Origin: Anaerolineae bacterium
GTDB lineage: Bacteria; Chloroflexota; Anaerolineae; B4-G1; DUEL01
Length of the DNA stretch: 64,000 bases
Direction of reading: 5' to 3'
NCBI GenBank assembly: GCA_034434635.1
Contig: DAOTYX010000079.1
Location: 16,212 to 80,211, forward strand
Shown here: one piece after another, positions 1-64,000 of the stretch
Numbering within the stretch: position 1 is the first letter of the stretch
How the letters are laid out: every line of letters begins with the position of its first letter
Position numbers and translations under genes: made by a program
Notes under the pieces: model-generated
What the model saw: the letters and a program-made list of their open reading frames with translations, nothing else
Databases searched by the model: none
What the model was told of the DNA's origin: nothing

Positions 1-878
1 ATACCAGAGACAACCCAACCAGGGCCAGGCACCACCTTCGCCAGTTCGGAAGCCAGGAAACGCAATCCCACCCCGCCGGCAATGGTCGTGAGCAGTTCGC
101 GGGCGTGACGCACGGAGAGCGACTCGCCATAAATGGCAGCAATGCGCAGCACCATGCGCACCTGTCCGGCCAGCAGCAGCGGGACATCCAAAATCGGCAC
201 CGGTTCGGTGCCGACAAAGCCGTTGAGTACAGCGGCGCTGCGGATGAGCCGCTGCGCCAGTTGACGGCGGTAGGCGGGCAACTCCCGCCCCAACGCCACC
301 ACCATCCACGGGTGCGCCGCCACCACCGCAGGGATCAACCGCTCCGCCACGCCGGCCCCCGTCTTGGCCGAGATGGGGATAGGAGCCACCCCCAACTTGC
401 GCTCGATGTCCTCCAGCACCACCTTCAGGTCGCGGCGGATCAGGTCAATCTTGTTCAGAGCGACCACCAACGGCTTGCCCGTCTCGCGCAGCGACTCCAG
501 GATCTCCACATCCGACTGGCGCAGGCCGGCTCCTGCATCCAACAGGAGAAGGATCACGTCCGCCCGCGCGGCGGCCTGGGCGGCCACCTCCGCCCGGTCC
601 ACCCCGCCGACCTCCCCGAAGCCCGGGGTATCCACCATCACGAATGGCCCCAGCCGCTCCTCGATCGCCCCGCGGGTGGTGCCCGGCACCGCGGTGACGG
701 CAGCGATCTTCTGACCCTTGAGCAGGTTGAACAGGGTGGACTTGCCAGAGTTGACCGGCCCGACGATGGCCAGGTGGGCTGCCGCCTCCCGCTGTACCGC
801 CAGCGACATTTTGTCCCACTCCAACGCCTGCAACAGACCGCGCAGGTCGGTCAGACGTGAGGGAAGGTTGATCGTCAC
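1..878 (-). CDS. GTP-binding protein (HSR1/MMR-type GTPase with DUF697-like C-terminal region). It is partial: the C-terminus runs off the window start.
   Basis: The minus-strand translation contains a P-loop IVGPVNSGKSTLFNLL, DTPGF and NKID motifs. A GTG at 878..876 is preceded by AAGGGGAGA. An alternative ATG (MSLAVQ) lies at about 809. The plus-strand ORF 105..860 is its antisense shadow. Confidence 0.6.
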   Translation of the reverse strand, partial: MTINLPSRLTDLRGLLQALEWDKMSLAVQREAAAHLAIVGPVNSGKSTLFNLLKGQKIAAVTAVPGTTRGAIEERLGPFVMVDTPGFGEVGGVDRAEVAAQAAARADVILLLLDAGAGLRQSDVEILESLRETGKPLVVALNKIDLIRRDLKVVLEDIERKLGVAPIPISAKTGAGVAERLIPAVVAAHPWMVVALGRELPAYRRQLAQRLIRSAAVLNGFVGTEPVPILDVPLLLAGQVRMVLRIAAIYGESLSVRHARELLTTIAGGVGLRFLASELAKVVPGPGWVVSG

Positions 879-933
879 GTGTCTCCCCTTGCTGTACCCG
901 GAATGACGGCGAAGAGTATAGCACGAACTCGGC

Positions 934-1872
934 TTGAGGCAAACTTGCCCCTACCAGCGCTTGGGTTATAATCCCCTTGCCGCAACAACCCACGTCAGGA
1001 GCCACAACGTCACGGTGACCACACACACAAACGGCCCATCACAGACAGGGACCCCCTCAGCAGGACATGCCCCCCATTCTGTCCGCGCCGGGCGCTGGGT
1101 AGCCGCGCTGGCCGGCCTGGTTCTCGGTCTCTACCTGGCCCTGGCCCCCGGAGGGTTGCTTTCCGCGGCGGACATGGTCGGTTACGCGGTCTGCCACCGC
1201 ATTCCCTCCCACTCCTTCCACATCGCCGGGCGGCAACTGCCGCTCTGCGCGCGCTGCAGCGGCACCTTTCTGGGCGCGCTGACCGGTCTGGTCGGTCAGG
1301 CGGTGGTGCTGAAGCGGCGCCGCGAATCCGGTTTTCCTCCTGTCCCCATCATGATCCTGCTGGTGCTGTTCATCATCCTGATGGGCGCGGATGGCCTCAA
1401 CTCCTACCTGACGATGGTGCTGAACCGTCCATTGCTCTACGAGCCACAGCAGTGGTTGCGGCTGGTCACCGGCTCCCTCAACGGCCTGGCTCTCAGCAGC
1501 CTGCTGTGGCCGGTGGTCAATCTCAGCCTGTGGGCAACCCCCTCGCCACAGCCAGCCATCCGCGGCTGGCGCGATTTGGGTGTCCTGCTGGCGCTGGAAG
1601 CCGGGATGACGGGGTTGGTGTTCAGCCGATGGGCACCCCTGCTGTACCCCCTGGCGCTCCTCAGCGCGGCGGGGGTGGTGGCGATGCTGACCCTGGTCCA
1701 CGTCGCGCTGATCCTCATCCTCACCGGCTGGGAGAACCGCTACCACCGCCTGCGAGACGCCGCAGTCCCCCTGATGCTGGGGTTCATCGTAGCCATGATC
1801 GAGATCGGGCTGATTGACCTGTTCCGCTACGCCGTCACCGGCACGGTGGAGGGGATACCGGGGCTATCGTGA
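934..1872 (+). CDS. DUF2085-family membrane protein
   Basis: Multiple TM helices and the motif YAVCHRIPSHSFHIAGRQLPLCARCSG typical of DUF2085. Confidence 0.55.
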   Translation: MRQTCPYQRLGYNPLAATTHVRSHNVTVTTHTNGPSQTGTPSAGHAPHSVRAGRWVAALAGLVLGLYLALAPGGLLSAADMVGYAVCHRIPSHSFHIAGRQLPLCARCSGTFLGALTGLVGQAVVLKRRRESGFPPVPIMILLVLFIILMGADGLNSYLTMVLNRPLLYEPQQWLRLVTGSLNGLALSSLLWPVVNLSLWATPSPQPAIRGWRDLGVLLALEAGMTGLVFSRWAPLLYPLALLSAAGVVAMLTLVHVALILILTGWENRYHRLRDAAVPLMLGFIVAMIEIGLIDLFRYAVTGTVEGIPGLS

Positions 1873-2091
1873 CGGGGGACGCGGAGACGCGTGCACAAGA
1901 GAGAGCCAGCACCTGCTCAATCTGCTGACCGATTCCTGGCTTTTCGGCACTCTAAACCAGGAACAACGCTCAAGGGAAACTACCCAGCCGTCGGAGCGAT
2001 CCCCCTGCGGGTTCGGGAGATGGCTTCGTCGCCCGGAACCTGCCCTTTTGGCGGCAGACCGAACGGTTACGAACGAAAAAGAACGGAAAGG

Positions 2092-2120
2092 TTGACAGGG
2101 TTCGTTATTTGTGGTAAGAT
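2092..2120 (+). promoter_or_regulatory. Sigma70-like promoter TTGACA–17 nt–TAAGAT; its -10 overlaps the first ATG (2119).
   Basis: TTGACA at 2092..2097 and TAAGAT at 2115..2120. The predicted TSS is about 2127, immediately before ATG 2128, implying a leaderless mRNA. Confidence 0.4.
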
Positions 2121-2127
2121 GGATTCA

Positions 2128-2889
2128 ATGGAAACAGAAGAGGGGAGTCAGACCGCGCGGCGGCGGGCAGAGATCGCCCGGCTGATCACGGAGGCCGGGA
2201 TGGTGCAGGTGGCAAGCCTGGTTGCCCGCTTCGGCGTGACCCCGCCCACCATCCGCCGTGACCTGGAATGGCTGGAGGCACAGGGGTTGGCCCGCCGGGT
2301 GCACGGCGGGGCGCTGGCGTTGACCGGCCGCTCCCCCTCCCCCTTCACCCCGGAGGCGATCCCCGCCCGCATCGGGCGGGCAGCGGCGGCCCTGGCGCAG
2401 GACGGCGAGACGCTCTTCATCACCCCTGGACTGCTGGCGCTGGAGACGGCGCGGGCGCTGACCGGTCGCCAGAGGCTCACCATCGTCACCAACAGCCTGG
2501 CCGTCGCCCGCCAGGTGGCCGAGGGGAGCGACCACACCCTCATCCTCACCGGCGGACAACTGGAGCGGCATGATCAGGGGTTGGTCGGCCATCTGGCTCA
2601 CCTGGCCCTGCCCTCGCTGCGTGCCGACCGGCTGTTCCTGGAACTGGACGGGGTCAACGCCGTCGCCGGCCTGACCACCGACAGCCTGCCCCAGGCCGAG
2701 TTGGCCCGCCTGCTGCTCGACCTGAAGGCCGAAGTGGTGGCCCTGGTGCCGCCGGAGCGGGTGGGCCGCGTGGCCGCTGTCCTCATCGCCGCCGCCTCTG
2801 AAGCCGATGTGATCGTCACCGCCCGCGAGGCCGACTCCGCTCCCTTGTGGGATCTGGCGGAACTGGGAGTGCGGGTGGTGCTGGCGTAG
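2128..2889 (+). CDS. DeoR/GlpR-family transcriptional regulator
   Basis: An N-terminal HTH (ARRRAEIARLITEAGMVQVASLVARFGVTPPTIRRDLEWLE) followed by a DeoR C-terminal sugar-binding-like domain. The start was chosen at the second ATG from promoter geometry. The ORF track begins upstream at 1891. Confidence 0.7.
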   Translation: METEEGSQTARRRAEIARLITEAGMVQVASLVARFGVTPPTIRRDLEWLEAQGLARRVHGGALALTGRSPSPFTPEAIPARIGRAAAALAQDGETLFITPGLLALETARALTGRQRLTIVTNSLAVARQVAEGSDHTLILTGGQLERHDQGLVGHLAHLALPSLRADRLFLELDGVNAVAGLTTDSLPQAELARLLLDLKAEVVALVPPERVGRVAAVLIAAASEADVIVTAREADSAPLWDLAELGVRVVLA

Positions 2890-2930
2890 GAGACAGGGAG
2901 AAGAGGAGAAGAAAAGAAAGGAGAGCGAGA

Positions 2931-4031
2931 ATGGCAAGTGTGACATTCGACCATGTGACCAAGCGCTTCGGCGATGTCATCGCTGTCAACGACCTCAGCC
3001 TGGAGATCGCCGACAACGAGTTTCTGGTCTTCGTAGGCCCGTCCGGCTGTGGCAAGACCACGGCCCTGCGCCTGCTGGCCGGCCTGGAAGAGGCCACTAC
3101 AGGCGACATCTACATCGGCGACCGGCGGGTCAACGATGTGCCGCCCAAGGATCGCGACATCGCCATGGTCTTCCAGTCCTATGCTCTCTACCCGCACATG
3201 AGCGTCTACGAGAACATGGCCTTTGGTCTGCGCCTGCGCAAGACCCCCAAGGCGGAGATTGATCGGCGGGTGAAGGAGGCCGCCCAGATTCTGGGCATCG
3301 AGCACCTGCTCGACCGCAAGCCGAAGCAACTATCCGGCGGTCAGCGGCAGCGGGTGGCGGTGGGCCGCGCCATCGTCCGTGAGCCTAAGGTCTTCCTGAT
3401 GGACGAGCCGCTCTCCAACCTGGATGCCAAACTGCGCGTGCAGGCCCGCGCGGAACTCTCCAAACTCCATCAGCGGCTGGGCACGACCTTCATCTACGTG
3501 ACCCACGACCAGGTTGAGGCGATGACGATGGGCACACGCATCGCCGTGATCAACGCCGGCGTGTTGCAGCAGGTGGACACACCGCACAACCTCTACCAGT
3601 CGCCGGCCAACATCTTTGTCGCCGGCTTCATCGGCAGCCCGGCGATGAACTTCTTCGACGCCCGGCTGGTCGAGCAGGACGGCAAGATCGCGGCGGAAAC
3701 TTCCGACTTCGTCGTCAGCATCCCCGAGAGCCGCCAGGAGGTCTATCGGCCGCACCTGGGCCGCGAGGTCGTCCTCGGCATCCGCCCGGAAGACATCCAC
3801 GACCCCGAGTTCGCCCCACCGGCGATCCACGCCGCCCACGTCACGGCCCGGGTCGCCGTGACAGAACTGATGGGCAACGAGGTCGTGGTCTACCTGGATA
3901 CCGCCAGGCATGAGTTCCTCGGCCGCTTCGACCCGCGCACGAAGGCGCGCGTGGGCCAGGAGATGACCGTGGCCTTCAACATGGGCAACATGCACGTCTT
4001 CGACAAGGCGACGGAACAGGCGATTCGGTGA
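2931..4031 (+). CDS. ABC transporter ATP-binding protein, MalK/UgpC-like sugar importer ATPase
   Basis: Walker A GPSGCGKTT, the LSGGQRQRVA signature and a Walker B. The C-terminal regulatory (TOBE-like) domain is present. Confidence 0.8.
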   Translation: MASVTFDHVTKRFGDVIAVNDLSLEIADNEFLVFVGPSGCGKTTALRLLAGLEEATTGDIYIGDRRVNDVPPKDRDIAMVFQSYALYPHMSVYENMAFGLRLRKTPKAEIDRRVKEAAQILGIEHLLDRKPKQLSGGQRQRVAVGRAIVREPKVFLMDEPLSNLDAKLRVQARAELSKLHQRLGTTFIYVTHDQVEAMTMGTRIAVINAGVLQQVDTPHNLYQSPANIFVAGFIGSPAMNFFDARLVEQDGKIAAETSDFVVSIPESRQEVYRPHLGREVVLGIRPEDIHDPEFAPPAIHAAHVTARVAVTELMGNEVVVYLDTARHEFLGRFDPRTKARVGQEMTVAFNMGNMHVFDKATEQAIR

Positions 4032-4125
4032 CGCGGAGCGCGGAGACACGGAGATCGTCGGAGAGCGGATCCTCGAACATCTGAAGTATCAGACCTTCGC
4101 TGCCCTCAGATACCGCAACTATCGG

Positions 4126-5298
4126 TTGTGGTTCTGGGGGCAGATGGTGTCTCTCTTTGGCACCTGGATGCAGTCCACTGCCCAGGGCTATCTGGTTTAC
4201 GAGTTGACCCGCTCGCCTGCCTATCTGGGGTACGTCAGTTTTGCCTCCGGCGTCCCGACCTGGCTGTTCATGCTCTACGCCGGCGTCATCGCCGACCGCA
4301 TCCCCCGGCGCACGCTGCTGCTCATCACCCAAAGCAGCATGATGCTGCTGGCCTTCATCCTGGCCGGGTTGACCTTTGGCGGCGTCGTGCAGCCGTGGCA
4401 CATCGTCATCCTGGCCGCCGGCCTGGGCGTGGCGAACGCCTTCGACGCCCCAGCCCGCCTGGCCTTCGTGCCGGAACTGGTAGAACAGCGGGAAGACCTG
4501 ACCAACGCCATCGCGCTGAACGCGACGATGTTCAACACAGCGACGATGATCGGCCCGGCGGTGGCCGGGATGGCTTACTCCCTCTTCGGGCCAGGATGGT
4601 GCTTCACCATCAACGGCCTCTCCTTCCTCGCCGTTATCGCCGCGCTGCTGCGCATGCGGTTAGCCTCTCCCGCACCCTCCTCCAACCCGCGCCGCGCCAT
4701 CCTCCCAGAATTGCGCGCCGGGTTCCGCTACGTCATCGCCCACCCCACCATCCGCCTGCTGATCGGCCTGATCGCCATCGCCAGCCTTTTCGGCGTCTCC
4801 TTCGTCACGCTGATGCCAGCCTGGGCGGTCAACGTGCTGCGGGGGGATGCCACCACCAACGGACTGCTCCTTTCGGCGCGGGGGACAGGAGCGCTCATCA
4901 GTGCCCTGGGTATCGCCTCACTGGGCCGCTTCCGGTTCAAGGGGCGCCTGCTGACCGTGGGCACGTTCGTCTTCCCCATCGCCCTGCTGGTCTTCGCGCA
5001 GGTGCGCTGGTTGCCGCTCTCTATGGCCATCCTGGTGGTCGTGGGGGCTTCAATGGTGCTGGTCTTGAACCTGGCCAACGCTCTGGTTCAGACCGAGGCA
5101 GCGGACGAACTGCGTGGGCGGGTGATGAGCATCTACAGCCTGCTCTTCTTCGGCCTGATGCCACTGGGCTCGCTGTGGGTCGGTACGTTGGCCGACCACA
5201 CCAGCGAGCCCATCACGTTGACCATCGGGGCGCTGATCACCCTGGGTTGCGCCGCGCTGGTCTGGCTATTCGCTCCGCGGTTGCGCGCGCTGCCCTGA
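4126..5298 (+). CDS. MFS transporter
   Basis: Twelve predicted TM segments. The N-terminus ALRYRNYRLWFWGQ matches the conserved start of the MFS_3/EntS-like families. The ORF track uses a TTG start. No in-frame ATG or GTG lies upstream, so the start is uncertain (4054..4144). Confidence 0.65.
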   Translation: MWFWGQMVSLFGTWMQSTAQGYLVYELTRSPAYLGYVSFASGVPTWLFMLYAGVIADRIPRRTLLLITQSSMMLLAFILAGLTFGGVVQPWHIVILAAGLGVANAFDAPARLAFVPELVEQREDLTNAIALNATMFNTATMIGPAVAGMAYSLFGPGWCFTINGLSFLAVIAALLRMRLASPAPSSNPRRAILPELRAGFRYVIAHPTIRLLIGLIAIASLFGVSFVTLMPAWAVNVLRGDATTNGLLLSARGTGALISALGIASLGRFRFKGRLLTVGTFVFPIALLVFAQVRWLPLSMAILVVVGASMVLVLNLANALVQTEAADELRGRVMSIYSLLFFGLMPLGSLWVGTLADHTSEPITLTIGALITLGCAALVWLFAPRLRALP

Positions 5299-5380
5299 GA
5301 ATCCCCGGTTCGTAACCGCCCAGCCTGTGCCCTCTCGCAGGTCCTGGCGCAAGCGCCAGCACCTGCGGGAGGGTGTACAC

Positions 5381-6676
5381 TCAGGACACCTGCGCCGCCC
5401 GTTCCCGCTCCGCCCGCTCGCGCATCTGCTGGCGCAGCGTGTGGATGTCGGTCGGCAGCAGGTAGGCAGCCACGAAGAAGAAGGCCGCGCACAGCACCCA
5501 GGTGGAGACGCAGATGAGCAGGATGGCGTTGTGCAGCGAGGAGCGCACAGCGATCAGTCCGGCTATCAACGGCGCCAGCGCCGCTCCTGCCGACTCGATG
5601 AAACTCTCGATGGCCAGGGCGGTGCTGCGTACCTCTGGCAGGGTGATGTCGTACACCGTGGAGACGACATTGGGCGCAGCGAAGGGGATGAACAGGGCGG
5701 TCAGGCACAGCAGGCCCATGAACAAGCCGCGATTGTCGAGCGGGACGTTGAGCGTCAGCGTGAGCAGGATCGCCCCCAGGAGCACCGCCGTGGCGGAGAC
5801 CAGCGCCCGGCCGCGCGGCGTGCGCTTGAAGAAGAAGTCCCCTGTCGCCCCGCCGACGAAATAACCCGCCGCCAGCACCAGCACCGCCGGAACCATCGTC
5901 GTGAAGACCGCCTCCGACGGATACCCCCGTTCCGTCTCCAGGTAGCGGAAGAACCAGTAGGTGATGACGTTCCACGGGAAGACGCCGAAGAAGCCCTGCA
6001 CGAAGATCAGCAGCAGGCTGCGCTTGCGGAACAGGTCCCCGGCCAGCCGCCAGTTGAAGCGATAGACGCCGATCCGCTCCAGGTCCTCCAATTCTGGTTC
6101 GCTCTTACCACGAGGGGCCTCGCGCACCCCAAAGAAGATGACCACTGCCAGGAGGATGCCCAGCGAGCCAGTGATGTAGAACACCCCACGCCAGCCGATC
6201 ATGCCGCTAAGCAGCAAGCCCAGGATCATCCCCAGCAGGTAGCCCAGGGGCGCGGTCAACTGGAGGATGCCGTAGATACGGCTGCGCACCTGCGGCGGGA
6301 AGTAGTCGGCGATCAGGCTGTAGAGGCCAGGATAACTGGAGTCGTCAATGCCGGTGGAGGCGCGGGTGGCCAGGAAGGACGGGTAGGTGCGCACGACCGC
6401 GCTGAGCCAGGTGGTGGCTCCCCAGATGAACGAGGCCAGCGCCAGCAGTTTGGAGCGCGCGTACCGGTCATACAGGTACCCCCACAGCGGGTAGAAGATG
6501 ACGCCGACGATCAGCGCGCCGGTGAAGACCGCTCCCATCTGCGCCTCGTTGATGCCGAAGGTCTCCATGATCGGAGTGGTGAGCGGTCCGATGAGCAGTT
6601 TGTCCGCCTGATGCAACAGCATGAAGCAGAAGAATACTACAACGACGAACCAGCGGTGCCGTGATGACGCACTCAT
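5381..6676 (-). CDS. MFS transporter
   Basis: 431 aa with 12 TM segments and MFS motifs (GPLTTPIMETFG, LWGYLYDRYARSK). The long plus-strand ORF 5327..6664 is its antisense shadow. Confidence 0.75.
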   Translation of the reverse strand: MSASSRHRWFVVVVFFCFMLLHQADKLLIGPLTTPIMETFGINEAQMGAVFTGALIVGVIFYPLWGYLYDRYARSKLLALASFIWGATTWLSAVVRTYPSFLATRASTGIDDSSYPGLYSLIADYFPPQVRSRIYGILQLTAPLGYLLGMILGLLLSGMIGWRGVFYITGSLGILLAVVIFFGVREAPRGKSEPELEDLERIGVYRFNWRLAGDLFRKRSLLLIFVQGFFGVFPWNVITYWFFRYLETERGYPSEAVFTTMVPAVLVLAAGYFVGGATGDFFFKRTPRGRALVSATAVLLGAILLTLTLNVPLDNRGLFMGLLCLTALFIPFAAPNVVSTVYDITLPEVRSTALAIESFIESAGAALAPLIAGLIAVRSSLHNAILLICVSTWVLCAAFFFVAAYLLPTDIHTLRQQMRERAERERAAQVS

Positions 6677-6752
6677 CCTTTTCCTCCCTGTCGTGGAATG
6701 GACACGGTGCTCTGACGACTCGCCGTGCCGGGCGTGGTCTCGTCGCCGTGCC

Positions 6753-6776
6753 GGGCGCGGTCTTCCGACCGCGCCC
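6753..6776. terminator. GC-rich hairpin GGGCGCGGTC-ttcc-GACCGCGCCC downstream of the PIG-L gene (repeat family C).
   Basis: A perfect 10-bp stem. The same stem sequence recurs at 8326, 17241 and 49105. It lies 3' of the minus-strand gene ending at 6791. The preceding ~20 nt are tandemly duplicated (cgccgtgccgggcg(t/c)ggtct). Confidence 0.45.
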
Positions 6777-6790
6777 CTACAGATGGGAGA

Positions 6791-7585
6791 TCATGACCCG
6801 GCAAGCAGGGCCTCCACCAGCGGATGAAAACGCTCGTAGCGGAACGGTTCGCCGAACGGCACGCCAATGCGCTGGCCGGCGGCAGCGGCCTGCGCCCGTA
6901 CGGCCAGGCCCACCAGCGCTGCGGGGTCCGCACCCGCCGCCTCCAGCAGCGGGCGCGGGTCCACACCAGCCAGCCGCATCTGCCGCAGCACCCCCTCGAC
7001 CAGAAAAGCCATCTGGCTCTCGTGCGCGGCCAGCGCTGCCAGTTTCGTCTCCAGCGTGGCCGTGATGTCCACCACCTTGTTGACGCCCGCATCGCTTTCA
7101 GCGTAGAAGTACTTCTCGGCAACCTGATGAGGCTCCAACCCCTCATCACGATGCTCCGGGTGCACCAGCGGCAGGCCTGCTGCGTTCACCGCCTCTGTCG
7201 CCGCCCAGGCCACGGCGCGATGGTCGGGATGCCAGTCGCCGGGCGCGAAGGGGTCCTCGGCAATGAGCGCGTCGGGGCGGTACTGGCGGATGGCGCGGAT
7301 GAACTCCTGGCGCAACGCTCCAGGCGGCAACTGCTCCAGTCCCATATCAGGGTGACCGAGCATCACCGGCGGCTCAGCGCCCAGGATACTCGCCGCGCGC
7401 ATCGCCTCCCGCCGGCGTACCTGCACCAACGCCTCGGCGGTGTGCTCAAAAGAGCCCTTACTGCCGTCCGTGGCGACGACGATCACCACCCGCCGCCCTT
7501 CTTTGACCATCCGGGCGATGGTCCCGCCAGCGAAGAACTCAGCATCGTCGGGATGAGGTACTAAAACAAGGGTCGTCTGCGACAT
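6791..7585 (-). CDS. PIG-L family deacetylase (LmbE-like)
   Basis: The N-terminus VLVPHPDDAEFFAGGT and the HPDH motif are typical of PIG-L/LmbE N-acetylglucosaminyl deacetylases. Confidence 0.75.
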   Translation of the reverse strand: MSQTTLVLVPHPDDAEFFAGGTIARMVKEGRRVVIVVATDGSKGSFEHTAEALVQVRRREAMRAASILGAEPPVMLGHPDMGLEQLPPGALRQEFIRAIRQYRPDALIAEDPFAPGDWHPDHRAVAWAATEAVNAAGLPLVHPEHRDEGLEPHQVAEKYFYAESDAGVNKVVDITATLETKLAALAAHESQMAFLVEGVLRQMRLAGVDPRPLLEAAGADPAALVGLAVRAQAAAAGQRIGVPFGEPFRYERFHPLVEALLAGS

Positions 7586-7601
7586 TCCACCTCCTCGTTG
7601 T

Positions 7602-8228
7602 CTAAAGACTCACCCATGGATTGAAGCGCTTTTCGTGGCCCACTGTGGTCTGAGGGCCATGGCCAGGATAGAGCACCGTTTCATCCGGCAGTTCGAAGAG
7701 GACCTGACGGATAGAATGAAGCAGGGTGGCCCAGTCCCCGCCAGGCAGGTCCGTGCGGCCGACCCCCTCGGCGAAGAGGGCATCGCCATCGAAAGCCATC
7801 CCCTCCTGTTCCAGGTAGAAGGTCACCCCGCCGGGGGAGTGTCCTGGGGTATGCAGCACCTGGAGGCGCAGCGTGCCCACCTCCAGCACCTGGCCGGCGA
7901 CGAGTTCCACGTCGGGCAGGGGGCTGGGCTTCACTGTCACGCCGAACCACGCGGCCCCGCCGCGCGCCTGAAGGATGGGGAGTTCGGCAGGATGAAGCGC
8001 CAGTTGCGCGCCGGTGGCGGCGAGGATGTCGGCATTGGCTGCCATATGGTCGAAATGACAGTGGGTATTGAGCACGTAACGAGCGGTCAGGCCGTGCTCC
8101 TTCAGGGCGGCCAGGATCCGTTCAGGGTGGCCGCCGGGGTCAATCACCGCCGCCTCACGGGTCTGCTCGCAGGCGAGAAGGTAGCAATTGGTCTGGGTGA
8201 TGCCGACGACAAGCGTGTGCAGGATCAT
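7602..8228 (-). CDS. MBL-fold metallo-hydrolase (glyoxalase II-like)
   Basis: HTHCHFDH metal-binding motif and the downstream HTPGHSPGG. Confidence 0.75.
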   Translation of the reverse strand: MILHTLVVGITQTNCYLLACEQTREAAVIDPGGHPERILAALKEHGLTARYVLNTHCHFDHMAANADILAATGAQLALHPAELPILQARGGAAWFGVTVKPSPLPDVELVAGQVLEVGTLRLQVLHTPGHSPGGVTFYLEQEGMAFDGDALFAEGVGRTDLPGGDWATLLHSIRQVLFELPDETVLYPGHGPQTTVGHEKRFNPWVSL

Positions 8229-8325
8229 GCGCGTCTCCTGTGTATGCTGTCAGGGCAGCGGCTGGCGGGCCAGGGGACGGCCAGACTATACCATCATCGG
8301 CGTGGTTGCGCAAGTGGAAAAGATT

Positions 8326-8348
8326 GGGCGCGGTCTCCGACCGCGCCC
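8326..8348. terminator. Family C hairpin GGGCGCGGTC-tccg-ACCGCGCCC downstream of the beta-helix gene
   Basis: The same stem as at 6753 and 49105. It lies 3' of the minus-strand gene ending at 8374. Confidence 0.4.
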
Positions 8349-8373
8349 AACGGCGACTCGACGAGACGGAGCG

Positions 8374-10572
8374 CTAGCCGTTGCGCAGCACCAGCGGCAG
8401 GTAGAGATAAGGCAGTTCGTCTGCCCCCACGTCGGGGGCCGCGCCCATCGGGCGCGGGTCTCCATCCATGTCCCACGCCACCCAGACCAGGGGGGTGGCA
8501 TGATTGATAGCGTTGGAGCCAAGGGTCAGGTGGTAATCCGCCGCCAGCCCTGCTGGTCCGGGCACTTCGTTTGTGCTGGTAACCCCCACCCCATAGTTGG
8601 CCCCGTTGCCCTCGAAGAGCGTGTGGTCAGCAGTGACCGTGCTGCCCCCCGGCGAGGCATTGACGATGCCCGTCGTCTGGCTGACGATGATGGTGTTGGT
8701 CAGCCACACCGTGCTCGATGCGCCGACGTAGACCCCCACGCCGTCGCCAAACCGGTTTTCGGCGATAGTGTTGTGCGCCACGCGGCCATTGACACCGCCG
8801 CTGCCAGCGATCGCCACCCCGCTGCCCTGCGCGCTGGTCGCGGCAGTTGTGGTGATCCCATTGCGGGCGACGATGTTGTTGGTCAGGGTGAAGATGTCGC
8901 TTGCCGTCAGATCTACGCCTCCACCCACACCACCGCTCGTGCCGATAGCCCGGTTATCCAGGATGATGTTGCCCTCCAGCCAGGGGTTGCTGCCTCCGAT
9001 TGAGAAACCGCCGCCATATCCCCATTCCGCGCCTCCGTCGCCGGTGGTGTTGCTCAGGACCTGGTTCCCAACGAACCGGGGGGCGCCGGCCCAGACATAA
9101 ACGCCGCCGCCCACTCCGCGCGCGTTGGTCCCGCAGGCGGCTTCATTGCGGGCGATCAGGTTGTCCTGGACAAGGGCGTTGCTGTTGTGGAGCGCCATCC
9201 CGCCGCCGTAAGCCCATTCGCCGGGCGCCCAGACAACCGTATCGTTTTCAGCGATGACATTGTCCCGGAGTACCCCGCTCCCGCCGCTGACGTAGATGCC
9301 GCCACCCTCAGCAGGGGCGCCGGAGGAAGCGGTGTTACGGACTATCTGGTTCTCCACCACCGTAGCGTCGCACTCTTCCAGGTAGAGGCCGCCGCCATAG
9401 CCATTGGCAGCGTAACTGGCGCGGTTGCCGTCGGAAATGACGTTGCCGGCCACCAGCGCGGCAGCGGAGAGATGCGAGAGGTACATCCCCCCGCCCAGAC
9501 CCCGCGGGCCGGTAGTGGCGGTGTTGCCATAGACACGATTGTCGCGGATGAGAGCAAGAGGGCCGCCAAAACAGATGCCCCCGCCCCGGTTGTAGAGGCC
9601 CGCGCTGGCCGTCCCCTGCAGCGCGATGTTCCCGTCGAAGAGGTTGCGCTCGATGGTCACCGGCGAGCCGGAGGAGACATAGATGCCGCCGCCGTTGCCC
9701 ATCACGCCCTGACCGGCGACGTTCTGCAGAAAATCGTTGTCGGCGATGAGCGGGCTGCCGCCGACCACCGCGATCCCTCCGCCGTCACCGGCCGAGTGGC
9801 CGGCGCGGTTGGCGCGGATGGTGTTGGAGAGCACCTGCGGCGAGGCGTTCACCAGATAGATGCCGCCCCCCTGCCCCCAGGTGGCGTCGTCGGCGACATT
9901 GTTGGCGATGAGGTTGTCGCTGATGACGGCAGAGGCAGAGACGGTATCCAGGAAGATGCCGCCGCCGCGCCCATAGCCGGTGCAGGCCATCGTTGTGCAG
10001 CCATAGTTAGCGGTGATGATGTTGCTGAGGATGATGGGGGCCGCGTCCTGCACGGCGATGCCGCCGCCGTGGTTGGGCTGATCGGTGGCCCCTCCGGCGT
10101 TGCCGTTGGTGATGGTAAAGCAAAAGATAGTGGGGCTGGCATGGGTGATGCTGATCACCCGCTGGGTCCCATCCCCGCTCAGGACCACGTTCTCCGGCGC
10201 GCAGGGTACGGAAGTGAAGGTCCACCCTCCCCCAAAGGGGTTCGGGTGAGCCGCCCATGCCCCGTCCAGGGTTACGGACCTGGTGATGATGATCGTGCCG
10301 TAGTAGGTCGAAGCGCCGGCGATGTCATCGCGGTCGGCCACGCAGATCCTCTCGCCAGCCGAGGCCCTGCTCAGGGCATACTGGACACTCTTGCACGGGT
10401 CGTTGGGGTTGTCACAGTGATTGGTCGAACTGTTGTTGCCGCCATTGACCACATAGCGGTCGCAGACGGGCGCGGCCTGGCCGGGCTGGCTGGTCAGCGC
10501 CAGCAGGCTCCAGACGAGGAGAGCCAGCCCCAGGGCCAGGCTCAGGACGATCAGCCAGTGTTTCGCCTGCAT
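8374..10572 (-). CDS. Secreted right-handed parallel beta-helix repeat protein (pectate-lyase/NosD-like fold)
   Basis: An N-terminal signal peptide (MQAKHWLIVLSLALGLALLVWSLLA) and numerous periodic GGGIY/GGGG repeats typical of parallel beta-helix repeats. The 999-aa plus-strand ORF 9187..12186 is antisense to this gene and its neighbour. Confidence 0.6.
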   Translation of the reverse strand: MQAKHWLIVLSLALGLALLVWSLLALTSQPGQAAPVCDRYVVNGGNNSSTNHCDNPNDPCKSVQYALSRASAGERICVADRDDIAGASTYYGTIIITRSVTLDGAWAAHPNPFGGGWTFTSVPCAPENVVLSGDGTQRVISITHASPTIFCFTITNGNAGGATDQPNHGGGIAVQDAAPIILSNIITANYGCTTMACTGYGRGGGIFLDTVSASAVISDNLIANNVADDATWGQGGGIYLVNASPQVLSNTIRANRAGHSAGDGGGIAVVGGSPLIADNDFLQNVAGQGVMGNGGGIYVSSGSPVTIERNLFDGNIALQGTASAGLYNRGGGICFGGPLALIRDNRVYGNTATTGPRGLGGGMYLSHLSAAALVAGNVISDGNRASYAANGYGGGLYLEECDATVVENQIVRNTASSGAPAEGGGIYVSGGSGVLRDNVIAENDTVVWAPGEWAYGGGMALHNSNALVQDNLIARNEAACGTNARGVGGGVYVWAGAPRFVGNQVLSNTTGDGGAEWGYGGGFSIGGSNPWLEGNIILDNRAIGTSGGVGGGVDLTASDIFTLTNNIVARNGITTTAATSAQGSGVAIAGSGGVNGRVAHNTIAENRFGDGVGVYVGASSTVWLTNTIIVSQTTGIVNASPGGSTVTADHTLFEGNGANYGVGVTSTNEVPGPAGLAADYHLTLGSNAINHATPLVWVAWDMDGDPRPMGAAPDVGADELPYLYLPLVLRNG

Positions 10573-10635
10573 CTTGCACCTTCTCTCGTGTCTGTCACCT
10601 CTGAGGTGACCGTCACCTGCCCCTCGCGTGCCCGT

Positions 10636-12117
10636 TCAGGGCGCAACCGCGATGGAAGCCCACCTCTGGGCCATCAGATCCAGGGCGAAGACATAGTCAT
10701 AGCCGTCCGGGTAATCAATGACCCGGATCAGCCAGCCGTTCTGGGTGGGCTGCAGCAACAGGCTCACCGCCCACTCCCGGTCGCGCGGCCAGCCCAACCG
10801 GTCGGAGGCCCACAGACCATTCTCACACCAGACCTTGCCGAAGCCACGCACGGGCAACTGGTAGCCGGTCGGCGCGGTCATCGAGGCGCAGTCGGGGTGC
10901 ACCGACGGCTGGCTCTCGTCCCACAGGTCGTTGTAGGAACTGAGCCATCTCCCGTTCTGCGTCGGGTAACCGGACTCGCTCCCGAATCCCAGGGCGTAGA
11001 TTCTCCGGGTGTCCGACCGCCAGATCATGAAGGCTCCCATCCGGGCGTGCGGGTTGGGATTCTCAGGGTTGGTCTCGAATTTCTGGAAGGCCCCGTAGAC
11101 GGAGATGGAGGAAGCGGTGGGACAGCCCGGGTTGACGCCGAAGCCGCTGGCCACGCTCACGACTGGCTCCAGGAAGGGGTCCATGGTGGTACATTCTCCC
11201 GACTCCACCGAGACTTCCTGTCCTTGCGCGTTGTTGTCCTCGTTCGTCTCGGCGATCACGTCATCGGGGTCTATCTTGATGCAGACGAAGTGATGCCAGA
11301 CTTCGTTGATGGTGACCAGGTAGTCCACCGGCAGGGATTGTCCGGGGTTCAGGCTCACCGTGGTTTGATAGAGGGTGTTGAACGTCGAGGGGTAGTAGCA
11401 GGTGGTGTGAGGGGTGGGCAGGCGGTTCTCGATCCGCACGGTTACGTTGGACAGGGCGGTAGAGCCGCTGTTGTGCAGCACGGCACGGACGTGGAACGGC
11501 GTACCTGCGGTGGGGGTGGTCGGGTCGAAGGTGAGGTCGGTGACCCGCAGATCGGGCAAGCCAGCGGGCGGGACGGTCGGCGTGACGGCGACGACGATCT
11601 GGACGTAGACGACCGCGCCGAAGCGGGTGCCATCAGGCCGCTGCAGTTGCCAGTTGCCCTTGTAGGTGCCGGGGGAAGAAGGGGCCGTCAGGTTGACGCT
11701 GACGTCGGTCGTCGCGCCAGGGGCGACGGCTCCCACAGCCACGCCGGTCGGCCCGCCCAATGCGTCGCCGGAAATGAAGACCAGCATCGTCCCCGCCTCC
11801 CAGGCGCAGGTGCCGCTGTTGCGCAACCGCCAGGTCTTGACGAAAGGGGTTCCCGGCGCGAAGGGGGTGTTATCGGGCACGGTCATATCGGCAACAAAGG
11901 CGGCGTTGAAGGCACAGCCGCCAGGACCGTATACATCGGGAGGGGTGGTGCTGGTCGGTTCGGGGGGGGACACCGTTGGCGTGATCCCTCCCACCTCGGG
12001 CGGCATGGTGATGGTGGGCGCAATGGGCGGCGTTTCCGTGGCTGCCGGGCCGCAGGCCAGCGCGGCGGTAACCATCAGGGCCAATCCCACCAAGACGACC
12101 AGACGGGATTTACGCAT
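10636..12117 (-). CDS. Secreted lipoprotein with CARDB-like domain(s)
   Basis: Signal peptide with a lipobox (LAAALAC). A PT-rich linker. PDLRVTDLTFDPTTPTAGTPFHVRAVLHNSGS resembles a CARDB domain. Confidence 0.45.
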   Translation of the reverse strand: MRKSRLVVLVGLALMVTAALACGPAATETPPIAPTITMPPEVGGITPTVSPPEPTSTTPPDVYGPGGCAFNAAFVADMTVPDNTPFAPGTPFVKTWRLRNSGTCAWEAGTMLVFISGDALGGPTGVAVGAVAPGATTDVSVNLTAPSSPGTYKGNWQLQRPDGTRFGAVVYVQIVVAVTPTVPPAGLPDLRVTDLTFDPTTPTAGTPFHVRAVLHNSGSTALSNVTVRIENRLPTPHTTCYYPSTFNTLYQTTVSLNPGQSLPVDYLVTINEVWHHFVCIKIDPDDVIAETNEDNNAQGQEVSVESGECTTMDPFLEPVVSVASGFGVNPGCPTASSISVYGAFQKFETNPENPNPHARMGAFMIWRSDTRRIYALGFGSESGYPTQNGRWLSSYNDLWDESQPSVHPDCASMTAPTGYQLPVRGFGKVWCENGLWASDRLGWPRDREWAVSLLLQPTQNGWLIRVIDYPDGYDYVFALDLMAQRWASIAVAP

Positions 12118-12216
12118 CTCTCACCTCCTGACATCCAGTCAAGAGGACACGGCAGCGGCCTGTGTTACCGATTCAGGTGCGAGTGATGTCGGAAGCGGAA
12201 GAGAACGAAGTGAGGG

Positions 12217-12996
12217 TCAGCGTCCCAGGTAGCGCAGGCTGCGCTCCAGGTCCTCGGTGTGCTCCATCTCCAGGCTGACCAGAGGGGGAGAAGGCAGTTC
12301 GCTCAACAACGGCAGGACAGCGCTGTAGTCAACAGCGCCGCCCTCCACGTCCAACGGCAGATGCTCGTCGTAATGCCCGCGATGGTTGTTGGCGTGAACA
12401 TGGACGACCCAGTTCCCCAGGCGCTTCAGCCAGTCTGGAAACGGCAGCGAGTTCGAATAGAGGTAAACGTGGCCGATATCCAGACAGGCGCGGAGGTGGG
12501 GGGAGTTGACTTCTTCGAGCACGGCGGCGATGATGTCCGGCTCCGGCTCCCACATGTTCTCCAGGGCGATGATCAACCCCAGGCGGCGGGCCTCCTCGGT
12601 CAGTGCGTCCCAGAAAGCCACCTGTTTGCGCGTCCATTCCGGCAGGTAGGAGGGATGTTGGATGAAGGGGAGATAGTTGGCGTGGAAAACGGTGTGGCGA
12701 GCGCCCAACTCCGCAGCGACTCGCAGGCTTGCCCGATAGCGCTCCACCGTCAGGGCCGTGATCCGCGAGTCCGCGCTGGCGCTGTTCATATCGTAGAAAG
12801 CGCCATGCAGGGCGATCTCTCCGGTAAAGCCGCGCAACGCTTCCCGATGGCTTGCCACAAGGGAGCGCCAGTCGCCATCCAGCAGATCGGGGTTGTAGCC
12901 GTAAACCTGGAGCTCGATGCCCGTCTGATATTGAGAAGCGAGAGCGACATGTCGGGAAATGTCTAACTCTCGCGTGGTGATTGCCAGTCGGTTCAT
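12217..12996 (-). CDS. Sugar phosphate isomerase/epimerase (xylose-isomerase-like TIM barrel)
   Basis: 259 aa. The conserved E/H/D metal-ligand pattern (ALENMWEP, DIGHVYL, HVHANN) matches the AP endonuclease 2 / xylose-isomerase-like family. Confidence 0.65.
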   Translation of the reverse strand: MNRLAITTRELDISRHVALASQYQTGIELQVYGYNPDLLDGDWRSLVASHREALRGFTGEIALHGAFYDMNSASADSRITALTVERYRASLRVAAELGARHTVFHANYLPFIQHPSYLPEWTRKQVAFWDALTEEARRLGLIIALENMWEPEPDIIAAVLEEVNSPHLRACLDIGHVYLYSNSLPFPDWLKRLGNWVVHVHANNHRGHYDEHLPLDVEGGAVDYSAVLPLLSELPSPPLVSLEMEHTEDLERSLRYLGR

Positions 12997-13049
12997 GTTG
13001 GTCTCTGGGAGTCATTGTACACCAACTCTGGTCAATGTGCAACTTTCGG

Positions 13050-13078
13050 TTGACAGGGGCGCTCTCCCGGTGTAGAAT
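13050..13078 (+). promoter_or_regulatory. Sigma70-like promoter TTGACA–17 nt–TAGAAT driving a leaderless sortase mRNA
   Basis: TTGACA at 13050..13055 and TAGAAT at 13073..13078. The ATG at 13077 sits inside the -10. The next in-frame ATG at 13089 is 3–4 nt from the predicted TSS. Confidence 0.45.
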
Positions 13079-13088
13079 GGCCCCCGCG

Positions 13089-14063
13089 ATGAAGGACCGT
13101 CGCACGGTTGATGAACTTTCGATAGAGGAACTGGAGGAGATCCTCCGTATCCGCCGGGCGCAGGCGCGGCTGGAACGGCTGCGCCGCCTGAAGGGGTCAA
13201 TGCCGGCGACGGACCCGCTGGCCCCGGAGCCGACAGAACCGTCGCCGCCGCCGTTGCCCGACGAGCACCTGCGCTTCCAGGAAGAGGGAGCGACAGCGGG
13301 CTTTCGCGCCCGGGCGGTGGACGAGGAGCCCGAGCCTCGGCCGGCCCGTCCGCGGCGGCCGATCCGCTGGGACTGGCTGCGGGACAAGAGCCTGCTGATC
13401 CTGGAGATCGCGGCGACGGTCGGGTTGCTGATCGCCCTGCTGGCCACGCTGAGCACGTTGAACGAACTGAACCGGCAGGCCCGGCTGGGACAACAGGGAC
13501 AGTTACCTCAGCCCATCGCCAGCCCGACGGCCACCCCGCTCATCCAGGTGGCCATCCTGCCTGGCGGTCACGTCCCGCCGCAGCCGAACAGCACCCCCGC
13601 GCCGGCGGAGGTCCCGGCTCACCTGCGCGACCTGGTGGCGGCGATCACGCCGTTGCCGGTGCCCACTCCCGGCCCGCAGCAGGCCGTGCGCATCCGCATC
13701 CCGTCCATCGGAGTGGACGCGCCGGTTGTGGAGGGGGATGACTGGGAGAGCCTGCAGCGGGGGGCAGGCCACCACATTGGCTCGGCCAACCCGGGCGAGC
13801 GCGGCAACTGTGTCATCTCGGCGCATAACGACATCTACGGGGAGATCTTCCGTGACCTGCCGGACGTACAGTTGGGGGACGTGATCGAAGTCTACACCGC
13901 CAGCCAGATGTTCCGTTACATCGTCACTCAGCAGCGGATCATCGTGCCTACTGAGGTGAGCGTGATGTATCCGACCAGCACGCCAGTGCTGACACTGATC
14001 TCCTGCTATCCTTACGGGATTGACTCCCATCGCATCGTCGTTATCGCCGAACTGCAACCTTGA
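13089..14063 (+). CDS. Sortase-family transpeptidase (class E-like), membrane-anchored
   Basis: A C-terminal catalytic domain with the TLxTC motif (VLTLISCYP) and a conserved His region. There is an N-terminal cytoplasmic region, one TM helix (LLILEIAATVGLLIALLATL) and a Pro-rich linker. Confidence 0.7.
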   Translation: MKDRRTVDELSIEELEEILRIRRAQARLERLRRLKGSMPATDPLAPEPTEPSPPPLPDEHLRFQEEGATAGFRARAVDEEPEPRPARPRRPIRWDWLRDKSLLILEIAATVGLLIALLATLSTLNELNRQARLGQQGQLPQPIASPTATPLIQVAILPGGHVPPQPNSTPAPAEVPAHLRDLVAAITPLPVPTPGPQQAVRIRIPSIGVDAPVVEGDDWESLQRGAGHHIGSANPGERGNCVISAHNDIYGEIFRDLPDVQLGDVIEVYTASQMFRYIVTQQRIIVPTEVSVMYPTSTPVLTLISCYPYGIDSHRIVVIAELQP

Positions 14064-14086
14064 TTCCTTGAACGGAGTAAGAGAGA

Positions 14087-14362
14087 ATGAGCAAGAAATC
14101 ACGCCGGAGCCAGCGTCGTTCGCAGGGGCCGCGCCTGACGGCTGCGCAGATGGTGCAGCCGGGCAGCGCCGAGGAGAAAATCAAAAAGGCCGAACCCGCT
14201 CCCGTACGCGCTGCCGCGAGCAGGCCCGACCCGCGAAAGGCTGCCAGTCTACCAGACCTGAGCCAGGAGTACCGCTACGTCGCTGCCGATCTGAAGCGCA
14301 TCGGCATCATCGCCGCCGCTATACTCGTCATCATGATCGTGCTGGCGATTTTCCTGGTCTGA
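14087..14362 (+). CDS. Small membrane protein (hypothetical)
   Basis: 91 aa with a basic N-terminus and a C-terminal TM helix (IGIIAAAILVIMIVLAIFLV). GGAG lies upstream of the ATG. Confidence 0.35.
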   Translation: MSKKSRRSQRRSQGPRLTAAQMVQPGSAEEKIKKAEPAPVRAAASRPDPRKAASLPDLSQEYRYVAADLKRIGIIAAAILVIMIVLAIFLV

Positions 14363-14377
14363 CCGAGAGGAGGACCT

Positions 14378-14611
14378 TCACCATTCGTCTTCGTCGAGGT
14401 CCTCCTCGAACTCCTCCTCCTCAAACTCTTCGTCTTCCCAATCCAGGTCTTCTTCGTCCAGCTCGTCAAAATCCTCTACGTATTCCAGCTCAAGAGGAGT
14501 GAGGCTGACGACCTCCAGAAGCGCACCGCATTCCTCACAATAGATGCGGTCGTAGAGGCCCAGTTCGGGCGGGAGTGAGAGCAACGCATTGCATTCCGGG
14601 CAACGTGACAT
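14378..14611 (-). CDS. LysW-like zinc-ribbon protein with extended acidic C-terminal tail
   Basis: The 77-aa MSRCPECNALLSLPPELGLYDRIYCEECGALLEVVSLTPLELE closely follows the LysW/ArgW zinc ribbon (CPECxAxLxL…CExCGAxLEVVxLxPLxLE). It continues into a ~35-aa Asp/Glu-rich tail ending DEDEW. A GGAGGAG RBS is present. The 449-aa ORF 14378..15727 is an over-extension of this small gene. Confidence 0.6.
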   Translation of the reverse strand: MSRCPECNALLSLPPELGLYDRIYCEECGALLEVVSLTPLELEYVEDFDELDEEDLDWEDEEFEEEEFEEDLDEDEW

Positions 14612-14719
14612 CTCGCTCCTCCATAGGGAGTAGTTTTGGTAAGCCGCTTTGCGCCCTCTAATATAACGCGGTTTTGGCCTGTTGTCAATGGGGAATCCCG
14701 TTCGGGTGTGTCCCAGGCA

Positions 14720-14741
14720 GGACAACAACTCGCAGTTGTCC
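14720..14741. repeat. Palindromic element GGACAAC-aactcgca-GTTGTCC (repeat family B)
   Basis: It shares CAGGACAAC…GCAGTTGTCCT with a second copy at 55829..55850. Confidence 0.4.
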
Positions 14742-14782
14742 TCCTGGAGCCCGCAGGGGAGTGACATGCTCGCAGGGAGCCG

Positions 14783-15553
14783 ATGTTTCTGACCACCCCC
14801 ACCATCCAATTGCCTGCCTTTGAAGGTCCGCTTGACCTGCTGCTGCTGCTCATCGAGCGCGAGGAACTGGACATCACGGCCATCTCGCTGGCTCAAGTGG
14901 CAGACCAGTACCTGGCGGTCATCGAGCAACTGGGGCGCTGGTGCATCGCCGACCTGAGCGGGTTCCTGGTCATCGGGGCCAAACTGGTATGGGTCAAGAG
15001 CCAGGTGCTGTTGCCCCGCCCCCCCTCCGACGGAACAACGCCGGAGGAGGACGTGGCCGCCGATCTGATCCACCAGTTGGAGGAGTATCGCCGTTTCAAG
15101 CGCGTGGCGCAGATGCTGGCCCAACGGGACGAGGAGGGCCAGCGGGCTTACCTGCGGCTGAGCCTGGCCCCGCTCCCCCCGCCGCCGTTCGACCTGAGCG
15201 GGGTGACCCTGGCCGATCTGCTGACCGCAGCGCAGGAGGCGCTCAACGCGAAGCCCCCCGCCCCTGCTGCAGTCCTTCCACCGACCCTCACCGTGGCCAA
15301 ACAGATAGAGTACATCAGGCAGCGCCTGAAACAACAGAGACGCGTCCAATTCCTCGAACTGCTGTCCAACGCTGCCAGCCGGGTGGAGGTCATCGTCACC
15401 CTGCTGGCCGTGCTGGAGTTGCTCAAGCGGGACCGGGTGCGGGTGTGGCAGGAGAAGCTCTTTGGCCCCATCGTCATCGAGGAGCGGGAGGACGCGCCGG
15501 AGGCCAGTAACGCCCCAACAGCAGCACCGACACCGCTCCCAGCGTGTCAATGA
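14783..15553 (+). CDS. scpA: Segregation and condensation protein A
   Basis: The N-terminal signature FEGPLDLLLLLIEREELDITAISLAQVADQYL is diagnostic of ScpA. It has a low-complexity Pro/Ala tail. Confidence 0.8.
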   Translation: MFLTTPTIQLPAFEGPLDLLLLLIEREELDITAISLAQVADQYLAVIEQLGRWCIADLSGFLVIGAKLVWVKSQVLLPRPPSDGTTPEEDVAADLIHQLEEYRRFKRVAQMLAQRDEEGQRAYLRLSLAPLPPPPFDLSGVTLADLLTAAQEALNAKPPAPAAVLPPTLTVAKQIEYIRQRLKQQRRVQFLELLSNAASRVEVIVTLLAVLELLKRDRVRVWQEKLFGPIVIEEREDAPEASNAPTAAPTPLPACQ

Positions 15554-15857
15554 GGACATCCGCCGCGCGCGGCGTGCGCCCCGGCACGAAGGACTGATGG
15601 GCCTCGTCGCTGATGGCGTAGACCACTGCCAGCGCCAGACTGAGCAGCCGCAACCGGTCGGATGGAGCCGCAGGGCCGCGCAGCGCCCGCAGGTAGAGCC
15701 AGGCCAGCACCCCGAAGGCCAACGCATGCGCGCCCTTCTTGAGCAGCAGGTCCAGCCAGGCTTCGGGGGCGCTGGGCAGGTCGGGCTGAGAGGACAGGAA
15801 GAAGATCAGCCCCATCCAGGCCAGCGGCGGACCCCAGCGATTGAGCAGTGACCTCAT
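15474..15857 (-). CDS. VanZ-family membrane protein
   Basis: 127 aa with 3–4 TM segments and the conserved DExxQ-like motif (SDEAHQSFVPGR) of VanZ-like proteins. Its 3' end overlaps the scpA tail convergently. Confidence 0.55.
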   Translation of the reverse strand: MRSLLNRWGPPLAWMGLIFFLSSQPDLPSAPEAWLDLLLKKGAHALAFGVLAWLYLRALRGPAAPSDRLRLLSLALAVVYAISDEAHQSFVPGRTPRAADVLIDTLGAVSVLLLGRYWPPARPPAPR

Positions 15858-17056
15858 ACCCCTTGCCGCATGAAATGGCCTGCCGCCTGATAGGCCTGCT
15901 CGACCGTCTCCACCAGATGGCTCCAGGAACGGCGCAGCCGGATGTCCTGAGCCGCGGCCTGCCCCAGCCTGTCACGCAGTGCGGGGTCTTCGAGCAAGCG
16001 CACCACCGCCGCAGCGAACCCCGCCTCGTCCCCCGGCTCCACCAGCCAGCCGGTCTCGCCGTGGCGGATGGCCTGGCGGATCTCCCCCACCCCCTCGGCG
16101 ACCACCGGCACCCCCGCCGCCAGCAGGTCCAGCAGTTTGACCGGACACTTGGCGCGATTGAGGAGCGTGTCATCGAAGGGATAGAGCGCCACCGCCGCCC
16201 GCGCGAAGGTCTCCGGTAGCCGCTGCGGCTCCACCCACCCCACCAGGTCTATCGCCGCCTCCAGTCCGGCACGACGGGCCTCTTCCAGCAGCACGGCTTC
16301 CTCTCCGAACAGCCCCTGTCCCACCACCCGCAGCCTCACCTGCGGCAGGCGCTCCCGAACCCGGCGCAGGATCTCCACCACACGGCGGGCGGGGAACTCG
16401 AAGAAGCGGGTGTAGAGGAGCAGGTCTTTGGCCTCCCGGTACGGGGTCGGGCCTGTGGCCTTGACCTCTGCGACGCCGTTCGGGACATAGAAGAGGTGAC
16501 TTTCGGGGACACCCAACCCAAGGGTCAGGCCGTAGAGGGTCCGGCTGGCGACGGTGATGGCGTCGGCATGGGTCAGCCCCCACCGCTCCTGCCAGACGAA
16601 GAAGCGACGCTGAGGGGCGGAGTAGAGGCGACGGCCGGTCACAGGATGGACGACGTCGTTCCACCCGCCGGCCCCCTCCCAGTCGTCGCTGTCCACCACC
16701 ACCGGCGGGCGCCGACCACGCGGGAGGCAGGTCAACAACCAGTGCGCCAGCCCGCTGTAGGCCTTAGGTTTGAAGGCATGCACAACGTCCGGCTCCAACG
16801 CCAGGGCGCGTCGGGCCAGCCGCAGGGCAGTCGCCAGGTGGAAGAAGAGCGGCAGAGGCGGAGGAAGAGGAATGTTCTCGACCGTCACGCCTTCCTCGTC
16901 CCAATGCTGTCCGGCGTCTTCGGGGTTCTGCCAGGGGGGGAGCAGCACGGTGACGGTGTACCCCCGTGCCGACAGCGCACGCGCCATCGGCAGCGCACGC
17001 ACGGCCATCGTGCCGCGCGGGCGCAGGCCGAAGGGGCCGATCATCACCACTCGCAT
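15854..17056 (-). CDS. Glycosyltransferase family 4 (GT-B, GT1/RfaG-like)
   Basis: An MRVVMIGPFGLRPRGT N-terminal Rossmann motif and the C-terminal EX7E region (GETGWLVEPGDEAGFAAAV). A GGAGGAG RBS precedes the ATG at 17056. The ORF track's N-extension to 17269 covers non-coding repeat hairpins. Confidence 0.7.
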   Translation of the reverse strand: MRVVMIGPFGLRPRGTMAVRALPMARALSARGYTVTVLLPPWQNPEDAGQHWDEEGVTVENIPLPPPLPLFFHLATALRLARRALALEPDVVHAFKPKAYSGLAHWLLTCLPRGRRPPVVVDSDDWEGAGGWNDVVHPVTGRRLYSAPQRRFFVWQERWGLTHADAITVASRTLYGLTLGLGVPESHLFYVPNGVAEVKATGPTPYREAKDLLLYTRFFEFPARRVVEILRRVRERLPQVRLRVVGQGLFGEEAVLLEEARRAGLEAAIDLVGWVEPQRLPETFARAAVALYPFDDTLLNRAKCPVKLLDLLAAGVPVVAEGVGEIRQAIRHGETGWLVEPGDEAGFAAAVVRLLEDPALRDRLGQAAAQDIRLRRSWSHLVETVEQAYQAAGHFMRQGV

Positions 17057-17120
17057 GCCGCTCCTCCCCAGCCGCACCACCGGGCAACCTCCCTCCTGGA
17101 GCCTGCTCGAACAGCCCCGT

Positions 17121-17264
17121 AGCCAGCGCACCCCCGTGCGCTGGCGCATCTCTGTGCCTCGGCAGGCGGCTTTGGGGTGCCGCCCCACGGCAATCCGGGC
17201 AGGCACATGGGTAAGGGAGACCGTCAAACAACACGATGCTGGGCACGGTCTCTTGACCGCGCCC
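17121..17264. repeat. Intergenic cluster of three hairpins: GCCAGCGCAC-cccc-GTGCGCTGGC, a family A element (17164..17183) and a family C terminator (17241..17264)
   Basis: Three perfect or near-perfect inverted repeats between the rplS stop (17343) and the GT4 start (17056). Confidence 0.5.
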
Positions 17265-17342
17265 AGCACTGGAAGGCAGTGGGCTGCCGGGATTGGGAGG
17301 CAACCGCACAGGGAACCGTGTAGGGACGCAGTAAACCGCCCC

Positions 17343-17693
17343 CTATGGGCGCTGTTCCTTCATGCGGGCGGCCTTGCCGCGTCGCTCGCGCAGGAAATAC
17401 AGCCGGGAACGACGGGCCTTGGCCTGCCGGGTCACTTCCACCTTCTCCAGGCGCGGAGAGTACAGAGGGAACGTCCGCTCGACCCCGATGCCGTGGGAGG
17501 CGACACGCCGAACGGTGAAGTTGGCCGCCGCGCCGCCTTTGCGCACGCGGATGACCGTGCCCTGAAAAACCTGCACCCGCTCCCGATCCCCTTCGACAAT
17601 ACGGGCATGCACACGAACGGTATCCCCCGGCCGTATGTGGGGGATGTTGGGATTGGCTTCCAGTTGTCGCTCCAGAGACTCAACCAGGTTCAT
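17343..17693 (-). CDS. rplS: 50S ribosomal protein L19
   Basis: MNLVESLE…[32 protein letters not shown] is the canonical L19 N-terminus. Confidence 0.9.
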
Positions 17694-17782
17694 CGCACTG
17701 TTACCTCGCAGACGGTTGCCCCATGGGGCGAAGGCGGATTATACCACAAACTGGCGAACGGGCAACCCGTCTTACGAAGGTA

Positions 17783-17821
17783 ACAGGCACCTCGCAGGTG
17801 CCCGTCATCTGAGGTCACCTG
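17783..17821. repeat. Family D element ACAGGCACCT-cgc-AGGTGCC…TGAGGTCACCTG overlapping the stop codon of the M23 gene
   Basis: ~39 nt closely similar to 27143..27181. It supplies the in-frame TGA (AGG TGA) of the minus-strand gene ending at 17815 and a downstream hairpin. Confidence 0.5.
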
Positions 17822-19401
17822 GGGGTGTTGTCGGAAAGGAGACCGTTGATCTCGTCTACAGCGCATTGACAGGCCTCGCGCACCTGCCCCCCGCGCACCA
17901 TCCGCCCGTCATACTCCTGGTCAGCCTGCTCCGCGGTCCAGCCGGACAGCACCAGCGGGAGCGGACCGCTGCCTGCGGGCAGCCACTCCCCATTATAGCG
18001 CCGGGCGAAGTGGAGATGGGTGGCGTCAGCGTAGCCGCCCTCACACGACGGATGGCCAATAGCCTGGCCCTGCTCCAGCCACGTGCTGGCCTCCACCCGG
18101 TCCTGCGCCGCGATGTGCATATACGTGAGCACCCAGCCGCTCTGCTCGTAACCGTCGCCGTCCAGATCCACCACCACCTCGCCGTAGTCGCTGCGCAGGA
18201 CCAGGCCCGGCGCGGCGGCAGTGACCCAGTCGGCGGTGACGGTGCAGCCTAACTCGTCGGCGGGGGCGAAATCGAGCGCCGCCCAGCCACTGCCACGCCC
18301 CCAGCCACCATGGGGACCACCCGTCAGGTACCAGGTCTCCCCCTCCGGCCACGGCAGGCGGAGTTCGGGCTGCGTCAGCCCCGGCGGCAGCAGCGGCTCC
18401 ACCCCATAGGCGAAGGGGTTGCCAAAGAGACGCTGGTAAGTGGCGGCGAAGCCGTCCGGTCCCACCGCCGCCGTCCACTCTGCGCCATAGAATAACTGTC
18501 CCAGAAGGCTCTGCACGGCCACCGTGCCGGCATTCAGGCCCGGTGAGATGCCCATGCGGCTGCCGTCGGCCAGGTGGATGACCGTCCAGTCGCCGTACTT
18601 CCAGCCATAGTAACCGCTGTTCAGTTCCGCTGCCGTCCAACTCAGCTGCTCGAACAGCCCCGCCTGGGTGCCCTGGTTGACCGTCACCGGATGTTCGAGG
18701 GTGTCGGCGGGCGGGTCGGGATCGGTGACCCAGCCGGCGCGCAGTTCCAACAGCGCCAGCAACACGCGCGGACCCACGCTGTACCGCTGCGCCACCAGGC
18801 GCACGATCTCGGCGCCGGTCAGCGTGTGTCCCTCCACTTCCTGAGTATAGCCGGCCAGGTAGCCGGACTGCGCGGCGACGAAGCCCTCCAGGTCGAAATG
18901 GATGTAGGCGGGGCCGTAGACCAGTTCGCTGTCGGGCAGGAGTTTGACCGCCGGGCCGAACTGGCTGGCACCGACGGGGATGGTCAGCCGTTGGCCGGGC
19001 CAGATGGCGTCGCCAGTGAGGCCATTGGCGGCGGCGATCTCGTCCACCGTGCAGTCGAAGGCGTAGGCGATGCCGCTCAGCGTGTCGCCGGTCTGCACTT
19101 CGTAGACCTGGGAGCGGGTGGGGTCGGGCCGGCCCGTCGGGGTTGGGTTGGGTGTGGGAGTGGCATCGTAGACGCCGGGGTAGGCGGGAGTCGGTGTGCC
19201 GCCTGGGGTGAGAGGAGGTTGCGCCCCCCGTTGGCCGACAGTCAGGTGTCCCGCCCCACCTGGCGGGTTCTGCAAGGCGATCTCCTCGCCAGGGGAAGGC
19301 GCTATCGGGCGCAGGCTGAGGAAGATCAAGACCGCGGCCAACATCAGCGCGACGACCGCGGCTCCGCCGATGAGGTGGGAGGAATCTCGTGTTACTTTCA
19401 T
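17815..19401 (-). CDS. Secreted LysM domain-containing M23 family metallopeptidase
   Basis: Signal/TM (HLIGGAAVVALMLAAVLIFLSL), LysM (YEVQTGDTLSGIAYAFDCTVDEIAAANGL) and a C-terminal M23 domain with GHPSCEGGYADATHLHF. The start is taken at MKVTRD. Confidence 0.7.
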   Translation of the reverse strand: MKVTRDSSHLIGGAAVVALMLAAVLIFLSLRPIAPSPGEEIALQNPPGGAGHLTVGQRGAQPPLTPGGTPTPAYPGVYDATPTPNPTPTGRPDPTRSQVYEVQTGDTLSGIAYAFDCTVDEIAAANGLTGDAIWPGQRLTIPVGASQFGPAVKLLPDSELVYGPAYIHFDLEGFVAAQSGYLAGYTQEVEGHTLTGAEIVRLVAQRYSVGPRVLLALLELRAGWVTDPDPPADTLEHPVTVNQGTQAGLFEQLSWTAAELNSGYYGWKYGDWTVIHLADGSRMGISPGLNAGTVAVQSLLGQLFYGAEWTAAVGPDGFAATYQRLFGNPFAYGVEPLLPPGLTQPELRLPWPEGETWYLTGGPHGGWGRGSGWAALDFAPADELGCTVTADWVTAAAPGLVLRSDYGEVVVDLDGDGYEQSGWVLTYMHIAAQDRVEASTWLEQGQAIGHPSCEGGYADATHLHFARRYNGEWLPAGSGPLPLVLSGWTAEQADQEYDGRMVRGGQVREACQCAVDEINGLLSDNTPR

Positions 19402-19486
19402 CTGTTCGGAGTGTAACACAAACCGGGATGCGAGGCAAACCGGATACCAGGGGGGGCCAGGCACCCCCTGGCACCTCCAGACTCAG

Positions 19487-19515
19487 TTGACGACCGGCAC
19501 GGGAGCGGGTACAAT
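19487..19515 (+). promoter_or_regulatory. Sigma70-like promoter TTGACG–17 nt–TACAAT reading into the tandem-repeat region
   Basis: TTGACG at 19487..19492 and TACAAT at 19510..19515, with a spacer of exactly 17 nt. Confidence 0.4.
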
Positions 19516-19760
19516 GACGGTGTCTCCTGCGGAGGCCTGAAGGTCGTAGCCCCTGGAGGCCGCAGCCCTTCAAGGCCATAGCCCTTCAACGCCGTAGCCC
19601 CGGCATCCCAATGCCGGGGCGGCAGGGAGTACAATGGCGGTGTCTCACGCGGAGGCCCGAAGGCCGTAGCCCTTCAACGCCGTAGCCCCGGCATCCCAAT
19701 GCCGGGGCGACCGCGGAGGCCTGAAGTGGCAGGTACCTGGAAGGTGCCTGGCACCTTTGG
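19516..19760. repeat. Tandemly duplicated structured region (two ~85–115-nt units, each ending in the family A hairpin GCCCCGGCATCCCAATGCCGGGGC) with an internal 18-mer duplication
   Basis: Unit 1 spans about 19512..19625 and unit 2 about 19626..19710. Both contain tacaatg(a/g)cggtgtctc…gcggaggcc…gtagccc…cttcaacgccgtagcc. Flanking small palindromes are ccagggggggccaggcaccccctgg and ggtgcctggcacc. Confidence 0.6.
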
Positions 19761-19931
19761 AACGGCACAGGGAGGTGCACCATCGCTGCGCGACGACCCT
19801 TCAATACCACGGCCTACCGTTACCCCAACGAGGGGCTGATCCTGGCGATCACCCTGCTACTGGTTTGTATCGTCATCGCCGTCACCGCTACCGCCACCGT
19901 CTGCCTGAGCGCGGTCTTCGTCGCAGGCGCG

Positions 19932-20618
19932 GTGGTGCTGTCCTACCTGATGACCCGCGCCCAGCACCAGGCACTGGTGGAGCATGGACTGCCGGTCACG
20001 CCGCGGCACGCCCCCGAACTGCACGCCCTGGTGACCGAGGTCGCTGCCCGCCTGCAGACCGGGCCGGTGAAGGTCTTCGTGGTCCGCGATCGCACGCTCA
20101 ACGCCTACACCTTCGGCCTGGTGCCGCCGCAGGTGGTGGTGCTCAACTCGGGCCTGTTGGAGGTGCTGGATCGGGACGAGGTGGCCTTCGTCGTGGGGCA
20201 CGAACTGGGGCATGTCCGCCTGGGCCACACCTGGCTCAACTCGCTGATCGGCGGGATGGCGGGCATTCCGAGCCCCTTCGCCGCCTCGGCGCTCCTGGCG
20301 GCGGCTTTCCTGTGGTGGAACCGCGCCTGCGAGTACTCAGCCGACCGGGCGGGGTTGTTGGCCTGCGGGCGACCTGAGAAGGCGATCTCGGCGCTGGTGC
20401 GCCTGGCGCTGGGGGAGAGAGGGCGTAGTGTGGACCTGGAGCGGGCGCTGCGGTACATCCAGGCCGAGGATGACGACCCCTTGAGCAGCCTGGGCGAGGT
20501 GCTCTCGACCCATCCGATGATGGGCCGGCGCATCGAACAGTTGCGCCGCTACGCCGCCTCCGCGGAGTATCGTCGCCTGCAGCCGTTGCTGGCGGCTAAC
20601 GCGACCAGGGCGCTGTGA
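19932..20618 (+). CDS. M48-family zinc metallopeptidase (HtpX-like)
   Basis: HELGH zinc motif (FVVGHELGHVRLGH) and a downstream E. The in-frame upstream region back to the stop at 19722 encodes a hydrophobic helix but has no ATG/GTG/TTG, so the true start is unresolved. Confidence 0.6.
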   Translation: MVLSYLMTRAQHQALVEHGLPVTPRHAPELHALVTEVAARLQTGPVKVFVVRDRTLNAYTFGLVPPQVVVLNSGLLEVLDRDEVAFVVGHELGHVRLGHTWLNSLIGGMAGIPSPFAASALLAAAFLWWNRACEYSADRAGLLACGRPEKAISALVRLALGERGRSVDLERALRYIQAEDDDPLSSLGEVLSTHPMMGRRIEQLRRYAASAEYRRLQPLLAANATRAL

Positions 20619-20631
20619 GGTGCAGGGCCTT

Positions 20632-20686
20632 TGCCACGAATGGCACGAATTGCACGAATCCTTTGTCCAATTCGTGCCATTCGTGG
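20632..20686. terminator. Perfect 20-bp-stem hairpin between convergent genes, built from three tandem 9-mers (gcacgaat-n) and their inverse
   Basis: GCCACGAATGGCACGAATTG (20632..20651) and CAATTCGTGCCATTCGTGGC (20667..20686) are exact reverse complements. It lies between the M48 gene (+) and the nitroreductase gene (-). Confidence 0.55.
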
Positions 20687-20700
20687 CAGCCGATCACCCC

Positions 20701-21192
20701 CTACCACCTTTCGCGGTGCACCTTGCGCTCGTCGTACTGGGTGCGCGGGGGTTTGGACTCCGCCGGGCGGCCCACCGGCACCAGGCAGAGGATGCTCACC
20801 TCGGGCGGAATGTCCAGCGCCGCCCGCACATGCGCTTCGCGCTGCGGGTCCGGGTAGATCCCGATCCAGACCGCCCCCAGGCCCAGCCCGGCAGCGGCCA
20901 GCAGCAGGTTCTCCGTCGCCGCGCTGGTGTCTTCCACCCAGTGCCGCTGCTCCGTCCGCCCGCAGACGACAAAGACCACCGGCGCCCCAGCGCACATATG
21001 GCTCCAGGTGTGGGTTTCGGCGAGCGTGCGGCGCATGGCGGCATCCTTCACAACGACGAACTCCCATGACTGCTCGTTGTTCGCCGACGGCGCGGCCATG
21101 GCCGCTTCCAGGAGTATGCGGATCTCCTCATCCGACACCGGCTCAGCGGTGTACTTGCGGATGCTGCGCCGTTTCTTGATCAGGTCGAGCAT
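20701..21192 (-). CDS. Nitroreductase family protein
   Basis: The KRRSIRKY N-terminal motif and the FMN-binding fold signature of the NADH nitroreductase family. 163 aa. Confidence 0.75.
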   Translation of the reverse strand: MLDLIKKRRSIRKYTAEPVSDEEIRILLEAAMAAPSANNEQSWEFVVVKDAAMRRTLAETHTWSHMCAGAPVVFVVCGRTEQRHWVEDTSAATENLLLAAAGLGLGAVWIGIYPDPQREAHVRAALDIPPEVSILCLVPVGRPAESKPPRTQYDERKVHRERW

Positions 21193-21201
21193 GCCCCCTC
21201 C

Positions 21202-22419
21202 TTACGCCTGCGTCTCCCGTCGGTAGGCGACCTGCCCATCCACCAGCACCAGTTCGGCGACGGTGCGGTAGTCGAGCGGGTGGCCGCTGAAGACGACGAT
21301 GTCGGCGTCCTTCCCCACCTCCAGGCTGCCCACGCGGCGTTCCACGCCGATGATCTCGGCGGCGTTGATGGTGATGGCCTTCAGCGCCTCCTCCTCCGGC
21401 ATGCCCTCGCGTACCGCCAATGCCGCGTTGATGGTCAGGTACTTCACTGCCGACATCTCGTCGGTCTGGATGGCCACTTTGACCCCCGCGCGGGCCATCA
21501 GGCCGGGGTTCCTGGGGGTCATGTCGCGCAGTTCGTACTTCACGCGGGAGAAGAGGATCGGGCCGGCAGTGACGGGGATGCGCTTGGCGGCCAGGATGTC
21601 GGCGATCTTGTACCCCTCGGTGGCGTGTTCCAGGGTCAGGTCGAGGTTGAACTCCTCGGCGATGCGGATGGCGGTGAGCATGTCGTCGGCGCGATGGGCG
21701 TGGACGCGCGCCTTCATCTCCCGGCGCAGCACCCGACCCAGCGCCTCCAACTTCAGGTCGCGTTCCGGTGGGGTCGGCGGTTTGGCCTTCTCGTCCCCCG
21801 CGGTTGCCTTGTCCTGGTACTCCTCCAGTTCCCGGTGGTAGCGGCTCCACTTGTCCAGGTAGTTCTGCGCCTCCACCAGCGCGGCGCGCAGGGCAGCGGC
21901 ATTGCCCATGCGGGTGGAGGGGGTCTTCTTCTGCTCGCCGTAGACCCGCTTGGGGTTCTCGCCGAGGGCCATCTTCATCCCCGCCGGCTCCAGCAGCACC
22001 ATCTGTTCGACGCTGGGCCGGGGCATGGTCTTCACGCAGACCCACTGCCCGCCGATGAGGTTGCCGCTGCCGGGGCCGGTGAGCACCGTCGTCACGCCGG
22101 CGGCCACCAGTTCGGGGAAGGCGGGGTCTTCCGGATGGAGCGCGTCCAACGCCCGCAGGTGCGGGGTGATGGGGTCGGTCATCTCGTTGCCGTCGGCGTG
22201 CTCCCAACCCACGCCGTCGGCGAAGACTCCCACATGGCAGTGGGCGTCAATCAGGCCGGGCAGCACCACCTTGCCGGTGGCGTCGTAGATCTCGGCGTCC
22301 TCGGGGATTTCCACCCGTTCGCCCACGGCGACGATGCGCCCGCCCTCGACCAATACCGTGCCGCGCTCGAATGTGCCCTGCGTGATGGTCATCACTTTGC
22401 CGTTGGTAATAGCGATCAT
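21202..22419 (-). CDS. Amidohydrolase family protein
   Basis: The metal-binding HxH (LPGLIDAHCHVG) and the overall amidohydrolase (TIM-barrel metallo-dependent hydrolase) pattern. It lies 10 nt upstream of the nitroreductase gene on the same strand. Confidence 0.75.
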   Translation of the reverse strand: MIAITNGKVMTITQGTFERGTVLVEGGRIVAVGERVEIPEDAEIYDATGKVVLPGLIDAHCHVGVFADGVGWEHADGNEMTDPITPHLRALDALHPEDPAFPELVAAGVTTVLTGPGSGNLIGGQWVCVKTMPRPSVEQMVLLEPAGMKMALGENPKRVYGEQKKTPSTRMGNAAALRAALVEAQNYLDKWSRYHRELEEYQDKATAGDEKAKPPTPPERDLKLEALGRVLRREMKARVHAHRADDMLTAIRIAEEFNLDLTLEHATEGYKIADILAAKRIPVTAGPILFSRVKYELRDMTPRNPGLMARAGVKVAIQTDEMSAVKYLTINAALAVREGMPEEEALKAITINAAEIIGVERRVGSLEVGKDADIVVFSGHPLDYRTVAELVLVDGQVAYRRETQA

Positions 22420-22533
22420 ATCTCACTCCTTGTCTGTAGACATCGCGTATGTGTTCAGCCTGTGCATACGGCCACAGATGCTACGAAAGCCTGCAGGGTC
22501 CCCTGGCCAGAGGCGGCCCAAACCAGAGCAGCC

Positions 22534-23583
22534 CTAACCGTGCGAGCGGGCCAGCGGCAGGTAGAGCCTGGCAGAGGGCACCCAGACCTGCGCCGAGTCC
22601 GGGTCCACCATCCACGGCGACACATCTACCGCCTCGAAATCGGCGCCGGTGACCTGGCGCAGTTCGTTGACCAGGGTATCGTTGTCCCATCGCTCGTCCG
22701 GCGCGCCGGAGACGTACCACGGAGCGCCGTTGTCAGCCAGGATCATGCCGTAACGCTGCAGCGCGCGCAGGATCACCTGGACCTCTGGCGAGAAGCCACC
22801 AAGGTCGAAGTCGCGGCGCAGACGGAAGCGCTGGCCCATCGGCGGGTACTGCGCGCCGGTGAGACTGGATGCGTAGTGGCGAGCGGGCCAGACGTAGGCG
22901 CGGCGCGTCTGCGGGGCGGTGAAGCGCAGGGCATGGCGGATCTCGCCGCTGACCACCTCGTCGTAGCGGACCAGTCCCGGCAAGATGGGCAGGCCGGCGG
23001 CATCGGCGGAGGTCCAACCGGCAGGCCGCAGGTTGTTGCTGTTCAGGTCGAACCGCGCCCCGGAGTCGGCCTCCCACGAGCCGTCCGGTTGTGGGTAGGC
23101 GGCGTAAAGTTCATATAGGAGGCAGGTCTCTTCCTGAAGCACCAGCACATGCCGGTCGCCTTCCGCCTGTGGGCCGCCCTCGATGGGCGCGTTGGGTGGG
23201 ATGGGGTAGGGGCCGGGGTCGCTCTCATCGCCGTAGGCGACAAAGGTGACGGTCACCGGTTGTTGGGAGGAGGGGACGATGACGTAAGGGATGCCGATGG
23301 GCGCGCCAGAGCCAGGCGGCCAGTCACCGGAGCCAAAGTCGGGGTGAACGGGCGCGTCGGCCCCGATGGCAGCAATGTAGAGGTCGGATTGGGGGTCCGC
23401 CGGCAGGCCGTCCACACGCATATTCCACACATTGTCGGCGGGGAAGACAGTGCAACCGCCCAGTTCGGGCGGTGACTGGGCATAGGTTGAGGCGGCAGTG
23501 GGAGAAGAGGAAGGCGCGCCGCCGCAGGCCAGGAGGACAAGGAGCGTCACTGCGCTTAGGGCTATGAGCGGGTTGCGTTTCAT
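22534..23583 (-). CDS. Secreted lipoprotein, function unknown
   Basis: The start is taken at MKRNPLIALSAVTLLVLLACGG (lipobox LLAC). No recognised catalytic motifs. The ORF track N-extension is Arg-rich antisense-like sequence. Confidence 0.45.
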   Translation of the reverse strand: MKRNPLIALSAVTLLVLLACGGAPSSSPTAASTYAQSPPELGGCTVFPADNVWNMRVDGLPADPQSDLYIAAIGADAPVHPDFGSGDWPPGSGAPIGIPYVIVPSSQQPVTVTFVAYGDESDPGPYPIPPNAPIEGGPQAEGDRHVLVLQEETCLLYELYAAYPQPDGSWEADSGARFDLNSNNLRPAGWTSADAAGLPILPGLVRYDEVVSGEIRHALRFTAPQTRRAYVWPARHYASSLTGAQYPPMGQRFRLRRDFDLGGFSPEVQVILRALQRYGMILADNGAPWYVSGAPDERWDNDTLVNELRQVTGADFEAVDVSPWMVDPDSAQVWVPSARLYLPLARSHG

Positions 23584-23600
23584 TGCCCCTTCCTGGTCTC

Positions 23601-26243
23601 TCACCCTCCGGCGGCCAGTTGCCCCGGCGTGAAGGTCATCCCGCCGTCGGTGGAATGGGCGATGTAGACATCCCACTCGTCGCCGCGCTGATGCGCCCAG
23701 GCCACGTGGATGCGACCCGCGCCGTCCACAGCGACCGTGGGGGTGTGCAACACGTCTCCATCCGCCTGCGCCACCCCGACCCCGGCGCTGAAGGTGCGCC
23801 CGCCGTCGTCGGAGCGGTAGAACCACACCCAACTCCCATCGCGCGGGCTGTAGGTGGTGAGGGCCACATAGATGGTGGTGCCGTCAGCGGTCAGGCTAAC
23901 CTCGGTCGGGCGGACGGAGACGTACCGATAGCCCTCACCCACCTGCCGCGGGTCGGTGAAGGTCGCCCCGCCGTCGGCGGAGAGGGCGTAGACGGGCAGA
24001 TAGAGGAGCGCGTTGTAGGTGGGGTGGCGAATATAGGCGTTGCTCCAGGCCAGATGGACGTGACCGCGAGGCCCCATCGCCAGGGCAGGGAGTTCGTCGC
24101 TCAGGTCAGCCACCAGGCCGCTGCCCACGACCCGGTCTGCGCCAAAGCCGCCCCCTGCGTCGACGGCGTATCGGATGGCCCAGGCGCCCGAGCGGTCGTC
24201 GGCCCAGGCCACGTGGACGCGGCCCTGCCCATCCACGCCGATGACCGGGTCTACCTGCTGGCCGCCGGCGGGGTCGTTGACGCGCACGTTGACGCCGAAA
24301 GAGGCGCAACCGTCGGATGAACGGGCCGTGTAGATGTCCCAATCCCCGTCGCGACGGTCCTGCCAGGCCAGGACGACCAGGCCGTCCCGCCCGGCGGCCA
24401 GCGCCGGGTGGCCCTGCTCTGCACTGCCGATGTCGACACTGACGAGTACAGCGGGCGCGAAGGTGAGCCCATCGTCGGAACGGGCGCAGAAGATGTCCCC
24501 GCTGCCGTAGCGCCAGTCCTCCCAGGCGATGTAGACGCGGCCGTCGGGAGCCACGGCCAGCGCAGGGTAGCCGCGCCCGGGGGTGGGCGCCTGAGGGTTC
24601 ACCGCCGCCAGCGGGGTGAAGGTAAGGCCGCCGTCAGTCGAGCGGGCGGCGTGGACCTCCCATGAGCCGCTGCTTGTGTCGGCCCAGGCCAGGTAGAGGG
24701 CGGCAGGGCCGGCGGCCAGCACGGGGTGCGGGGCGGTGTGCACCGGGACGGCAGCGGAGGAGGCAGGAGTAGAGGTCGGGATAAGAGGGGTCTCCTCCGT
24801 CAAGAAGCCGACCGCGATGAAGGAGTTGCGCCCACGGTCGTTCAGGCAGACCGTGCCGCCGCTGGGCAGGCTCACTTCGAGGAAGAGGACGTCGCCAGGT
24901 CGGCCGTCCAGGGCAGGACCACGGGCGATGCCGTTGTCCTCCCCCTCGCGGCCCTGCCACTCCGCCAGCAACCTCTCCTGACCGTCACGCAGGCGCAGCA
25001 GCAGGCGCACGTTGTACCGTCCGCGGATACCGGGAAGAGAATAACTGTACGTGTCGCCGTCCAGGGGATGGGTCAGCGTGAACGCCCAGGTCTGGACGCA
25101 CTGCCAGGTGCATTCCATGTAGGAACTGGTGTTTGCTGGCGGCGGCTCCACGGTGAGCACCCCCTCTTCACCCAGATAGAACCGCTGGACGGAGGAGACC
25201 TCTGGGATGACAGCGGGCACGGTGGGGGCGGTGGTGGGGGAGACGACAGGCGTGCCCGAAAGGCGGTTGTAAAGGGAGATCAGCACGCTGCCGCCCAGCA
25301 GCAACGCTGCCAGCAGGCACGCCACGGCCAGAAGGGCCAGCAGCGCGTAGCCCCAGGCCGGGAGACGGCGAGTGGGTGCGCGGCGGGGAACCGGGCGGGT
25401 GGCCGCCTCACCTGCCGTCTCTGCCACCTCCACCGCGGCCAGCGCCTGGGCCAGTTCCCCGGCTGTCTGGTAGCGGTCCTCCGGCCGCTTGGCCAGCGCC
25501 TTGAGGATGATCCTTTCGACGCTCTCCGGCATAGCGGGGTTGAGGATGCGCGGCAGGGGCAGTGGGTCGTGGATGTGCTTGACCAACACGGCCATCGGCG
25601 TCTCAGCCAGGAAGGGGGGGCGGCCGGTCAGCATCTCGTAGAGGATCACGCCCAGCGAGTAGACATCGCTCCGCCCGTCCAGAGGCTGGCCCAGGGCCTG
25701 CTCCGGCGAGGCGTAGGCAGGCGTGCCAAGAAAGTCGCCGGTGGCGGTGATGTGACTGGTCCCCTCCAGCATCTTGGCGATGCCGAAATCGCTCAACAGA
25801 CAGTTGCCCTGCTCGTCCATCAGCACGTTGCTGGGCTTCACGTCGCGGTGGACGACCGAGCGGGAGTGGGCATAATCCAGCGCGGCGGCGAGTTGGGAGA
25901 GGATGCGGCGGGCTTCCGGGAGCGGGAGAGGCCGGCCCTTCAGGCGATCGGCCAGGGTGCCGCCCTCGACGTAGCGCATCACCAGGTAGGTGTAGCCATC
26001 GGCCTCGCCGTAGTCGTACACCGGAAGGATGTGGGGGTGCTCCAGGCTGGCGATGACCCGCGCCTCCTGCGCGAAGCGCCGGGCGAAGCCGGGCTCGGCG
26101 GCGTAGTGGCGCGGCAGGATCTTGAGGGCGACGATGCGGTCCATGCTGGGCTGGAAGGCCTTGTAGACCGCAGCCATCCCGCCCTCGCCAAGCGGAGCGA
26201 TGACCCGATACGGACCCAGTTGCCGACCGCTGAGATCTTCCAT
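23601..26243 (-). CDS. Ser/Thr protein kinase with extracellular BNR/Asp-box repeat (sialidase-like beta-propeller) sensor domain
   Basis: Kinase subdomains (GEGGMAAVYKA, HRDVKPSNVLMD, DFGIAK), one TM helix (LPAWGYALLALLAVACLLAALLLGG), then repeated SxDxGxTF/W Asp-boxes (STDGGLTFT, SDDGLTFA, SADGGATFT, SDDGGRTFS, STDGGMTFT). Confidence 0.8.
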   Translation of the reverse strand: MEDLSGRQLGPYRVIAPLGEGGMAAVYKAFQPSMDRIVALKILPRHYAAEPGFARRFAQEARVIASLEHPHILPVYDYGEADGYTYLVMRYVEGGTLADRLKGRPLPLPEARRILSQLAAALDYAHSRSVVHRDVKPSNVLMDEQGNCLLSDFGIAKMLEGTSHITATGDFLGTPAYASPEQALGQPLDGRSDVYSLGVILYEMLTGRPPFLAETPMAVLVKHIHDPLPLPRILNPAMPESVERIILKALAKRPEDRYQTAGELAQALAAVEVAETAGEAATRPVPRRAPTRRLPAWGYALLALLAVACLLAALLLGGSVLISLYNRLSGTPVVSPTTAPTVPAVIPEVSSVQRFYLGEEGVLTVEPPPANTSSYMECTWQCVQTWAFTLTHPLDGDTYSYSLPGIRGRYNVRLLLRLRDGQERLLAEWQGREGEDNGIARGPALDGRPGDVLFLEVSLPSGGTVCLNDRGRNSFIAVGFLTEETPLIPTSTPASSAAVPVHTAPHPVLAAGPAALYLAWADTSSGSWEVHAARSTDGGLTFTPLAAVNPQAPTPGRGYPALAVAPDGRVYIAWEDWRYGSGDIFCARSDDGLTFAPAVLVSVDIGSAEQGHPALAAGRDGLVVLAWQDRRDGDWDIYTARSSDGCASFGVNVRVNDPAGGQQVDPVIGVDGQGRVHVAWADDRSGAWAIRYAVDAGGGFGADRVVGSGLVADLSDELPALAMGPRGHVHLAWSNAYIRHPTYNALLYLPVYALSADGGATFTDPRQVGEGYRYVSVRPTEVSLTADGTTIYVALTTYSPRDGSWVWFYRSDDGGRTFSAGVGVAQADGDVLHTPTVAVDGAGRIHVAWAHQRGDEWDVYIAHSTDGGMTFTPGQLAAGG

Positions 26244-26278
26244 CGTACGCTCTTTCTGGGATTGGGCCGGTTCCCGGG

Positions 26279-27097
26279 CTAGGCTACCTGCCGGCCGGGG
26301 ATTGGCGGGCCGCCGGCATAGACAGCGGTGACCGCCAGCGCCCCCACAGGCGCACCGAGCCGCCGCTGGCTGCCCAGCCAGCGACCGTGGACCTGGAAGG
26401 AGACCGCGCCGAAGGTGAGCAGCGACGCGGCCACGGGCGTGTCGGCGGCCAGCCCCTGGAGCGCCTCGGCGGCCAGTCCCTGCGCACAGACCATCGCCTG
26501 CGCCCCCGCCGGCTGTAGCGAAAGCAGCGGCACCACGACGGGGTAGCCCTCATCGTCCAGGAAGGCCAGCACCCGCACCGCCGAGAGCGGCGAGAAGTGC
26601 TGACGCACCACCGGCGGCATCGTCACAGCATCTGCCGGCAGCGCGGACGGACGGGCGACCAGCCGCGCCAGCAGGTAGTCCCCCAGCACACGCAGCTTCG
26701 AGAGGCGGAAGTGGCGCTGCACTCCCCGCACCTCGATGATGCCCGCGTTGCGGATGCCGGTGTAGGCGTTGTAGCGCAGCAGGTCGGTGTTCATGATCGC
26801 TTCGACATACGGCCCTGTCCGCTGCCACCCTGCGAAGTTCCCCTGCAGCGTCCACCCCTCCAACGCCGTGGTGATGACCAGGATGCCCACGCGCGGGTCG
26901 GCCTCCAGGTTGCCCACGGACTTGCGCAGCAGGAAGTTGCCGAAGATGAGGCGATCCTCCATATCCCCGGCGGGCATGATAGATGTCACGGGCACGACGT
27001 TGGGGACGCCTTCGGCGGAGCGGGTGGCCAGGAACTTGGGGGTCATCCCGTCGCCCAGCGCCTTCAGCAGGCCAGGGTGAGGCGTCATATGGGACAT
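26279..27097 (-). CDS. Pyridoxamine 5'-phosphate oxidase-like (split-barrel FMN-binding) family protein
   Basis: The start is at MSHMTP with a GGAGGT RBS. The N-terminal segment (TRSAEGVPNVVPVTSI) resembles PPOX-class split-barrel proteins. There are two tandem domains. Confidence 0.45.
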   Translation of the reverse strand: MSHMTPHPGLLKALGDGMTPKFLATRSAEGVPNVVPVTSIMPAGDMEDRLIFGNFLLRKSVGNLEADPRVGILVITTALEGWTLQGNFAGWQRTGPYVEAIMNTDLLRYNAYTGIRNAGIIEVRGVQRHFRLSKLRVLGDYLLARLVARPSALPADAVTMPPVVRQHFSPLSAVRVLAFLDDEGYPVVVPLLSLQPAGAQAMVCAQGLAAEALQGLAADTPVAASLLTFGAVSFQVHGRWLGSQRRLGAPVGALAVTAVYAGGPPIPGRQVA

Positions 27098-27142
27098 CGT
27101 GAACCTCCGTTTGTCGGGCGGTGCCAGGTGAGTTACCAGGTG

Positions 27143-27181
27143 ACAGGCACCTATCAGGTGCCTGCCACCTGACGTCACCTG
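27143..27181. repeat. Family D element ACAGGCACCT-atc-AGGTGCCTG…TGACGTCACCTG overlapping the stop codon of the thioredoxin-like gene
   Basis: Closely similar to 17783..17821. It provides the AGG TGA stop of the gene ending at 27175 and a 9-bp-stem hairpin. Confidence 0.5.
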
Positions 27182-27687
27182 AGCAGGCGTTGAATCTCCT
27201 GGCGCAGGTGCTCTTCCGTACCTGTGCCGTAGCCGATGTCACTCATCAGGATCGTGCCGTCAGCGGCGATCAGGTAGAGGGTGGGCGTGCCGCCGACGCG
27301 GTAGGCACTGGAGGCCCTGCCGTTCTCGTCCAGGACGGTCAGCAGAGAAACCTCGGCATCGTCCAGCGCCCGGTGCGCATCATCGGCGGAACCCATGCAG
27401 ATGGTGATCAGCACCAGATGCTCATCAGCGAACTCCTCTTCCAGGGCTGCCAGGACCGGCAGCTCTTCCAGGCAGGGAGGTCAAGAGGGACTCCAGAAGT
27501 CGAGCAGGACAGGACGCCCGGCGTAGTTGGAGAGGGAGATGTCGGCCCCTTCCAGGCTGGTGAGGGTGAAATCCGGCGCGACGGTGCCGTTCTCCAGCGG
27601 CCCGACCCCAAACAGCGAGAGCAGGCAGCAGGAAGAGAGGGTCGCCAGCGTCAGCAAGATGACAGAGATGTGGCTCTTCACCGGCAT
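27175..27687 (-). CDS. TlpA/ResA-like thiol:disulfide oxidoreductase with an in-frame TGA at the first Cys of the CxxC motif (candidate selenoprotein, UPPC)
   Basis: Signal peptide/TM, then APDFTLTSLEGADISLSNYAGRPVLLDFWSPS-[TGA 27483..27481]-PPCLEELPVLAALEEEFADEHLVL…GGTPTLYLIAADGTIL. This is collinear with TlpA (…VLLNFWASWCPPCR…). An AGGAGA RBS is present. The ATG overlaps the stop of the upstream peptidase gene. A hairpin GCUGCC-GGUCCU-GGCAGC starts 17 nt 3' of the UGA. Confidence 0.5.
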
Positions 27688-29015
27688 TCTCCTGTGGTCA
27701 GGCTCGTCTCGTGCGCCCAACCTCCGCTCCGCGAACAGCGGAGCCGGATGACCAGGCCGAGCGTCATGAGTCCCGCCGCACCGGCGCAGGGCAGGCAGGG
27801 AAGCGCGGGGGCGGGGGATGGCGCAAGTGGTGCGCTGGTGGGCCGTGGAGGGACGGTGGGGCGCTGGTCGGGCGGGCGTGGTGTGGCGCCGGTAGCGTTG
27901 GGGATGGGGGTGGGATAGGTGCCGGCTTTCTGGCCCAGCCATTCCCACCAGGCCTGTTGGAACTCCTCGAAGTTCAGGCCGGTCGCCTCCAGCAGGGCCT
28001 CGTCGGTGTTGCTGCCGGCGCGGAAGGCGGCCAGCAGGCGGCTCATCCCCTCGCTGCCCCAACGCTCGAACAGGAAAGTCACCGCGCTCAGGCTTTCCGC
28101 GTAGAGCAGGGCGACGCGCTCCTCATCGCCGGAGAAACTGCCGGTGGCCAGGCGCAAGGGAATCAACTCGCCGCTTCGGGCAGCCTCCTCCACGCGCCGC
28201 AGGGCGGCATCTGGGGGAAAGAACTCGAAATACTGGGCGAGACCCTCGTTCAACCAGGTGGGTGGGTAAGTGCTGAAGGCGTCACCGTGCACGACCTGGT
28301 AGAAGTAGAGGTGGGCGATCTCGTGCGGAATCACCCCGCGCAGGTACCATGGGTTGAGGGTCGCCTCCTGCGGCGGGATGATCTGCACGGTCAGCCCCAT
28401 CTCCGTGAATGCCTGCCCTCCCACCCATTCCTGCACGTACTGATGCCATGAGGCGAAGTCCTCGGCGTTACCGTACACGACCACCACGATCTGGTTGGGC
28501 AGAGACGTGCCTGTTGTTTCCTCCATCGTCTTGATGGCACGGTCGGCCCAGTTGAAGACTTCCTGGCCGAAGGTCGCGTCCCCGTCGTACCACCAGATCG
28601 CCAGATCCCCGTTCTCCAGAGTCTGCCAGTCGAAGCGGGAGTCCACGACGGTGAACTCCTCCGCCTCGCTGGTGAGCGCATGGCCAGCGTCGTCGCGGAT
28701 GGTCCAGGTATAGTGGACGCGGGCGCCAGGCGGGATGCCCCGCCGGCGCGGCGCCCAGTCCGCCTGGGCGGTCACCTGAGGGCCTGGCGTGAACTCGGCC
28801 ACCAGGACCTCGGTCGAGGAGTCGCCGCGGATACCGATGTTGAGCGTCACGCTGCTGATGTCCCCCTGAGCGGTGCTGGCCTCGACCTGGAAGGTGATAT
28901 TTTCCGGGTAACTGTTGGTCACTGTCGTTGCGCCGATGGTGATCGGGTTCTCGGCCTGCAGCGGGGGGGCCAGGAGGGAAAGGAGAAGCAGCACCGTCGG
29001 CCAGTGCGGGTTCAC
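27678..29015 (-). CDS. Secreted zinc metallopeptidase, Peptidase_MA-like (HExxH…NEGxAxY)
   Basis: A signal peptide follows the GTG start (VNPHWPTVLLLLSLLAPPLQA). The motifs are HEIAHLYFYQ and WLNEGLAQYFE. A PT-rich linker leads to a C-terminal hydrophobic segment plus basic tail. The GTG start overlaps the TGA of the radical SAM gene (GTGA). Confidence 0.55.
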   Translation of the reverse strand: MNPHWPTVLLLLSLLAPPLQAENPITIGATTVTNSYPENITFQVEASTAQGDISSVTLNIGIRGDSSTEVLVAEFTPGPQVTAQADWAPRRRGIPPGARVHYTWTIRDDAGHALTSEAEEFTVVDSRFDWQTLENGDLAIWWYDGDATFGQEVFNWADRAIKTMEETTGTSLPNQIVVVVYGNAEDFASWHQYVQEWVGGQAFTEMGLTVQIIPPQEATLNPWYLRGVIPHEIAHLYFYQVVHGDAFSTYPPTWLNEGLAQYFEFFPPDAALRRVEEAARSGELIPLRLATGSFSGDEERVALLYAESLSAVTFLFERWGSEGMSRLLAAFRAGSNTDEALLEATGLNFEEFQQAWWEWLGQKAGTYPTPIPNATGATPRPPDQRPTVPPRPTSAPLAPSPAPALPCLPCAGAAGLMTLGLVIRLRCSRSGGWAHETSLTTGECR

Positions 29016-29983
29016 CGACACCCCCCCTGCGCCGCTTCGGGCCGCTCCCCGGCGTCGGCCTCGATGCGCGTCGCGCCCGACCACACTGCCACAGGGACGC
29101 GTTGGATGGCGACGCCGTGCAGCGTTTCCATCTCAGCGCGGGTCAGCAATGGTGTGCCCTCCAGGGCGTACTGGCGGTCAAGGCGGTGGTACTTGGGCTG
29201 GCCCAGGTTGGTGTAGGCCAGCAGGTCCCACCGTTGGACAGTGGGGAGGTTGGCGGCGATGAAGTCGCCCAGGGCGGCGATGTTGTCCGCGTCGGCGGTG
29301 TAGCCGGGGATGACGGGGGTGCGGATCCACATCGGCAGCCCGGCGGCGGCGATGCGGCGGGCGTTCTCCAGGATAGCGCGGTTATCCATACCCGTGGCAG
29401 CGCGGTGACGGCCCGCGTCGAACAGTTTGAGGTCATAGAGCACCAGGTCCACCCACGGCAGTACCTGTTCCATCCGCTCCCAGGGGACGGCGCCGCATGT
29501 GTCGAGGGCGACGTGGATGCCGGCGGCGCGGCAGAGGCGGGCCAGCGCCAGGACGAAGTCGGCCTGGGCCAGCGGCTCGCCGCCGGAGAACGTCACCCCG
29601 CCGCCGGAGGTCTCGTAGAAGACCGTGTCTTTCTGGATTTCGGCGCAGAGCGCTTCCGGTGTCCACTCCCGGCCGATGACCTCCAGCGCTCCGGCTGGGC
29701 AGGCGCTGGCGCAGTCGCCGCAGGCGGTGCAGCGGGCGCGGTCGATGCGCATCCCCTGCGGGGTCAGTTCCAGCGCGCCAACCGGGCAGGCGCGCAGGCA
29801 GTCGCGCGCGGCGATGCAGCGCAGGTCATACCAGACCAGTTCCGGGCGCGGGGAGAGCCCTTCGGGGTTGTGACACCAGGCGCAACGGAGGGGGCAGCCC
29901 TTGAAGAAGACGGTGGTGCGGATGCCGGGGCCGTCCTCGGTGCTGAAACGCTGCAGGTTGAAAGTCGTGCCGATCATGCTCAT
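29012..29983 (-). CDS. Radical SAM enzyme, glycyl-radical-enzyme activating protein family (PflA-like with ferredoxin-type insert)
   Basis: GCPLRCAWCHNPE (CxxxCxxC). Two additional Cys clusters (CIAARDCLRACP, CTACGDCASACP) typical of long GRE activases. A C-terminal TIM-barrel portion. A GGGGAGAG RBS precedes ATG 29983. Confidence 0.7.
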   Translation of the reverse strand: MSMIGTTFNLQRFSTEDGPGIRTTVFFKGCPLRCAWCHNPEGLSPRPELVWYDLRCIAARDCLRACPVGALELTPQGMRIDRARCTACGDCASACPAGALEVIGREWTPEALCAEIQKDTVFYETSGGGVTFSGGEPLAQADFVLALARLCRAAGIHVALDTCGAVPWERMEQVLPWVDLVLYDLKLFDAGRHRAATGMDNRAILENARRIAAAGLPMWIRTPVIPGYTADADNIAALGDFIAANLPTVQRWDLLAYTNLGQPKYHRLDRQYALEGTPLLTRAEMETLHGVAIQRVPVAVWSGATRIEADAGERPEAAQGGCR

Positions 29984-30034
29984 CTCTCCCCATTCTACTC
30001 CGTACTGTCGCTCCGCACAAGCGCGGAAGCGCAG

Positions 30035-30122
30035 GGGATTTCGAAGCAAATCCCAATCTGGGGACGGAGTCGAGGCTTTAGCCAGCGCAAACGTGGCTCA
30101 AACCGGCTGAAGCCTCGACTCC
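30035..30122. repeat. Two strong hairpins in a divergent intergenic region: GGGATTT-cgaagc-AAATCCC (30035..30054) and an 18-bp-stem hairpin GGAGTCGAGGCTTTAGCC…GGCTGAAGCCTCGACTCC (30066..30122)
   Basis: Inverted repeats read directly. The second has one G·U pair in 18 bp with a 21-nt loop. Confidence 0.55.
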
Positions 30123-30188
30123 GGACGGGAAAAGCAGCATCGACATAGCCTAAATCGCCTCTGCCTCGAACACCCGCACCATCTGCCA

Positions 30189-30216
30189 TTTGACAAAGCC
30201 GATGGGGTGAGTACAA
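30189..30216 (+). promoter_or_regulatory. Sigma70-like promoter TTGACA–16 nt–TACAAT for the first amino-acid ABC operon, followed by a ~143-nt leader
   Basis: TTGACA at 30189..30194 and TACAAT at 30211..30216. Confidence 0.5.
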
Positions 30217-30366
30217 TAAAACTCATGCTGCCCAAGAGGCTGCGGAACGATCCTCCCTCTGTTGCAAGGACAGGAAAGGAGGTGATTCACCCCTGGCGAA
30301 GAAAGACGTATCCCCCTGAGAAGTGTCTGCCGTTTCTTTGCAAGCATAAAGTGAGGAGATAAGAAG

Positions 30367-31161
30367 ATGCGCAAGAACCTGATTCTGACGGCATTGGCGT
30401 TGCTGGCGCTGTTGGCTGCCAGCTGCACCCCTGCCACCCCCACCGCGCAGCCCACCGAGGCCGCGGGCTATGACCTGGGCGGCCGCGAGATCCGCATCGC
30501 GGTGGAGAACGCCTACCCGCCCTTCAACTTCATTGACGAGGCCACCAGCGAGCCGATGGGCTGGGACTACGATGCCTGCCGCGCCATCTGCGAGATCCTC
30601 AACTGCACGCCGGTCTTCGTCGAGGCAGCGTGGGAGGGCATCTTCGAGGCCACCGCCGCTGGCGAGTACGACATGGTCGCCGACGGCGTCACCATCACCG
30701 CTGAGCGGGACCAGATCGTGGACTTCTCTATCCCGTACATGATTATCCGCCAGGTGATCCTGGTGCGCATAGACGAGACGGAGATCGTGGATCAGGAGAG
30801 CCTGGTGGCCAGCGACGCGATCGTCGGCACGCAGATCGGCACCACCAACGAGGCGGTAGCCATCGAGCTCGTGGGCGAGGATCGCGTGCACAGCTTCGAC
30901 ACCTTCGACCTCCCTGTGCAGGCGCTCATCGCCGGCGATGTGGACGCGGTGGTCATTGACCAGGAGGCGGCGGAGGGGTTCGTCGCCACCAACCCCGACA
31001 AGATCAAGATCGTCGGCGAGCCGCTCACTGGCGAGGAGCAACTCGGTTTCGTCTTCCCGCCGGGCAGCGACCTGATCGAGCCCATCAACTACGCGATCAC
31101 CGTGTTGCAGGAGAACGGCACACTGGACCAGCTCTACCAGAAGTGGTGGGGCGAAGGGTAG
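30367..31161 (+). CDS. Polar amino acid ABC transporter substrate-binding lipoprotein
   Basis: Lipobox LLAASC and SBP_bac_3 family features ([19 protein letters not shown]). Confidence 0.8.
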
Positions 31162-31239
31162 TCCTTGTTCGCCGTGCGTCCGGGGAGGCCGTGACGGCCT
31201 ACGGCCTCCCCCACCCTTTAATCGAAGGGGGCCGTCATC

Positions 31240-32133
31240 ATGCCCGAACCTGGAAGACCAAGCGCCGCCAGCGAGTTGCGCCGGCGGGAACCGGGGTTGA
31301 TCCCGTGGTCCGCCCATCTGAAGCGACTCCCGTGGTGGGCGCTGTTTCTGCTCCTGCTGGGCGTTGCCCTGGTCTACGCCATCCTTTCACGCCCCAACTA
31401 CACCGACGCCTTCCTGTTCATCGTCCCTGGCCTCAGAGTCACGATCCTGGTTACCATCATCGCCTTCCTGATCTCCCTGGTCATCGGCCTGATCGTCGGC
31501 TTGGGGCGCATCTCCACCAACCCCATCGCCTACAACATCGCCACCTTCTACGTCGAGGTGGTGCGCGGCATCCCGATGATCGTCATCATCATCTACGTCG
31601 CCTACGTGCTGGTGCCGCTGTTCGTGGCGATGGTCAACGGCATAGGGGCGTTTATCCTTCGCACTCCTTTCCTTGCCTTCATGGCCAGCGTGGGCCACTC
31701 CCTGGCGGCGATCAACGTGGTCAACATAGACCCCATGGCCCGCGCCATCGCCGGCCTGGCCTTCGGCTACGGGGCCTACGAGGCGGAGATCTTCCGCGCC
31801 GGCATCCAGTCTATTGAGAAGGGACAGATGGAAGCCGCGCGCTCTCTGGGCATGTCCTACGTCCAGGCGATGCGTTTCGTCATCCTGCCGCAGGCCTTCC
31901 GCGTCATCCTCCCACCGCTGGGCAATGACCTCATCGCCATGCTGAAGGACTCCTCGCTCATCTCCGTGCTGGCGGTGCGGGACCTGACACAACTGGGCAA
32001 ACTGAACCGCTCGCGCACCTTCCGCACCTTCGAGACCTGGAACACGGTCACTTACCTCTACCTCTCCATGACCCTTCTGGGCTCGTTGGGGGTGAAGTGG
32101 CTGGAAAGGAAGATGAAGAGTGGTGAACGATAG
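31240..32133 (+). CDS. Polar amino acid ABC transporter permease
   Basis: EAA-loop region [32 protein letters not shown] typical of the HisM/GlnP family. Confidence 0.8.
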
Positions 32134-32872
32134 TGTGAGCGACAACATCATCGAGGTGCGTCACGTCTCCAAGCGCTTCAAACACGTCGAGGCGGTGCGG
32201 GACGTGAGCCTGAACGTGCGCCGGGGAGAGGTGCTGTTCATCTTCGGCCCCAGCGGCGGCGGCAAGTCCACCCTGCTGCGCTGCATCAACCGCCTGGAGA
32301 CGGTGGACTCGGGAGAGATCATCGTGGATGGGGTGCGCGTCACCGACCCGCACGTGGACATTGATGCGATACGGGCGGAGGTGGGAATGGTCTTTCAGCT
32401 GTTCAACCTCTTCCCCCACCTGACCGCCCTGCAGAACATCACCCTGGCCCAGGAGAAGGTGCGCCAGCGTTCGCGGGAGGAGGCAACCGAGATCGCCCAC
32501 CGTCTGCTGCAGCGGGTGGGGCTGCCGGATAAGGCCAACGCCTACCCCGGTCAGCTCTCCGGCGGGCAGAAGCAGCGTGTCGCCATCGCCCGCGCCCTGG
32601 CGATGAACCCCAAGATCATGCTCTTCGACGAGCCGACCTCGGCGCTCGACCCAGAGATGATCAAAGAGGTGCTCGACGTGATGCTGGACCTGGCGCGCGA
32701 GGGGATGACGATGGTGGTCGTCTCGCACGAGATGGGCTTCGCCCGCGCCGCCGCTGACCGCATGATCTTCCTGGAGTCGGGCCGGCTGATCGAAGAAGGC
32801 ACCCCGGAAGAGATCTTCTCTAACCCGAAAGAGGAACGAACAAAGGCTTTTCTGAGCCACGTGCTGTACTGA
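32120..32872 (+). CDS. Polar amino acid ABC transporter ATP-binding protein (GlnQ-like)
   Basis: GPSGGGKST Walker [16 protein letters not shown], Walker [12 protein letters not shown] and an H-loop. Confidence 0.85.
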
Positions 32873-32903
32873 GCCCCCACTTTTCACAGAGGAGAGAAGA
32901 ACG

Positions 32904-33764
32904 ATGAAGACGCTCAGGATCGTTGGACCCTTGCTGGTCGGAGTGATCCTGCTGGGACTGGTTGCCGGCTGCCGGCCGCGACAGGCTGCAGGGGAAGACC
33001 TGCTGGACCAGGTGCTGGCTGCTGGCGTGCTGCGGGTCTCCAGTGACGCCAACTACGCGCCGCAGAGTTACCTCGATGAGAACGGGAATTGGACCGGCTT
33101 CGACGTCGAGGTGGCCCGCGAGGTGGCGCGACGGTTGGGCGTCGAGCTGGAACTGATGGCCATTGACTGGGACCTCATCACCGCGGGCAGTTGGAACGCC
33201 CGGTGGGATGTCTCCATCGGCAGCATGACCGTCACCGAAGAGCGGACAGCGGTGCTATGGTTCACCAGCCCGTACTACTACACCCCCGCCGGCTTCGCCG
33301 TGCATGCCGACAACACCAGGTTCCAGACCCCGGATGACCTGGCCGGGGCCACCATCGGCGTGGGCACGGAGACCACCTACGAGCGCTGGCTGAACCGCGA
33401 CCTGACCATCGCCATCCCCGGCTACGAGGTCGTCTACGCCGACTGGGAGCCGGGCCTGGTGCGTCCCTACCAGACCGATGCCGAGGCCATCCAGGACCTG
33501 GCCCTGGGTGATGGCGTGCGCCTGGACGCGGTGATGTCTGCCATCCCCACCTTGCGCGAGGCGATCAACACCGGCCTGCCGCTGCGGCTGCTGGGCGACC
33601 CCGTCTTCTACGAGCCGCTGTGCTTCGCTCTCGACAAGAGCCGCGGCCCCAGCCAGGCCATGCTCGACCGGCTGAACCAGATCATCGCCGACATGCACGA
33701 GGACGGCACGCTGACGGCCCTCTCCATGCAGTTCTACGGCGAGGACCTCACCGTTCAGCAGTAA
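32904..33764 (+). CDS. Amino acid ABC transporter substrate-binding lipoprotein (second copy)
   Basis: Lipobox LVAGC and SBP_bac_3-like features. Confidence 0.75.
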   Translation: MKTLRIVGPLLVGVILLGLVAGCRPRQAAGEDLLDQVLAAGVLRVSSDANYAPQSYLDENGNWTGFDVEVAREVARRLGVELELMAIDWDLITAGSWNARWDVSIGSMTVTEERTAVLWFTSPYYYTPAGFAVHADNTRFQTPDDLAGATIGVGTETTYERWLNRDLTIAIPGYEVVYADWEPGLVRPYQTDAEAIQDLALGDGVRLDAVMSAIPTLREAINTGLPLRLLGDPVFYEPLCFALDKSRGPSQAMLDRLNQIIADMHEDGTLTALSMQFYGEDLTVQQ

Positions 33765-33787
33765 GTCAAGAAAGGCCAGACCTGAAG

Positions 33788-33872
33788 CCTGTCCAAATAA
33801 CCCTCGCAGCCGACACATCCCTATGCAGCAGCAGGCGGCATTGGGATGCCGCCCTACGGTTATTTGGACAGG
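33788..33872. repeat. Nested palindromic element (family A): 15-bp outer stem CCTGTCCAAATAACC…GGTTATTTGGACAGG enclosing GGCGGCATTGGGATGCCGCC
   Basis: Perfect inverted repeats. The core GCATTGGGATGC is also found at 17164..17183, 19597..19620 and 19685..19708. It sits in a 462-bp gap inside an ABC operon. Confidence 0.55.
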
Positions 33873-34226
33873 CACCTTCTGGAAGACTGGCCCTTTGGAG
33901 GGACGGAGGGGCGCGGCAGACTGTGCCCCTCCCAACCCATGTACCTGTTCTGGCGTAATTACCTACCCGGCTGCCCGCCGCCGTGCGCCGATTGGAAATC
34001 GGCCTTTCTGGGCGCCTGCGGCGCCAGGGTCGGCGCAGGCCGACCGCCGGCCGAAGGCCCCAAACGGGCGACTTCAGCCGGCGTGGGTAAGCAGTAGAGT
34101 AACTGCTGGGGGCAACATAGACAAAGTTTCAGCTGGTCAGGCTGGCGGTTGAAACCGCGCCTGCTCTGTGCCAGGCATGCCTTGAGAGTGACCTCACAAC
34201 CTTCGCGAGGGACAGGAGAGGTCGGA

Positions 34227-35012
34227 ATGAGCAGAGATTACCTCGTCAAAGTGACCCTGGTGTGGGTGGCCATTTTCGTTTTGCTGGGGCTGCTCTTCTG
34301 GCTGCTCCGTTTCGACGTGGCCTTCATGAATCACTGGGTCGGCTTCCTGGCCCAGGGCATCGGCTATACCCTGATCGTCTCCATCATTTCCATCATCCTG
34401 GCCGTGGGTCTGGCGCTGATCGGCGCGCTCGCCCGGCTCTCCAAGAACCCCATCGCCAACGGCATCTCGACCTTCTACGTCTCCTTCATCCGCGGCACGC
34501 CGCTCCTGGTGCAGGTGTACATGATCTACCTGGGCCTGCCTCAGGTGGGACAGAGCCTTCAGGCTTTGGGCGCACCCCAGTGGTTCGCCGACCTGTTCGT
34601 CCTGCCGGCCATCCCCGCTGGCATCCTGGCCCTCTCGATCAACTACGGGGCCTATATGACCGAGACCTTCCGCGCCGGCATCCAGTCCATCCACGGTGGG
34701 CAGCGCGAGGCGGCGCTGGCGTTGGGGATGACCCCCTCTCAATGCATGCGCCGCATCATCCTGCCCCAGGCCATCCGCATCGTCATCCCGCCGGTAGGGA
34801 ATGACTTCATCGCGATGCTCAAAGACTCATCGCTGGTCTCCATTATGGGCGTGATGGAACTGACCTGGCGGGCGAGCAAGGTCGGCCGGCGGTACTTCCG
34901 CTCGCTGGAACTGCTAAGCATCGCTGCTGGCTTCTATTGGGTGATGACGGTCGTCCTGCAGACCATTCAGGGGCGGATCGAGGAACGGTTAGGACGGGGG
35001 AGGCAAAGGTAA
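34227..35012 (+). CDS. Polar amino acid ABC transporter permease
   Basis: EAA loop EAALALGMTPSQCMRRIILPQAIRIVIPPVGN. RBS GGAGAGG. The start is at MSRDYLV. Confidence 0.8.
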   Translation: MSRDYLVKVTLVWVAIFVLLGLLFWLLRFDVAFMNHWVGFLAQGIGYTLIVSIISIILAVGLALIGALARLSKNPIANGISTFYVSFIRGTPLLVQVYMIYLGLPQVGQSLQALGAPQWFADLFVLPAIPAGILALSINYGAYMTETFRAGIQSIHGGQREAALALGMTPSQCMRRIILPQAIRIVIPPVGNDFIAMLKDSSLVSIMGVMELTWRASKVGRRYFRSLELLSIAAGFYWVMTVVLQTIQGRIEERLGRGRQR

Positions 35013-35815
35013 TGGCGCCGATCATCAAGGTCAGAAACCTGCACAAGCGGTTCCGCGACCCGGCCCGACGGGGCCAGTGGCTGGAAGTCATCCGCGGCGT
35101 GAACCTGGATGTCGAACCGGGCGAGGTGGTAGTGATCATCGGCCCCTCCGGGGCAGGCAAGAGCACCTTCCTGCGCTGCCTGAACTTCCTGGAAGAGCCG
35201 GATGGGGGAACGGTGGAGATTGACGGCGTGGAGATACCCGCCGGGGTCCAGAGCCACGAGCGCACCCGCCAGATCATCGAAATCCGCATGAAGGCAGGGA
35301 TGGTTTTCCAGTCCTTCAACCTCTTCCCCCATATGACCGCGCTGGAGAACATCATCGAGGGACCGATCACGGTGCGCAGGTGGCCGCGCGAACGTGCCAT
35401 CGCCAAGGCGGAAGAACTGCTCAGTTGGGTGGGGTTGATGGACAAGCGGGACGAGTACCCCATCCGCCTCTCCGGTGGCCAGCAGCAGCGCATCGCCATC
35501 GCCCGCAGCCTGGCGATGGAGCCGAAGATCATGCTGTTCGATGAACCGACCTCGGCGCTGGACCCCGAACTGATCGGCGAAGTGGTAGAGGTGATGGAGC
35601 GGCTGGCCAAAGAGGGTATGACGATGGTCGTGGTCAGCCACGAGATGCACTTCGCCTCCGACGTGGCCGACCGGATCATCTTTATGGAGGGGGGCAACTG
35701 GGTGGAGGAAGGACCGCCAGAGCAGCTGCTCCGCCGGCCCCAACAGGAACGGACGCGGCAGTTTCTCTCCCACATCCTCCGCGACCGGGATTCCGGCGAA
35801 CCCACCAGACCTTGA
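35012..35815 (+). CDS. Polar amino acid ABC transporter ATP-binding protein
   Basis: [35 protein letters not shown]. Its ATG overlaps the permease stop (TAATG). Confidence 0.85.
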   Translation: MAPIIKVRNLHKRFRDPARRGQWLEVIRGVNLDVEPGEVVVIIGPSGAGKSTFLRCLNFLEEPDGGTVEIDGVEIPAGVQSHERTRQIIEIRMKAGMVFQSFNLFPHMTALENIIEGPITVRRWPRERAIAKAEELLSWVGLMDKRDEYPIRLSGGQQQRIAIARSLAMEPKIMLFDEPTSALDPELIGEVVEVMERLAKEGMTMVVVSHEMHFASDVADRIIFMEGGNWVEEGPPEQLLRRPQQERTRQFLSHILRDRDSGEPTRP

Positions 35816-35839
35816 CATCCCCCGAATCTGCGGTAGAAT
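35812..35839 (+). promoter_or_regulatory. Sigma70-like promoter TTGACA–16 nt–TAGAAT upstream of the tRNA-Ala pair
   Basis: TTGACA at 35812..35817 and TAGAAT at 35834..35839. The tRNA starts 13 nt downstream. Confidence 0.5.
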
Positions 35840-35851
35840 ACTCCCGTGCGT

Positions 35852-35924
<73 letters not shown>

Positions 35925-35964
35925 CTGCCGCAGGGAGCAATCAGCCCAACGCTGATCTTTGCAG

Positions 35965-36038
35965 GGGCCCGTAGCGCAGTCTGGGAGCGCGTCTCAATGG
36001 CATTGAGAAGGCCGAGGGTTCGAATCCCTCCGGGTCCA
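35965..36038 (+). tRNA. tRNA-Ala (anticodon GGC)
   Basis: Acceptor GGGCCCG/CGGGTCC with G3:U70. D arm GCGC-AGTCTGGGA-GCGC. Anticodon arm TCTCA-ATGGCAT-TGAGA. T arm GAGGG-TTCGAAT-CCCTC. Discriminator A. Confidence 0.9.
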
Positions 36039-36120
36039 CCTGAACGGTTGGTGCGTCCATTCGATGACGGAGAGCCCCTTCGTCCGCAAAGGCGAGGGGG
36101 TTCTTGCTAGGAGTCATCCC

Positions 36121-36879
36121 ATGCCCTCCCTCTGGCTCAGCGCCCGACGGACGCTGAACATCGCCCATCGGGGCGCCAGCGCCGTTGCCCCCGCCAATAC
36201 CCTGCCCGCCTTCGAGCAGGCTGCCGCTCTGGGCGCCGATGGGGCGGAACTGGACGCTCACCTCTCCGCCGACGGCGCGGTGGTGGTGATCCACGACTGG
36301 ACGGTGGAGACCACAACCAACGGCGTCGGGCGGGTGGCTGACCTGCCCCTGGCGGCGCTCAAGGAACTGGACGCCGGTTCCTGGTTCGACCCGGCCTTTG
36401 CCGGCACGCCCATCCCCACGCTGGAAGAGGTCTTCGCTGCGGTGGGCCGGCGGCTGCTGCTCAACGTCGAACTCAAAGTTCCCCCCGGCGACGACCGCGG
36501 CCTGGAGGCCGCAGTGGTGGCCCTGGTCGAACGGCACGGCCTGGCCGAGCGGGTTTTCATCTCCTCGTTCAACCCCGATGCGCTGCGTCGCACCCGTCGT
36601 CTGGCCCCCCATCTGCCGCTGGGCTTCCTCTATGACCCCCTGCCGGCTTCCTGGGGAGCGCGGCTGCGCGCGGCAGGGATGCGCGACCTGCGGCCGGAGG
36701 CGCTCAATCCCTACTGGCGGCTCATCCGCCCGGCGCTGGTGCGCCGCGCCCACGCCCGTGGGCAGCGGGTGGTCGCCTGGACGGTGGACGACCCACAGGC
36801 GATGCGTCGCCTGATCGGTTGGGGGGTGGACGCTGTCATCACCAACCGGCCGGATCTCTTCCCGCGGAGTGACGGATGA
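36121..36879 (+). CDS. Glycerophosphodiester phosphodiesterase (GDPD family)
   Basis: LNIAHRGASAVAPANTLPAFEQA… and ELDAHLSADGAVVVIHDWTV match the GDPD catalytic His/Arg and metal-binding pattern. The start is taken at MPSLWL with an AGGAG RBS. The ORF track starts at 36064. Confidence 0.75.
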   Translation: MPSLWLSARRTLNIAHRGASAVAPANTLPAFEQAAALGADGAELDAHLSADGAVVVIHDWTVETTTNGVGRVADLPLAALKELDAGSWFDPAFAGTPIPTLEEVFAAVGRRLLLNVELKVPPGDDRGLEAAVVALVERHGLAERVFISSFNPDALRRTRRLAPHLPLGFLYDPLPASWGARLRAAGMRDLRPEALNPYWRLIRPALVRRAHARGQRVVAWTVDDPQAMRRLIGWGVDAVITNRPDLFPRSDG

Positions 36880-37790
36880 ACGAATCACGGAAGGCGAAGA
36901 TCATCCTCAACCCCTATGCTGGCCGCTGGAAGGCGCAGCGGGCTATCCCCGATGTCGAGCGGGCCTGCCGGGAGGTGGGGCTGGACTATGAACTGGCGCT
37001 CACGACCGGCCCCGACCATGGCATCGAACTGGCGCGTCAGGCGGTGTTGGAGGGCTACAGCCCGATCATCTCCGCCGGCGGCGACGGCTCGATCAGCGAG
37101 GTGGTCAATGGCATGCTCGAGGCCAGCGGCGGTGAGTGCCCGCCGGTACCGCTGGGGATCATCCCCCTCGGTTCCGCCGACGACCTGGCCGATATGCTGG
37201 GGCTGCCCAAGGAGCCGCTCGCGGCCTGTCGGGTCATCGTCGCCGGCCGCGAACGGCGGCTCGACCTGGGACGGGTCAATGGCCGTTACTTCGACAACAA
37301 CTCCGCTGTGGGCCTGGAGCCGATGGTCACCATCACCCAGCAGGAGATGGTGCGGGTGAAGGGCACCCCCCGCTACATCCTGGCGGCGGTCAAGACCATT
37401 CTCGCCCACCGCCCCTGGCGGATGCGCCTGGAGTGGGACGGCGGGGAGCACGAGGGGCCAACGGCGCTGGTCTCGGTGGGCAATACCCGCCGCACCGGCG
37501 GCGCGTTCTTCATGACCCCCCGCGCGGAGCCGGACGACGGCCTGCTGGACTTCGTCTTCGCCAGGGGGATGGGCCGGCTGAGGCTGCTGCGCCTGCTGCC
37601 CACCACCTTCGACGGCAGCCACGTCGAGCAGCCGGAGGTGCGCTATGAGCGCACCACCCGCCTGACCATCACCTGCGACCCGCCCACGCCCATCCAGGCG
37701 GATGGGGAACTCTTCGAGCGGGCCGCCACACGCGTTACCTATGAGGTGCTGCCCGCCCGGCTGCGCGTCCTCGTGCCGGCGGCAGGCTAG
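36876..37790 (+). CDS. Diacylglycerol kinase-family lipid kinase (YegS/DagK-like)
   Basis: DAGK_cat features: KIILNPYAGRW…, SAGGDGSISEVVNG and GSADDLA. Its ATGA overlaps the upstream gene. Confidence 0.75.
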   Translation: MNESRKAKIILNPYAGRWKAQRAIPDVERACREVGLDYELALTTGPDHGIELARQAVLEGYSPIISAGGDGSISEVVNGMLEASGGECPPVPLGIIPLGSADDLADMLGLPKEPLAACRVIVAGRERRLDLGRVNGRYFDNNSAVGLEPMVTITQQEMVRVKGTPRYILAAVKTILAHRPWRMRLEWDGGEHEGPTALVSVGNTRRTGGAFFMTPRAEPDDGLLDFVFARGMGRLRLLRLLPTTFDGSHVEQPEVRYERTTRLTITCDPPTPIQADGELFERAATRVTYEVLPARLRVLVPAAG

Positions 37791-37832
37791 CCAAAGGACA
37801 ATCCCTATCCCATCTGGAGCAACCCTCGGACT

Positions 37833-40253
37833 ATGCGTATAGAACGTCGTCAACTCCTGGGCATCTTTCTGGTCAGCCTGAGCGCGCTCACCCTGGAAGT
37901 CGTGCTCACGCGCATCTTCTCCGTGACGATGTGGTACCACTTCGCCTTTCTCGCCGTCTCCCTGGCGTTGATGGGCAGCGCCGTGGCCGGAGTGGTGCTC
38001 TACTTTCTCCCCGCCGTCGCTCGACCGGAGAACGCCCGCCGATGGATCGGGCTGGCGGCCCTGGGGCTGGCCCTGGCGGTGCCACTGGCGTTCCTCATCT
38101 ATCTGCGCATCCCGTTTCAGGTGACCCTCAACCGCACCGGCCTCTCGTGGCTGCAGGCGTTCTGGCTGGCGCTGATCTACCTCGACCTGATGGTGCCCTT
38201 CTTCCTCTCCGGCTTTACGCTCTCGCTGGCCCTCTCCGCCTGGGCGGAGCAGGCCGGACGGGTCTACTGGGCCGATTTGAGCGGGGCAGCGCTGGGTTGC
38301 CTCTTCAGCATCGTCGCGCTGGAGAGGTTGGGCGGCGCGGGGGCCGTGCTGGCAGTGGGCGCCGTGGCCGCGCTGGCCGGTCTGGTGTTGGCGAGCGAAC
38401 GGCGGCGCCGCCTCATCGCTGCGCTCACGCTGCTCACCTTGGCAGTGCTGGTGTGGGGCACCGTCCAGCAGGGCTGGGTGGACATCTCGGTCAACAAGGC
38501 GGGTGGAGAGGAACCGCCGCGTGTTTACGAACACTGGAACTCCTACTCGCGGGTCACGGTCTACCCCGCGGTGGGCTGGCCGCACTTCTGGGGGTTGAGT
38601 TCCCGCTACGAGGGCCCGTCGCTGGGCCACATGCTGATGCTGATTGACGCCATCGCCGGCACGCCGATCCAGGAGTTCCACGGCGACTTCAGTCAGGTGG
38701 CCTTCCTGGAGTACGACCTGCCCTCGTTCGTGTATCGGCTGACCGATCAGCCGGATGTGCTGGTCATCGGCCCCGGCGGGGGCCGAGATGTGCTGGCGGC
38801 GCTGGCGGCAGGGGCCACCCACGTCACGGCGGTGGAGGTCAATCCGGCGGTCATCGCTGCCGTGCGCGGCCCCTTCGCCGAGTACGCCGGTTACCTCTAC
38901 GAGCGGCCGGACGTGACGGTGATCATCAACGACGCCCGCGGCACCATCGCCCGCAGCCCGCAGCGGTACGACGTCATCCAGGCCTCGCTGATTGATACCT
39001 GGGCGGCGGGCGGGTCGGGTGCGTTCGCCCTGTCGGAAAACAGCCTCTACACCGTCGAGGCTTTCGAGGACTACTTCCGCCACCTCAGCGACGACGGCAT
39101 CCTGACCATCTCCCGCTGGTACCTGCCGCAACGCCCGGCGGAGACGCTGCGGCTGCTCTCCACCGGCCTGGCGGCGCTGGAGCGGATGGGGGTGAACGAC
39201 CCCGCAAGGTGCGTGGCGGTGATCAGCCTGCCCGCGCCGCAGATCTCCACCGAGGGGCTGGCGACGGCGCTCTTCCGGCGCACGCCGTTTTCCGACGAGG
39301 AACTGGCCGGCATCCGCCAGGAGGCGGAGGCGTTGGACTTCGCCATCCTCTGGCTGCCGGGGCAGCCGCCGGTTGATGAGGTGGGCGCGCTGATGACCGC
39401 TCCCGACCGCGCCGCCTTCATCGCCGCTTACCCGCTGGACATCTCCCCGGCGACCGACGACCGGCCGTTCTTCTTCAACCTGGTGCGCTTTGGCGATCTG
39501 CTCGACCCGGCGCTCAGCGCCAGCGGGGTCTACCGCACCAGCATGGAGGCCATCCTCATTCTGGCTGTGGTGTTGGGGATCACCACGCTGATCGGGGCGC
39601 TGTTCGTCCTCCTGCCGCTGGCACTGGGGGCGAAACGGCGCGGGTTGGCGCGGCCTCCAGCGCGGCTGCTGGCTTACTTCGGCCTGCTGGGGGTGGGCTT
39701 CATGCTCGTGGAGATGCCCACTATCCAGCGGCTCACCATCTACCTGGGCCGGCCGGTCTACAGCCTGGCGATGGTGCTCTTCTCACTGTTGCTGTTCAGC
39801 GGGCTGGGCAGCCTGTGGAGCGGACGGCGCACCGAAGAGGGCCTGCCCCGTCGGCTGGCCTGGCTCTTCGGGTTGCTGGCGGCGCTGACGGCGTTGCAGG
39901 CACTGGGCGGACCGTGGCTGCTCCAACAGACAGAGGGCTGGCCCCTCGCCGCCCGCCTGGGGATGACGGTGGGGCTGCTGGCCCCGTTGGGCTTCCTGAT
40001 GGGGATGCCTTTCCCCTCCGGGATACGCTGGGCGGGCGTCCATCGGCCCGGGGTGGTGCCGTGGCTGTGGGGCATCAACGGCGTCACCTCGGTGCTCGGC
40101 TCGGCGCTGGGCATCGCCCTGGCCATCCACGTCGGCTTCCGCGCCGTGCTGATCATCGCTGCCCTGTTGTACGGGCTGGCAGGGGCGCTGATCGTGCAGG
40201 AAGTGCGTTGCGGGACCACCGACGACAGACCGCTGACCACGCCGTGCAGATGA
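37833..40253 (+). CDS. Polytopic membrane protein with spermidine-synthase-like (aminopropyltransferase/methyltransferase fold) domain
   Basis: ~7 N-terminal TM helices. A central LVIGPGGGRDVLAALAAGATHVTAVEVNPAVIA…DVIQASLIDTW matches the spermidine synthase fold. More TM helices follow at the C-terminus. Confidence 0.6.
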   Translation: MRIERRQLLGIFLVSLSALTLEVVLTRIFSVTMWYHFAFLAVSLALMGSAVAGVVLYFLPAVARPENARRWIGLAALGLALAVPLAFLIYLRIPFQVTLNRTGLSWLQAFWLALIYLDLMVPFFLSGFTLSLALSAWAEQAGRVYWADLSGAALGCLFSIVALERLGGAGAVLAVGAVAALAGLVLASERRRRLIAALTLLTLAVLVWGTVQQGWVDISVNKAGGEEPPRVYEHWNSYSRVTVYPAVGWPHFWGLSSRYEGPSLGHMLMLIDAIAGTPIQEFHGDFSQVAFLEYDLPSFVYRLTDQPDVLVIGPGGGRDVLAALAAGATHVTAVEVNPAVIAAVRGPFAEYAGYLYERPDVTVIINDARGTIARSPQRYDVIQASLIDTWAAGGSGAFALSENSLYTVEAFEDYFRHLSDDGILTISRWYLPQRPAETLRLLSTGLAALERMGVNDPARCVAVISLPAPQISTEGLATALFRRTPFSDEELAGIRQEAEALDFAILWLPGQPPVDEVGALMTAPDRAAFIAAYPLDISPATDDRPFFFNLVRFGDLLDPALSASGVYRTSMEAILILAVVLGITTLIGALFVLLPLALGAKRRGLARPPARLLAYFGLLGVGFMLVEMPTIQRLTIYLGRPVYSLAMVLFSLLLFSGLGSLWSGRRTEEGLPRRLAWLFGLLAALTALQALGGPWLLQQTEGWPLAARLGMTVGLLAPLGFLMGMPFPSGIRWAGVHRPGVVPWLWGINGVTSVLGSALGIALAIHVGFRAVLIIAALLYGLAGALIVQEVRCGTTDDRPLTTPCR

Positions 40254-41299
40254 GTGAGAGGCAACAACCCTTGCGCGTCGTCGCTTACCATGACCCCGCC
40301 GCCTTCGACTACCTGGCGGAGGAGTGGAGCAGTCTGTTGCATCGCTCCGCCGCCGACAGCCCCTTCCTCTCCCCCGCCTATCTGCACGCCTGGTGGCGCC
40401 ATCTGGGCGAAGGAGAACTGCTCCTGCTGACCGCCCGTGCGGACACCGCACTGGTCGGCGTGGCCCCGCTCTTCGCGGTCGAGCGGGCCGGCGCTGGCTC
40501 GCTCTTGCGCGTCGTCGGCTGCGAGGAGGTATCCGACTACCTGGACTGGATCGCCGCGCCAGGACAGGAGGAAGCGGTGCTGGAGGCATTGCTGGCATTC
40601 CTGGCCAGCCCCATGGCGCCGCCGTGGACGACGCTGGTGCTGTGCAACGTCCACCACGACTCCCCCACCCTGCGCCTGTTGCCCGCGCAGGCCGCCGCGC
40701 GCGGCTGGCCGGTGGCGACGGAGGTACAGGAGGTCTGCCCGGTGGTGACCCTGCCGGCCACCTGGGAGGAGTACCTGGCCGCGCTGGACAGCAAGGACCG
40801 TCACGAACTGCGCCGCAAACTGCGCCGGGCGGAGGCCGCCGAAGGGCTGCACTGGTACCTGGTGGGGCCGGAAGATGACCTGGACACAGCGGCGGAGGAC
40901 TTCCTGACGTTGATGGCACGCAGTTCACCCGCCAAGGCAGCCTTCCTCACCCCGCCGATGCGCGCCTTCTTCCACGAACTGACCCGCGTCGCCGCGGCCA
41001 ACGGCTGGCTGCAACTGGCTTTCCTGGAACTGGACGGGCGTCCGCTGGCCGCTTACTTCAACTTCGTCTACAACAACCGCGTGCTGGTCTACAACTCCGG
41101 GCTCGACTGGCAGGCGGACCCCGGCCTGGGCGCGGGCATCGTCCTCACCGCCTTCCTTATCCGCCATGCTATCGAGGAGGGGCGCCAGGCCTACGACTTC
41201 CTGCGCGGCAGGGAGGCATACAAGTACCGCTTCGGCGGCCAGGACGTGCCGGTACACCGCATCACGATCACGGCTCAACCGGGCGGCACCCATACGTGA
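40250..41299 (+). CDS. GNAT-fold FemAB/BioF2-like acyl/aminoacyl-transferase family protein
   Basis: The ATG overlaps the upstream stop (ATGA). 349 aa with C-terminal AYFNFVYNNRVLVYNSGLDW…AYDFLRGREAYKYRFG typical of the Acetyltransf_6 (FemAB-like) family. Confidence 0.55.
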   Translation: MSERQQPLRVVAYHDPAAFDYLAEEWSSLLHRSAADSPFLSPAYLHAWWRHLGEGELLLLTARADTALVGVAPLFAVERAGAGSLLRVVGCEEVSDYLDWIAAPGQEEAVLEALLAFLASPMAPPWTTLVLCNVHHDSPTLRLLPAQAAARGWPVATEVQEVCPVVTLPATWEEYLAALDSKDRHELRRKLRRAEAAEGLHWYLVGPEDDLDTAAEDFLTLMARSSPAKAAFLTPPMRAFFHELTRVAAANGWLQLAFLELDGRPLAAYFNFVYNNRVLVYNSGLDWQADPGLGAGIVLTAFLIRHAIEEGRQAYDFLRGREAYKYRFGGQDVPVHRITITAQPGGTHT

Positions 41300-41436
41300 C
41301 GACAGACCACAGACCACAGACCACGGACCACGGATCACAGACCACAGACCATCAAGTACAGTTCGTCATCGTGGTCCGTCGTCCGTCGTCCGTGGTCCGT
41401 CGTCCGCGGCCCGTCGTCCGTCGTCCGTGGTCCATC
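41300..41436. repeat. Heptad-repeat palindrome: (CAGACCA/CGGACCA)x8 on the left arm, a 15-nt centre, and (TGGTCCG/TCGTCCG)x9 on the right arm
   Basis: Tandem 7-mers read directly. The arms are largely reverse-complementary, giving a potential ~55-bp imperfect stem. It is intergenic between the FemAB-like and PHP genes. ORFs 41296..41505 and 41166..41450 are artefacts of it. Confidence 0.7.
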
Positions 41437-41446
41437 ACAAAGGGGG

Positions 41447-42886
41447 ATGATGAGCGAGATCATACTGAGCGGCCATTTCGACCCCGCCGACCGGGCGAGG
41501 GATGAGTTTCCCCTCTGGCCCTTCACTGTGCCGTCGGGCGTGAGACGGCTGCACGTCGCCTACGAGTTCAGCGACCCGTTGAGCGCCGATAAGGCCGGCT
41601 ACGAGGAAGGAAACATCGTGGACATTGGGCTGTTCGACCCCCGCGGGGCGGAGTTCCTGCGCGGGCGCGGCTTCCGCGGCTGGAGCGGCACCGCCCGCCA
41701 CCAGGTGACCATCGGTCCGACGGAAGCCACCCCTGGCTACCTGCCCGGCCCTATCCAGCCTGGCACCTGGCATGTGCTGCTGGGCCTGTATCAACTGGCC
41801 CCGCAGGGGTGCGATGTCCGCGTGACGATCCGCTTTGAGCCGGCTGAGCCTGGCGATACCGCCCCTCTGGCGGTGCCACTGCCCTGCCCGTTCGATCATG
41901 CGCCGCTGGCCACCGGACCGCGCTGGTTCCGCGGCGACCTGCACGCCCACAGCCATCACTCCGACGGCACCGCGCCGTTGGAGGACCTGGTCGCAGCGGC
42001 GCAGGCGCAGGGGCTGGACTTCGTGGCTATCACGGAGCATAACACCGTCAGTCACCTGCCGCTTCTCCGGGGGTTGGCCGGGGGAACCCGCCCCCTGCTG
42101 ATCCCCGGTGTGGAGGTCTCCACCTACCACGGCCACGCCAACGTCTGGCCGATCAGCGACTGGCTGGATTTCCGGTGCAGCAACGACGAGGGGATGGCCG
42201 CCGTGCGTGAGCGGGCGCGAGAGCACGGAGCGCTCTTTTCGGTCAATCATCCGAAGGAGGGCGGCCCAGATTGGGAGTTCGGTTCCTGCTTCGACCCCGA
42301 TTGTATCGAGGTGTGGGGCGCGCCGTGGTTCATCTCCAACTACCAGTCGCTGGCAGTGTGGGACCGACTGCTGCGACAGGGGCGGCGAATCACGGCAGTG
42401 GGCGGTTCGGACAAGCACCAGGCGCCGTTCACCGGCGCGCTGGGCTGGTACGAACTGGGCACCCCTACCACATGGGTCTGGGCCGATGAACTCTCCATCC
42501 CGGCACTCGTCGCCGGACTGCGCTCGGGCCGGGCATTCATCTCCGCCGGACCGGGCGGTCCGCGGGTGGAACTGACCGCCGAAGCGAACGGGCGACAGGC
42601 AGAGATGGGCGACTGCCTGGCTGTCACGCCGGGCACGTCCGTCCGCCTGACCTGCCGCGTGGCCGGGGCCAACGGCTGCCTGCTGCGCCTGGTCTCCGCC
42701 CGGCGGGCGCTGGAAGCGTCAGTGAACAGCAACGACTTCGTGCAGGAGTGGACGGTTGAGCCGGCAGGCGACCTCTACTTCCGCGTCGAGGTCATTGACC
42801 CGCCCGAGGCGCCGTTGGACGAGGAGCCCTCGGCGCTGATGGCCCAGGCGCTCAGCAACCCGATCTATCTGGACGACGGAAGATGA
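41447..42886 (+). CDS. PHP-domain metallo-phosphoesterase (CehA/McbA family)
   Basis: GDLHAHSHHSDGT and AITEHN match PHP domain metal-binding His clusters. RBS AAGGGGGA. Confidence 0.7.
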   Translation: MMSEIILSGHFDPADRARDEFPLWPFTVPSGVRRLHVAYEFSDPLSADKAGYEEGNIVDIGLFDPRGAEFLRGRGFRGWSGTARHQVTIGPTEATPGYLPGPIQPGTWHVLLGLYQLAPQGCDVRVTIRFEPAEPGDTAPLAVPLPCPFDHAPLATGPRWFRGDLHAHSHHSDGTAPLEDLVAAAQAQGLDFVAITEHNTVSHLPLLRGLAGGTRPLLIPGVEVSTYHGHANVWPISDWLDFRCSNDEGMAAVRERAREHGALFSVNHPKEGGPDWEFGSCFDPDCIEVWGAPWFISNYQSLAVWDRLLRQGRRITAVGGSDKHQAPFTGALGWYELGTPTTWVWADELSIPALVAGLRSGRAFISAGPGGPRVELTAEANGRQAEMGDCLAVTPGTSVRLTCRVAGANGCLLRLVSARRALEASVNSNDFVQEWTVEPAGDLYFRVEVIDPPEAPLDEEPSALMAQALSNPIYLDDGR

Positions 42887-43170
42887 TGGTTGTGGGCGTC
42901 TGTCAGGTTGAACTGCACCTGCCAGGCAACCGCTCGCTCAAGGAGAAGCGCGGCCTGCTGAAGCCACTCCTCAACCGCCTGCGCCGCCAGTTCAACCTGG
43001 CCGTTGCCGAGGTGGAACTCAACGATGCCTGGCAGTCGGCCATGATCGGCATGGCAGCGATCTCCAATGATGCCGACCACACCCGCAACATCCTTGAGCA
43101 GGCAGTGCGCTGGATCGAGTCCCAGTGCCCCGAGGTGCAGGTGGTGGACTGGGAGGTTGAACTTTACTAG
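42883..43170 (+). CDS. DUF503 family protein
   Basis: The 95-aa MMVVGVCQVELHLPGNRSLKEKRGLLKPLLNRLRRQFNLAVAEV matches the DUF503 pattern. Its ATGA overlaps the PHP gene. Confidence 0.6.
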   Translation: MMVVGVCQVELHLPGNRSLKEKRGLLKPLLNRLRRQFNLAVAEVELNDAWQSAMIGMAAISNDADHTRNILEQAVRWIESQCPEVQVVDWEVELY

Positions 43171-43967
43171 GGCGCAAGCCGCTGCCAGAACCGCTCGGCG
43201 TGTGAGGCGGCTGTGCCGACGGCCACACTGGCGGTGTACTCTTCCATCACCCGCCTCATGTTCGCCTCGTCGCCAAAAAGGGAGACGATCTGCGAGCGGT
43301 AGAGGAGCGTGGTCTCTATCTTTGCCGTCAGGTCAATGGCCACGGTCTCGGCAAGCCACTCTCCACCGAGGCGAGCCTGCGCCGCCGTCACCGAGTCGGG
43401 ATCGTGCTGAGGGGCCAGACCCGCGGCGTACGGGAAGTCTTCGTAGAAACACAGCCGGGGCGTTCCCTCCAGAGAAAGGCGAAGCGCGGCGGCATTGACC
43501 AGTTGATGGTCCACGTGATGCCCCACGGCCAGCGGGGCGTAGAGGATTGTCAGCCCCAGGCCGTACAGCAGGGGCTTCAGGAAGGCGACCATCTGCTCGA
43601 CCAGCGGTTCGTCCAGTGGGCTGGGCGGGCCAAAGAGGGCGTAGAGGTCGCCATAGGGCGGCGCGGCAGGGTCGCCCCGGTAGATGGCGTCCAGAAAGCC
43701 GAGGTGGACATAGGAGACCCCCAGCCGGCGCATCACCGCGCGGTCCTCCGCCCGACGCACGGCGACAGGGGCAGGCGGGTCCCCCCACAGTTGATGCAGG
43801 ATGCGGGCGAAGGGAGAGAGGCGCTCCAGATCCGGGTCCCCGGCGAACACGGTGACGACCAGCACCTCATCTCCCGCAGCGGCCTGTTGGGCAACGTTTC
43901 CCGCGCACGACAGCACCACGTCGTCGAGATGGGGCGAGAGATAGATGTGACGGGTATCCATAGGCAC
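43167..43967 (-). CDS. PIG-L family deacetylase (second copy)
   Basis: N-terminus IYLSPHLDDVVLSCAGNV plus VGHHVDHQ motifs. Confidence 0.7.
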   Translation of the reverse strand: MPMDTRHIYLSPHLDDVVLSCAGNVAQQAAAGDEVLVVTVFAGDPDLERLSPFARILHQLWGDPPAPVAVRRAEDRAVMRRLGVSYVHLGFLDAIYRGDPAAPPYGDLYALFGPPSPLDEPLVEQMVAFLKPLLYGLGLTILYAPLAVGHHVDHQLVNAAALRLSLEGTPRLCFYEDFPYAAGLAPQHDPDSVTAAQARLGGEWLAETVAIDLTAKIETTLLYRSQIVSLFGDEANMRRVMEEYTASVAVGTAASHAERFWQRLAP

Positions 43968-44105
43968 CTCCTGAGGATATTATCACCCGGAAGCGGAAAC
44001 AGCGCAACAGGAGACGCGGGGATAGGTTGACTTAAGGAGAAGGCGGGCTATAATCTGTCCGCCTGAACCGACCTTGCGAGAACGGTTCTGCAGGGAGCAA
44101 AAGCA

Positions 44106-45137
44106 ATGAAGGTGATTGACCTGCGCAGTGACACGGTAACGCACCCCACCCCGGCGATGCGCGAGGCGATGTATCGGGCAGAGGTGGGGGACGACGTCTT
44201 CGGCGAAGATCCCACGGTCAATCGGCTGGAGCGCATGGCCGCGGAGCGCCTGGGGAAGGAGGCGGCGCTGTTCGTCGCCAGCGGCACGATGGGCAACCTG
44301 ACAGCGATCCTCACCCACTGCGGCCGGGGAGATGAAGCGATCATCGGCGACCGCAGCCACACCTTCCTCTTCGAGCAGGGGGGGATGGCCTCGCTGGGCG
44401 GCGTGGTCCCGCATACGATACCGAACCAACCCGATGGCACGCTGCGCCTCGACGACATCCTCAGAGCCATCCGTGAGGACAACGTCCACCTGCCCCGCTC
44501 GCGGCTGGTCTGCCTGGAGAACACCCATAACATCTGCAACGGCACGCCGTTGACCGCTGACTACACCGCTGAGGTGGCCCGTCTGGCGCACGCCCACGGC
44601 CTGTCCCTGCACATAGACGGGGCGCGCATCTTCAACGCCGCGACAGCGCTGGGAGTGGACGTGCGGGACCTGGTGCGGGAGGCCGACTCGGTGATGTTCT
44701 GCCTTTCCAAGGGGCTGTGCGCGCCGGTGGGTTCGCTCCTCTGCGGCAGCGCTGACTTCATCGCCGAGGCGCGGCGGACGCGCAAGGTGCTCGGCGGTGG
44801 GATGCGTCAGGCGGGCGTGCTGGCGGCGGCGGGCATCGTCGCCCTGGAACAGATGACCGGGCGCCTGGCGGAGGACCATGCCCGCGCCCGTCGCCTGGCC
44901 GAAGGGCTGGCGCAGATCCCCGGCGTCAAGGTTGCCCCCGTACATACCAACATCCTCTACTTCTGGCTGGACGAGGCGCTCGGGCGCGAACCAGAGGAGG
45001 TGGTGGATGGGCTGGCACAGCGGGGCGTCCTGCTCTTGGGCCGGGAAGAGGGCCGCTTCCGCGCTGTCACTCACTACTGGATCAGCGATGCGGACATCGA
45101 GCAGGTCATCGCCGCGATGCGCCAGGTCGTGGCCTAG
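44106..45137 (+). CDS. ltaE: Low-specificity L-threonine aldolase
   Basis: DLRSDTVTHPTPAMREAM…GDDVFGEDPTVNRLE…ASGTMGNL matches the PLP-dependent threonine aldolase family. Confidence 0.8.
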   Translation: MKVIDLRSDTVTHPTPAMREAMYRAEVGDDVFGEDPTVNRLERMAAERLGKEAALFVASGTMGNLTAILTHCGRGDEAIIGDRSHTFLFEQGGMASLGGVVPHTIPNQPDGTLRLDDILRAIREDNVHLPRSRLVCLENTHNICNGTPLTADYTAEVARLAHAHGLSLHIDGARIFNAATALGVDVRDLVREADSVMFCLSKGLCAPVGSLLCGSADFIAEARRTRKVLGGGMRQAGVLAAAGIVALEQMTGRLAEDHARARRLAEGLAQIPGVKVAPVHTNILYFWLDEALGREPEEVVDGLAQRGVLLLGREEGRFRAVTHYWISDADIEQVIAAMRQVVA

Positions 45138-45235
45138 CGTCGGACTGACCTTCACGAACCGGGCAGAGAGTTCGAGCAATTCGTGTAATCCGTGGCCAAA
45201 GGAGCCGTTCTGGGCCGCCACCAGCGGATGCGCGG

Positions 45236-45274
45236 TTGCGCGAAACGGGCGACTGTTGTAAAATGCGCCCGTTT
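45236..45274 (+). promoter_or_regulatory. Candidate promoter TTGCGC–17 nt–TAAAAT for nuoB, overlapped by the palindrome AAACGGGCG-N14-CGCCCGTTT (45243..45274)
   Basis: Hexamers at 45236..45241 and 45259..45264. A 9-bp perfect inverted repeat spans the spacer and -10. Alternatively it is a terminator hairpin for ltaE followed by TTTCTG. Confidence 0.35.
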
Positions 45275-45326
45275 CTGAGCAGTGACGTTTTTCCGGTAAC
45301 ACCTTGCATAAGGAGGAAGCGACGAC

Positions 45327-45947
45327 ATGCCCGTCCGCAAGCGACAACTCCCGGAGATTCCCCCCGAACTGGTCGGCACGGTGCACCTGACCCCGCTGGA
45401 CCAGATCTACAACTGGGCGCGCAAGCGCTCGCTGTGGCCCATCTTTTTCGGGCTGGCCTGCTGCGCCATTGAGATGATCGCTGCCGCCGCTGGTCGCTTC
45501 GACCTGTCCCGCTTCGGCATGGAGATCATGCGCGCCAGTCCCCGCCAGGGCGACCTGATGATGGTCACCGGCACGGTGACGAAGAAGATGGCCCCTCAGG
45601 TGGTGCGCCTGTATAACCAGATGGCGGAGCCGAAGTACGTCCTGGCGATGGGCGCCTGCGCTATCTCCGGTGGCCCATTCAAGGAAGGGTACAACGTCGT
45701 CTCTGGGGTGGATAAACTGATCCCGGTGGACATCTACGTCCCCGGTTGCCCGCCCCGCCCCGAGGCGCTGCTCAACGGCCTCCTCAGCCTCCATGCGCGC
45801 ATGGAACGGGAATCCATCCGCGACCTGCGCTGGTACCGCAAAGGCGAGGTGGAGGAGGGTATCCCGGTGCCGGACTTGGGGCCTGACCTGATTGACTGGC
45901 GGCTGGCCGAACGGCTGGAGCCGACCGTGCGGCAGGCGGAGGAGTGA
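45327..45947 (+). CDS. nuoB: NADH-quinone oxidoreductase subunit B
   Basis: CCAIEM, GxCA…GGPF, the DIYVPGCPP Cys ligands of cluster N2. RBS AAGGAGG. Confidence 0.9.
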
Positions 45948-45952
45948 TCGCT

Positions 45953-47713
45953 ATGTCCGAGACGACCCATCCAGAAGCCGACGCACTGATCGCCCACCTG
46001 CAGGAGCGTTTCCCCGGCGCCGTGCAACCCTCCCCGGCTCCCTTCACCGGCCTGATCGTCGCCCGTGAGCATCTGGTCGACGTCGCCACCCACCTGCGCG
46101 ACGAGTTGGGTTACCGCTACCTGGCCAGCGTCACCGGGGTGGACTACCCACAGGGGATGGACGGCCTGGCCCCACGCTTTGAGGTGGTCTACCACCTCTG
46201 CCAGGCCAGTGGCGCGCCGCTCACCCTCCACGTTCACGCCAGCCGCGAGGATCCCGCTGTCCCCTCGCTGGCGCCGCTCTTCCCCTCCGCCGTTGTCCAG
46301 GAGCGGGAGGCGTGGGACCTGCTGGGCATCCGTTTCGAAGGTCATCCCGACCTGCGGCGCATCCTCCTGTGGGAGGGCTTCGATGGCCACCCCCTGCGCA
46401 AGGACTGGCACGAGGTCTATTACGAAGAAGATCACAAGCCCTTCGAGAGCCGCTACCCTGCCGGGGAGCCGGTTCAGGCGGAAAGCCGCACCCCGCTGGG
46501 GAACAACCTGCGCTACCCGGAGGGCTGGTCCTTCGAAGACTGGCGGCCAATGGTGGATGTCTGGGGCTACCAGGCCCACGACGCAGTGGCCCAGGAGGAC
46601 AACCCAGATTTCCCGCTCGAGCGGGTCGTGCTGAATATGGGGCCGCATCATCCCAGCACCCACGGCGTGTTGCGCCTGCTGGTCACGCTGGAAGGAGAGA
46701 CCATCCGTCGGCTGGAGCCGGTGGTCGGTTTCCTCCACCGCTGCCACGACAAGATCGGCGAGCGCAACACCTGGCTGGGCAACATGCCCTACACCGATCG
46801 GCTGGACTATGTCTGTTCGATGTCGAACAACCTGGGCTACGCCATCGCCGTGGAGAAGTTGCTGGGGGTGGAGGTACCGCCGCGGGCGGAGTATATCCGC
46901 GTCATCATGGCCGAGTTCACCCGCTTCATGAACCACATCATTGACATCGGCTTCACCGGCAACGACCTGGGCATCTACTTCACGGCCATGCTGATGGGGA
47001 TGGAGGAGCGCGAACTGATCCTCGACCTGTTCGAGCGGGTCTCTGGCTCGCGCATGATGTGCAACTACATGCGCTTTGGCGGGGTGGCCCACGATATGGA
47101 CGAGGAAGCGGTGGCCCTGGCGCGGGAACTGGCCTTCGAACGGTTGCCGCGGGCGGTGGACAAGGTGGATGCCTACTTCACCGACAACGAGATTTTCCGC
47201 GCCCGCAGCGTCGGCGTGGGGGTGTTGCCGCCAGAGATGGCGGTGGCCTACGGCTGCACCGGCCCGCTGCTGCGCGGTTCGGGCGTCCCCTACGACCTGC
47301 GCCGCGCCGACCCCTACTCGGTCTACGACCAATTCGACTTCGACGTGGTGGTGGGGCAGAACGGCGATGTGTATGACCGGTACCTGGTGCGACTGGGGGA
47401 GATGCGGCAGAGCCTGCGCATCCTCCAGCAGGCGCTCGACCGGTTACCCGATGGGCCGGTGATGGCAGGCAAGAAGCAAGCCCTGGTCAAGGTGCCAGCG
47501 GGCGAATCCTACGGCCGGATCGAAGCGCCTAAGGGAGAGCTGGCCTACTACGTCGTGTCCGACGGCGGGACCAACCCCTACCGTTATCACGTGCGCGCCC
47601 CTTCATTCGTCAACCTCGGGGTGTTGGGGGAGATCTGCAAAGGACATCTGATCGGTGACGTGGTCATCATCCTGGCCAGCGTGGACATCACTCTGGGTGA
47701 GGTGGATCGCTAA
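45953..47713 (+). CDS. nuoCD: NADH-quinone oxidoreductase subunit C/D fusion
   Basis: The N-terminal ~190 aa is NuoC-like (30-kDa subunit). The remainder is NuoD (NMGPHHPSTHGVLRL, RxxxGxxH, C-terminal GELAYYVVSDG). The GGAG RBS sits 8 nt before the ATG. Confidence 0.9.
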   Translation: MSETTHPEADALIAHLQERFPGAVQPSPAPFTGLIVAREHLVDVATHLRDELGYRYLASVTGVDYPQGMDGLAPRFEVVYHLCQASGAPLTLHVHASREDPAVPSLAPLFPSAVVQEREAWDLLGIRFEGHPDLRRILLWEGFDGHPLRKDWHEVYYEEDHKPFESRYPAGEPVQAESRTPLGNNLRYPEGWSFEDWRPMVDVWGYQAHDAVAQEDNPDFPLERVVLNMGPHHPSTHGVLRLLVTLEGETIRRLEPVVGFLHRCHDKIGERNTWLGNMPYTDRLDYVCSMSNNLGYAIAVEKLLGVEVPPRAEYIRVIMAEFTRFMNHIIDIGFTGNDLGIYFTAMLMGMEERELILDLFERVSGSRMMCNYMRFGGVAHDMDEEAVALARELAFERLPRAVDKVDAYFTDNEIFRARSVGVGVLPPEMAVAYGCTGPLLRGSGVPYDLRRADPYSVYDQFDFDVVVGQNGDVYDRYLVRLGEMRQSLRILQQALDRLPDGPVMAGKKQALVKVPAGESYGRIEAPKGELAYYVVSDGGTNPYRYHVRAPSFVNLGVLGEICKGHLIGDVVIILASVDITLGEVDR

Positions 47714-48300
47714 TGTACATCGGATGGGGCTTCCTCAAATCGTTCGGCGTAACCGCGCGTCGCTTCATCGAGAGTTATGTAGACGATCTGAAGTGGTTCC
47801 TCAAGGGCGGCTTCGGCAAGCGATACACGCCCGAAGCGCTGGCAGTGCGTCAGCGCCCATCCACGGCACGGGGCATCTTCGTCGTGCAGTATCCGGCGGA
47901 GCGCCTCCCGCTGCCGGAACGGTATCGCGGTTTCCCGTTCCTGGTCTACGACGAGGATCCGGCCAGGCCGCGCTGCACCGCCTGCGGCATGTGCGCCCGC
48001 GTCTGCCCGCCGCAGTGCATCTGGATCGTCCGCGCCAGCGACCCGGCCACCGGCAAGCCGCTGCGCGAGCCAGCGCAGTTCCACATTGACATCAGCATCT
48101 GCATGTCCTGCGGCCTCTGCGCCGAGTTCTGCCCATTCGGCGCGATCAAGATGGGGCACGATTACGAGATCGCCGTCTTCGAGCGCCAGACGTCATTGCT
48201 GTGGAATCGAGAACGGCTGCTGCGGCCGGTCTCCTACCACGCCCAGATTCATCCCACGGCCTACGCGGAGGAAGCGGCGAAAGCACAGAAGGATGAGTGA
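47713..48300 (+). CDS. nuoI: NADH-quinone oxidoreductase subunit I
   Basis: Two 4Fe-4S ferredoxin motifs, CTACGMCARVCP and CMSCGLCAEFCP. Its ATG overlaps the nuoCD stop (TAATG). Confidence 0.85.
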   Translation: MYIGWGFLKSFGVTARRFIESYVDDLKWFLKGGFGKRYTPEALAVRQRPSTARGIFVVQYPAERLPLPERYRGFPFLVYDEDPARPRCTACGMCARVCPPQCIWIVRASDPATGKPLREPAQFHIDISICMSCGLCAEFCPFGAIKMGHDYEIAVFERQTSLLWNRERLLRPVSYHAQIHPTAYAEEAAKAQKDE

Positions 48301-49102
48301 GTCATCCGAGCAAAGGATGATCGTCGGTGTGCGCTTCCACACCGGCGGTAAGGTATACCACTTCGACCCCGGCGGCTGCGACGATCTGGCCGCCGGGGAC
48401 TTCGTCGTTGTGGACACGGCGCGCGGCCGGCAGATCGGCCAGGTGGTCTATCGCCAGCCGGCGGGGAAGGACACCCCGGCCGACCTCAAGCCCATCCTCT
48501 GGGTGGCTTCGGGGAAGGAACTGGCTTTGCGGCAGCGCTGGGAGGCGCGGGCACGCCAGGCGCTGGAACTGGCGCGGCAAAAGGCGCGGGAGCAGAACCT
48601 GGAGATCAAACTGGCCGCTGCCGAGTACACCCTCGACGGGAAACAGTTGACCCTGCTCTACGTCACCGGGACGAAGGAGGAGGTACAGACGCTGCAGCGG
48701 CTGATGGGCCGCGCGCTGCACAAGCGGGTAGAGATGCGCCAGATCGGCCCGCGCGACTACGCCCGGATGCTGGGGGGGTACGGCGCGTGCGGAGAACCGC
48801 GCTGCTGCACCCGCTTCCTGGCTGACTTCGCTCCTATCTCCATCCGCATGGGCAAGGAACAGGGCATCTCCCTCACGCCGAGCGAGATCACCGGCATGTG
48901 CGGGCGGCTACGCTGCTGTCTGGCCCACGAGTACGAGATGTACGTCGAAGAGAGCAAGAACCTCCCCCGGCGCAAGGCCCGCGTGCGCACACCCCATGGG
49001 GAGGGTCGGGTGGTGGACCTGCTGCCGCTGAAGGGGGCGGTGGTTGTCGAGATAGAGGAACGCCGGATCGAGGTGCCGGTGGAGGAGGTTGAACTTCTCT
49101 GA
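48293..49102 (+). CDS. PSP1 domain protein (YaaT/RicT-like)
   Basis: VYHFDPGGCDDLAAGDFVVVDTARG and the conserved Cys cluster CGEPRCCTRF…CGRLRCCL of PSP1 C-terminal domain proteins. It overlaps the nuoI stop. Confidence 0.7.
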   Translation: MSESSEQRMIVGVRFHTGGKVYHFDPGGCDDLAAGDFVVVDTARGRQIGQVVYRQPAGKDTPADLKPILWVASGKELALRQRWEARARQALELARQKAREQNLEIKLAAAEYTLDGKQLTLLYVTGTKEEVQTLQRLMGRALHKRVEMRQIGPRDYARMLGGYGACGEPRCCTRFLADFAPISIRMGKEQGISLTPSEITGMCGRLRCCLAHEYEMYVEESKNLPRRKARVRTPHGEGRVVDLLPLKGAVVVEIEERRIEVPVEEVELL

Positions 49103-49104
49103 GG

Positions 49105-49128
49105 GGGCGCGGTCGGGAGACCGCGCCC
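49105..49128. terminator. Family C hairpin GGGCGCGGTC-ggga-GACCGCGCCC between convergent genes
   Basis: A perfect 10-bp stem between the PSP1 gene (+) and the GH1 gene (-). Confidence 0.45.
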
Positions 49129-49137
49129 ATTCGCTTC

Positions 49138-50469
49138 TCACTCCGGCAACAGCAGCGGCCGCAATTCCGGCGTGTACTCGTCGATGATCTCGGGGGTGAT
49201 ACCGTTGGCGCGGCAGATGTCCCGGTAGAGCAGCGCCGAACGGCGTACGGTGCGTTTCTGGGTTTGTGGGTCCACCTCGATCAGCCCGAAGCGCAGGTTC
49301 CACCCCTCCGCCCACTCGAAGTTGTCCACCAGCGTCCAGTGATAGTACCCCATCACCAACCGACAGCCCTGGATGGCGCGCCAGACCTGGTGCAGGTGGG
49401 TGACGATGTGGCGTGGGCGCTGGTCATCGTCAGCGTCGGGGATGCCGTTCTCGGTGATGTAGATGGGCAGCCGCAGGCGGGAGAGCCGGTTGAGGAAACG
49501 GCTCATCCCTGCCGGGTAGAACTCGCCGTATCCCCCGTCCAGCAGTTCGGCGTCCGGCAGGTGGAAGCGACGGCTGAACAGCGCCTCCGGCGCCCGGCGG
49601 TCGAAGGCCACCACGTCCCGCGTGTAGTAGTTCAGCCCCACCCAGTCCAGGGTATGACGCAACTTCCAGACCAGGCCGAAGCCCAGCGGCCAGAGCCAGC
49701 GGCCACGGGTGACGGCGGCCAGGAAGGACTCGTTGAACATGCGATCCTGGAGCGCAGCCGCCCAGCGGTCGAGGAGGGAGCGAGGCCTGGCGGGGTCGAA
49801 GATGCGCATGTTGTGAGCGAAGCCCACGCGCGCCTGGGGTTGGAGGGCGTGGATGCGACGGTAGGCGGCAGCGTGACCGCGCATCAGGTTGCGTCCCACG
49901 CGCATCCCGGCGGCCGAGTCCTGCCGGCCTGGGGGGAAGATACCAACAATGTAGCCGAGGGTAGCGACGACATTCGGCTCGTTGACCGTGCACCACAGGT
50001 CACAGAACTCCCCCAACGCCTCCACCACACGGGCCACGTACCGCTCGAAGAGCGGAATGGCGCGGGGGTTCTCCCAGCCGCCCATCTCAACCAACCACAT
50101 CGGGTTGGTGAAATGGTGCAGAGTGACCATCGGCTCGATGCCCCGTTCACGCAGGCCGCGCAGCATCGTGCGATAGCGCTCCAGTGCTGCGTCGTCAAAG
50201 TAGCCCTCACGCGGCTCGATGCGCGACCACTCGACGGAGAGGCGGTGGGCGTTCTGCCCCAACTCGGCAGCCCGGTCGAAGTCCTCCTCCGCCCGCTCCC
50301 ACCAGTTGCAGGCCAGAGCGGAACGCTGGCCGCCCTTGATGTGCCCCTCCCCCTGCTCCCAGGCCCACCAATCGTTGTTGGTGTTGTTTCCCTCGACCTG
50401 ATGAGCAGCCGTCGCCGTGCCCCACTTGAAGTCCGGAGGAAAATGAAAAGTTGCCCGCGTCATCGCCAT
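49138..50469 (-). CDS. Glycoside hydrolase family 1 beta-glucosidase
   Basis: FKWGTATAAHQVEGN, TLHHFTNPMWL (catalytic acid NP) and ITENG (nucleophile) motifs. Confidence 0.85.
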   Translation of the reverse strand: MAMTRATFHFPPDFKWGTATAAHQVEGNNTNNDWWAWEQGEGHIKGGQRSALACNWWERAEEDFDRAAELGQNAHRLSVEWSRIEPREGYFDDAALERYRTMLRGLRERGIEPMVTLHHFTNPMWLVEMGGWENPRAIPLFERYVARVVEALGEFCDLWCTVNEPNVVATLGYIVGIFPPGRQDSAAGMRVGRNLMRGHAAAYRRIHALQPQARVGFAHNMRIFDPARPRSLLDRWAAALQDRMFNESFLAAVTRGRWLWPLGFGLVWKLRHTLDWVGLNYYTRDVVAFDRRAPEALFSRRFHLPDAELLDGGYGEFYPAGMSRFLNRLSRLRLPIYITENGIPDADDDQRPRHIVTHLHQVWRAIQGCRLVMGYYHWTLVDNFEWAEGWNLRFGLIEVDPQTQKRTVRRSALLYRDICRANGITPEIIDEYTPELRPLLLPE

Positions 50470-50569
50470 CTCCCTATCACGGATTCAGCGGAATCAGCAG
50501 ATTAAGCAGATGAGGCGGATTTCGCGCTCGCCAGGGGTCTTTGACCTCCGGGCTAAGCGCTAAATCTGC

Positions 50570-52102
50570 TCAATCCGCCGATGGATTCCCCTGCATGCGA
50601 CGCTCTGCGCCGCGAACAGCACGCAACGGGACAGCCACCTCATGCGCCAGCGCCCGAAAATGGCCCCAGGCCGCCCATTCCGACGGCAGGGCGCGCAGGT
50701 CAGCGGCTACCTGTCCCAGCGCCTCCGGCTCCACCCAGCGGAAACCGGAGATGCGCTCGTCGCTATCGTTGACCGCTGGCTCGCCCGCCACGTCGCCCCG
50801 CACCAGCCAGGAATGGAAGAAGAAGCGAGAGCGACCGTAGCACAGGGTATAGGTCAGCAGGCCCAGCGGCTCTGGCCGACCGACCACAAGTCCCGTCTCC
50901 TCTTCGGCCTCCCGCGCGGCAGCGGCCAGCACGTCCTCGCCCTGGCGGATGCCGCCGCTGGGCAGGCGATAGACGCCGGGCGGGTAGAAGCGTTTGGTGT
51001 GCAGCAGCAGTTGACCATCCGGGCGGCGCAGGAAGAGCACCACCTCGCCCATGCGCCCCGACTGCGCCGCGCGGGCGGTGGCGTCAAGCAGGCGCGGGTC
51101 AGCCGCCAGGCGATGGTGGCGGTGAGGAAGCGGACCATAGCGCGCCTCCAACGCCGCGCGTTGGTTCTCGACAGCCACTGCCGCCGTTGCCGGGCGGCGG
51201 GTGGGGAGCCACAGGGCGAACAGGCTCAGGGCGAGCGCCGCTGTCGCCAGCAGGCCCCCCTCCGGGCCGAACGCGCCGCCGGTCAGCAGCGGAGGGCCGC
51301 TCGTGCCCAGAGCCAGCAAACCGGCCCAGTCCGTGCCACTCACCGGGAAGCCCAGCAGCGGCCCCTGCGCCAGGTTCCAGGCGAAATGGTAACCCACCGC
51401 CATCCATAGCGTGCCGGTCCGCTCAACCACTACAGCGAAGAGGACGCCGGCCAGGAAGATGTTGAACATCGCCAGGAGGTTGAAGTTGGGGTTCAGCGTA
51501 TGTACCAGGGCAAAGAGGAACGAGGAAGAGAGGACCGCTGCCCAGGGGCCGCGCCAACCGCCCACCGCGCGCAGCACGTAGCCGCGGAAAGTCACCTCCT
51601 CCGCTGCTGCCAGCGGAAGCATGGCCAGGGCGTACAGGAGGAAAGTTGCCGCGCCACCCGTCCCTCGTTCCCAGGCGCTCCACCCGCAGACCAGCGTCAC
51701 GCCGGCGATGAGCAGCATAGCCCCCAGGCCGAGGGCGAAGCCCAGCGCCCCATCCCGTCCGGCGCGCTGACCGGCCAGGCCCATCGTCGCCGCCGGCTCA
51801 CGGTCGAGCAGGCGACCGAACAGCAAGGCAAACCCCAACGCGACGGTCAGGCGGGACAGTCCCGTCGCCAGCATGAGCAGCGGCGGCATCTGGCCACTCA
51901 GGCGGGTGACCACGGCCTCAAGGGGGAGACGGGCCACCAGCAGCAGCACAGCGGCGTAGGCCAGGCTCAGCAGGAGGTCGAGCAGCAGGCTCGTCCCCAG
52001 CACGACAACGAGGTAGGCCGCTGTGCGCCAGGCGGGATGGAGGCGGTCGCCGCGCAGGAAAAACCGTGCTACCGCGGCACGTCCAGTGACTCGATGCCCC
52101 AC
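50570..52102 (-). CDS. CPBP-family intramembrane metalloprotease (CAAX protease-like) fused to a C-terminal NUDIX hydrolase domain
   Basis: The N-terminal half has multiple TM helices with CPBP motifs EExxxR (AAEEVTFRGY), FxxxH (FALVHTLN) and HxxxN (YHFAWNLAQ). The C-terminal half has a Nudix box GGIRQGEDVLAAAAREAEEETGL. Confidence 0.6.
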   Translation of the reverse strand: MGHRVTGRAAVARFFLRGDRLHPAWRTAAYLVVVLGTSLLLDLLLSLAYAAVLLLVARLPLEAVVTRLSGQMPPLLMLATGLSRLTVALGFALLFGRLLDREPAATMGLAGQRAGRDGALGFALGLGAMLLIAGVTLVCGWSAWERGTGGAATFLLYALAMLPLAAAEEVTFRGYVLRAVGGWRGPWAAVLSSSFLFALVHTLNPNFNLLAMFNIFLAGVLFAVVVERTGTLWMAVGYHFAWNLAQGPLLGFPVSGTDWAGLLALGTSGPPLLTGGAFGPEGGLLATAALALSLFALWLPTRRPATAAVAVENQRAALEARYGPLPHRHHRLAADPRLLDATARAAQSGRMGEVVLFLRRPDGQLLLHTKRFYPPGVYRLPSGGIRQGEDVLAAAAREAEEETGLVVGRPEPLGLLTYTLCYGRSRFFFHSWLVRGDVAGEPAVNDSDERISGFRWVEPEALGQVAADLRALPSEWAAWGHFRALAHEVAVPLRAVRGAERRMQGNPSAD

Positions 52103-54045
52103 AGTTCACTCTCCTCGGACGGGTCCAGAGTGAAGTTTGCCATACCGGGACGGGTCATCGCCACGCGCACCCACCAGAACAGTGGCAGGTCAGGCAACTG
52201 CTGGGAGAAGATCTCCTGTGCTGCGAGGTGGTTCTGCGTGTACTCCTGACTGCCCGGCAGCGCGGCCAGGGCGGCGCGGCAGGTGCCATCATAGGTGTCG
52301 AGCGAGAACCCGGCGATGTTGAAATTGCGCTGCGTCCAGTTGTCCGGCCCCGGAATCTCCTCGGTCAGGTAGAGCGCGCAGGGCGGTTCCACACCGTTGA
52401 GCCAGTGGGAGAGCACCAGGTCGAACTGGCGGCCCATCACCGGCCCCTCCGGCCCATCGCGCCAGAACTCGTCCCAGGGCAGGAACTCCAGGTCCACGTC
52501 AATGCCGCAGTCCAACAGGTTGGCGCGGATAATGCGGGCGATCGCCTCGCGCTGTCGCTCCTCAGCGGCCAGGGTGAGCCGCACCTGGAAAGGCGTGCCA
52601 CGGCGGACCCCAGTCACGTTCTGTGCTTCCAGCACCCCGTCACCATTCTCGTCAACCCAGCCGACCTCCGCCAGCAAGGCTCGTCCGGCCTGGGGGTCAT
52701 AGGGCCAGCGGGTCAGCCGGTCCCCAGCAAAGAGGGGGTGGTCAGGCAGGACGTAAGAGTCGGCGATGCGGCCCAGGCCCATGGTCGCCTCGTCCACCAG
52801 CGCCTGGCGGTCCACGCACTGGGCGATTGCCTGACGCACCCGCACATCGCCGAAGAAGTCCGGCCGGTTGTAAGTGGAGACCGGGACGACACCGAACTCC
52901 AGGTGCTCCCAGGCCTCGCTGGGGGCGACGGCCAGCGTCAGCAGACCCTGCTCCTGCGCGGCGATGAGGAAAGGCATCACCTCGCTGAGCCGCTCATAGG
53001 AGGGGCCCGAACCGCCCATCTGCCCGTCACGCAGCAGACCCACATCGCACTGCCCGTCCACGAGCATGCTGGTCAGCTGGTAGATGTCGCGGGCGAAGCG
53101 GACGGTCACGCGGTCGAGGTGGGGCAACCCCTCCCCAGCGCGGAAATAGTGAGGGTTGCGTTCCAGTGTGATGTGGTCTCCCTCCTCCCACTCGGTGATG
53201 ACGAACGGTCCCCACCCCAGCGGCTGACGGGTGCTCTCGACGCGGGTGAGCAGGTCAGCAGGGGTTGCGTGTAATGTCCGTTGCCAGAGATGACGTGGTA
53301 GAGGACTGAAGAAGTTGAGGAAGTAGAGGTCGTCCACATATCCCGGCAGGCCGGTCCAGACGACGGTGGCAGTGCCAGCAGCAGCGTAGGAGGCGGTACG
53401 CTCACAGAGGTCTTTGACGAAAGCCGTGGCGGCGCTGGTCGGCGTGTCGGGGTCGCACGCGACCTCGTAACTGTAGACCGAGTCGTCCGCTGTGACCGGC
53501 TCCCCATCCGACCAGGTCACGCCGTCCAGCAGTTGCCAGGAGACGACCATGCGCTCCATCTCGATGGGCGTGCCGTCGAAGGTGGCGACGCAGTCGGGAT
53601 TGGCCAGGTCCACACAGGTATGCCGGGGGAGGACCTGCACTCCCGCGGTCAGTTCCACGACCCGCCCGTTGACGTCCACCACCCGATCTCCCTCCTGGAC
53701 GACGATGGGATCGAAGTAGGCATCCCCTTCCTCCAGGCTGGGCAGCCCGTCCAGAATGACTGGCTGGAAGGCGTAGTTCCGGTGGTCAATGGGGCCGTCG
53801 TAGATGGCTTCCAGTACGTGGCGGGCGGCCGCGGAACTGGCGTAAAGGTAGAGCGTCTCCGGCTCGCCCTCCTGGCAGATGACCAGTTCGGCGGTGGTGG
53901 GGGCCGGCGTCGGCGTGGCGGTGACCACTTCCGGAGGGCTGGTCACCACAACCGTCTCCACAGGTGGCGACCCAGGAGCCACACAGGCCGTCAGCAACCC
54001 TCCCATCAGTGCCAGCAGCAAGGCAATCTTTGACCCGTTCGCCAT
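52069..54045 (-). CDS. ABC transporter substrate-binding lipoprotein, family 5 (oligopeptide/nickel-type)
   Basis: Signal peptide with a lipobox (LLTAC), ~650 aa and SBP_bac_5-like conserved blocks. Confidence 0.7.
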   Translation of the reverse strand: MANGSKIALLLALMGGLLTACVAPGSPPVETVVVTSPPEVVTATPTPAPTTAELVICQEGEPETLYLYASSAAARHVLEAIYDGPIDHRNYAFQPVILDGLPSLEEGDAYFDPIVVQEGDRVVDVNGRVVELTAGVQVLPRHTCVDLANPDCVATFDGTPIEMERMVVSWQLLDGVTWSDGEPVTADDSVYSYEVACDPDTPTSAATAFVKDLCERTASYAAAGTATVVWTGLPGYVDDLYFLNFFSPLPRHLWQRTLHATPADLLTRVESTRQPLGWGPFVITEWEEGDHITLERNPHYFRAGEGLPHLDRVTVRFARDIYQLTSMLVDGQCDVGLLRDGQMGGSGPSYERLSEVMPFLIAAQEQGLLTLAVAPSEAWEHLEFGVVPVSTYNRPDFFGDVRVRQAIAQCVDRQALVDEATMGLGRIADSYVLPDHPLFAGDRLTRWPYDPQAGRALLAEVGWVDENGDGVLEAQNVTGVRRGTPFQVRLTLAAEERQREAIARIIRANLLDCGIDVDLEFLPWDEFWRDGPEGPVMGRQFDLVLSHWLNGVEPPCALYLTEEIPGPDNWTQRNFNIAGFSLDTYDGTCRAALAALPGSQEYTQNHLAAQEIFSQQLPDLPLFWWVRVAMTRPGMANFTLDPSEESELWGIESLDVPR

Positions 54046-54356
54046 AGAGGGTCCTCCTTACGTTTGTCGGGTATCGTCGGCAGTGAAGTGGTTGGGGCAT
54101 TATACCCGTAATGGGAGGGGAAGTCAACGAGGCGACGGGATTGCAGTCGTGTTGCGGTGTAACTGCTCAGCCGTCTGGCGCCTGGCGACTGAAGTCGCGG
54201 CTACTGATGGCAAAGCCCGCCTGCGCGGTCTGGCCCAATCGCTGCAGGGCGACTCGGCGCAGGCAGGCGCGGCTTCAGCCACAGCCTGAGCCGTTGTGTT
54301 GCGGTTGGATGAAGAGAGTTGTCAAGAGGGAAAAACTCTGCTATGCTGAATGCAGG

Positions 54357-55790
54357 ATGAAGGGGCACCAGAAGTGGGCAGGGATAGTCATCGCGACCCT
54401 CCTGCTTTTGAACGGCGGAGGGTTGCCATCCCCCGCGCGCGCCTTACCGGAGCCACACCTGTGGTACGGCATCAACCTGCGCAACCCCACGCCAACCCAG
54501 CTGAACCTGGTAGCCGGGCTGGGCTTCGGCTGGGTCAGGATGTGGGATGAGTACACCCCCGTGCCAGCGACGAGACTCCCCTACAACGTGCTCTACGTTC
54601 TCTCCTGCGAAGGCTATGTCACCAACCTGCAGGCCTGGGGGGAGCATGTCACAGCGATCGCCCAGGCCGGACAGGGACGAGTCGAGGCCTACGAGATCTG
54701 CAACGAACCCAACGTCACCGGCTTCTGGGAGGGGCGCCCACCCGACCCGGCGCGCTACAGCCAGATGCTGTGCGTCGCCTACCAGCGCATCAAAGCGGCG
54801 GACCCGGCGGCAGCAGTGGTGAGCGCCGGGCTGGCGCCTGTGGGCCGTATCCAGGGCACCTGCAATGGCTGGCCGGGCAACAACTGCGGCGCGATGGACG
54901 AGCGTACCTACGCCCAGGCGATGCTGAACCAGGGAGCCGGTGTGTGCATGGACGCCTTCGCCTACCACCCCTACGGCTTCGCCTATCCACCCGAGCAGGA
55001 CCCTGCCAGCGTCGAGAACGGCTTCGTCTTTCGCGGTCTTGAGGTCATGCACCAGATTCTCGCCGCTGGCGGCCTGGAGGAGACCCCCATCTGGGCCACC
55101 GAGTTCAACTGGCTGCGCGACCCCGCTGAGGATGGCCCGCTGCCGGGCTGGTGTCATCGTATCCCCGATTTCGAGAACTTCTTCGGCTGGATGGACGTCA
55201 GTGCGCAAACGCAGGCAGACTATCTGGTGCGGGCCTTCCAGTACGCCGACGAACACTTTCCATGGCTGCACGGCATGTTCGTGTGGAATCTGGACTGGCA
55301 CAACTACAACTGGCTCTGCGAGGCGAGCCGCTACTTTTCGATACGGCGGTATGACGGGAGCGAGGGCGGGGAAACGACCCCGGCCTACACAGCCCTGGCC
55401 GGCATGGAGCAGCGCCCCGGCCCCTTCGCGCCCCGCCTGAGTGTTGTGCCGGCAACGCTGATGCTGCTGGCCGACATAGACGAGCCCGGCACAGTCCGGG
55501 GAGGGGCAGTGGTGCGGAATGCTGGTTACCGCACGCTGGCCTGGACCGCCGTCGCGGACCCCGACGGCGAGGTGGTGCCCACCCTGCCGGTGACAGGCGG
55601 CGTGCAAGGGGCTGCACTGCCGGTGTGGGTGGACACGACAGGGTTGGCGCTGGGTATCCACAGCGGAGCGATCACCGTCACGGCCACGTCCAGCGATGTG
55701 CTGGGTTCACCGACCCGCCTGACGGTAGAGGTTTCCGTCGTCCCGCAGGTGTGGCGGTGCTACCTGCCGGCCGTCGCCGTGGTGTGGTAG
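54357..55790 (+). CDS. Secreted GH5-like glycoside hydrolase (cellulase superfamily)
   Basis: Signal peptide (WAGIVIATLLLLNGG), catalytic-acid motif ICNEPN, WATEFN nucleophile region and a C-terminal beta-rich domain. An in-frame alternative ATG lies at 54309. Confidence 0.5.
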   Translation: MKGHQKWAGIVIATLLLLNGGGLPSPARALPEPHLWYGINLRNPTPTQLNLVAGLGFGWVRMWDEYTPVPATRLPYNVLYVLSCEGYVTNLQAWGEHVTAIAQAGQGRVEAYEICNEPNVTGFWEGRPPDPARYSQMLCVAYQRIKAADPAAAVVSAGLAPVGRIQGTCNGWPGNNCGAMDERTYAQAMLNQGAGVCMDAFAYHPYGFAYPPEQDPASVENGFVFRGLEVMHQILAAGGLEETPIWATEFNWLRDPAEDGPLPGWCHRIPDFENFFGWMDVSAQTQADYLVRAFQYADEHFPWLHGMFVWNLDWHNYNWLCEASRYFSIRRYDGSEGGETTPAYTALAGMEQRPGPFAPRLSVVPATLMLLADIDEPGTVRGGAVVRNAGYRTLAWTAVADPDGEVVPTLPVTGGVQGAALPVWVDTTGLALGIHSGAITVTATSSDVLGSPTRLTVEVSVVPQVWRCYLPAVAVVW

Positions 55791-55828
55791 GCGGTCATAC
55801 CCCGTGCGGCGGGTGTGCCCCAATTGCA

Positions 55829-55850
55829 GGACAACTGCAAGCAGTTGTCC
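55829..55850. repeat. Family B palindrome GGACAACTGC-aa-GCAGTTGTCC between convergent genes
   Basis: A perfect 10-bp stem. It shares CAGGACAAC…GCAGTTGTCCT with 14720..14741. Confidence 0.45.
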
Positions 55851-56005
55851 TACTTGTCTATGCAGGCGGTCCGCAGGGCGGCTATGTCCGACAAAGGCGA
55901 TGTTGCCCGTGCCTGGGAACTTGTTTTGATCGCAAAAGGTCAAGACCGTGAGGTGAAGCAGGGGAACCTGCCACCCGAGAACGCCCCTTCACCCGCCTCC
56001 GCGCT

Positions 56006-58678
56006 CTACGCCTGGGCGCTCTCCTCAGCGATCGCCTGGAGGATGGCTGGCTTGTTCTCCAGACCAAACGGCGCCTGGTCGCCCGCCAGTTCGTAGCGAT
56101 AGAAGATCACGCCGGTGACCGGTCGCTCCTCGCGGAAGTAGCGCAGGGCTTCATGCACCCAGGCGGCATTGTCAGCGCGCCAACCGGTGGCACCGCCGAT
56201 GGTCGTGAGACACTGCGGGTTCAGTTCAGTCACGAAGGTCGGCAGGGAGCGGAAACGTTCCGGCACGGCCGCCAGGAGCGGCTCGATCGCACGCAGGTGA
56301 AGGTACTGCCAGGTGAGCGGCGGGTCGCTGAACCGCTGCCGGGACCAGACCTCCGCCGGGTCGTTCGTCTGCGTCTTGGCGTGGAAGAAGAGCGCATCGG
56401 CGCCGCTGATGCCCTCTAGCATCGCCACCCACCACTGCCGACAGTCCGAATTCGGGCCAAAATAGGGATCCACCGGCGGGGGCCCCATCCTGGCCCGCCC
56501 GGCCACCCGGCGCCAGATCTCGTTATAGATGGCGACAACGTCATCCGGGGTGAGCGGCGTCTCCTGATGGGTGCCGAAACCGGGCCACTCCTGGCGGTTG
56601 TTGGGCTCATTGCCAATGTGGAAATAGTCCACACCGCGCGCCGAAAGCATGGTGCTGACCACCGCTGCAATGAAGGAGTTCCGTTCCTCACGGCGGGGCA
56701 GGGTCCCTCCCGCTCCCGCGTACCCCCAGTTGAGGCGGCAGATGACTGTGAGGCCGGCCTCCTGCAGGGAGCGGCAATCTATCTGGATCGCCTGACGCTG
56801 CACGGGATAATGGACCAGGCAGCAGCCGGTCACACCGTGGGCCACCATCCACTCCGCACCGCGCCAGTCGTGCAGGCCGACCATCACCTGAGCCGGCGCG
56901 GGATGGGATTTCAGGTGTGCAGCACGGATACCGGCGAAGTCGGCGGGGGACTTCGTCTTGCGCACGCCATCCCACGTGTCAATGATGCGCAACTTGTCCC
57001 CTTCCACGGCCTCCAGGTAGACGAAGTGGCCGCCGTCCGCCCGCCGCAGGATGACCTCCCACCCGTCCTGCAGCAAGCGTCGCAATTCGCGGGCTGAGCG
57101 GCTCCGGTTATCCTTGATGGCGTCGTCAAAGACCGGGAATAGCGGGACCGCCCCCTCCCACGCCATGATGTTGTCATCCACGTAGGCAGCGCGGGCCGCC
57201 ACCAGGAGTTTGTCCAGCAGCGGCGGGGTGATGTCCCGCCCGTAGACCTTGCGCAGGATGATGGCGAAGCCGGTCATGAAACAGCCGTAGCGGCCGATCG
57301 TCTCGTCCCCCGCATCGGGGTCCTCACCGAAGTCGTAGTGTGCCCAGCGGCGGTCGCTCTGCGCCATGGCGATGTCGCCGTTCAATTCGGGAGCCAGGAG
57401 GACCGCCATCTCCCAGGGGCTCTCCGTCTCGACCACCCGACACGGAGCAGCCGGGGCGTGACGCTGCAACCAGGACTCCAACCCCTCCTCCCACTTCGCC
57501 GGGTTGACCGCGACGACCCGGCACCCCTGCAGCCGGAAACGGCTGCTGTCAGAGGGATGGGCCACAACGGCCTGCAGGTCCACGCTGCCGATCGCCGCTG
57601 CGGTGCGCCACTCCATCCGCTCGACCAGGTCCTCGAAGCAGGGCAACAACACCACTGTTGGACCGTCCACATTCTCCTCCACTCCATCGGTTGGGGAGAC
57701 TGAAGGGGTTTCCTCCTCCGCCACGTCGGTTGAGGGGACAGCGGGGGCAGCAGCCCCCGTCGCGCCCAGGACGGCATCGTTGAGCAACACGACTTTATCC
57801 GGCGCGTCGGCTCGACCCGACCGCGCGGGCAACACCGCCACCTCACGCGGCCACTGCAACAGCAACGCCGGATCGGCGAAACTGTCGCCGACCTTGACAT
57901 CCAGGTGCAGGTGGTCCGTCTCCCGCAGGCCGGTGTCGCCTGGACGCCCCAGCTTCTGGCCGACCGTCACCCTCTGCCCGACCGTCACGTAGATGCCGGC
58001 CGGTCCGCTGAGGTGGCCATAGCGAATCAGGACCTGACGCCCGTCGCTCACCGTCGTCTGCACGCGCACGCGATAGCCCAAGCCTCCCTGGCTGCTGCCC
58101 GCGCCCGCCTCGACGACAACCCCTTCGGTGACCGACAGCACTTCATCCCCCCACACCGCCCACGAAGCGAGCAGGTCGAGACCGCAATGATGGGTCGCGC
58201 TCTGGGGCCGCCAGTTCCCGAAGGGCTCGACCATCTGTTGCGTCGGATGGGTGGTGGGGCAGGGAAGCGTCAGGCCAGTTTCCTTCAGGCTGTAGGCCAG
58301 CAACCGACCGGCGAGCTGATAGTCATTCTCCCAGTCGAGCGGCCAGTACTGGACGCCGGGATAGAACTGGGCGAAGAACCCAGCCAGGTCTTCCGGCTGC
58401 CCGGCCGGCGACCAGTCTTGAGGACGCAGGGCGATCACGCGGCGGACATCGAGCCGGCCGATGCCGGCATCGTCCGCGCTGCCGCCGATCGTCCACCGTT
58501 CCCCCACCGGCAACAGGCGCAGGAGACGGCGCATGAAGGCGGTATCCGCCGTAGGAGGTACCAGGACATAGGTACGCTCATACTGCTCGCGCGGCTCCCC
58601 TTCACTGACCAGGAACCTGAGCGGCCGGCTCGCTGGCGCGGTCAGTAGCCGTTTGTCTGTATCTGCGAGGGAGGACAT
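56006..58678 (-). CDS. Large multidomain protein: M23 peptidase domain plus C-terminal GH5-like (IGNEPN) glycoside-hydrolase-like domain
   Basis: M23 motifs HHCGLDLLAS…GDTGLRETDHLHLDV sit in the N-terminal third. The C-terminal ~350 aa has HIGNEPN and TELNPQ reminiscent of GH5 catalytic residues. No obvious signal peptide. Confidence 0.5.
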   Translation of the reverse strand: MSSLADTDKRLLTAPASRPLRFLVSEGEPREQYERTYVLVPPTADTAFMRRLLRLLPVGERWTIGGSADDAGIGRLDVRRVIALRPQDWSPAGQPEDLAGFFAQFYPGVQYWPLDWENDYQLAGRLLAYSLKETGLTLPCPTTHPTQQMVEPFGNWRPQSATHHCGLDLLASWAVWGDEVLSVTEGVVVEAGAGSSQGGLGYRVRVQTTVSDGRQVLIRYGHLSGPAGIYVTVGQRVTVGQKLGRPGDTGLRETDHLHLDVKVGDSFADPALLLQWPREVAVLPARSGRADAPDKVVLLNDAVLGATGAAAPAVPSTDVAEEETPSVSPTDGVEENVDGPTVVLLPCFEDLVERMEWRTAAAIGSVDLQAVVAHPSDSSRFRLQGCRVVAVNPAKWEEGLESWLQRHAPAAPCRVVETESPWEMAVLLAPELNGDIAMAQSDRRWAHYDFGEDPDAGDETIGRYGCFMTGFAIILRKVYGRDITPPLLDKLLVAARAAYVDDNIMAWEGAVPLFPVFDDAIKDNRSRSARELRRLLQDGWEVILRRADGGHFVYLEAVEGDKLRIIDTWDGVRKTKSPADFAGIRAAHLKSHPAPAQVMVGLHDWRGAEWMVAHGVTGCCLVHYPVQRQAIQIDCRSLQEAGLTVICRLNWGYAGAGGTLPRREERNSFIAAVVSTMLSARGVDYFHIGNEPNNRQEWPGFGTHQETPLTPDDVVAIYNEIWRRVAGRARMGPPPVDPYFGPNSDCRQWWVAMLEGISGADALFFHAKTQTNDPAEVWSRQRFSDPPLTWQYLHLRAIEPLLAAVPERFRSLPTFVTELNPQCLTTIGGATGWRADNAAWVHEALRYFREERPVTGVIFYRYELAGDQAPFGLENKPAILQAIAEESAQA

Positions 58679-58716
58679 GGGCTGTTTCGCTTCCGCAACG
58701 CCTCTCAGGCTATGGC

Positions 58717-58971
58717 CTAGCGGGAAGAGGTGATCTTCACGACCTCACCCTCCGGACTGATCGTCACTCGCACCACCCGCCGCATGCTCCCGCCGTCCGG
58801 CAGAGGCATTTCTTTCTGGAAGGTCACCACCGCAGGCCCCTGTCCGTGAGCGCCCGTCCCTTCGGGCAGAGAGAAAGAGGACAGGCACGGCTCAGCGTCG
58901 GCCATCTCCGGGAAACTCTCCCGCACCGCCTGGCGGGCTACGGCCAGCCAGTTCGCCTCCTGGTCACTCAA
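58717..58971 (-). CDS. Hypothetical small protein downstream of ftsZ
   Basis: An 84-aa ORF with a TTG start overlapping the ftsZ stop and non-repetitive composition. The call is weak. Confidence 0.3.
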   Translation of the reverse strand: MSDQEANWLAVARQAVRESFPEMADAEPCLSSFSLPEGTGAHGQGPAVVTFQKEMPLPDGGSMRRVVRVTISPEGEVVKITSSR

Positions 58972-60040
58972 CTTTCACCTCCTCGAGATGGATCACCCGT
59001 CTGGGTCGGCGCATGAAGGCCGGCACGGAGAGATCATCCGGAGCCACCTCCACTGCCAGCGGCGACGGCTCCGGCTTGGGGATGACGGGCCGCGCCTCTC
59101 TCCCCAACCCGCTGGCGATCAGGGTGATCTCCACCCGCCCGGACATCCGGGGGTCCACTACCGCACCGAAGAAGACTTCGGACTCCTGCACAGCGGCCTG
59201 GCGGATCATCTCCATCGCCTGGTTGACATCCGTCAGGGTGAGGTCATCGCCGCCGGTGATGTTGACCAGAACCCGCTCCATGCCAGAGATCATTTCGGCG
59301 TTGAGCAGGGGGTTCTGCAAGGCCATGTGGGCTGCCTCGACGGCCTTGTGTTCACCCTCGCCGTAGCCGATGGAGACGTAGACCTGGCCGGCGTCCTGCA
59401 TGATCGCGCGGATGTCGGCGAAATCGAGGTTGATCAGGCCGGGCCGGGTAGCCAGATCGGCGATCCCCTGCACCGCCTGGCGCAACACCTCATCCGCGAT
59501 GCGGAAGGCCACCTCGAGGGAGACGCGCTGGTTGACCAGGTCAATCAAGCGGTCGTTAGGCACGACGAGCAGGGCGTCCACCTCCTCCCTGAGCCGGACG
59601 ATGCCCTCCTCGGCGACCGCCTGGCGTCGCCGCCCCTCGAAGGAGAAGGGGCGCGTGACGATGGCGATGGTCAACGCGTGCTCCGCCCGGGCGACCTGGG
59701 CCACGATCGGCGCTGCGCCCGTGCCCGTGCCGCCACCCATCCCCGCCGTGATGAACACCATGTCCGCCCCATGCAGGGCCCGGGCAATGGCCGTCCGGCT
59801 TTCCTGTGCCGCCTCCGCGCCGACGTCGGGGTTCCCTCCGGCCCCCAACGCGCGGGTACGTCCCTCCAGGTAGATCTTGACCGGCGCCTCGCTGCGCGCC
59901 AACGCCTGCAGGTCGGTGTTGGCGACGACAAAATCCACACCAGGGATGCCGATCTGGATCATGCGGTCCACCGCGTTGCTGCCGGCTCCGCCGACACCGA
60001 TGACCACGATCTTCGCGCCTCTCCATTCGTTGGCAGTCAT
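58964..60040 (-). CDS. ftsZ: Cell division protein FtsZ
   Basis: [24 protein letters not shown] tubulin signature and NTDLQAL. 358 aa. Confidence 0.92.
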
Positions 60041-60057
60041 GTTGACGTTCTCCTTCT

Positions 60058-60495
60058 CTAGACCCCGACAGTCTGGCTTAGCCGCTCCGCGATCCCCTCC
60101 ACTTCCGCGACGATCTGGGCCGTGACCTGCTCCCAGCGTTCAGGGTTCCACAGTTCGAGATGATCGGACAGGCCGACGATCACCACCTCATTCTCGATGC
60201 CGGCGTACTGCCGCAGTTCAGCCGGCAGGGGAATGCGGCCGCGCGCATCGGGGAGACACGAGACAGCCGCGGAGAAGATCAGGCGGGCGAAGGCGCGCCC
60301 ATCACGGTTGGTGAGGGGCAGATGCGCCTGTACCTTCTCCGCCAGCCGGCGAAACTCCCCGGCAGGCAGAACCCAGAGGCAGGGCTCGATACCCCGCGTC
60401 AGGACCACGCCGCCGGACAACTCGGGGCGGAACGCGGGGGGCAGGCTTAGCCAACCACTGCGGTCGGTCTTCTGACGAACCTCGCCCAGCAGCAT
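60058..60495 (-). CDS. mraZ: Transcriptional regulator MraZ
   Basis: 145 aa with two DxxxR-type SpoVT/AbrB-like half-domains (…DRSGWLSLP…, …DARGRIPLPAELRQYAGI…VVIVGLSDHLELWNPERW). Confidence 0.8.
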   Translation of the reverse strand: MLLGEVRQKTDRSGWLSLPPAFRPELSGGVVLTRGIEPCLWVLPAGEFRRLAEKVQAHLPLTNRDGRAFARLIFSAAVSCLPDARGRIPLPAELRQYAGIENEVVIVGLSDHLELWNPERWEQVTAQIVAEVEGIAERLSQTVGV

Positions 60496-60503
60496 ACGTT
60501 CCC

Positions 60504-62177
60504 CTATTTGGACACCGCCATCTTCAGGATGCGGCCTCGCTCATCCACGGTGACCTTGACCGATTGGCGGTGTGCGCCGTCCCCCTGCACCGGGATCTCC
60601 TTCTCCAGTGTGACGATCCACTTGCCGTTGCGCGACCCGTTCCCCTTGGCCGCTGGATGGGCCAGGGCGCAGCGGTGGCCGCAGTCTCCGTTGCACAGCC
60701 TGGCCGGCAGGGTGTGCACCTGGGCCTGGGCCATATGCGGCAGGCTGTCTTCGATACGCTCCCTGACAGCAGCGACCAACCCCTCCGGGGCAGGGTGACA
60801 CTCCCTCCCGGCCCCTCTTTGGCAGATGACAGGAGCGCTGACGGCCTTGCCCACGCCCAGGCCCGCGCCGTTGCCTGACGGCGCGGCGCCTCCCAGGGAG
60901 GGGTCGCCGTAGAGCACAAAACTGAGCAGCGTCTTCTGGTCCTCGCCGTCCAGATACCCCTGTCGCTCCTGCATCTCCTGCGCCATCCTGGCCCTGGCAT
61001 AGACCAGCGCGTCCCCCACCGGCATCTGCTGCTGGAGGGCCTCCCAGAAGTGACGCGCGACCAGGTCGGCGCCGACCAGCGGTGGGGTGATCGCCCCATA
61101 GGCAATGCGGGTGGACCCAACCACGGCCAGCGCCCGGGAGGCCAGGAGGCGAAGGGCGATAGAGGTGGCGCTGTCCTTACCCAACACGTTGGCCCCGTAG
61201 CAGGCCTCGCTGAAGACGATGGTGTTGGCCTGGTCCACAGCGACTATGTCCTCCGGACGCAGGGCTACCGGGAAGAGCGGATAATCCGCCGGGAAGAGGG
61301 AGTCCCGCTGACCATACCAGTTAGGGCCATCCTCCACCCCGTGGAGGTTGAAGTAACTGAGGTGAGGCAGTTCCGTGCGCCCGAACTGCTCATAGGTGAC
61401 GGGCGGCGAGATGCGCAGAGGCCCTTTCTGACCGATCGCCTGGAACACAGCGCGGGAGGCCTTTCGCCAGATGCTGGCGGAGTAGCCCAGGCCGTCATCG
61501 TCAGGTGTGGATGGCCTGCTGGTGCGGAAACAGGCGAAGAGCGCACTCAGCGCCCCCTTCCCGCTGGTCGGCCGGCGGTGTCCCTCGACGGCGGTATCAA
61601 TCAGGGCACAGAGGAAGCCTACCCCATCCCTTTCACTGTCAGGAAGCCGCCCCACGGCCCGGTCAGGGAGCAAGACATCGGCCTGCCGGGCACCATACGG
61701 ATTGTCGGAGAGCACCTGGGTATCGGGGTCGTCAATGGGGTTGGGCAGACGATGGAAGGGGACAATCCCGTCTCCGCCCACAATCAGCAGGTACCGAATG
61801 CGCCGCCCTTCCCCTTCCATCTGTGCATCCAGATCGTCCACCAGCCCTTTGACGAGGCCGGGGTCAGCAGCGACGACGGGCCGCAGCCCATAGGGAGCCA
61901 GGGGATCGGGATCGTCGGCATAGAGGAGGAGCGTCTCCAACCTCAGGTGACCCTCGATCGCCCGCTTGAGCGTGGTCAGGGCCTGGTGAACCTGCGCGAA
62001 GCCCTCCTGGCCGTATCGGCGGATCAGGCCGCTACGGTTCGAGAGGATCAGATAGACCGGTCGGGCGACGTTCCCCTTGGGATGGTACAACTGCGAGCCG
62101 GTCGCCACGGCAAGCAGTTCCGCCTCCCAATCGTCGCTTCCCCGCGGGAGCCTGGCAGACTGAACGGGTTCGGCCAT
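60504..62177 (-). CDS. Hypothetical protein with possible clan CD (caspase/gingipain-like) cysteine peptidase core
   Basis: A candidate His-Gly…Ala-Cys dyad (FNLHGVEDGPNWYG … TIVFSEACYGANVLG). The start is chosen at MAEPVQ (AAGGAGG RBS) to avoid a 55-nt overlap with the upstream TPR gene. The fold assignment is tentative. Confidence 0.4.
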   Translation of the reverse strand: MAEPVQSARLPRGSDDWEAELLAVATGSQLYHPKGNVARPVYLILSNRSGLIRRYGQEGFAQVHQALTTLKRAIEGHLRLETLLLYADDPDPLAPYGLRPVVAADPGLVKGLVDDLDAQMEGEGRRIRYLLIVGGDGIVPFHRLPNPIDDPDTQVLSDNPYGARQADVLLPDRAVGRLPDSERDGVGFLCALIDTAVEGHRRPTSGKGALSALFACFRTSRPSTPDDDGLGYSASIWRKASRAVFQAIGQKGPLRISPPVTYEQFGRTELPHLSYFNLHGVEDGPNWYGQRDSLFPADYPLFPVALRPEDIVAVDQANTIVFSEACYGANVLGKDSATSIALRLLASRALAVVGSTRIAYGAITPPLVGADLVARHFWEALQQQMPVGDALVYARARMAQEMQERQGYLDGEDQKTLLSFVLYGDPSLGGAAPSGNGAGLGVGKAVSAPVICQRGAGRECHPAPEGLVAAVRERIEDSLPHMAQAQVHTLPARLCNGDCGHRCALAHPAAKGNGSRNGKWIVTLEKEIPVQGDGAHRQSVKVTVDERGRILKMAVSK

Positions 62178-62197
62178 CGGGCTGCTCGACCTCCTTG

Positions 62198-64000
62198 TCA
62201 GTTGTTGCGGCGCGGCTGGCGCAGGAAGGAGACCGCGCTCAAAGCGGCCCATTGCTTGTAGGCGCTGGCGTAGTCGGGTTGGAGCTGAACCGCTTTGCGG
62301 AACATTGCCGCTCCCTCGGCGTATCGCTTGAGTTCTTTGTAGGCCGTCCCGGCGTTGTAGCAGTATTCCGCCGTCTCCGGCTCTCTTCTGACTGCCTCCA
62401 GGTAAGCCCGGAGGGCCTCCTCGTGTCGTCCCTGCGCGGTGAAGCAGCGGCCCAGTTCGTCATAGGCCGCCGCGCTATCGGGGCACATCTGCACCATCCT
62501 CTCGAAGTGCGCGATGGCCTCGTCCACATGCCCTATCTGCCGACAGAGCCGACCGATGCGGCCGTGGTGGGCGGGGTCGTCTGGCGCGATGAGGCTGGCC
62601 TGCTCATAGACCTGCAGAGCCTCGTCGTACCGCTCATGCTCCTCGTAGATGTTGCCCAGTTGGACATAGGCCTCCACCATCCCCGGCTGGAGTTCGATGG
62701 CCCGCTCCAGGTGTTCGATGGCCTCGTCTGGAGCGGCCATGGCATGACAAACCAGCCCCATCTTGAGGTGGAAGACAGCGTTTCCCGGCTCCAGCGTCGC
62801 CGCGCGACGGTACGCCTCCAGGGCCTCTGCCCAGTGATGACCCTGCTCGTACAGGCTGCCGAGGTGTTCGTAGAGAGAAGCGTCCTCGCCTCGGAGGGCG
62901 ACGGCTTCGGCGAAGCGCGCCGATGCCTCTTTGAGGTTTCCCAGCGCAAGTAACGCGTGGCCGAGGTCGAGGAGATAGGCAGGCTCGCCAGGGCAGAGGT
63001 CAGCAGCACGTCGGTAGTTGTCCAGCGCCCGCTGATAATCGGCCTGGCGGGCATAGGCGTGACCCAACTCGGCCAGCCAGCGGTCGTTATCGGGCTGTAG
63101 TTCCACCGCCTTCTCCAGGAAGAGCGCCGCCTGACCGTCCACGCCCATCCTGGCATAGACAGAGGCCACGTTGTAGAGGTACTCGGCCTCGGTGGGGGAG
63201 AGTTCCGCAGCGCGCAGGAAGTGCTCCAGGGCAACGTGATCCCGCCCCTGCGCCACGTAGACCTCCCCCAGGCGGTTGTGCCAGGAAGGCACACCCGGTT
63301 GCAGCCGCACCGCCCGGTCCAGGGCGGCCACCGCTTCGTGGAGTTGCCCCTGTTGGCTGCGCGCCACACCGAGCGCGTAGTGGTACAGCGGCTCGGCAGG
63401 GTTCAGCCGCACGGCCTGTTCCCAGGCCGCGATGGCCTCTTCCATCGCACCGCTCTGCTCGAGACTGAGGGCCAGTTCGTGATAGGTCTCCGCGCAACCC
63501 GGCGCCAGGGCCGCTGCGGCCTTTAGAGCCTCGACGCTGGCGACAATCTCCCCGGCCAGACGGCAGGCTGTCCCCAGCGCGTGGTGGTACACCGCCTGAT
63601 CGGCCATAGCGGCAGCGCCGCGAATCTGGGCGACCCCCTCGACAGGGTGTCCGCTGAGGGCGAGGAGACGACCGAGTTCCACCTGCGCCTCGGGCGAATC
63701 CCCGCCCACCGCCATCGCCTGACGTACGGCGGCGATGGCCGCCTCGTAGTCCTGACGGGAGGGGAGCGGGGCGGGGATGTCCGCCAGCCTCAGGGCCAGC
63801 GCCCGCGCGCCGATCTCACGCCAGAGAGCGGCCAGGCCCAGGTGGTAGCGGGATTCGTGAGGGCGCAGGCGGATGGCCTGCTCGATCTCCTGACGGGCCT
63901 CACCATAGCGATGGGCGGCCTGCAGGGTCTGGCCCAACTCCCAGTGTGTCTCTGCTTCCTCAGGAGCCAGCGCGACGGCATGGGCCAGAGACTCCAGGGC
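62198..64000 (-). CDS. TPR-repeat protein; partial: the N-terminus extends beyond the window end.
   Basis: Continuous 34-aa TPR units (…AEAYVQLGNIYEEHERYDEALQVYEQA…). The reading frame stays open to position 64000. Confidence 0.7.
   Translation of the reverse strand, partial: ALESLAHAVALAPEEAETHWELGQTLQAAHRYGEARQEIEQAIRLRPHESRYHLGLAALWREIGARALALRLADIPAPLPSRQDYEAAIAAVRQAMAVGGDSPEAQVELGRLLALSGHPVEGVAQIRGAAAMADQAVYHHALGTACRLAGEIVASVEALKAAAALAPGCAETYHELALSLEQSGAMEEAIAAWEQAVRLNPAEPLYHYALGVARSQQGQLHEAVAALDRAVRLQPGVPSWHNRLGEVYVAQGRDHVALEHFLRAAELSPTEAEYLYNVASVYARMGVDGQAALFLEKAVELQPDNDRWLAELGHAYARQADYQRALDNYRRAADLCPGEPAYLLDLGHALLALGNLKEASARFAEAVALRGEDASLYEHLGSLYEQGHHWAEALEAYRRAATLEPGNAVFHLKMGLVCHAMAAPDEAIEHLERAIELQPGMVEAYVQLGNIYEEHERYDEALQVYEQASLIAPDDPAHHGRIGRLCRQIGHVDEAIAHFERMVQMCPDSAAAYDELGRCFTAQGRHEEALRAYLEAVRREPETAEYCYNAGTAYKELKRYAEGAAMFRKAVQLQPDYASAYKQWAALSAVSFLRQPRRNN

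Follow-up and report, generated by a model that had tools for sequence, protein, structure and literature searches.

A convergent inverted pair of heptanucleotide repeat arrays between a GNAT gene and a PHP gene in an uncultured Chloroflexota bacterium

We analysed a 64-kb stretch of DNA from an uncultured Chloroflexota bacterium, the whole of which is called the window below. Judging by the homologues of its PHP protein, the window belongs to an uncultured Anaerolineae lineage. A GNAT gene with a match to Pfam Acetyltransf_6 (PF13480, E 9.7e-31) was found on the + strand at 40250-41299, and a gene for a PHP / CehA-McbA-like metallohydrolase followed on the same strand at 41447/41450-42886. 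The space between the two genes was taken up by two arrays of 7-nt units that faced each other. The first heptad began with the last two bases of the GNAT stop codon TGA (41297-41299, + strand), and the PHP ribosome-binding site AAGGGGG, which together with the ATGATG start lay at 41440-41452 (+ strand), began 6 nt past the last heptad. Because the array began in the GNAT stop codon and ended 6 nt 5' of the PHP ribosome-binding site, the repeats occupied the entire gap between the two genes.

The initial annotation had described facing heptad arrays between two genes, and both TRF and an inverted-repeat search recovered them; five assemblies carried them, as described below. TRF placed the left arm at 41298-41351 (+ strand) with a period of 7, 7.7 copies, 89% matches and the consensus GACCACA, and the right arm at 41370-41433 (+ strand) with a period of 7, 9.1 copies and 82% matches. 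The right arm was also scored by TRF as 3.0 copies of a 21-nt period with 86% matches, which revealed a 21-nt super-period. Read 5' to 3', the left-arm units were GACGACA, GACCACA, GACCACA, GACCACG, GACCACG, GATCACA, GACCACA and GACCAtc; the unit was therefore written as GACCAC[A/G], or GACCACR, with GACGACA and GATCACA included as variants. The right-arm units were CGTGGTC, CGTCGTC, CGTCGTC, CGTGGTC, CGTCGTC, CGCGGCC, CGTCGTC, CGTCGTC and CGTGGTC in the same direction, and CGTGGTC is the exact complement of GACCACG. The arms were separated by a unique, non-repeat spacer of 18 nt at 41352-41369 (TCAAGTACAGTTCGTCAT), which was the loop of the predicted hairpin. The spacer, which had been given as 15 nt initially, measured 18 nt between the TRF boundaries. 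In the inverted-repeat search, the inverted arms were 54 nt long (41298-41351 and 41372-41425), 78% complementary and 20 nt apart.

Heptad SSRs consist of head-to-tail 7-nt units in at least 3-4 copies, as both arms did, and are located in non-coding DNA, typically adjoining stop or start codons, as was the element. In convergent pairs, one heptad is repeated on opposite strands at close distance, and the arms of the element were 18-20 nt apart. No GGG run was present in either arm, and the G-tract of G-quadruplex repeats such as GGGNATC was accordingly missing. Three repeat-filled ORFs were observed, at 41296-41505 (+ strand), 41166-41450 (+ strand) and 41335-41526 (- strand). The ORFs with TTDH/RRPSSVV repeats that had been dismissed as spurious were thus present, with a third one on the - strand, and we also hold them to be spurious because they overlapped the GNAT and PHP genes and consisted of repeat translation. 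A stop codon was absent from every frame of GACCACR and its complement, and the ORFs are therefore regarded as by-products of the repeat.

The view that the element is not a normal terminator was borne out, as the sequence 3' of the stem (AUCACAAAGGGGG) was without a U-tract and the region 40800-42000 contained no terminator-like site. No promoter-like site was found on either strand in the scan of 40800-42000, and GC skew gave no signal for the direction of replication. A search of 40900-41900 with Rfam 15 returned just sub-threshold generic-hairpin matches to miRNA precursor models, the best of which scored 37 bits against a gathering score of 197 and which we rejected as meaningless, and over the whole window only two tRNAs scored above the gathering score. 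The tRNA genes were located at 35852-35924 and 35965-36038 on the + strand.

The 14-mer pattern GACCACRGACCACR was matched 18 times in the 64-kb window with up to two mismatches, compared with 2.9 matches expected, and none of 100 shuffles reached 18. A period-7 self-match scan revealed no second period-7 array in the window, and no array of period 4-12 was found elsewhere in the 64 kb at that self-match threshold. The exact 3' junction (ATCACAAAGGGGGATGATGAGCGAG) had no match in a metagenome scan, and in the literature searched no paper contained the GACCACR repeat and nothing specific to Chloroflexi was found. At 40214-40241, we observed four degenerate units (GACCACC, GACGACA, GACCGCT and GACCACG) of the same heptad family as the GACCACR element. 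These units encoded the final residues TTDDRPLTT of an 806-aa spermidine-synthase-like membrane protein, and they sat immediately 5' of the ATGA overlap between the spermidine-synthase-like gene and the GNAT start. Judged from its sequence, this stretch looks like a relic heptad array that was absorbed into the coding tail at the preceding gene junction. The 64 kb read from the source genome held one array and this one 4-unit relic.

Seven further assemblies of the same species were found via cluster members, and the window, L001, L207, L208 and L212 were full-length across the element. The element was present in all five of these independent full-length assemblies with identities of 99.6-99.97%, which indicated that it is real and not an assembly artefact. 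Compared with the window, L001 was 99.63% identical (39 SNPs and no indel in 10.5 kb), L207 was 99.97% identical (2 SNPs, one of them inside the array), L208 was 99.94% identical (4 SNPs) and L212 was 99.87% identical when the deletion was included (3 SNPs and one 7-nt deletion over 7.4 kb). The deletion in L212 removed exactly one left-arm heptad (CACGGAT, ~41329-41335) and was the sole indel in ~31 kb of strain alignments. Copy number had therefore changed by a whole unit, as it does in heptad SSRs, and this loss, together with the arrays of 4 to 41 copies in relatives, supported the suggestion that the arrays are prone to strand slippage. Copy number was identical in the other four full-length assemblies, and because it was nearly invariant among the available strains, slippage appears to be slow at this imperfect array. 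The contigs of three independent short-read assemblies, L209, L210 and L211, all started at one base inside the right arm, their position 1 corresponding to window 41399. The repeat is thus an obstacle to assembly, and array lengths other than those seen may be represented too sparsely. The spacer at 41352-41369 was invariant among the strains. Position 41410 in the right arm was polymorphic: the window and L212 had C there, and the remaining six assemblies had T, which restores the canonical unit.

The long imperfect stem-loop proposed in the initial annotation was predicted on both strands, and the RNA fold was stronger than that of shuffled sequences. As RNA, the top strand folded with -68.4 kcal/mol (z -4.9, 54 pairs) and the bottom strand with -105.0 kcal/mol (z -11.1, 61 pairs, 8 of which were G.U); as ssDNA, the top strand folded with -28.7 kcal/mol (z -1.4) and the bottom strand with -47.4 kcal/mol (z -6.9). 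The strands differed in folding because most of the differences between the arms were transitions, seen as A.C mismatches in the top-strand fold and as G.U pairs in the bottom-strand fold; G.U formed on the bottom strand at every transition difference except one. In the top-strand hairpin, C.C and A.C mismatches recurred in 7-nt phase. The stem irregularities had been described as A.C and G.U in a 7-nt phase, and both the phase and the A.C mismatches were observed, but the top strand combined A.C with C.C, and the G.U pairs arose in the fold of the bottom strand. Extrusion of a stable DNA cruciform, which was also considered, seems unlikely because the top-strand ssDNA did not fold better than shuffled sequences (z -1.4) and the arms were 78% complementary with mismatches every 7 bp.

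The folding advantage of the bottom strand (-105 vs -68 kcal/mol) is not predicted by a purely neutral model. One explanation would be an antisense small RNA or a bottom-strand structure, whose transcript or ssDNA would form a near-continuous 61-pair hairpin. The bottom strand folded better both as RNA and as ssDNA, and the polymorphism at 41410 was neutral for its pairing (G.U vs A-U), as would suit this explanation. However, neither a promoter-like nor a terminator-like site was found on either strand of 40800-42000, the asymmetry amounts to a few independent substitutions spread by homogenisation, and 22 further inverted heptad pairs revealed no consistent link between the better-folding strand and the direction of the genes. 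We consider an antisense role to be highly improbable. The G.U asymmetry was also assessed as a sign of RNA-level selection and was rejected as not significant, as homogenisation of the array leaves ~3-4 independent events, which were counted as ~3 against 1.

The junction between the two genes was compared with those of relatives. The GNAT-PHP-DUF503 cluster was conserved in the closest relatives (PHP identity of at least 69%). The GNAT and PHP genes overlapped or abutted in L002, L124 and L125/L126, with no tandem array or palindrome; the gap was 41-42 nt and repeat-free in L134/L135, and in L123 a 69-nt gap held degenerate ACGTNAA heptads. Relatives with ~70-74% PHP identity had either abutting or overlapping genes or different short-unit repeats at this position. 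Because the junctions of relatives lacked the GACCACR palindrome, the element is young and lineage-specific. It had been argued at the outset that functional significance would be weakened by an invariant copy number and by absence from syntenic relatives, and both were found: copy number was nearly invariant, being identical in four of the five full-length assemblies, and syntenic relatives lacked the element. Nucleotidyltransferase-type genes were inserted between GNAT and PHP in L127, L129, L133 and L160, and an NTase gene paired with a HEPN gene in a toxin-antitoxin-like arrangement was observed within the cluster in L124 (3585-4335). The junctions of the GNAT-PHP-DUF503 cluster are insertion hot spots, and the GNAT/PHP junction is plastic.

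Palindromes of 9-10-nt units with a CACGGAT / ATCCGTG core were observed in L122 (2550-2612), L130 (2640-2735), L131 (2460-2555) and L134 (4200-4330). Those in L122, L130 and L131 straddled the GNAT stop and were followed by a small ORF, and the L134 site was unrelated. The core resembled the rotated heptad CACGGAC of the window. When the window hairpin was compared with the hairpins of CACGGAT units in L122, L130 and L131 for positional homology, only the coding flank aligned, and a MAFFT alignment of the window with L131 gave no convincing homology past this flank. A further palindrome, made of GAATCA(N1-3) units, lay just 5' of the PHP start in L127 (~2890-2990), L130 and L131. L129 (~2960-2992) lacked it despite 97% identity to L127, and these two also differed in the ribosome-binding region.

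The GNAT/PHP junctions of L122, L130 and L131 carried hairpins with other units, which could mean that the structure is selected. The element would then be a cis-acting RNA hairpin in the GNAT-PHP mRNA that sets the relative expression of both genes through an RNase III cut, a 3'-exonuclease block or an RNA polymerase pause, and gain or loss of heptads would tune it by analogy with hmw1A of H. influenzae. In hmw1A, the one case with a studied mechanism, the 5'-UTR folds into a long hairpin of which one arm is a transcribed (ATCTTTC)n array; RNase III cuts this hairpin, and copy number shifts by slippage and tunes expression (PMC12721329). Both systems have a heptamer SSR upstream of a gene that contributes an arm to a long RNA hairpin, which in our case is a predicted one. 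In hmw1A, however, repeats are found in the left arm only and the right arm is G-rich and non-repeat, whereas both arms are repeats here; the hmw1A element is also a promoter-proximal 5'-UTR element of a phase-variable adhesin, and RNase III cleavage was demonstrated there and is a candidate mechanism here (PMC12721329). Apart from this experimental precedent, the sense transcript was predicted to fold stably, the hairpin survived folding in its sequence context, and it ended before the PHP ribosome-binding site, which together with the start codon lay outside the main stem. The majority allele T at 41410 also paired better on the sense strand than C (-73.5 vs -68.4 kcal/mol), and hairpins of other units recurred in relatives both at the junction and, in L127, L130 and L131, 5' of PHP. 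On the other hand, the closest orthologous loci had no such hairpin, and even strains with 97% identity, such as L127 and L129, differed in the hairpins present. Complementarity of the arms was not maintained, as a C.C or A.C mismatch occurred every 7 nt, and there was no U-tract. The GACCACR arrays in other genomes also had no strong orientation bias. Between co-directional genes, 24 were sense and 15 antisense, and a further 13 were convergent and 11 divergent with respect to the flanking genes; these counts show no usable bias, and they are weak because the crude GC3-based gene caller missed the GNAT gene of the window itself. Taken together, an intercistronic RNA hairpin is the best candidate for a function, and we regard a selected hairpin as possible but doubtful.

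The CACGGAT core that CACGGAC resembles was present at this junction in L122, L130 and L131 and at another site in L134, and the resemblance might instead reflect an array of DNA-level binding sites, in which GACCAC / GTCCGT on both strands would recruit a regulator or nucleoid protein. The recurrence of the same heptad family as the 4-unit relic at the preceding junction would fit such an array. No candidate protein is known, however, and the heptads of relatives differed from locus to locus (AATGACC, CTGCGAC and CGTCAAA). In addition, the motif was not enriched elsewhere in the window, with a spacing of 7 bp neighbouring sites would not lie on one side of the double helix, and the window and L131 aligned in the coding flank only. 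A binding-site array is thus very unlikely in our view; the candidate protein-bait arrays for it would be (GACCACG)n and (CACGGATNNN)n.

In relatives, heptads were the prevalent repeat unit. In 477 kb of Anaerolineae PHP loci, we found 43 period-7 arrays, compared with 5-16 arrays for each of the periods 5, 6, 8 and 9. An array of (CTGCGAC/TTGCGAC)n units had 41 copies in L127 (5229-5527), 12 in L122 (5251-5340), 14 in L129 (5253-5357) and 4 each in L128 (3112-3154) and L131 (4819-4863). The contigs that carried it were otherwise ~93-98% identical, and 4, 12, 14 and 41 copies occurred among contigs with 96-98% identity, which indicated that its copy number is hypervariable. This array occupied the gap 5' of an SbcC/Rad50-like gene as far as its start codon, with no visible Shine-Dalgarno sequence before the ATG. 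An (AATGACC)n array, whose unit is the reverse-complement rotation of the cyanobacterial STRR2 heptanucleotide (TTGGTCA), followed the PHP stop and preceded the DUF503 start in relatives. It was observed in L122 (4460-4500), L127, L128 and L130 and also in L157 (5607-5681), directly 5' of the start codons of two different genes and in the sense orientation; both ATG and TGA occur in every frame of this repeat. In-frame (GCAGGAN)n repeats were observed in the variable PHP linker that joins the N-terminal domain to the PHP domain in L137 (3392-3432), L145 (3402-3470) and L157 (3397-3465) and at similar PHP positions in ~15 further loci. Heptad arrays thus spread into coding linkers as well, presumably in steps of 21 nt.

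The GACCACR unit was not confined to this lineage. A scan for exact (GACCACR)3 in one genome per species found at least 119 stretches; by our own calculation, a random 21-mer with this degeneracy would match the same collection ~2 times by chance. The matches listed included Planctomycetota, Verrucomicrobiota, Acidobacteriota, Streptomyces, Bacteroidota, Chloroflexota and others. In the 823 kb around the GACCACR arrays of the matches listed, we found 144 further period-7 arrays with other units, compared with 18-41 arrays for the periods 4, 5, 6 and 8 and 3 for period 9. Among these 144 arrays around the matches listed, 22% were within one mismatch of GACCACR, whereas 3.4% would be so by chance. 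When the period-7 arrays collected, including those around the matches listed, were considered together (309 arrays), neighbouring pairs were inverted in 23 cases and direct in 6, and the inverted pairs typically spanned the gap between ORF ends. In L027, L029 and L044 (Anaerolineae/Anaerolineales, from the matches listed), we found shorter hairpins of the GACCACR unit family with unrelated loops.

Two GACCACA-armed palindromes were observed in L007, an uncultured bacterium, at 4258-4411 and 5694-5845; they were 1.4 kb apart and had a common A/T-rich loop of ~48 nt. The identical loop showed that both derive from one dispersed element with heptad arms, which is possibly mobile. By the same token, the element in the window might be a miniature mobile element of the MITE or REP type that has heptad terminal inverted repeats and was inserted at the GNAT/PHP junction, and it would be in line with an insertion that hairpin repeats are present in one and absent from another of two near-identical relatives, L127 and L129, whose flanks are altered. 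REP/BIME elements and MITEs are likewise extragenic imperfect palindromes between genes of one operon, and REP hairpins stabilise upstream mRNA in the malE-malF operon of E. coli. REPs, however, are 20-40-nt units with many dispersed copies and an associated RAYT transposase, and neither another copy of the element nor any other REP hallmark was found in the 64 kb. MITEs carry target-site duplications; no such duplication or direct repeat was visible at the two ends of the element, which was present as a single copy in the 64 kb. Furthermore, the loops of the Anaerolineae heptad hairpins in the window, L027, L029 and L044 were unrelated, and the strain difference in L212 was slippage of one unit and not an excision. 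We would therefore give a mobile origin of the element very little credence.

The comparison with known systems indicated that the two arrays form a convergent, inverted pair of heptanucleotide SSRs and are a Chloroflexota example of the known class of intergenic heptamer repeats, which many bacteria carry in excess. As summarised in two later papers, no class of long SSRs is as abundant in many prokaryotes as the heptanucleotides, and polymerase slippage was proposed to be their origin (Mrazek, Guo & Shah 2007, in PMC4679880 and PMC4692102). The element shares with the prokaryotic long SSRs of 5-11 nt, as they are portrayed there, the tandem 7-nt units, the intergenic location and the variation by slippage, and an excess of period 7 over neighbouring periods was seen in relatives and in other phyla; Chloroflexota MAGs, the GACCACR unit and the palindromic arrangement lie outside the 2007 survey as those papers present it (PMC4679880, PMC4692102). 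The arrangement was like that in Xanthomonas, where each genome has 70-75 convergent pairs of GGGAATC heptamers that are situated near stop codons or overlap them; most of these pairs are transcribed, their length differs from species to species, and no function has been established for them (Rehm et al. 2015, PMC4692102). In X. campestris and X. axonopodis, as in our element, opposite-strand arrays of one heptad lie by stop codons and are capable of forming a stem-loop or cruciform. In contrast, the Xanthomonas units are G-rich and form G-quadruplexes, whereas GACCACR has no G-tract, and there are ~180 arrays per Xanthomonas genome compared with one array and a relic in 64 kb here (PMC4692102).

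Two further systems of direct arrays were compared. The STRR heptanucleotide repeats of cyanobacteria, cited for Calothrix PCC 7601 in PMC4692102, are also intergenic tandem heptamers of filamentous bacteria, but they belong to a different phylum, have a different unit and have mostly been described as direct arrays. In marine Beggiatoaceae, TAACTGA arrays fill the space up to start codons and have a patchy phylogenetic spread; they comprise 2-6 copies and have a strong forward orientation bias, and nearly all of them are direct, with one indirect repeat reported (PMC4679880). The filling of the gap up to a start codon and the patchy spread are common to both, although TAACTGA has stops in every frame and GACCACR has none (PMC4679880). 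Intergenic heptads, including convergent inverted pairs by stop codons, have thus already been described (PMC4692102, PMC4679880), and the oddity of the element that the initial annotation implied was overstated.

We consider it somewhat probable that the element grew in situ by slippage on an inverted duplication and that for the most part it is tolerated as the by-product of a mutational process acting across the lineage, with any effect exerted via the RNA hairpin. The ancestral GNAT and PHP genes would have abutted or overlapped, which is the state seen in relatives, and a short GACCACG/CGTGGTC palindromic seed may then have arisen at the GNAT stop codon in the lineage of this species. Each arm would have grown and been homogenised separately via replication slippage in steps of 7, 14 and 21 nt, a step that is backed by the one-unit indel among strains and by the hypervariable arrays in relatives. 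Such separate growth and homogenisation would explain that the arms are internally regular yet just 78% complementary. The nearly invariant copy number, the finding of just one array and a relic in the 64 kb, the folding advantage of the bottom strand and the hairpins of other units at this junction in L122, L130 and L131 count against this reading. The resulting insert of 148 nt would uncouple the GNAT and PHP genes, and the co-directional GNAT-PHP transcript would fold into a mismatch-studded hairpin of ~54 pairs that ends just 5' of the PHP ribosome-binding site. In our judgement, if the predicted hairpin has an effect, this would be on processing, stability or partial insulation, and it would have no dedicated sequence-specific function.

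A broader proposal was also considered, in which the short-tandem-unit hairpins at Anaerolineae GNAT/PHP junctions are one selected, slippage-tunable family and the GACCACR arrays found in at least 119 stretches share an unrecognised generator or reader. The members of such a family could be the 7-nt GACCACG units described here, the 9-10-nt CACGGAT units of L122, L130, L131 and L134 and the 8-9-nt GAATCA units found 5' of PHP. Such hairpins might serve as switches for cleavage by RNase III or for processing, or the arrays might be read by a protein that recognises a (G/A)TCCGTG core. We consider this proposal to be unlikely.

Heptanucleotide repeats are already known to be abundant in many bacteria, and convergent pairs of them are known as well; the element alone does not alter knowledge of this class, to which it adds a Chloroflexota member. 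The locus provides a clear-cut natural case in an uncultured Chloroflexota lineage, for which relatives with overlapping or abutting genes serve as empty sites. With these empty sites, the one-unit polymorphism and the hypervariable sister arrays of 4-41 copies, the locus could be used to test whether a hairpin has an effect on operon expression, and the heptad arrays are ready-made strain markers in metagenomes.
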